Below, one piece after another: positions 1 through 20,000 of a stretch of DNA of 20,000 nucleotides. Where the stretch lies: IMG/VR virus record IMGVR_UViG_3300032668_000010; one strand, written 5' to 3'. Source of the stretch: an uncultured virus (IMG/VR IMGVR_UViG_3300032668_000010) (lineage: Duplodnaviria; Heunggongvirae; Uroviricota; Caudoviricetes). How positions within the stretch are numbered: position 1 is the stretch's first letter; every line of letters begins with the position of its first letter. The position numbers and the translations under genes are program-made. Under the pieces are notes generated by a model. The model saw nothing but the letters and a program-made list of their open reading frames with translations. It ran no database searches and was not told where the DNA came from.

Positions 1-202
1 TCCAGCGCGGAATGATAGTTACCCTAGCATCTGCATCATGCAAGATCGGTAGTTGTTGCCACTGGAACAATAACCGTTGAATAGTCTGTTCCCATTGTGT
101 CTTGGCCCATGGTGTCTTGGCACGGGCTAATGCTTCGCGAGCCGCATCCAACCGTTGACCCAGTACTTCCATTTCATCACCATAAAAACGATAGTCTTTC
201 AT
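1..202 (-). CDS. Hypothetical phage protein, partial (runs off the left edge); MKDYRFYGDEMEVLGQRLDAAREALARAKTPWAKTQWEQTIQRLLFQWQQLPILHDADARVTIIPRW...
   Basis: Not in ORF track; translated by hand. ATG at 202 with AGGAG Shine-Dalgarno at 208-212 (minus strand); frame open to window edge; follows the stop of the upstream gene at 216. Confidence 0.75.
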   Translation of the reverse strand, partial: MKDYRFYGDEMEVLGQRLDAAREALARAKTPWAKTQWEQTIQRLLFQWQQLPILHDADARVTIIPRW

Positions 203-215
203 TTCTTCTCCTTGA

Positions 216-602
216 TTAATAGTTACGACCTAGTACAACTTGTACCCGTTCATATACTTCGTCTTCTTCTGCTGTGTATGTATGGTCTTTGTCCCGAAAC
301 ATAAACTTGCTCATTATTTTGTGGAATTCATCAAATACTTTAAGTCGAGATGGATTTAATGTAACCTTGTCGTTTAGCAACCACGACTTTACTACACGCA
401 ACGTATCCACAGGGGCAAGGTCTTTATCCATCAATATAGTAAAACATTCATCTATTGTAGAGTCAGATTGTCCCCGTAATAAGTCACCGGCTTCTCGTAC
501 CATATCCTCTACTGTACCATGCTTCATAATGAACTGTGCCGAGCGTCCTTGCAAACTTGCCCAGGCAAACTCTTCTTCGTAAGTTAGTGTTCTATCAGTC
601 AT
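216..602 (-). CDS. Hypothetical protein (128 aa, start revised to MTDRTLTYEEE)
   Basis: ORF track 216..713 overlaps the hydrolase by 110 bp; ATG at 602 lies 1 nt after the hydrolase stop (604-606), consistent with translational coupling. Confidence 0.7.
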   Translation of the reverse strand: MTDRTLTYEEEFAWASLQGRSAQFIMKHGTVEDMVREAGDLLRGQSDSTIDECFTILMDKDLAPVDTLRVVKSWLLNDKVTLNPSRLKVFDEFHKIMSKFMFRDKDHTYTAEEDEVYERVQVVLGRNY

Positions 603-603
603 A

Positions 604-1140
604 TTAGATCTCAATGTTACTGTTTTTAGCCTTATTGTAAAAAATATGATCACCAATTTGTCCTGCTTCGTGCCGAGTGTCGACCCATTTTGGATCACGG
701 ATATATATGGCATGATAATACAAACTATGCATCAAGCCACTGACACGATAACCGGTTAAAACTTTTTCTGCTACTTGACGGCTCTCTGCCCAAACTGTAG
801 GATCAGGGTTTGGTAACTTCTTTTGTAATGTCCACGAAAACTGAGACTTGGCATAAACTACCTTACAAACTGTATTGCCCCAGTGACCGGTCTTCAACCG
901 ATTTACTGTCACATGAGCAACCGCATACTTTCCCGGCGTGGCTTCTACTCCTGCTTCATAATACACGTTTTTAGTTAAACAGTCGAGATCGTTCTTGGTG
1001 TAGTTTACCTTTTCTGTAGTTTGAATAATGTCTGTAAGCTGATCTATCTTGTCCTCAACCTTGTCCATACGCAATTCTTGACGCAGGAGTAAGAGTGCAA
1101 GTAGAGTGCAAGCAATAATAATTAAGTTACGGTTTGACAT
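604..1140 (-). CDS. SleB/CwlJ-like cell wall hydrolase (Hydrolase_2 family) with N-terminal membrane anchor or signal
   Basis: Family motifs CLTKNVYYEAGVE (catalytic Glu), VAHVTVNR, VCKVVYAKSQFSW, YYHA, IGDHIFY; hydrophobic N-terminus LIIIACTLLALLLL. Confidence 0.9.
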   Translation of the reverse strand: MSNRNLIIIACTLLALLLLRQELRMDKVEDKIDQLTDIIQTTEKVNYTKNDLDCLTKNVYYEAGVEATPGKYAVAHVTVNRLKTGHWGNTVCKVVYAKSQFSWTLQKKLPNPDPTVWAESRQVAEKVLTGYRVSGLMHSLYYHAIYIRDPKWVDTRHEAGQIGDHIFYNKAKNSNIEI

Positions 1141-1367
1141 TATCTATCCTGATTGTAGTCGTCGGCACCATCATTAAACTTTTCAGAAGCCAACAGATTA
1201 ATTTGATCACCAAATTCCTCTTCGAGCTGTTCTAGCTCGTCGTCTGACAATGGTGTGCCATCTTCATACTCAGCATAGCTAAAAAATGCATCACAAAAGT
1301 CTGGATAGTCGTCAGCCTCAACGCCATCGACTTCTACATTTTTTACTCGACGTCCATTTAATTGCAT
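1140..1367 (-). CDS. Small, very acidic hypothetical phage protein (75 aa)
   Basis: ORF coupled to the hydrolase by TAATG overlap; 23 Asp/Glu versus 5 Lys/Arg; core DYPDFCDAF...DGTPLSDDELE. Confidence 0.8.
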   Translation of the reverse strand: MQLNGRRVKNVEVDGVEADDYPDFCDAFFSYAEYEDGTPLSDDELEQLEEEFGDQINLLASEKFNDGADDYNQDR

Positions 1368-1371
1368 ATTG

Positions 1372-1701
1372 TTAAGCCTTTGGAATGTGATAAGTGATGC
1401 CCTGTGGGCTTGCAGATTTTTTGTAACCCAATGTTTCGTAATCCGCTTCTAACAATTTTAAACTTGTACGGTCTTTAACTTGTGCCCGATCTACTTTAAC
1501 TGCGATAAACTTTTTACGATAGTTGATATGAATACCCTTGGCCCAGTAAACTAACTCTAACGCAAGAGCCATGCGATCTGCGGTAATTTTTTGTTTGTCT
1601 GAATAATGTGAAGATTCAACAATGTTACGCATACGGGCATCACGTGCGGCAGCAAAAGCATAGTAGCCTGCGGATTTTGTTTCTAGCTCTGTTGTTTTCA
1701 T
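1372..1701 (-). CDS. Hypothetical protein (109 aa)
   Basis: ORF with AAGGA Shine-Dalgarno, directly downstream of a sigma70-type promoter. Confidence 0.8.
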   Translation of the reverse strand: MKTTELETKSAGYYAFAAARDARMRNIVESSHYSDKQKITADRMALALELVYWAKGIHINYRKKFIAVKVDRAQVKDRTSLKLLEADYETLGYKKSASPQGITYHIPKA

Positions 1702-1731
1702 TTTTATTTCCTTTTGTTTAACTATACAAGT

Positions 1732-1760
1732 ATTATACTATTTTGGGTATTTTGGGTCAA
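1732..1760 (-). promoter_or_regulatory. Sigma70-type (early) promoter TTGACC-N17-TATAAT
   Basis: Minus strand TTGACC (1760-1755), 17-nt spacer, perfect TATAAT (1737-1732), about 30 nt upstream of the ATG at 1701. Confidence 0.85.
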
Positions 1761-1761
1761 C

Positions 1762-1790
1762 CAAAAACACCGTTGTTTTTAAGCAACGGT
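1762..1790 (-). terminator. Inverted repeat ACCGTTG-N8-CAACGGT followed by GTTTTT; possible terminator or operator
   Basis: 7-bp perfect inverted repeat at 1769-1790 spanning the stop of 1779..2066 and directly upstream of the next -35 box. Confidence 0.45.
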
Positions 1791-2066
1791 TTTATTACGC
1801 TTTACTAGCATTTCTGATAAAGAAGGGTTCATAACTAGTGAAACTTTAAGGGCATTGATTTTAGTTTTTAAGTTAGCAAGTACTAACTCTACTTCTTGCA
1901 TAGACGAGTCCACTTGCAAATCTACAAAATATTGTGCTTTGTTTGCGGTGAATGCGGGATAAGTGTCTGCAACAATGCGAACAGAAACGGGAGTGTTAGA
2001 ATACGGGCTACGCTTAAAAGTTACTTTTGCGTATAATGTACTTACAGGTGTATTTTTATAAAACAT
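1779..2066 (-). CDS. Hypothetical protein (95 aa)
   Basis: ORF with AAGGAG Shine-Dalgarno and its own upstream promoter. Confidence 0.8.
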   Translation of the reverse strand: MFYKNTPVSTLYAKVTFKRSPYSNTPVSVRIVADTYPAFTANKAQYFVDLQVDSSMQEVELVLANLKTKINALKVSLVMNPSLSEMLVKRNKTVA

Positions 2067-2094
2067 ACTTACTCCTTTTAGTTACTATAGAGCT

Positions 2095-2123
2095 AGTATA
2101 GCATTTTGGTAATTTATGGTAAA
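2095..2123 (-). promoter_or_regulatory. Sigma70-type promoter TTTACC-N17-TATACT with TGn extended -10
   Basis: Minus strand TTTACC (2123-2118), 17-nt spacer ending TGC, TATACT (2100-2095); flanks resemble the promoter at 1732-1760. Confidence 0.7.
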
Positions 2124-2139
2124 CCAAAATTTGAGCCGT

Positions 2140-2164
2140 AAAAAAGCCCCAATTAAGGGGCTTT
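2140..2164 (-). terminator. Rho-independent terminator (possibly bidirectional)
   Basis: AAAGCCCC-ttaatt-GGGGCTTTTTT on the minus strand, about 20 nt after the stop at 2186. Confidence 0.85.
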
Positions 2165-2185
2165 ATGTTAGTGTGTACTAACCTA

Positions 2186-2404
2186 TTACTTTGTTGCAAA
2201 CATCTTGGTGAAGTCCACTGATTTTGTAGACTCGGCTACTTGCTTGGCCAACTCTAAATTTGTTTCGTATACAGTCTTGGTAAAGTCTGCATAAGAGTCA
2301 ACTAAAGTTTCTAAATTTGAGCGGATTGCTTTATCTTCAACGAATGTCAAAGGTTGCTTACTTGCTTGTGCTACTTGGTCGATTACGGATTTAAAATTAA
2401 ACAT
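2186..2404 (-). CDS. Small amphipathic helical protein, phasin-like (72 aa, start revised to MFNFKSVID)
   Basis: ATG at 2404 with AAGGA Shine-Dalgarno; helical Ala/Lys/Thr/Phe pattern (LETLVDSYADFTKTVYETNLELAKQVAE) resembling PHA-granule phasins. The family assignment is an inference. Confidence 0.55.
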   Translation of the reverse strand: MFNFKSVIDQVAQASKQPLTFVEDKAIRSNLETLVDSYADFTKTVYETNLELAKQVAESTKSVDFTKMFATK

Positions 2405-2545
2405 TTTGGTTTTTCCTTTATTAAGCGAAATGTTATGTGAAGCCCAAACTATTTGGCACCTCACTGTTTCATACTATGTTTATAGTATATACTTATTTAT
2501 GTGCGGTTGCAACATTTTTATATTTTAATTTGCCCAAAAAAGGAA

Positions 2546-2622
2546 TAAATATTGATGTAGTTCGCGATACTGGAAATATCCAACTACTCTAACATAAAAG
2601 GACTATGTCAGCAATGTATTTA
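2546..2622 (+). promoter_or_regulatory. Structured leader of the endonuclease gene: TAAATA element, two hairpins and a closing stem over the start codon
   Basis: GTAGTT(2557-62)/AACTAC(2582-87) with inner GATA/TATC; CTAACATA/TATGTCAG around the AAAGGAC loop holding the SD; TAAATA(2546-51) complementary to TATTTA(2617-22). Confidence 0.65.
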
Positions 2623-3132
2623 CACTATTACGTCTATGCCTATTTAAGAACCAATGGCACACCATATTATATCGGAAAAGGTAAGGGAACACGGGCATGG
2701 AAGCATTACAATGATGCTATACAGCCTCCCGCAGACTTGTCACGAATTATAATACTTGAACGGAATTTAACAGAATTGGGTGCGTTAGCCATTGAACGCA
2801 GAATGATACGTTGGTATGGGAGAATAGATACGTCAACGGGGATTCTGCACAATAAAACAGATGGCGGCGATGGCGGGAGTGGAGTTAAAAAATCCAAAGA
2901 AACTAAACTTAAAATTAGCATAGCTCTTAGAAACAGATCAGCTGAAGCTCGTGCAGAAACTCGGGTAAAACAAAGTATAGCAGGGAAACAAAGAAAACAC
3001 TCTGCGGAAACTCGAACTAAAATATCAGAAGCAAATAAAGGCAAGTCAAAAATAGGTGGAATGACTGGCAAATTGCATTCCGAAGAAACTCGAGCTAAAA
3101 TGAGTTTGGCGGCAAAAAATAGACGCCGATAA
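2605..3132 (+). CDS. Free-standing GIY-YIG homing endonuclease-like protein with NUMOD3 repeats (start may be ATG 2614)
   Basis: YVYAY...YYIGKG, conserved Arg (TRAW), Glu (LAIERRMI) and Asn (LHNKTDGG); C-terminal repeats [30 protein letters not shown]. Confidence 0.88.
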
Positions 3133-3174
3133 AACACCCACTAAATAATATTATCCAATCAATTAGGAGATATT

Positions 3175-3426
3175 ATGATTAAGCATATCAAACGTCTATT
3201 AGGCATTTCCGCCGAGACTCCAGTAGTAGAAGCACCGGTAGTTGAAGTTGCACCACAATCTTTTCCATTGCCTACAGAAGTTAAGGCCACTGTTAAGAAG
3301 CCAACTGTAAAGAAGGCAACTACACGTGCAGCTAAACCAGCTACAGCTAAAAAGACAACTGCAAAGAAACCTGTTGCTAAAAAAGCTACTGCAAAGAAAG
3401 CAACTAAAAAATCTACTTCTAAGTAA
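3175..3426 (+). CDS. Lys/Ala/Thr-rich basic protein with histone H1-like tail
   Basis: AGGAG SD at 3165-3169, TAAATA at 3142-3147; repeated AKK motifs (TAKKTTAKKPVAKKATAKKATKK). Confidence 0.75.
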   Translation: MIKHIKRLLGISAETPVVEAPVVEVAPQSFPLPTEVKATVKKPTVKKATTRAAKPATAKKTTAKKPVAKKATAKKATKKSTSK

Positions 3427-3436
3427 TTAGACGTAA

Positions 3437-4546
3437 ATGGACGTTAGTATCTACATTCCCGATGAAAGTGTTAACGTCTTTCGTTTTCATATCAATCAGT
3501 TAGCCGGAAGAACTTTCGATGACTGGTCTTATTACCACGATGCAGAAATATTTAAAACATCTGCACGTGGTCGTAAGATAGCATGTTTCCAAATTCCATA
3601 TCCTTGGGATTCCCGAATTGAAGATCAGATTAACGATATCTACGATACTGTTGATTATATCTTGATCATAGGCAGTGAACTACATGCAAAGACTGTTGAA
3701 TTTATTCAACGATTTGATTTAAAGAAAATTAAATACTTTATCTGCGGTTACCTACATCATCGCATGGTCAATGCCGAAGTTCTCAAGTTCCTAGATTGGT
3801 TCACTACCAGCGTACATTTTTATAAGAATGTTCGTCCTAGTATACTGTACGAACTTAAACCATTTGATGCAAAACCTTTACAGTTTGATGCCTTGCTTGG
3901 ACGCAAAAAGCCACATAGAGATTTAGCCTATAATTTTCTAACACAGAACAACATGTTAGATCAAGGTGTAGTCACTTATATCAACGACTACAAGGTAAAC
4001 TTTGATTCTAGAGACTCTGAAAAATGGGTTTGGCAAAGTGAAGGCATTGAGGACTTTGAAGTACGTAGTCAAACTATAGACTTTACAGTAGACAGAGTAG
4101 ATTACTATGGCTACAACATGAGTCTGAGTCAGATTATCCCCATAGACATTTATAACAAGACAGCGTACAGCTTAGTATGCGAAACTAACTTCGACAACAA
4201 CTTTGTGTTTATGACAGAAAAAACTGTCAAACCAATTCTTGCTCGTAGATTGTTTATTACCTTAGGTAATCAGTACCACTTGGCGGCCTTACATAGATTG
4301 GGATTTAAAACATTCAACGGCATCATTGACGAAAGTTATGATAATATCCCCGATCCAACTGAGCGTCATACAGCAGCTATGCACCAACTAAAATTATTAT
4401 GCGAACAAGATCAAGCAGATGTAATAGAACGTTGCCGTGACATAGTTGACTACAACTTTAATTTAATGTACAGCAATGATTGGTATAACTTGTTTAGAAC
4501 AGACTTTGGTGACTTCTTCTTTAGTCGTCACAATCGCGTTATTTAA
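3437..4546 (+). CDS. Uncharacterised phage protein, putative glycosyltransferase-like (paralog of 9225..10445)
   Basis: 369-aa ORF; C-terminal block SLVCET...FMTEKTVKPILARRLF...GFKTF..IIDESYD shared with 9225..10445. Confidence 0.6.
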   Translation: MDVSIYIPDESVNVFRFHINQLAGRTFDDWSYYHDAEIFKTSARGRKIACFQIPYPWDSRIEDQINDIYDTVDYILIIGSELHAKTVEFIQRFDLKKIKYFICGYLHHRMVNAEVLKFLDWFTTSVHFYKNVRPSILYELKPFDAKPLQFDALLGRKKPHRDLAYNFLTQNNMLDQGVVTYINDYKVNFDSRDSEKWVWQSEGIEDFEVRSQTIDFTVDRVDYYGYNMSLSQIIPIDIYNKTAYSLVCETNFDNNFVFMTEKTVKPILARRLFITLGNQYHLAALHRLGFKTFNGIIDESYDNIPDPTERHTAAMHQLKLLCEQDQADVIERCRDIVDYNFNLMYSNDWYNLFRTDFGDFFFSRHNRVI

Positions 4547-5811
4547 TCAATAATACCAAAGTTCGCCCAGCGAGCATCACCTAAACTTACCCACCCCAAA
4601 GGACCACCTAAACTAGGATTACTATTGAATACAATAGTTCCCTTGGGCTGATCATTTGCCGGAGGAGTGTCGGCACTACTAATTGATACAGCGCCAATTA
4701 TCAATTGATTAACTGCGGTAGCGCCGTCTGGGGTCAATGTAATATTGTTCTTGCCATTGGTACTTAGTACAAGAGTCTGACTACGTGGTGTGCCAATAAT
4801 AGCAGTATTGTTGGATTGTTTACCAAATCCAATTTCAACTTCCTGATCCCAAATACTCAATGCCTGGCTTGGTTCAATGGTGTTGACGCCAACACGCTGA
4901 GTAGTAGTGTATAGTGCGCCACCGCTTAACAGAGTTTCGCCCTTGACTTGCAATTCGTTTAGTTGCCCAACTGTTTGTAGATTACTATTCAGAATACTAT
5001 TACTCAAAGCATTACCAGTAATGATGTCCTGACCGTTTAAGGTAATCTTATTAAGATCAACACCCTGTTCTTTGATTTGGTCAAATACCATGTCGGCATA
5101 GGCTGTATAGATTACTTGTTTTAAACTTGTTTGTACATTGTTTGTTGCGGCATTGACGATGCTGACATACATCGGGCTTGTTTCTGGAATTGTACCAGTA
5201 ACATTTAAATCGCCTTCAATTGTAGTTGTGCCTTTAACAGTTAAGTCACGAGTTAATAGATTATTTTCTACTACAGTAACATCATCCATGATAGTTAATT
5301 GGCAAGTAGTAGACTTATCGTCGATGCCTGTACTACCAAAGTTTGCAATGATGCCACCCTTGATGTTATCGCCGGAGACTATCCAGTCAGCAGGATCAAT
5401 TGCCACGCCGGGTATACTGTTTGGGGGGAATTTTAATGTCTGACTTTGTATTGCAGCAGTTACAGCCGATTGGCAAATTTGCTGGAAGTCAATTCTATTA
5501 ACTTGAGCATTGATGGACTCAGTTGTTACACGAACAGACTCTGCCTGCACCGATGATGATATGTTTGTGCTTAGAGATTCTAGTTTTAAATTTAATTGTG
5601 CTTCAATACTTTTTGCATCTATAGGTAATTGACTAATTCTAGCGTCAAGTTTTTTACCAATCTGATCTGCTAGTATTGATGTGGTGTCTAGGTTAGCAAT
5701 GATATCATTGATCTTTTGATCAATTTGGGCCGCCACTTGTTGTTGAACTTGTGAGGTTATTTGCGAAATTATTGTTTGTACTATACCACTTACGTGATTA
5801 TCGATATCCAT
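4543..5811 (-). CDS. Probable virion structural or tail fibre-like protein (422 aa)
   Basis: N-terminal Gln/Ile coiled-coil; beta-repeat segments LTVKGTTTIEGDLNVTG and RVGVNTIEP; C-terminal GTIVFNSNPSLGGPLGWV...WANFG motif of the kind seen in phage fibres. Confidence 0.6.
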   Translation of the reverse strand: MDIDNHVSGIVQTIISQITSQVQQQVAAQIDQKINDIIANLDTTSILADQIGKKLDARISQLPIDAKSIEAQLNLKLESLSTNISSSVQAESVRVTTESINAQVNRIDFQQICQSAVTAAIQSQTLKFPPNSIPGVAIDPADWIVSGDNIKGGIIANFGSTGIDDKSTTCQLTIMDDVTVVENNLLTRDLTVKGTTTIEGDLNVTGTIPETSPMYVSIVNAATNNVQTSLKQVIYTAYADMVFDQIKEQGVDLNKITLNGQDIITGNALSNSILNSNLQTVGQLNELQVKGETLLSGGALYTTTQRVGVNTIEPSQALSIWDQEVEIGFGKQSNNTAIIGTPRSQTLVLSTNGKNNITLTPDGATAVNQLIIGAVSISSADTPPANDQPKGTIVFNSNPSLGGPLGWVSLGDARWANFGIID

Positions 5812-5857
5812 CTTTACTCTTTAATTGATTACTGCTTCGGTGCTTCAATGCACCAAT

Positions 5858-6589
5858 TTATTCAAATTGAATAGATACAACGTGTTCGTAATTTTTCTTA
5901 ATTAAACTCTTATACATCAAGTTCTTGTGTACAAGGAAATTTACGGCACCAGCGTCCATACTAAACTTAGCTAACTGCTTAAAGAACATTGTGCGTCTTT
6001 GGAATACACCGTATGTTGTTAATGCGTTTGCAGCATTAATTTCATATACCATACTATTCCACAACGTACGATCCTTTACGTCCCAATCGTGATTTTCAAC
6101 ATATAGCTTATAATCGCTACCATTTCTAACCATAATTGGCTGACTGAAATCACGATCTTTAAAATCTTGATTCTTGTAGTCGCGTACTGTACTTATCACA
6201 AAACTTGTGGCCAGGCTACAAATTTTAGCAATCAATTCCTGTTGCATTTGATCACTGTCAGCAAAAGTAAAATACTCATCCATTGCTATAACACACTGGA
6301 ATTCTTTTTGGTGTTTAGATAAATCAGCTGAATCAATGTATGTTACTGCAATTCCCTTGCTCTTAATATAAGCCAATGCGGTATCACTTATTTCAGTAAC
6401 TGAGATATGTTTGGCTTTGCAACTTAAAATGGCTGCATTAAACCCAACAAATAAAATGCTTTGAGGTTCAAGATTTTCTGTACGATATACCCCATCCAGA
6501 ATTTCTTGTTTACGAGCAACAACGACGTTAAACTTTGGATTAAAAATTAGTGCGGACAGAATCGCGTCGGTGTAGGTGGCAAAAGTCAT
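5858..6589 (-). CDS. Hypothetical protein with degenerate class I SAM-methyltransferase-like fold
   Basis: Order of elements ILFVGF ... ISVTEIS ... FQCVIAMDEYFTF matches motifs I, II and IV, but the GxGxG loop is not canonical. Confidence 0.5.
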   Translation of the reverse strand: MTFATYTDAILSALIFNPKFNVVVARKQEILDGVYRTENLEPQSILFVGFNAAILSCKAKHISVTEISDTALAYIKSKGIAVTYIDSADLSKHQKEFQCVIAMDEYFTFADSDQMQQELIAKICSLATSFVISTVRDYKNQDFKDRDFSQPIMVRNGSDYKLYVENHDWDVKDRTLWNSMVYEINAANALTTYGVFQRRTMFFKQLAKFSMDAGAVNFLVHKNLMYKSLIKKNYEHVVSIQFE

Positions 6590-6600
6590 ACAACTATTTA

Positions 6601-7512
6601 TTACTTACGCAATAAATCGAGTGTAACGCAATGAAATCCTCCCCCTAATGTACGACTATGGCGCAATTCCAATGGTATAACTGTGAATTTGTGTCGCTCC
6701 AGGGTATTAATCAAGCCAATTTGATGCCGATCAACCACAACTGTGCTAGGATCCACAACTAGCATATTCATTGCAATCCACTTGCTTGCATAGGGATATT
6801 CGTAAAAACCTTGTGCTACAACTTCATTTACCCAAATCTTTTCCCACCCTTTAAACACTTGAGGGCATGTTGCTTCTGTTACACGACTAGCGTTTAACAT
6901 AACAAGTCCTTCGCGCAAGGGGACGATGGTTGAGTCGACATGTACTCCTGCATAGAAGTTACATAACTCAATATTTACTTGAGGGAATTGTTCACATAAC
7001 CATTCGTATGCTCTGCGGTTACCTGACGCACTTTCTAAGAACAACATGCTATCACCTAGACGACATACATTTGCCGCATCCAATATCATGCCTTGATTTC
7101 GTGGCATTACTCGACGGTCGTGAGTCTTGCTAGTTACTTCATCTAATACTAGTATCTCCTGATCTCTGCAGGGATACATCATTGCGGGATCAACTATGGT
7201 ATTACCGTATACCAACAATCTATCCCTGGGGCAATAATTATACATTCCCCCAGTTACTGGATAATTGCGAGGACCAGGTCTGATAACCTGTATTCCTAAT
7301 CTGTGCAAGGTAGTTGCAAGTATATTTAGATCTTCGTCAGCTTCATCTACGATGTGCTGTGGCACTGGCCCTGCGGGTACTGGTGTATCTTTCCATAAAG
7401 TCTTTTCGGACTCTTGTGCAAATACTGGATCGTCGCTGGGCCAGTTTGCATATTTGGCACTACCTACTACAACGGACTTTAATGGGTCCCATTCATTATA
7501 ACTGCTAATCAT
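6601..7512 (-). CDS. Amidinotransferase (glycine or inosamine-phosphate amidinotransferase family)
   Basis: SYNEWDPLKSVVVG, CPRD, DAANV, HVDST and LGGGFHCVTLD motifs; catalytic Asp, His and Cys all present. Confidence 0.92.
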   Translation of the reverse strand: MISSYNEWDPLKSVVVGSAKYANWPSDDPVFAQESEKTLWKDTPVPAGPVPQHIVDEADEDLNILATTLHRLGIQVIRPGPRNYPVTGGMYNYCPRDRLLVYGNTIVDPAMMYPCRDQEILVLDEVTSKTHDRRVMPRNQGMILDAANVCRLGDSMLFLESASGNRRAYEWLCEQFPQVNIELCNFYAGVHVDSTIVPLREGLVMLNASRVTEATCPQVFKGWEKIWVNEVVAQGFYEYPYASKWIAMNMLVVDPSTVVVDRHQIGLINTLERHKFTVIPLELRHSRTLGGGFHCVTLDLLRK

Positions 7513-8027
7513 TTATGCCCTGTTATTTGTAAGGTATATCTATCTTCTAAACCAATATTTGCTGCCATGTGCGGTGCATCATGCGTCCATTCAACTACAT
7601 CACCGGCACGCCAATCTACTACAGGTGCTCCCAAGGCTTCTAGGTAGTGCCCGGGCTTCCAATCTTCTAGTAGCACTAACGCACGACAAATCGTCTGCTC
7701 TTGCCCATGCAGATTAAACACTTCAATATAACGTTTATATAGGTCTTGATGGACTGGCATTACTGTTCCTGTACGCATGCGATAGTAAGCAACTCCGATA
7801 TCTTTCCATCCCATGCTCTCGTACAAATCAATGAACTTTTGATTCCACGTCGGTAATCGATGGCGCATGTCGCATAGCTCGCCGCAGATCTTGCCGGAGT
7901 AGCCCTGTGTTGTCCATTGTTCAATACTTACTGGATCGTTAAACGGTTCTGTGATGTAGTCTAAGGTCTTAAACTCGTCGTCCCAGAACTTGTCTAACTT
8001 ATACTTGGTTATTACGTGTGTTGCCAT
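7509..8027 (-). CDS. Fe(II)/2-oxoglutarate dioxygenase-like (cupin/DSBH) protein, start revised to MATHVIT
   Basis: MPVHQD (HxD) ... PHMAANIG..DRYTLQITG (distal His, Arg); ATG at 8027 shortens the overlap with the dehydrogenase. Confidence 0.7.
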   Translation of the reverse strand: MATHVITKYKLDKFWDDEFKTLDYITEPFNDPVSIEQWTTQGYSGKICGELCDMRHRLPTWNQKFIDLYESMGWKDIGVAYYRMRTGTVMPVHQDLYKRYIEVFNLHGQEQTICRALVLLEDWKPGHYLEALGAPVVDWRAGDVVEWTHDAPHMAANIGLEDRYTLQITGHK

Positions 8028-9222
8028 AATGGATAACCTTAATATTTCCTGTCTGTGGATACTTGCGCCATGGATCAATTATAACACTACCTTGTTCTAT
8101 TCTGCAATATAAACTTTGATTATCTGTTACCCCGGCATAGCCATATGTAATTTGTTGATTGTGTGCTAACAATACACAGCCCATGATTGCGTCTGGTGTT
8201 GACTCTTCTGTTAAGGGATCAATGTATGTAACAGTAATACCCATCTCTTGTAGGTAATAACCTACCAACAGGCTGTAACTACCTTCAAGGTATGCCACAT
8301 TAGGCTTGTACGCTTTACCGTGAATAAATACCGGCAAGCCCTCTCGATTATCGTAAATGTAACGAGCCATGTTCTTTGCCTGTTGCTCACGTGCTTTCAT
8401 GATAGTATCAAACAAGTCGTAACCTAGATCTAACTCTTCGGCCAAGTAGCGCAATGCGATATTATCACGAGGGTGGCAAGGACCAGCATCGCCTAAACCT
8501 GCTGTCATATATTTTGGACCCATGATACGCATTGTGCTATTAGCTAGTGCATCTGTTACTACGTCTACATTGATGTTGCCTTGTTTGATGGCAACGTCTT
8601 GAATCATATTTACTAGACCAATCTTGGCACTAATAAACGTATTGTAAAACACTTTGATACATTCTGCTTCGTCCCACGTACCTACTACGTACCTCGGATT
8701 GTTTTCCATTATTGTATTATAGAAGTCGGTCAATAAACGAGCATCGCCGGTCTCGCTACCATCTTCAGTACCAATGATAACCATCTCTGGGTTAACCATG
8801 TCCCATTCAACTGATCCCATTGCGATTAAGTATGGGTTATAAATGAAACGTGCGTTGGTAATATTGTTTTTAAGTTCTCGTCGTGTAGTGCCTGGAAGAA
8901 CTGTGGAGATAAGAACTACTAGTTGATTTGATGTTGCAAATTCATTTACTTGTTTAAGAACTGCGTTTACAATAGTGTAGTCAAAGTCTTTGTTCCGTAA
9001 ATGAGTAATAGGTTGATCGCCGCCGTAACTAGGATCGTGTGGTGTTTGGACAGCAATAAAGATTAGATCTTTACCTTCCACTGCTTGTTGCAAAGTGGAT
9101 GCAATAGTTATTTTGTCGCTAGTTACTGGATAAATATCATATCCAGTTACGTTATGCTTAGTTGCCATAGTTTCAGCACAAGCCATTCCCAATTTACCAA
9201 CCCCAATAAATCCTACATTCAT
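7999..9222 (-). CDS. ugd: UDP-glucose/GDP-mannose dehydrogenase family protein (start revised to MNVGFIGVGKLG)
   Basis: Rossmann GxGxxG, FIAVQTP, ISTVLPGTT, AECIKVFYNTF (catalytic Lys), GPCHPRD (catalytic Cys), GKAYKP; AAGGA SD before ATG 9222. Exact substrate unknown. Confidence 0.9.
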   Translation of the reverse strand: MNVGFIGVGKLGMACAETMATKHNVTGYDIYPVTSDKITIASTLQQAVEGKDLIFIAVQTPHDPSYGGDQPITHLRNKDFDYTIVNAVLKQVNEFATSNQLVVLISTVLPGTTRRELKNNITNARFIYNPYLIAMGSVEWDMVNPEMVIIGTEDGSETGDARLLTDFYNTIMENNPRYVVGTWDEAECIKVFYNTFISAKIGLVNMIQDVAIKQGNINVDVVTDALANSTMRIMGPKYMTAGLGDAGPCHPRDNIALRYLAEELDLGYDLFDTIMKAREQQAKNMARYIYDNREGLPVFIHGKAYKPNVAYLEGSYSLLVGYYLQEMGITVTYIDPLTEESTPDAIMGCVLLAHNQQITYGYAGVTDNQSLYCRIEQGSVIIDPWRKYPQTGNIKVIHYGNTRNNQV

Positions 9223-9224
9223 AT

Positions 9225-10445
9225 ATGTTTTCCTTAGATAGATTCTATAATATACTTCATAATAATTTGATATCAAAATGTGCTAACGGCAAATCTATAT
9301 ACTTTTTTCCGTTCGGTACATATGAAGACAAAGTTGTGTTGGCCAATAGCTTTAGCATCAATGACTACATAAACCCCATAAATGAAAAAGCCGATCGTCC
9401 GTTTTTTCAGTGCTATTTTGCTGACCAGGAACCGTATTATAATGAAACGTTTCCTATACTAAAAGATGCATTAATTCATCGAGATCATGTTATGCCAGAT
9501 ACTCGCATTAATATTTTGGCTAACAGTGAAAAATCCCAACTTAAAAATGATTTTGTAAAATCACAAAACTATTACGATTGGTATTATTTTTATCACGGAT
9601 TTGTAGCATTAGATTGGTATAGGGATTTTCAGTATTTGACACCAGATTCATTTAATCGGTTTGATAAAGTATTTATATGTTACAACCATCTTATCTCAAA
9701 ATATCGTTCCTATCGATTGCACCTTGTTAGTAATCTTATAGATCATGATTTAATTAAGCATGGACGGGTTAGTTTATTTCTTGAAGATACACACGGTACG
9801 TGGGAAGAAGCTGTTTGGCATCCTGACACGCCGCTTGACACCCGTGCCCGTTTAAAAATATACAAGACATTACGCGGTGTAACTGACACATTAACAATAG
9901 ATACTGTTACCCCCAACGGTACATTGAGTGCTAATGTAAAATTTGATGATTTAACTAGTGCGTTATTCCATGTTGTTACGGAAACTGTTTACTTTCACGA
10001 TAAACTACATTTAACCGAAAAGGTATTTAAGCCTATTGTTGCTAAAAGACCATTCTTCTTAGTAAGCACCCCGGGGAGCCTGGCATACTTAAAGAGCTAC
10101 GGTTTTAAAACCTTTGATCGTTGGATAGATGAAAGTTACGATACAGAACAAGATCATTATATACGCATAGAAAAAATCACAGAAGAAATAGCTCGATTAT
10201 GTGCCATGGATCGCGGTGCATTAAAACAAATGCACTTGGAAATGCAAGAAATATTAGAATACAATTTTAATCATTTTTATAACAAGTTTAAAGATATTAT
10301 AGTAGATGAGTTAGTTGATAATTTTGAACACATACTTTGTCGGATCAACAATGGCCGACAACCTAATAATCATAGTAAGCATCATCAACGATTTGAACTT
10401 TCTCCAGAATACCTCCAGGATGTAAAAAAGCGCCTTAAGCAATAA
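9225..10445 (+). CDS. Uncharacterised phage protein, putative glycosyltransferase-like (paralog of 3437..4546)
   Basis: 406-aa ORF; FHVVTETVY...HLTEKVFKPIVAKRPF...GFKTFDRWIDESYD. Confidence 0.6.
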   Translation: MFSLDRFYNILHNNLISKCANGKSIYFFPFGTYEDKVVLANSFSINDYINPINEKADRPFFQCYFADQEPYYNETFPILKDALIHRDHVMPDTRINILANSEKSQLKNDFVKSQNYYDWYYFYHGFVALDWYRDFQYLTPDSFNRFDKVFICYNHLISKYRSYRLHLVSNLIDHDLIKHGRVSLFLEDTHGTWEEAVWHPDTPLDTRARLKIYKTLRGVTDTLTIDTVTPNGTLSANVKFDDLTSALFHVVTETVYFHDKLHLTEKVFKPIVAKRPFFLVSTPGSLAYLKSYGFKTFDRWIDESYDTEQDHYIRIEKITEEIARLCAMDRGALKQMHLEMQEILEYNFNHFYNKFKDIIVDELVDNFEHILCRINNGRQPNNHSKHHQRFELSPEYLQDVKKRLKQ

Positions 10446-10497
10446 ATACTTGTACATTAAAGAACAGCAACAAGCTGTCGAGATCGAGGAGCTATGT

Positions 10498-10779
10498 ATG
10501 GGTGAAATTTTTAAGATTATTGGTGATTTGGGTTTTCCTGTTGCAGCGGCACTAGCTGGCGGGTACTTTGTATTCCTAACCATCAAACTATTACTAGGCG
10601 GTGTTCTTAGTAGTGTCAAGGGCATGGCCGGCATTATTACTGCCTTAGACAATCGTGTTAAAACGATGAACCACGATGTTATACGCATTGATACTGTAGT
10701 AAGTAACGCACTAGGTCTACGTCCTGATGTAGAACGTATTAGTCGTGCAGATGGCAAGACAGACGCAAGAAGAGATTAA
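10498..10779 (+). CDS. Small single-TM membrane protein (GFP-motif, YvrJ/holin-like), start revised to MGEIFK
   Basis: GAGGAG SD at 10486-10491, TAAATA at 10443-10448; LGFPVAAALAGGYFVFLTIKLLL TM segment followed by a coiled-coil. Confidence 0.7.
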   Translation: MGEIFKIIGDLGFPVAAALAGGYFVFLTIKLLLGGVLSSVKGMAGIITALDNRVKTMNHDVIRIDTVVSNALGLRPDVERISRADGKTDARRD

Positions 10780-10970
10780 TGAATTATATTGGTTACGATT
10801 TTAGTCTAACCGAACGTGGTATCGGATTAGATGACGAACTTGATATTGATAAATTGGGTTGGCATGCTGGAGACTATTTTCGATTAGAAAATGTCAATGG
10901 TCGTGTAATGTTGCGTAAAATAGATCCACTAGAAAAATTTCTAATAGACGGAGAATCAAAAAATGGGTGA
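10779..10970 (+). CDS. Small protein, AbrB/MazE/SpoVT-like swapped-hairpin candidate
   Basis: Coupled by TAATG overlap; KLGWHAGDYFRLENVNGRVMLRK fits the LGxxxGDx(hydrophobic)...GxxxLxK pattern. Confidence 0.5.
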   Translation: MNYIGYDFSLTERGIGLDDELDIDKLGWHAGDYFRLENVNGRVMLRKIDPLEKFLIDGESKNG

Positions 10971-11286
10971 AATAGCAGAATTAGTTAATAAGTATGGCTT
11001 TCCAATTGTCATGGCAATCGGTATGGGTTATATTATTCATTATGTGTGGAAATGGGCAACAGTTGAAGTTAAGCCAGTGATTACAGATGCTAATACTGTG
11101 CTTATTGCTCTTATTGATCGTATCCGTATGTTGGACAATGACTTGATTAGACTTAATCAAAAGGTTAATACTGTGCTACACCTACGCGGTAAAACAATTG
11201 AACACGAACGGGTCGAAGCTGAAGCAGAAATTAATAAATTAACCAAGTCAGATGACGACAAGGAAGCCGCAGGCGGCAATGGCTAA
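10963..11286 (+). CDS. Small single-TM membrane protein, paralog of 10498..10779
   Basis: GGAG SD; MGEIAELVNKYGFPIVMAIGMGY ... ALIDRIRMLDNDLIRL aligns with MGEIFKIIGDLGFPVAAALAGGY ... ALDNRVKTMNHDVIRI. Confidence 0.75.
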   Translation: MGEIAELVNKYGFPIVMAIGMGYIIHYVWKWATVEVKPVITDANTVLIALIDRIRMLDNDLIRLNQKVNTVLHLRGKTIEHERVEAEAEINKLTKSDDDKEAAGGNG

Positions 11287-11438
11287 TTAGGCTTGCAGAT
11301 ATTACCTTTAGATCCATTTAAACTATAGACACTGATCCAACGGTCAAGTTCTGTGCCGTATTCAGCAAAACGGTATGGCAGGAAATAGATGTGTAATGCC
11401 CACCATACGTAACTATCCAACACTTTGTCTATAATCAT
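11283..11438 (-). CDS. Small hypothetical protein (51 aa, MIIDKVLDSYVWWALHIYFLP...)
   Basis: ATG at 11438 overlaps the cyclase stop as ATGA; aromatic and hydrophobic N-terminus. Confidence 0.5.
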   Translation of the reverse strand: MIIDKVLDSYVWWALHIYFLPYRFAEYGTELDRWISVYSLNGSKGNICKPN

Positions 11439-13486
11439 TTTTCGTGTGCGATAAATTCGCCGTTCCAATTAGCAGGTAAGTCCTGTTGCTTCATGAACTC
11501 ACAACGCTCTATCCAAATCTTGTAGTACTTGTCCATTTGTCCGCCAAAGTTACCAACGAGCTTTTTACACATCGCGGCCGCTTCATCAAACTTCTTAGCC
11601 TTGTATAAGGCATGCATAGCATTGTGTTGTTCTCGATCTTTTGTGTAGTCTGCACCCTTGGTACGTAGAACTGTGTAGATTAAGTCTGCTACAGTCTTAC
11701 CTTTAGGTTGTAAGTTATCTAGTAACAAGTAGAAGAAATCATCTTGAGTACGGTTATAAGTTTCTGCGCCAATAATACACAATACACCATAGGCTTTACA
11801 ACGTGCTTCTAAGCGAGCAGCAGTTGATACGGAATCACCCAGAATATCGTAGCTATGTCTGTCAGTTGAGCCCATTTCACCAATAAAGCCAATACCTGTA
11901 TTACAGCCCCAGCCCATTGCAGCAGGTGGTAATCCTTGTGCTTCCATTAGTTTAGTATATTCATCTACAGCATCTAACATCTCAAGTCCTACCTTAACGA
12001 TAGTACGTGCATGATTAGGATCTTCAATAGGAGCACCGAACATATACATTGAAGCATCTCCTACATATTTTAAGACCATACCGTTATTATCTAGCACCGG
12101 CTTGCTAATAGCGTCCATATAGCCGTTCATATACCGGCCAAGACCGGCCACATCGTCGCCATAATGTTCACCAATCGGGGTAAACCCTCTAAGGTCGCTA
12201 AAAGCAACCGATACATCTTTTCGAACGCCTTGCTTTACAAGTTCGGGATTTTTCTGTAGCATCTCTACTACTTCCTTACTACAGTAACCAGCAAACTGTT
12301 TCTTAATTGCTTGCTTCTGTAAGAACTCGCTTACGAACTTCACCCCATAAGTATGGAGAGCAACCAGGACAAGACCACCAACCACCACAGTAATGTCAAA
12401 CAGCCAAGCCCTACTCGAATACATATAATTAGAAAGAGGAATAGCCCCGCCAATAACGATAACTGCTGAAAGAATGCCAACATAAGTCCACCTTGAAAGA
12501 AAAATTAATAGAATACCCAGTGCAACAAAGCCTATGACTTCTGCACCCTCGGCCCAGTCTGGACGAGTAATAACAGGACGTGTCTTGTTAGCAATTACAG
12601 TACCCAGTACAGCCGCTTGTAAATCTTGTGGTAGCATTTCACCTAAACTTGTTGCAACAGGGTTAGCTAGTCCTTGTGCCGATACACCTACTATAACAAT
12701 CTCACCTTCAAAGTCTCGAGGCAAGTCAGTTAAACTATAATGGTCTGGAGTCAATGACCAGTCAATCCATATACGTGACAAACTATCTGTAGCCACAATG
12801 CCTTGACTAGGTATACGCATCTTCTCTACACCGTTGTCATTTACTTTGATCTGTACAGTTGAATCGCCTCCGGCTACACGTAAAGTCTCCATTGCCAGGT
12901 TGGGATATAGTTGACCATTGTATGCAACTACTAACGGCATACGACGTACAACACCGTCTACTTCAGGAAATGTATTTGTAATACCAACACCTGCGGCAGC
13001 GGATTCTACTTGCGGTATATTAGCAATAATGCCAGGGAACTCTACAAACGCTTCTTGGTTGAAACTTCCAATGACCGCTGAACCTGGGGCTCGTGGATTG
13101 TTTCTAGTTGTTGCTCCTCCGACGCTAGGAAGAACTGTTGGGTATTGTTTAAGTGCTTGTACATAATCTTGGTCACGACCGAGGCGATCACGATCAGGAG
13201 TAAAAATATTGAAAACAACAAGACCAGCATTCCGCTTATAAAGATCGGCGATAATGCGGCCATAGATATCTCGACTGAATGGAAATTGTCCATATTTTTC
13301 TAGTGCCTTTTCATCAATGTTTACTACGCTAACCCCAATCGGTTCTGCTGTCTTGCTGGTTACTAGTGTATCAAAGTAACGTAGGCGAACACTTTCAACA
13401 AATGTAGGATCTGATATACGCAGAGCAGTTACAAGGGCTAGAGTTAATAAAGCAGTCCAGGGACTGGTTAGTATTTTTTTGAACAT
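11435..13486 (-). CDS. CHASE2-domain membrane-bound class III adenylate cyclase
   Basis: N-terminal TM, CHASE2 motifs (VVNIDEKAL..YGQFPFSR, DGVVRRMPL, IVIVGVSAQG), three TM helices, cyclase motifs FSDLRGFT, KYVGDA, YDILGDSVSTAARLE, QPKGK, C-terminal TPR-like tail ending WNGEF. ATG at 13486 (TTG at 13489 in ORF track). Confidence 0.93.
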   Translation of the reverse strand: MFKKILTSPWTALLTLALVTALRISDPTFVESVRLRYFDTLVTSKTAEPIGVSVVNIDEKALEKYGQFPFSRDIYGRIIADLYKRNAGLVVFNIFTPDRDRLGRDQDYVQALKQYPTVLPSVGGATTRNNPRAPGSAVIGSFNQEAFVEFPGIIANIPQVESAAAGVGITNTFPEVDGVVRRMPLVVAYNGQLYPNLAMETLRVAGGDSTVQIKVNDNGVEKMRIPSQGIVATDSLSRIWIDWSLTPDHYSLTDLPRDFEGEIVIVGVSAQGLANPVATSLGEMLPQDLQAAVLGTVIANKTRPVITRPDWAEGAEVIGFVALGILLIFLSRWTYVGILSAVIVIGGAIPLSNYMYSSRAWLFDITVVVGGLVLVALHTYGVKFVSEFLQKQAIKKQFAGYCSKEVVEMLQKNPELVKQGVRKDVSVAFSDLRGFTPIGEHYGDDVAGLGRYMNGYMDAISKPVLDNNGMVLKYVGDASMYMFGAPIEDPNHARTIVKVGLEMLDAVDEYTKLMEAQGLPPAAMGWGCNTGIGFIGEMGSTDRHSYDILGDSVSTAARLEARCKAYGVLCIIGAETYNRTQDDFFYLLLDNLQPKGKTVADLIYTVLRTKGADYTKDREQHNAMHALYKAKKFDEAAAMCKKLVGNFGGQMDKYYKIWIERCEFMKQQDLPANWNGEFIAHEK

Positions 13487-13493
13487 CAAGTAT

Positions 13494-13915
13494 TTATTTT
13501 ATTTGAATTAGGTTATCTTTGAAAATACTCCAACATTCTTCCCAGGTCCAGTGTAGACTAGATTCTTTAACTTGTGCTCGATCTAGAGTTAAGCATTTAC
13601 GAACAGCTTCTTCAAGATCCCAATCCATACACCCGTTTACACCCGGCTCAATAATGTCTATAGGGCCTTGTACCGGAAATGCCGCTACTGGAGTTCCTTG
13701 TGCCATTGCTTCTATAATAACTAAACCAAATGTATCTGCGCTACTTGGGAATACAAATACATCTGCTTGATTATAATAGTCTACTAGTTCTTGTCCTGAT
13801 TTATACCCCACAAACTTAGCCCACGGTAACAATCTACGAGCATCTTTCATGTACGGCCCATCACCTACAATGACCAACGTATATTCTGTGGGATCTAATT
13901 CTGCTAAAGTTGCCA
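13494..13915 (-). pseudogene. C-terminal half of a GT4 (GT-B) glycosyltransferase, N-terminal domain missing
   Basis: IVGDGP, ADVFVFPS, DTFGLVIIEAMAQGTPV motifs are clear, but only about 140 GT-like residues fit between the adhesin and the cyclase; upstream sequence belongs to another reading frame. Confidence 0.7.
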
Positions 13916-14022
13916 ACAAACTGCTGTATTTCAAAATAGCCGCCGCAGTCCTGTACATATAAACTAACATCGTCTAAATTTTCTTTATAATAGCGATATT
14001 TGTTTATGGTAAAGGATATCAT
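13861..14022 (-). CDS. Short ORF (53 aa, MISFTINKYRYYKENLDDVSLYVQDCGGYFEIQQFVGNFSR...), probably a 5' gene remnant joined out of frame to the GT fragment
   Basis: Hand-translated; ATG overlaps the adhesin stop as TAATG at 14022; TGA at 13861-13863 lies inside the GT sequence. Confidence 0.5.
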   Translation of the reverse strand: MISFTINKYRYYKENLDDVSLYVQDCGGYFEIQQFVGNFSRIRSHRIYVGHCR

Positions 14023-16226
14023 TAGTTACCCTGGCGAACAGTTATTGTGCCGCAGGTGGTATAACAAGTTTGTGTAACACTATAACTTTGTCCACCAGTT
14101 TGTGTTAAATTTACACTTGCTGGAGCACCGCTATTAACTAAAGATATTGACGCAGAGTTTGCGCCGCTTGCACCTGTATTTGATTGCGTTACTGTAGCAG
14201 AGTTGCTGTTACCTGTTGCACTAACACTGATATAACTGGCACTAGTTCCTGTTTGACTTGTTGTTACTGTATTGCTATTACCTGTTACACTGGCAAATAA
14301 TTGATTGCGAGCTGTACCTGTTTGTGTAATACCAACGGTGTTTAAGTTTCCATTAATAGTTACACTAGCAAACTGGCCAGCATTGGCAACAGTATTCTCT
14401 TGCACTACAGTCAAGTTATTACCAGTACCATTGACATAATCATATTGATAGTGCCCACCTTGATCAAGTCCTGTTGCTGTGCCTGTGCTACTTGTACCTT
14501 GATTTAAATTAAGAGTGTTACTACCTCCTGCAGAATACAAGTCTATTAGGTTATTACCTGTATGTGCAGTAGGATCACCTTGGCGTACAGTTATATGATT
14601 ACTGCCTCCAGTAATAATTGCAGCAGTAGCAGTAGCACCATCTAATCTATTGCCTGCACCAACTTGCGTAATATTAATTGCGTCTCCATTACCAGTTTGG
14701 TTAATATAAATTACATTATTAGTAAGTCCCGGCATAGTGACTGCGTTAACTTGATTCTGTTGTGCGGTAGTAATTGTACTAGAGCCACCCGACGTGGATG
14801 TGTTGATCAATGTAGCTGAGCCATTGTTGGCTGTAGTTGTGCTACCATCACTCCATGTTGTGGTTGTAATAGGTTGGCTATAGTAGCTAGTAGTACTACC
14901 ACTGGTACTAGATGTTGTGATAACAGAGTTTGCTGTGCTTACTACAGTTGGAGCAGAGGAACCGCCGGTTCCGCCGGTCTGTCCAGCAGTTAGCGGAGTA
15001 CTACTCATACCACCAGATAATGTATTAGTTTGTGCGGCTGTTGGATTTTCTACTCCAGTGAAGGTAGCACCTTGTCCTGTTAATCCCAAGTTACCACTGA
15101 GCAATGTTCCATTGTAGTTACTATTAGTAAAGAACAAATACAAGTTACCATTACTAGCAGTACCTTCAACTAATATGCGCCCAGTACCCAATGCTCTAAA
15201 TGATCCATCAGCATTAACCAGAATCATAGTCCACGGATTAGTTGCACTATCACTTCCTGTATTAGGAATAAACGTAACATACTGAGTACTACCGATTGCT
15301 GTCCAGCTACCTGTTTCGTATGTGCCACCTGGGCTTGTGCTATATACCTGACATGTTGCGGTTTGTGTGCAAGCACTGACATTCCATTGCGTATCTGCTA
15401 CTTGACTTGCACCAAAGTGTACTCCGGTAAATGCCGAGCTTGATAAGGTTGTTTGTGTTGCTGTACCAACTACTGTAGAAACTGCGCCATCGCTATAGGT
15501 TGTTGTAGTTGTAGGTGTTGTTACAGTTACTTGTTGATTGCCAATAATAACTGTACTGGTTGCAGTTGTTGTAGTAGTGCCTGTTACAGTAACTGCCGGA
15601 GCTCCGCCCACACCTTGTGTTGCCTGCGGAGTGACCATTGTAGTAAATCCAGCACTAGCACCAGGAGTACATGTAAAGATAGTTGTACCTGCGGCACATG
15701 CACCTGCATAGGTTCCTACTTCAATACTGGGATTGCTACTGGCATTTGTTCCAGACAAGTAGAAACTGATATTGTATGTTGAGCCTGCGGTTACACTTAT
15801 ACTTTGATAGATACCGTCGTAACTACCAACTGCGCCATCGTACCATTGATAAGGACTCCAATACCCAGCAGCCGATGGTACTGTTCCGTTTTGATACCAT
15901 ACTCCCCAATCAGCTGGTGCTTGTATTCCCACAGAGGTTGATCCACCATATTGTAAGTTACCATTGGCTAATAAGTTAGTGGATGATCCCGACTTGGTAA
16001 CTGCGGCATTGGTAAATGTCCAGTAACCTGGATCCTGTCTAAAAGCAAAACCAATGTAGTCTGCACCGGTTGTGTTGGCTGTAAAACTATAATTGTACTG
16101 TATATTACCGCTAGAATAATTTAATACCCCACCCAAGTATCCACTTGGAAGATTCTGTGCGTGTGCCTTGGGAGTACAGAATCCAACAAGGCTGGCGATA
16201 AGGATAGTGGCAAGTATTTTAAACAT
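14022..16226 (-). CDS. Secreted 734-aa adhesin-like protein: signal peptide, beta-sandwich domains, Thr-rich linkers, C-terminal curlin-like repeats
   Basis: Signal ending AHA-Q; aromatic-rich domain NLLANGNLQ...YDGIYQSISVTAGSTYNISFYL (CBM-like); C-terminal N-x-x-x-I-x-Q-x-G-x-x-N repeats; very rich in G/T/S/N/Q. Confidence 0.8.
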   Translation of the reverse strand: MFKILATILIASLVGFCTPKAHAQNLPSGYLGGVLNYSSGNIQYNYSFTANTTGADYIGFAFRQDPGYWTFTNAAVTKSGSSTNLLANGNLQYGGSTSVGIQAPADWGVWYQNGTVPSAAGYWSPYQWYDGAVGSYDGIYQSISVTAGSTYNISFYLSGTNASSNPSIEVGTYAGACAAGTTIFTCTPGASAGFTTMVTPQATQGVGGAPAVTVTGTTTTTATSTVIIGNQQVTVTTPTTTTTYSDGAVSTVVGTATQTTLSSSAFTGVHFGASQVADTQWNVSACTQTATCQVYSTSPGGTYETGSWTAIGSTQYVTFIPNTGSDSATNPWTMILVNADGSFRALGTGRILVEGTASNGNLYLFFTNSNYNGTLLSGNLGLTGQGATFTGVENPTAAQTNTLSGGMSSTPLTAGQTGGTGGSSAPTVVSTANSVITTSSTSGSTTSYYSQPITTTTWSDGSTTTANNGSATLINTSTSGGSSTITTAQQNQVNAVTMPGLTNNVIYINQTGNGDAINITQVGAGNRLDGATATAAIITGGSNHITVRQGDPTAHTGNNLIDLYSAGGSNTLNLNQGTSSTGTATGLDQGGHYQYDYVNGTGNNLTVVQENTVANAGQFASVTINGNLNTVGITQTGTARNQLFASVTGNSNTVTTSQTGTSASYISVSATGNSNSATVTQSNTGASGANSASISLVNSGAPASVNLTQTGGQSYSVTQTCYTTCGTITVRQGN

Positions 16227-16227
16227 A

Positions 16228-17370
16228 TTAATTCTGCTTGGTTGTTATAAAGGTATTGCCACCGGCATTGATTCTGTTGGTGATGGTTACATTACCACTC
16301 TGTGTCTGTACAATAGTAGAATTTTGACCTTTAGGAGTTGTAACACAACTTGTATTACTATTAGCATCACTGCGACATAACTGTACACTGATTGCATCTA
16401 CAGTAGCTTCTACCCCCGATGATTTTCTATAATCGGGAAGCAATTGATTCTTGGGTGCGGCTAACAAGTTACCAAATTCTGCAGCAAGTTGATCATTCAT
16501 TATTTGTAACATGCTTTCAAGGAAGTCCTGATCTAATAGATTACGTTGTAGTGCATTGGTATAAACTTGATTATTTTCTGCAACCAATACACTACTTAGA
16601 TCAACACCCTTAAGAAAATCTTGACTAAGTGCCGATTCAGCTGGCAACTTTTCTGCTTGTTGGCGTTGCTGAGCAGTTTTAATTTCTTGCGGTGGTGCCA
16701 GGATTAACATATTTCCAATAGCATCTTCAGTTAAGTGTAAGGTAACAGGCCTTGTGGGTGCTACATTACGTGCGGATACTTTAGTTGCCTGGAATGCTTG
16801 ATCTAATGTTACAGTACCGGCGTCATTCATAACATCAATTTTACCAGTCACACAATAACGTTCAATCTCATCGGGCAACATATTTTTACGTGGACAGCTT
16901 GGCAATAGAATAAATGTGCTGGAACCTAGCTCATCAACTGTAGCAGTAAAATCAGTACCGCGAACAGCAACGGTAGCAGTAGGAGTGTTGATAGCCACCT
17001 TATTAGGATTGTTATGAGCAATCGCCCCTGATGCGTAGCGGACTGTACCACTAGCCATGTTAAGAGCAAGTTTGCCAGCATCTTTATTTTTTGGATCATA
17101 CACGAATTCGTCAATGACCAGTTTGGAGTTTTCATTCACTTGCACCTTAGTGTCATCGGCAAACACAATACCAACCTTGCCTTGCTTGGTAGTAATGGCG
17201 TCAGCCATATCAACACCGGTACCTTTACTACCAGTAAGTGTTGTTTTTGCTCGTTGTATTTGCGGAGGATTGTTTACTTGTTCTGTGATTGTGCCAATGG
17301 CAGCATGAGCGGAAATAGACAACAATAATGTTGCCCAAATTAATCGTCTTGTTGCTTGAACCATACACAT
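16228..17370 (-). CDS. FecR-domain periplasmic protein with curlin-like C-terminal tail
   Basis: Signal peptide ending AHA-AIG; FecR motifs DAITT..G...IVFADDTKVQVNENSKLVIDEFVYDP, GTVRYASG, TPTATVAVRGTDF, G.IDV.NDAG.V.L. Confidence 0.85.
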   Translation of the reverse strand: MCMVQATRRLIWATLLLSISAHAAIGTITEQVNNPPQIQRAKTTLTGSKGTGVDMADAITTKQGKVGIVFADDTKVQVNENSKLVIDEFVYDPKNKDAGKLALNMASGTVRYASGAIAHNNPNKVAINTPTATVAVRGTDFTATVDELGSSTFILLPSCPRKNMLPDEIERYCVTGKIDVMNDAGTVTLDQAFQATKVSARNVAPTRPVTLHLTEDAIGNMLILAPPQEIKTAQQRQQAEKLPAESALSQDFLKGVDLSSVLVAENNQVYTNALQRNLLDQDFLESMLQIMNDQLAAEFGNLLAAPKNQLLPDYRKSSGVEATVDAISVQLCRSDANSNTSCVTTPKGQNSTIVQTQSGNVTITNRINAGGNTFITTKQN

Positions 17371-17516
17371 CGTTGTAAGTCTCTCATTAATTGATCTTTT
17401 GGCGTACCAGTAAGTCTGTGCGCCAGCTCTATAAAATCTACGGCTCTACTAGCCACATTAGACTGACCATCGCTCCACTGTTGATATACTGTGTTTAAGA
17501 AGCGAAGGTCTGTCAT
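17340..17516 (-). CDS. Small hypothetical protein (58 aa, MTDLRFLNTVYQQWSDGQSNVASRAVDFIELAHRLTGTPKDQLMRDLQRCVWFKQQDD)
   Basis: Hand-translated, below the ORF-track cutoff; starts 3 nt after the curlin stop and fills the gap before the FecR gene. Confidence 0.65.
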   Translation of the reverse strand: MTDLRFLNTVYQQWSDGQSNVASRAVDFIELAHRLTGTPKDQLMRDLQRCVWFKQQDD

Positions 17517-17519
17517 ATA

Positions 17520-18419
17520 TTAATGATGCTGTACAATGTTCCAAGTATTACTGCTACCACTACTTTGAATATTTGTAGTGTTGTTACCGCTTGTAGCTGT
17601 TTGGTTCACAGTAAATGTATTGCTATTACCAGTTAACCCTAATACTAACGTGTTATCGTTACTACCAGTTTGGCTTGCTGTAATAGTATTACTAGAACCT
17701 GTTAAACTTCCAACTACTGCTAGGCCAGTTGCATTATAACCACCAATAGTAATACTGTCGCCATTGGAGCCACCAGTTTGTGTCAACCCAAATGTATTAC
17801 TTGCACCTGTACTGTTTAAAGTAACACTAGCATTAGTTGCCGCTGTTGTTGTAGTCCCTTGAGTCATTGTTAGACTATTACTTGCGCCACCGTTCATTGT
17901 GATATTATCAGTATTATTTGTACCGTTAACAATAGCAACAATAGAGTTACTACTACCGCCTGCTGTCACAGCGGTAAAGTTGTTACCTGTACCTAATAAG
18001 TTAATATTCAAATTGGCAGTATTACCAGTTTGTGTTACACTAATATTATTACTTGCACTTGTAGCAGAGCCATCATTGTTACTATTGATCACTGCTGTTG
18101 CATTGTTACCTGTCACAGAGTAATTGTAATTGTTACCAGTTAATCCGTTGGCCACAGTTGTCTGGATACCTAATTGTAAGGTATCGCCTGTGCCTACTTG
18201 ATTTACTGTTACGTTATTACTATTACCAGTAATTACTGCCGGTGTTGTTGCACTTGAACCTGTGCCTTGTACACCTTCTACTGCATCACCTGCGCCATTT
18301 TGTGTAATTGAAATGTTACTGTTACTACCTGATTGATTGATGTAGATGGTGTTATCTGCACCAAATGCACTTATAGTCACTACGGCTAGCATTGTTGTTA
18401 TTATTTTCGCTAGTTTCAT
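17520..18419 (-). CDS. Curlin-like repeat protein (CsgA/CsgB-like major subunit candidate)
   Basis: AAGGAG SD, Sec signal (AFG-A), then almost entirely N/S/T/G/Q beta-arc repeats such as DNTIYINQSGSNSNISITQNG, SNNISVTQTGN, SNTITASQTGSNDN. Confidence 0.8.
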   Translation of the reverse strand: MKLAKIITTMLAVVTISAFGADNTIYINQSGSNSNISITQNGAGDAVEGVQGTGSSATTPAVITGNSNNVTVNQVGTGDTLQLGIQTTVANGLTGNNYNYSVTGNNATAVINSNNDGSATSASNNISVTQTGNTANLNINLLGTGNNFTAVTAGGSSNSIVAIVNGTNNTDNITMNGGASNSLTMTQGTTTTAATNASVTLNSTGASNTFGLTQTGGSNGDSITIGGYNATGLAVVGSLTGSSNTITASQTGSNDNTLVLGLTGNSNTFTVNQTATSGNNTTNIQSSGSSNTWNIVQHH

Positions 18420-18490
18420 TTTACTACTCCTTTTGGCCCCTGGCCTTATGTCCTGCGGTCCCTGCTTCTCCGCTGGTTGTTTTAGTTACT

Positions 18491-19453
18491 TCACTTTACT
18501 ACCCCCAACTTTGCTTCTACATCTGCAGGTAAGCCTGTTTTATTAGACATACCTAATGGAATTGTTGGCTCGCCCTTGGCATTAGGATTAATATACGCTG
18601 GCGCTACTTGGTTGTAGTCCCATACCCCTTTGCGTTGGCCTTCCTTGATTAACTCTACTACACTTGCTTCAATAGTTGATTTAAGTGCGATAGTGGTTGC
18701 TTCGTTGATTGTTAAACCTGATTCAAATTGGAATATTGCTGCCGCAGCATCTGTTGCGCCGGTATTAGGTGCGCCAATTTGCGTAACCATATGTCCCAAG
18801 CTACCTGGATCTATACTCTTAAAGATTGCAATACTATCTGCTGTTGAGTAAATGATCTTGGTAACAGTTACACTGGCTAGAATCTTACCGGTGTTAACAC
18901 TGATAGCACGTAGACTAATTGTGATAATATCTTTACTGTACTGAGTTGTTGGGCCAATACCAAGGAAGTTATATCCTGTACCACCAGACTCCAGTCCGGT
19001 ATCGTAACCAATAATTCCGCCTTCAATAATTACGCCGGCAAACTGTAATGGCATTAGCTTCTGTGCATCTTTACCTTCATATGCTTGACGCATTTGAGTA
19101 ATGATTAACCGCTCTTTGGTCAAGGCATCAATGTTTCCTCGCTCAACAACATCAAACCATAAACCGTGACCAACGTCTTGCAAACTGCGAATTAATAGTG
19201 CATCGCCACCTTGTGTAACTGCTGTACTAAAACTGGCAATACCAGGAACTGCTTTACGTTGTCCTGTTTTATCTGCAAAGTTGTAGACAGCCACAGTTAA
19301 ACGACCAGCAGCAGGTGGAGGAATAGCATCAAACTCTTTTTGTAATTCGTTTTTAGGTACTACAGGTTTTGCCTCTAGTACTCCCATTTTTTGGCTTATA
19401 GCACAACCAGAAAGTGCCGCTATTACCATTATGGATAAGAGTAATTTTTTCAT
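18491..19453 (-). CDS. csgG: Curli secretion channel CsgG/HfaB family lipoprotein
   Basis: Lipobox LSGC; VAVYNFADKTGQRK, FSTAVTQG, WFDVVER..IDALTKER.II, IEGGIIGYD, GIG...QY..D.ITISLRAISV.TG.IL..V...K.I.S. Confidence 0.93.
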   Translation of the reverse strand: MKKLLLSIMVIAALSGCAISQKMGVLEAKPVVPKNELQKEFDAIPPPAAGRLTVAVYNFADKTGQRKAVPGIASFSTAVTQGGDALLIRSLQDVGHGLWFDVVERGNIDALTKERLIITQMRQAYEGKDAQKLMPLQFAGVIIEGGIIGYDTGLESGGTGYNFLGIGPTTQYSKDIITISLRAISVNTGKILASVTVTKIIYSTADSIAIFKSIDPGSLGHMVTQIGAPNTGATDAAAAIFQFESGLTINEATTIALKSTIEASVVELIKEGQRKGVWDYNQVAPAYINPNAKGEPTIPLGMSNKTGLPADVEAKLGVVK

Positions 19454-19920
19454 TAGTTTCCGCCTCCGGTAATGTTAAATTGACTCAATGGAATATTAAT
19501 TGTAGTTACGTTACCCACGTTGTCTGTTACTTGCAATTGGATTTGACTACCATTATTGTTATAGTAGATCGTGTTGCCCTGGAAGGTAATCTGGCCAGTA
19601 CTACTGCTACCGCCGGCAAACATTGCAGTGGCTAAATTCTGCGAAATCTGTGCATAAACACGCGATTCCAGGTTGGTTAGGAACTGATTTATAGGGGTAT
19701 TGGCTGCATCTGCCTTGGCTTGTTGCGCGGCCGCTGTAAGTGCTTGCTGAATAGTCAATGCACGTTGATACTGCTGATTTTCCAAGGCCATTTGGAAAGT
19801 TGAGTAGCCGTTACCATTCAAACTAGCACTTTTAAATGAGTAGTCTGATATTGTAGTAGCGTAGGTGGTTGTCGCGGATAAGGCGATTGCGGTTAGAATA
19901 ACCTTGTTGATAATTCTCAT
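19453..19920 (-). CDS. csgF: Curli assembly component CsgF-like protein
   Basis: Signal peptide, YSFKSASLNGNG N-terminal pore-binding-type segment, QFLTNLESRVYAQISQNL..AMF helix, C-terminal VTD..G.VTTINIP; coupled to csgG by TAATG. Confidence 0.8.
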   Translation of the reverse strand: MRIINKVILTAIALSATTTYATTISDYSFKSASLNGNGYSTFQMALENQQYQRALTIQQALTAAAQQAKADAANTPINQFLTNLESRVYAQISQNLATAMFAGGSSSTGQITFQGNTIYYNNNGSQIQLQVTDNVGNVTTINIPLSQFNITGGGN

Positions 19921-19983
19921 TACTTCTACCCCTGTTATTATTATTATAAGGTAGTAAAGTCGTGTAGACTCTAGCTCCTATAG

Positions 19984-19989
19984 TATTTA
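19984..19989 (-). promoter_or_regulatory. TAAATA late-promoter-like element upstream of the csgF-csgG operon
   Basis: Same hexamer found in intergenic positions at 2494, 2546, 3142, 6595, 10443 and 13491, each pointing at a gene start. Confidence 0.55.
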
Positions 19990-20000
19990 ATAGGACCTAG

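Follow-up and report, generated by a model that had tools for sequence, protein, structure and literature searches.

An intact viral curli-type secretion cassette with a putative FecR-CHASE2 cyclase signalling pair in a freshwater T4-like phage

Analysis of a 20,000-nt stretch of DNA (the window) belonging to a 78,032-bp IMG/VR virus record revealed six genes, all on the minus strand at 11435-19920, coding for CsgF, CsgG, a curlin, an exported FecR-fold protein, a 734-aa head-curlin fusion and a CHASE2 class III cyclase. We consider it somewhat probable (about 0.55) that this locus is a phage copy of the viral type VIII secretion (T8SS, curli) cassette in which fibre display is combined with FecR-CHASE2 cyclase signalling. 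A phage cassette of curli, FecR and cyclase genes is already published, and the copy described here is intact. Our analysis adds the replacement of a catalytic Asn by Ser throughout the phage cyclases, a whole cassette on a Caulobacteraceae chromosome, putative lectin-type heads with curlin in the slot after the FecR gene and, in bacteria, the adjacency of FecR-domain genes to CHASE2 receptors of three output kinds.

The six genes lie on the minus strand within the limits first given for them, and Pfam matches bear out their identities. The tight spacing proposed in the initial annotation holds for three of the six junctions, which are of 4 nt or less (an overlap of 1 nt, gaps of 1 and 4 nt), and not for the other three, with gaps of 51, 71 and 149 nt. 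The six genes of its inventory are real, but a glycosyltransferase remnant and three small linked genes (10450-11286) had been overlooked. None of the 27 window ORFs scanned was found to match the CsgE, CsgC or CsgD families, as had been proposed, and all five non-cyclase proteins carry signal-peptide-like N-terminal segments. The phage-like context was also substantiated: the viral record encodes DNA ligase, exonuclease, homing endonucleases, a head maturation protease and endolysins, one of them at 604-1140 of the window. The cassette copy is present in lake and freshwater metagenome runs and the relatives of the phage are T4-like, with genomes of 353-364 kb; the phage is a freshwater, jumbo-type T4-like phage.

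The CsgF-like gene (19453..19920, minus strand) codes for a 155-aa protein matching Pfam CsgF (E 8.9e-12, profile positions 5-132 of 132) and phrog_35372 (E 2.3e-41), with a signal-peptide-like segment at its N-terminus and no match by sequence among solved structures. The adjoining gene (18491..19453, minus strand) encodes a 320-aa CsgG outer-membrane pore lipoprotein with an LSGC lipobox read from its sequence, matching Pfam CsgG (E 7.2e-40) and E. coli CsgG 3x2r (E 5.8e-39, residues 3-215 and 241-283). Alignment to 3x2r indicates that, unlike E. coli CsgG, it keeps only the Phe of what we take to be the constriction residues, Tyr and Asn being substituted. Once exported by Sec, CsgG and CsgF should make an outer-membrane pore, whose predicted substrates, by homology, are the 299-aa curlin and the 734-aa protein joining a non-curlin head to curlin.

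The proposed pair of a curlin-repeat subunit and a curlin-repeat adhesin was upheld, and family profiles make it firm that both are genuine curlins. The 299-aa fibre subunit (17520..18419, minus strand) reaches E 1.7e-4 and 21.9 bits against Curlin_rpt, for which the cut-off is 20.7 bits; it has a signal peptide, a T/N/G/S-rich composition and a repeat layout, and its family profile (A4) finds two solved structures, the curlin-repeat protein 8c50 (E 5.1e-22) and CsgA of E. coli (8enq, E 2e-4). The 734-aa protein (14022..16226, minus strand) comprises a signal peptide, a head (residues ~24-205), Thr-rich linkers, a middle domain (~209-414) and curlin repeats (~500-734). Its Curlin_rpt score is 16.8 bits for the whole protein and 23.3 bits, in three stretches, for the C-terminal 217 aa alone, and its family profile (A3) matches 8c50 at positions 526-702 (E 1.6e-18). 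The large head, for which no Pfam family was matched, is common to 96 of 120 homologues, including discoidin-curlin proteins and an autotransporter. In relatives, the gene slot following FecR codes in most cases for a lectin-type head joined to curlin; of 85 proteins encoded between FecR and the cyclase, F5/8 type C (discoidin) domains occur in 14 and PA14 domains in three. The phage shares CsgG, CsgF and curlin-repeat subunits with the E. coli CsgBAC-CsgDEFG system, from which it differs in being without CsgE, CsgC and CsgD and in having one subunit with a 500-aa passenger.

The FecR-fold gene (16228..17370, minus strand) encodes an exported protein of 380 aa matching Pfam FecR (E 2.9e-11) and phrog_37870 (E 4.5e-114). 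A signal peptide is followed by the FecR beta-domain (~25-210), a low-confidence helical linker and a conserved six-strand C-terminal domain (320-380) for which hhalign gave no support for kinship with curlin (probabilities of 9.8% and 3.1%, against 18% for a CsgF control). The FecR alignment (A1) contained 52 sequences. In the AF2 model (mean pLDDT 73.8), residues 54-224 resemble the C-terminal signalling domain of PupR (6ovk; Z 15.0, rmsd 2.6, 131 aligned).

The receptor cyclase (11435..13489, minus strand, 684 aa) matches Pfam CHASE2 (E 3e-38) and Guanylate_cyc (E 2.8e-12), phrog_35576 (E 3e-183) and cyclases in PDB, such as CyaB 3r5g (E 2.7e-18). Hydropathy places a first TM segment before a periplasmic CHASE2 domain (~25-315), three TM segments (~312-386) and a cytoplasmic class III cyclase-homology domain (~420-615), beyond which lies a conserved region of ~65 aa. 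Residues D432, K474, D478, D548 and R559 are retained, and Ser555 replaces Asn, as in 62/62 aligned cyclases of the phage family; the aligned bacterial relatives have Lys with Thr or Ser, and Asn, whereas the phage cyclase has Lys with Asp and Ser. The class III domain would most likely produce cAMP. The replacement of Asn by Ser, which reduces activity in a mammalian enzyme, counts against this reading as regards both product and rate.

The cassette is a real, conserved phage unit. The cyclase and FecR genes occur together with csgG and csgF in related genomes, and in a synteny survey limited to IMG/VR loci that extend 9 kb or more past the cyclase homologue on its upstream side, 62 of 64 have CsgF-CsgG-FecR upstream of the cyclase on the same strand; one exception (L080) is without T8SS genes and the other (L042) has them inverted and downstream. 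Where Ks is unsaturated, Ka/Ks is 0.07-0.32 for each of the six genes, which provides selection evidence supporting the cassette. A complete cassette was also found on one Caulobacteraceae chromosome; its first gene there codes for a metallophosphoesterase whose best match, under the cut-off, is SpdA/CpdA.

The initial annotation had regarded the pore alone as probably known; novelty beyond the pore has to be given up, as a phage T8SS cluster that includes FecR and adenylate cyclase is already in print (PMC9599517) and the GenBank records of Melnitz annotate these genes as such. The available text of the pelagiphage study of 2022 reports the same order of CsgF, CsgG, CsgA/B, FecR, a second CsgA/B and adenylate cyclase, with metatranscriptome expression and, as in the present copy, a viral context, alphaproteobacterial affinities and no CsgC, CsgD or CsgE (PMC9599517); viral T8SS had been described in part earlier (PMC7029224, PMC9004378). 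That text does not use the term CHASE2 and takes FecR as an iron regulator; the system is marine, 'freshwater' appearing only in the reference list, whereas the present copy is from freshwater. Six syntenic homologues are found in the Pelagibacter phage HTVC008M (gp014-gp019) and the Methylophilales phage Melnitz (gp99-gp104), marine phages of 141-147 kb, with identities of 36.7% and 44.6%, respectively, for the cyclase and 43.1% and 37.7% for FecR. At 341 and 441 aa, the second curlin proteins of these phages are smaller than that of the window and lack its head domain, and neither phage has the glycosyltransferase remnant.

The cassette is accompanied by genes for three small proteins, two of them membrane proteins and one of 63 aa. 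A single-pass membrane/coiled-coil protein of 107 aa (10963..11286, plus strand; phrog_18771, E 3.3e-30) and its 109-aa paralogue (10450..10779, plus strand; phrog_18771, E 8.2e-31) flank the gene for the 63-aa protein (10779..10970, plus strand), which matched no family and is recognised by positional homologues. In 58 of 60 viral loci, a homologue of the 107-aa protein is encoded on the opposite strand, no more than 5 kb downstream from the cyclase; the paralogue is likewise present downstream of the cyclase (58/60), and the 63-aa protein keeps its position in 49/60. In the phage collection, the 107-aa protein is found only in the six records with a FecR gene. In HTVC008M and Melnitz, the homologues are directly upstream of csgF. 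In the available text of PMC9599517, genes called HK precede csgF, whereas here the small genes are located past the cyclase and run in the opposite direction; our guess is that these 'HK' genes are homologues of the small membrane-protein genes, in whose homologues no kinase domain was found.

Bacterial neighbourhoods bear on the role of FecR. Among the 67 bacterial loci closest to the phage FecR and without CsgG and CsgF (0/67 with either), 27 have a CHASE2 receptor, 16 of which carry a cyclase domain; of three more receptors examined with Pfam, one is a histidine kinase, one a hybrid kinase and one a PP2C phosphatase. The FecR partners there carry LysM, TPR or RTX parts in place of the phage C-terminal domain, with possible kinase outputs and no T8SS genes. 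As far as the available texts go, such pairing was noted for Burkholderia, in the BiofilmReg operon (PMC5192318), and for a CHASE2 cyclase cluster of Campylobacterota (PMC9239204), with an exported FecR-domain protein beside the CHASE2 receptor, and for S. meliloti, where the periplasmic FecR-domain protein SMc02177 belongs to the same regulon as the CHASE2 cyclase system (PMC5498481). The S. meliloti CHASE2 receptor cyclases CyaD1, CyaD2 and CyaK raise cAMP upon an external protein signal via the outer-membrane protein NsrA (PMC13001267). That system also includes Clr and has no curli genes. Presumably, smc02177 adjoins cyaD1. The functional link between FecR and CHASE2 that had been proposed at first is backed by the 27 of 67 neighbourhoods.

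Under the reading that we favour, the infected cell would grow curli-type fibres bearing a sugar-binding-type head and may thereby become sticky. This could cause cells to aggregate or attach, or could act as a shield or decoy towards other phages. Against this reading, the available text on Melnitz reports no clumping of infected cultures (PMC9004378). The bacterial neighbourhoods suggest that the FecR-fold protein acts as a periplasmic co-sensor of CHASE2 and not as an iron regulator. The cytoplasmic domain of the cyclase would then make a cyclic nucleotide, which is expected to be read by host proteins, since a cNMP_binding domain was found in none of three near-complete relatives; a host cAMP receptor is assumed. 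More speculatively, the FecR C-terminal domain, confined to curli-linked FecR proteins, might tie the sensor to the pore or fibre subunits, and the cyclase output would report secretion or fibre state. That fibre, FecR and cyclase are physically coupled is our inference, and the bacterial FecR-CHASE2 pairs count against it. As these pairs occur without curli genes, the signalling pair could be a separate module, the T8SS making fibres while FecR and the CHASE2 cyclase form an independent host-takeover device answering a periplasmic cue unrelated to curli. The two would simply be co-inherited. The variable slot between FecR and cyclase, with 0-7 unrelated genes, fits this alternative, and the T8SS genes are near-identical to those of L004, the closest relative (Ks 0-0.065), whereas the cyclase is not (Ks 0.315), so the two ends of the cassette can be exchanged separately. 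However, in the viral loci the FecR gene always sits between the two curlin genes, not adjoining the cyclase, and one locus (L090) has curlin-FecR-curlin without a cyclase. FecR with the phage-type C-terminal domain occurs only alongside curlins, its sole full-length match among 401 alphaproteobacterial genomes being in the cassette-bearing one, and all cyclases linked to the cassette fall into a single clade (69 of 83 rows; support of 100 in a FastTree tree rooted at the midpoint). Functional separation of the modules appears rather unlikely.

Still less likely is a lysis-timing device, in which CsgG and CsgF would be a gated pinholin- or secretin-like channel, with the cyclase and the small membrane proteins as its regulators. 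Holins work at the inner membrane but CsgG in the outer one, and lectin-type heads on curlin fit display rather than lysis. The single-pass membrane proteins do match a holin family weakly (phrog_4898, E 1.6e-4, residues 1-21) and the window holds an endolysin, but this gene is ~10 kb distant. Lysis timing was proposed for Melnitz from modelling and synteny, the available text assuming csgA and csgB to be absent (PMC9004378), yet both curlins are conserved here and in Melnitz.

An uptake channel, with CsgG left ungated for want of CsgE in the window ORFs scanned and importing nutrients or siderophores while FecR senses ferric citrate, is suggested by the FecR family name and by mentions of uptake in the available texts of PMC7029224 and PMC9599517, but is very improbable: it leaves the curlins unexplained, and the bacterial relatives of FecR pair with CHASE2 receptors, not with FecI/FecA. 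With FecA-FecR-FecI the phage shares the periplasmic FecR fold and the idea of a relay from outer to inner membrane; unlike in that system, the FecR domain directly follows the signal peptide, the cytoplasmic anti-sigma part and membrane anchor of true FecR are absent, neither an ECF sigma nor a TonB-dependent receptor or transducer was found (0/4 records each), and the inner-membrane partner would be a cyclase.

Finally, the glycosyltransferase family 4 remnant (13494..13970, minus strand, 158 aa; Pfam Glyco_trans_1_4, E 4.8e-22), situated between the 734-aa protein and the cyclase, consists of a C-terminal half only, with a chimeric 5' end. Its residues 19-158 share 80% identity with residues 193-332 of a 332-aa glycosyltransferase in another viral locus (L006), and the DNA is the same as in L004 until ~57 nt inside the ORF and divergent beyond.

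Seven minus-strand open reading frames span 11435-19920 of the window. The genes csgF (19453-19920) and csgG (18491-19453) are adjacent in this virus genome, as judged from Pfam and the virus record, and csgG is followed by a curlin-repeat gene (17520-18419, 299 aa) and then by a gene coding for a FecR protein (16228-17370, 380 aa). A second curlin gene (14022-16226, 734 aa) and a cyclase gene (11435-13489, 684 aa) come next, with a glycosyltransferase remnant inserted before the cyclase. Searches against Pfam confirmed the families claimed in the initial annotation for CsgF (E 8.9e-12), CsgG (E 7.2e-40), FecR (E 2.9e-11) and the CHASE2 class III cyclase (CHASE2 E 3e-38, Guanylate_cyc E 2.8e-12). 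The remnant, which that annotation did not contain, covers 13494-13970; its 158 aa derive from a family 4 glycosyltransferase (GT4). Gene junctions had been described as mostly 0-4 nt; three of the six are 4 nt or shorter, and the others measure 51, 71 and 149 nt. The reported absence of CsgE, CsgC and CsgD was borne out among the 27 window ORFs scanned.

Scans for regulatory signals returned 35 sigma-70 promoters against 24 expected and 10 terminators against 6.2 expected, and are not informative; the T4 late-promoter motif TATAAATA has a single match in the window, outside the cassette, for a chance expectation of 2.5. No tRNA and no Rfam family were detected in the window. A terminator-like hairpin, a pattern match only, lies at 17439-17457 on the minus strand within the 149-nt gap between the curlin and FecR genes, and could reduce read-through past the major-subunit gene.

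The CsgG protein matches E. coli CsgG along its full length (E 5.8e-39, residues 3-215 and 241-283) and has the lipobox LSGC; the Phe of the constriction is kept, the Tyr and Asn are not. CsgF scores 45.7 bits against a Pfam cut-off of 25.8, and the N-terminal NPxFGG motif of E. coli CsgF is not evident in the window sequence. Of the two proteins read initially as a curlin-repeat subunit and a curlin-repeat adhesin, the 299-aa one reaches 21.9 bits with Curlin_rpt (cut-off 20.7) and the 734-aa one gives a weak 16.8 bits. Both assignments are nevertheless firm, because the family profiles match solved curlins: the profile of the 299-aa family (42 sequences) finds E. coli CsgA (E 2e-4) and, more strongly, 8c50, a curlin-repeat protein of solved structure (E 5.1e-22), and that of the 734-aa family (64 sequences) finds 8c50 at E 1.6e-18 via its C-terminal part. 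By homology these genes encode a pore made of CsgG and CsgF together with two curlins as its substrates, for which export and amyloid formation are predicted; one of the two has a large passenger. As in the curli system of E. coli, the window combines a CsgG lipoprotein, CsgF and secreted curlin-repeat subunits. In three related loci CsgG carries C-terminal bacterial SH3 domains (L009 762-2096; L030 2570-3892, SH3_3 E 8.4e-14; L011 4495-5745), a tail of the cell-wall-binding type, whereas the 320-aa CsgG of the window is without SH3.

The window corresponds to bases 42416-62415 of a 78,032-bp IMG/VR virus record with a CheckV completeness of 19%. The phage context proposed from the window alone holds: the rest of the record codes for a DNA ligase, an exonuclease, homing endonucleases, a head maturation protease, Hsp20 and endolysins. 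Within the window are found an endolysin gene (604-1140, minus strand; Hydrolase_2 E 5e-22), a homing endonuclease gene with NUMOD3 (2605-3132, plus strand) and a UDP-glucose dehydrogenase gene (7999-9276, minus strand; phrog_9148 E 2.4e-100), and several ORFs of 243-425 aa lying between these genes belong to no family. Relatives with a cyclase 71-81% identical are records of 353-364 kb, 98-100% complete and with a T4-type Gp23 capsid gene, and sequencing runs with near-identical DNA bear the labels lake water or freshwater metagenome. This points to a T4-like jumbo phage of fresh water as the most likely carrier. Among the 21 runs listed with near-identical DNA there was no RNA run, and a megablast of the window against deposited phages gave no match.

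Relatives of the cyclase in IMG/VR numbered 260, and the best 80 of the 260 loci were kept. Among these, CsgF, CsgG and FecR genes lie upstream on the same strand in 62 of the 64 loci that extend 9 kb or more upstream of the cyclase; the exceptions are one locus without CsgF, CsgG and FecR (L080) and one in which the block is inverted and downstream of the cyclase (L042). Gene order is constant in the relatives: CsgF, CsgG, a curlin of about 210-365 aa, FecR, a variable slot and the cyclase.

The same six genes in the same order are present in two cultured phages, the Pelagibacter phage HTVC008M and the Methylophilales phage Melnitz, and the Melnitz record names them as type VIII secretion system (T8SS) CsgF, CsgG, curlin associated repeat protein, FecR domain protein and adenylate/guanylate cyclase. 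The cassette cyclases, Melnitz included, form one clade in a FastTree phylogeny from which a length filter excluded HTVC008M, and tblastn also links the HTVC008M and Melnitz genes; on this sequence evidence, the window cassette shares descent with them. The CsgF/CsgG part is discussed in PMC7029224 and PMC9004378, whose main texts contain neither FecR nor cyclase nor CHASE2. A viral T8SS region described in PMC9599517 comprises HK, CsgF, CsgG, CsgA/B, FecR, in many cases a further CsgA/B, and an adenylate cyclase. According to that study the region occurs in podo- and myovirus pelagiphages, originates from Alphaproteobacteria and is transcribed, and aggregation, superinfection defence or import are proposed as its role; its text leaves CHASE2 unmentioned and is confined to marine phages. 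A 2026 paper on freshwater jumbophages makes no mention of curli, cyclase or FecR, and a literature search for CsgG in freshwater jumbo phages found nothing relevant. The initial interpretation, a curli operon joined to a FecR/CHASE2 cyclase giving an outside-in cAMP signal, is supported in part and concerns a system already published. The block itself is not new; new here are only the lineage (freshwater jumbo T4-like), the habitat and the cargo. This copy has a head-curlin fusion and a glycosyltransferase scar.

The slot between FecR and cyclase is filled, in the relatives, by a protein of 191-1445 aa that in many cases ends in a curlin domain, and by 0-7 more ORFs. A Pfam survey of 85 slot proteins (7 of 92, all from loci L066 and L070, were left out) revealed F5/8 type C (discoidin) domains in 14, PA14 in 3, autotransporter beta-domains in 4, metallophosphoesterases in 4 and full-length GT4 enzymes (331-342 aa) in 4. 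The 734-aa protein of the window has the same architecture as the slot proteins of relatives. Its head (residues 1-205) is common to 96 of 120 homologues, including discoidin-curlin proteins and one autotransporter (P0096), and its middle domain (209-414) is also found behind a PA14 domain; for the head, Atlas offered leads only (0.85; DUF642, galactose-binding-like). The slot proteins with autotransporter beta-domains (674-761 aa) lie at L008 7921-9945, L009 5932-7965, L034 3868-6153 and L043 7124-9175, and therefore represent a second surface-display system on the same island.

Residues 19-158 of the glycosyltransferase remnant are 80% identical to residues 193-332 of a 332-aa enzyme from a related locus (L006). 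The window DNA is identical to that of its closest relative, L004, until about 57 nt inside the glycosyltransferase ORF and then diverges. Between the two, Ks is 0-0.065 for the T8SS genes and 0.315 for the cyclase, a step in line with a recombination joint in this ORF. At the scar (window 13440-14080; L004 8830-9150) the ORF is a chimera of a short stretch shared with L004 and the 3' half of a GT4 gene. Where Ks is unsaturated, Ka/Ks lies between 0.07 and 0.32 for all six genes.

The FecR protein has a signal-peptide-like N-terminus and then, from residue 26, a beta-domain. In the structural model (mean pLDDT 73.8) the helical linker after it is poorly defined, and the C-terminal domain, of six strands, is modelled with confidence. 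The beta-domain matches the PupR signalling domain 6ovk (Z 15.0); the C-terminal domain has no clear fold match. Pfam finds the FecR family only, and a cytoplasmic anti-sigma domain and a membrane anchor are absent. ECF sigma factors (PF04542) and TonB-dependent receptors (PF00593) were each found in 0 of 4 phage records, three of which are 98-100% complete. A curlin identity of the C-terminal domain was considered and dropped, since Pfam returned nothing at E up to 10 and two hhalign runs gave probabilities of 9.8% (CsgF control 18%) and 3.1%. A Foldseek match to 5ix9 ('cell surface anchoring domain') was also set aside: it aligns residues 22-118, not the C-terminal domain, with a Z of 7.0, within background. 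Prediction of a complex between CHASE2 (25-315) and the FecR domain (24-215), with alignments for both and without controls, scored 0.00, a value from which we draw no conclusion for or against a contact.

In the window the FecR and CHASE2 genes are on the same strand, 2.7 kb apart. A scan with the FecR alignment, at one genome per species, yielded 78 loci, of which 9 hold CsgG/CsgF-type cassettes; in 67 other loci CsgG or CsgF was found in none (0/67). A CHASE2 receptor is nevertheless encoded within the locus in 27 of these 67 bacterial loci, a count obtained with a custom CHASE2 profile that may miss divergent domains. Sixteen of the 27 receptors have a cyclase domain, and three of the 11 others are by Pfam a histidine kinase, a hybrid kinase and a PP2C phosphatase; the FecR partners have TPR, RTX or nothing recognisable besides the FecR domain. 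Similar pairs are on record: a LysM-FecR protein beside a CHASE2 kinase in Burkholderia (PMC5192318), a CHASE2 cyclase and a phosphodiesterase with FecR and TPR proteins in Campylobacterota (PMC9239204), and a FecR-CHASE2 pairing mentioned for S. meliloti (PMC5498481), whose CHASE2 cyclases answer an external protein via the outer-membrane NsrA (PMC13001267). In the papers on these three pairings we found no FecR-CHASE2 interaction experiment.

One bacterial locus carries the whole cassette: in L091 (7056-13076), from a Caulobacteraceae MAG on an 82.6-kb contig, a metallophosphoesterase, CsgF, CsgG, two curlins, a FecR protein and a CHASE2 cyclase are encoded, and the FecR protein has the same kind of C-terminal domain as that of the phages. 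The same set of ORFs occurs in another MAG (L092). Both flanks of L091 are bacterial (methylmalonyl-CoA mutase, acyl-CoA dehydrogenase, amidohydrolase, DsbA, TauD), and a chromosomal form of the cassette therefore exists. Of the flanks of L085, L091 and L093, only those of L091 are clearly bacterial; L093 is ambiguous, and L085 was rejected as a misbinned T4-like phage contig (RegA, gp44, gp45). In a sample of 401 genomes of the class of L091, 130 have a match to the FecR domain, and the only full-length match is in the centre genome. Another alphaproteobacterial MAG (L090, 8922-11733) shows a curlin, a full-length phage-type FecR protein and a curlin; the roughly 9 kb flanking them on each side contain no CsgG, CsgF or CHASE2. 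In Pelagibacteraceae (L097-L105, L113 and L120), FecR-domain proteins of 189 aa or 511-516 aa are related to the phage FecR domain, and in L097 a CHASE2-PP2C phosphatase gene lies 1.4 kb upstream; the hosts of the marine phages, SAR11, therefore have FecR and CHASE2 parts of their own.

The cyclase is laid out as one TM segment, a periplasmic CHASE2 domain, three more TM segments and a cytoplasmic catalytic domain. The latter scores 47.1 bits in Pfam against a cut-off of 21.9 and finds 41 PDB cyclase sequences at E <=0.001. Five residues are invariant in 61-62 of 62 phage-family sequences: D432 and D478, the metal-binding Asp residues; K474 and D548, the Lys/Asp pair for adenine; and R559, the transition-state Arg. 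These roles follow from alignment with CyaB and from background on the family. The position of the transition-state Asn is Ser555 in all 62. The Asn is retained in bacterial relatives and in the basal cassette versions (L088, L091, L093), where the Lys is paired with Thr or Ser. Because of the replacement by Ser we name the protein a cyclase-homology receptor, predicted to make cAMP, rather than a proven adenylate cyclase. A search of three near-complete relatives found no gene for a cNMP-binding domain. Residues 617-684 of the cyclase (window 11435-11641) form a conserved C-terminal region (about 65 aa) in which Cys, Trp and Tyr hardly vary; it belongs to no Pfam family and is also detected in Thalassospira CHASE2 cyclases.

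From these data a mechanism may be proposed in which the infected cell would grow fibres with a sugar-binding-type head. Gene neighbourhoods suggest that the CHASE2 domain has the FecR protein as its partner in the periplasm; more speculatively, the C-terminal domain of the FecR protein, restricted to curli-linked FecR proteins, might couple the sensor to the pore or fibre. A bolder reading, to which we give a probability of only about 0.15, is that FecR proteins would be modular CHASE2 co-receptors in general, in this cassette with the small C-terminal beta-domain docking onto the CsgG/CsgF pore or a curlin, so that engagement of the lectin-headed fibre or secretion load would be relayed across the periplasm to the cyclase. 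The FecR domain would face CHASE2, the remainder of the protein would supply the input, and the cyclase would have acquired a changed active site (Thr to Asp, Asn to Ser) on the branch to the phage clade. The alternative to a coupled cassette is that of two separate modules, fibre and sensor; coupling is weakened because the C-terminal domain does not score as curlin and the ends of the cassette recombine apart. Lysis timing, listed in the initial annotation among the possible uses of the signal, is another alternative. A third, an uptake channel with iron sensing, would find here the periplasmic fold of the FecIRA anti-sigma FecR, but not its anti-sigma part, its anchor or a phage-encoded sigma factor and transducer.

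Should the coupled reading be true, it would be the first known case of type VIII secretion driving a pathway of cell-surface signalling, here in a phage-infected cell. If fibres are made, the phage would give its host a new sticky surface, and aggregation, particle attachment and superinfection could change, in lakes as well as in oceans. The FecR-CHASE2 pairing, seen with cyclase, kinase and phosphatase outputs, also bears on what CHASE2 senses, and the cultured Melnitz and HTVC008M make the question testable.

Finally, small genes on the plus strand beyond the cyclase belong to the cassette. Two paralogous single-pass membrane/coiled-coil proteins (10450-10779 and 10963-11286; phrog_18771) enclose a gene for a 63-aa protein. 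Of 60 loci with enough sequence, 58 encode phrog_18771 homologues on the strand opposite to the cyclase and no more than 5 kb downstream of it, and 49 encode the 63-aa protein there. In Melnitz and HTVC008M homologues of the genes at 10450-11286 are placed directly upstream of csgF, and among 50,697 deposited phage records the small membrane-protein genes occur only in six that also hold FecR. They match no known family. One or two 'HK' genes precede csgF in the cassette of PMC9599517. No kinase domain is found anywhere in the window, and its homologues of the small genes that HTVC008M and Melnitz have before csgF stand at 10450-11286 on the other strand. A 61-aa ORF without family (11283-11468, minus strand) overlaps the cyclase stop, and in 20 viral loci a homologue (E <=1e-4) directly follows the cyclase in the same orientation.
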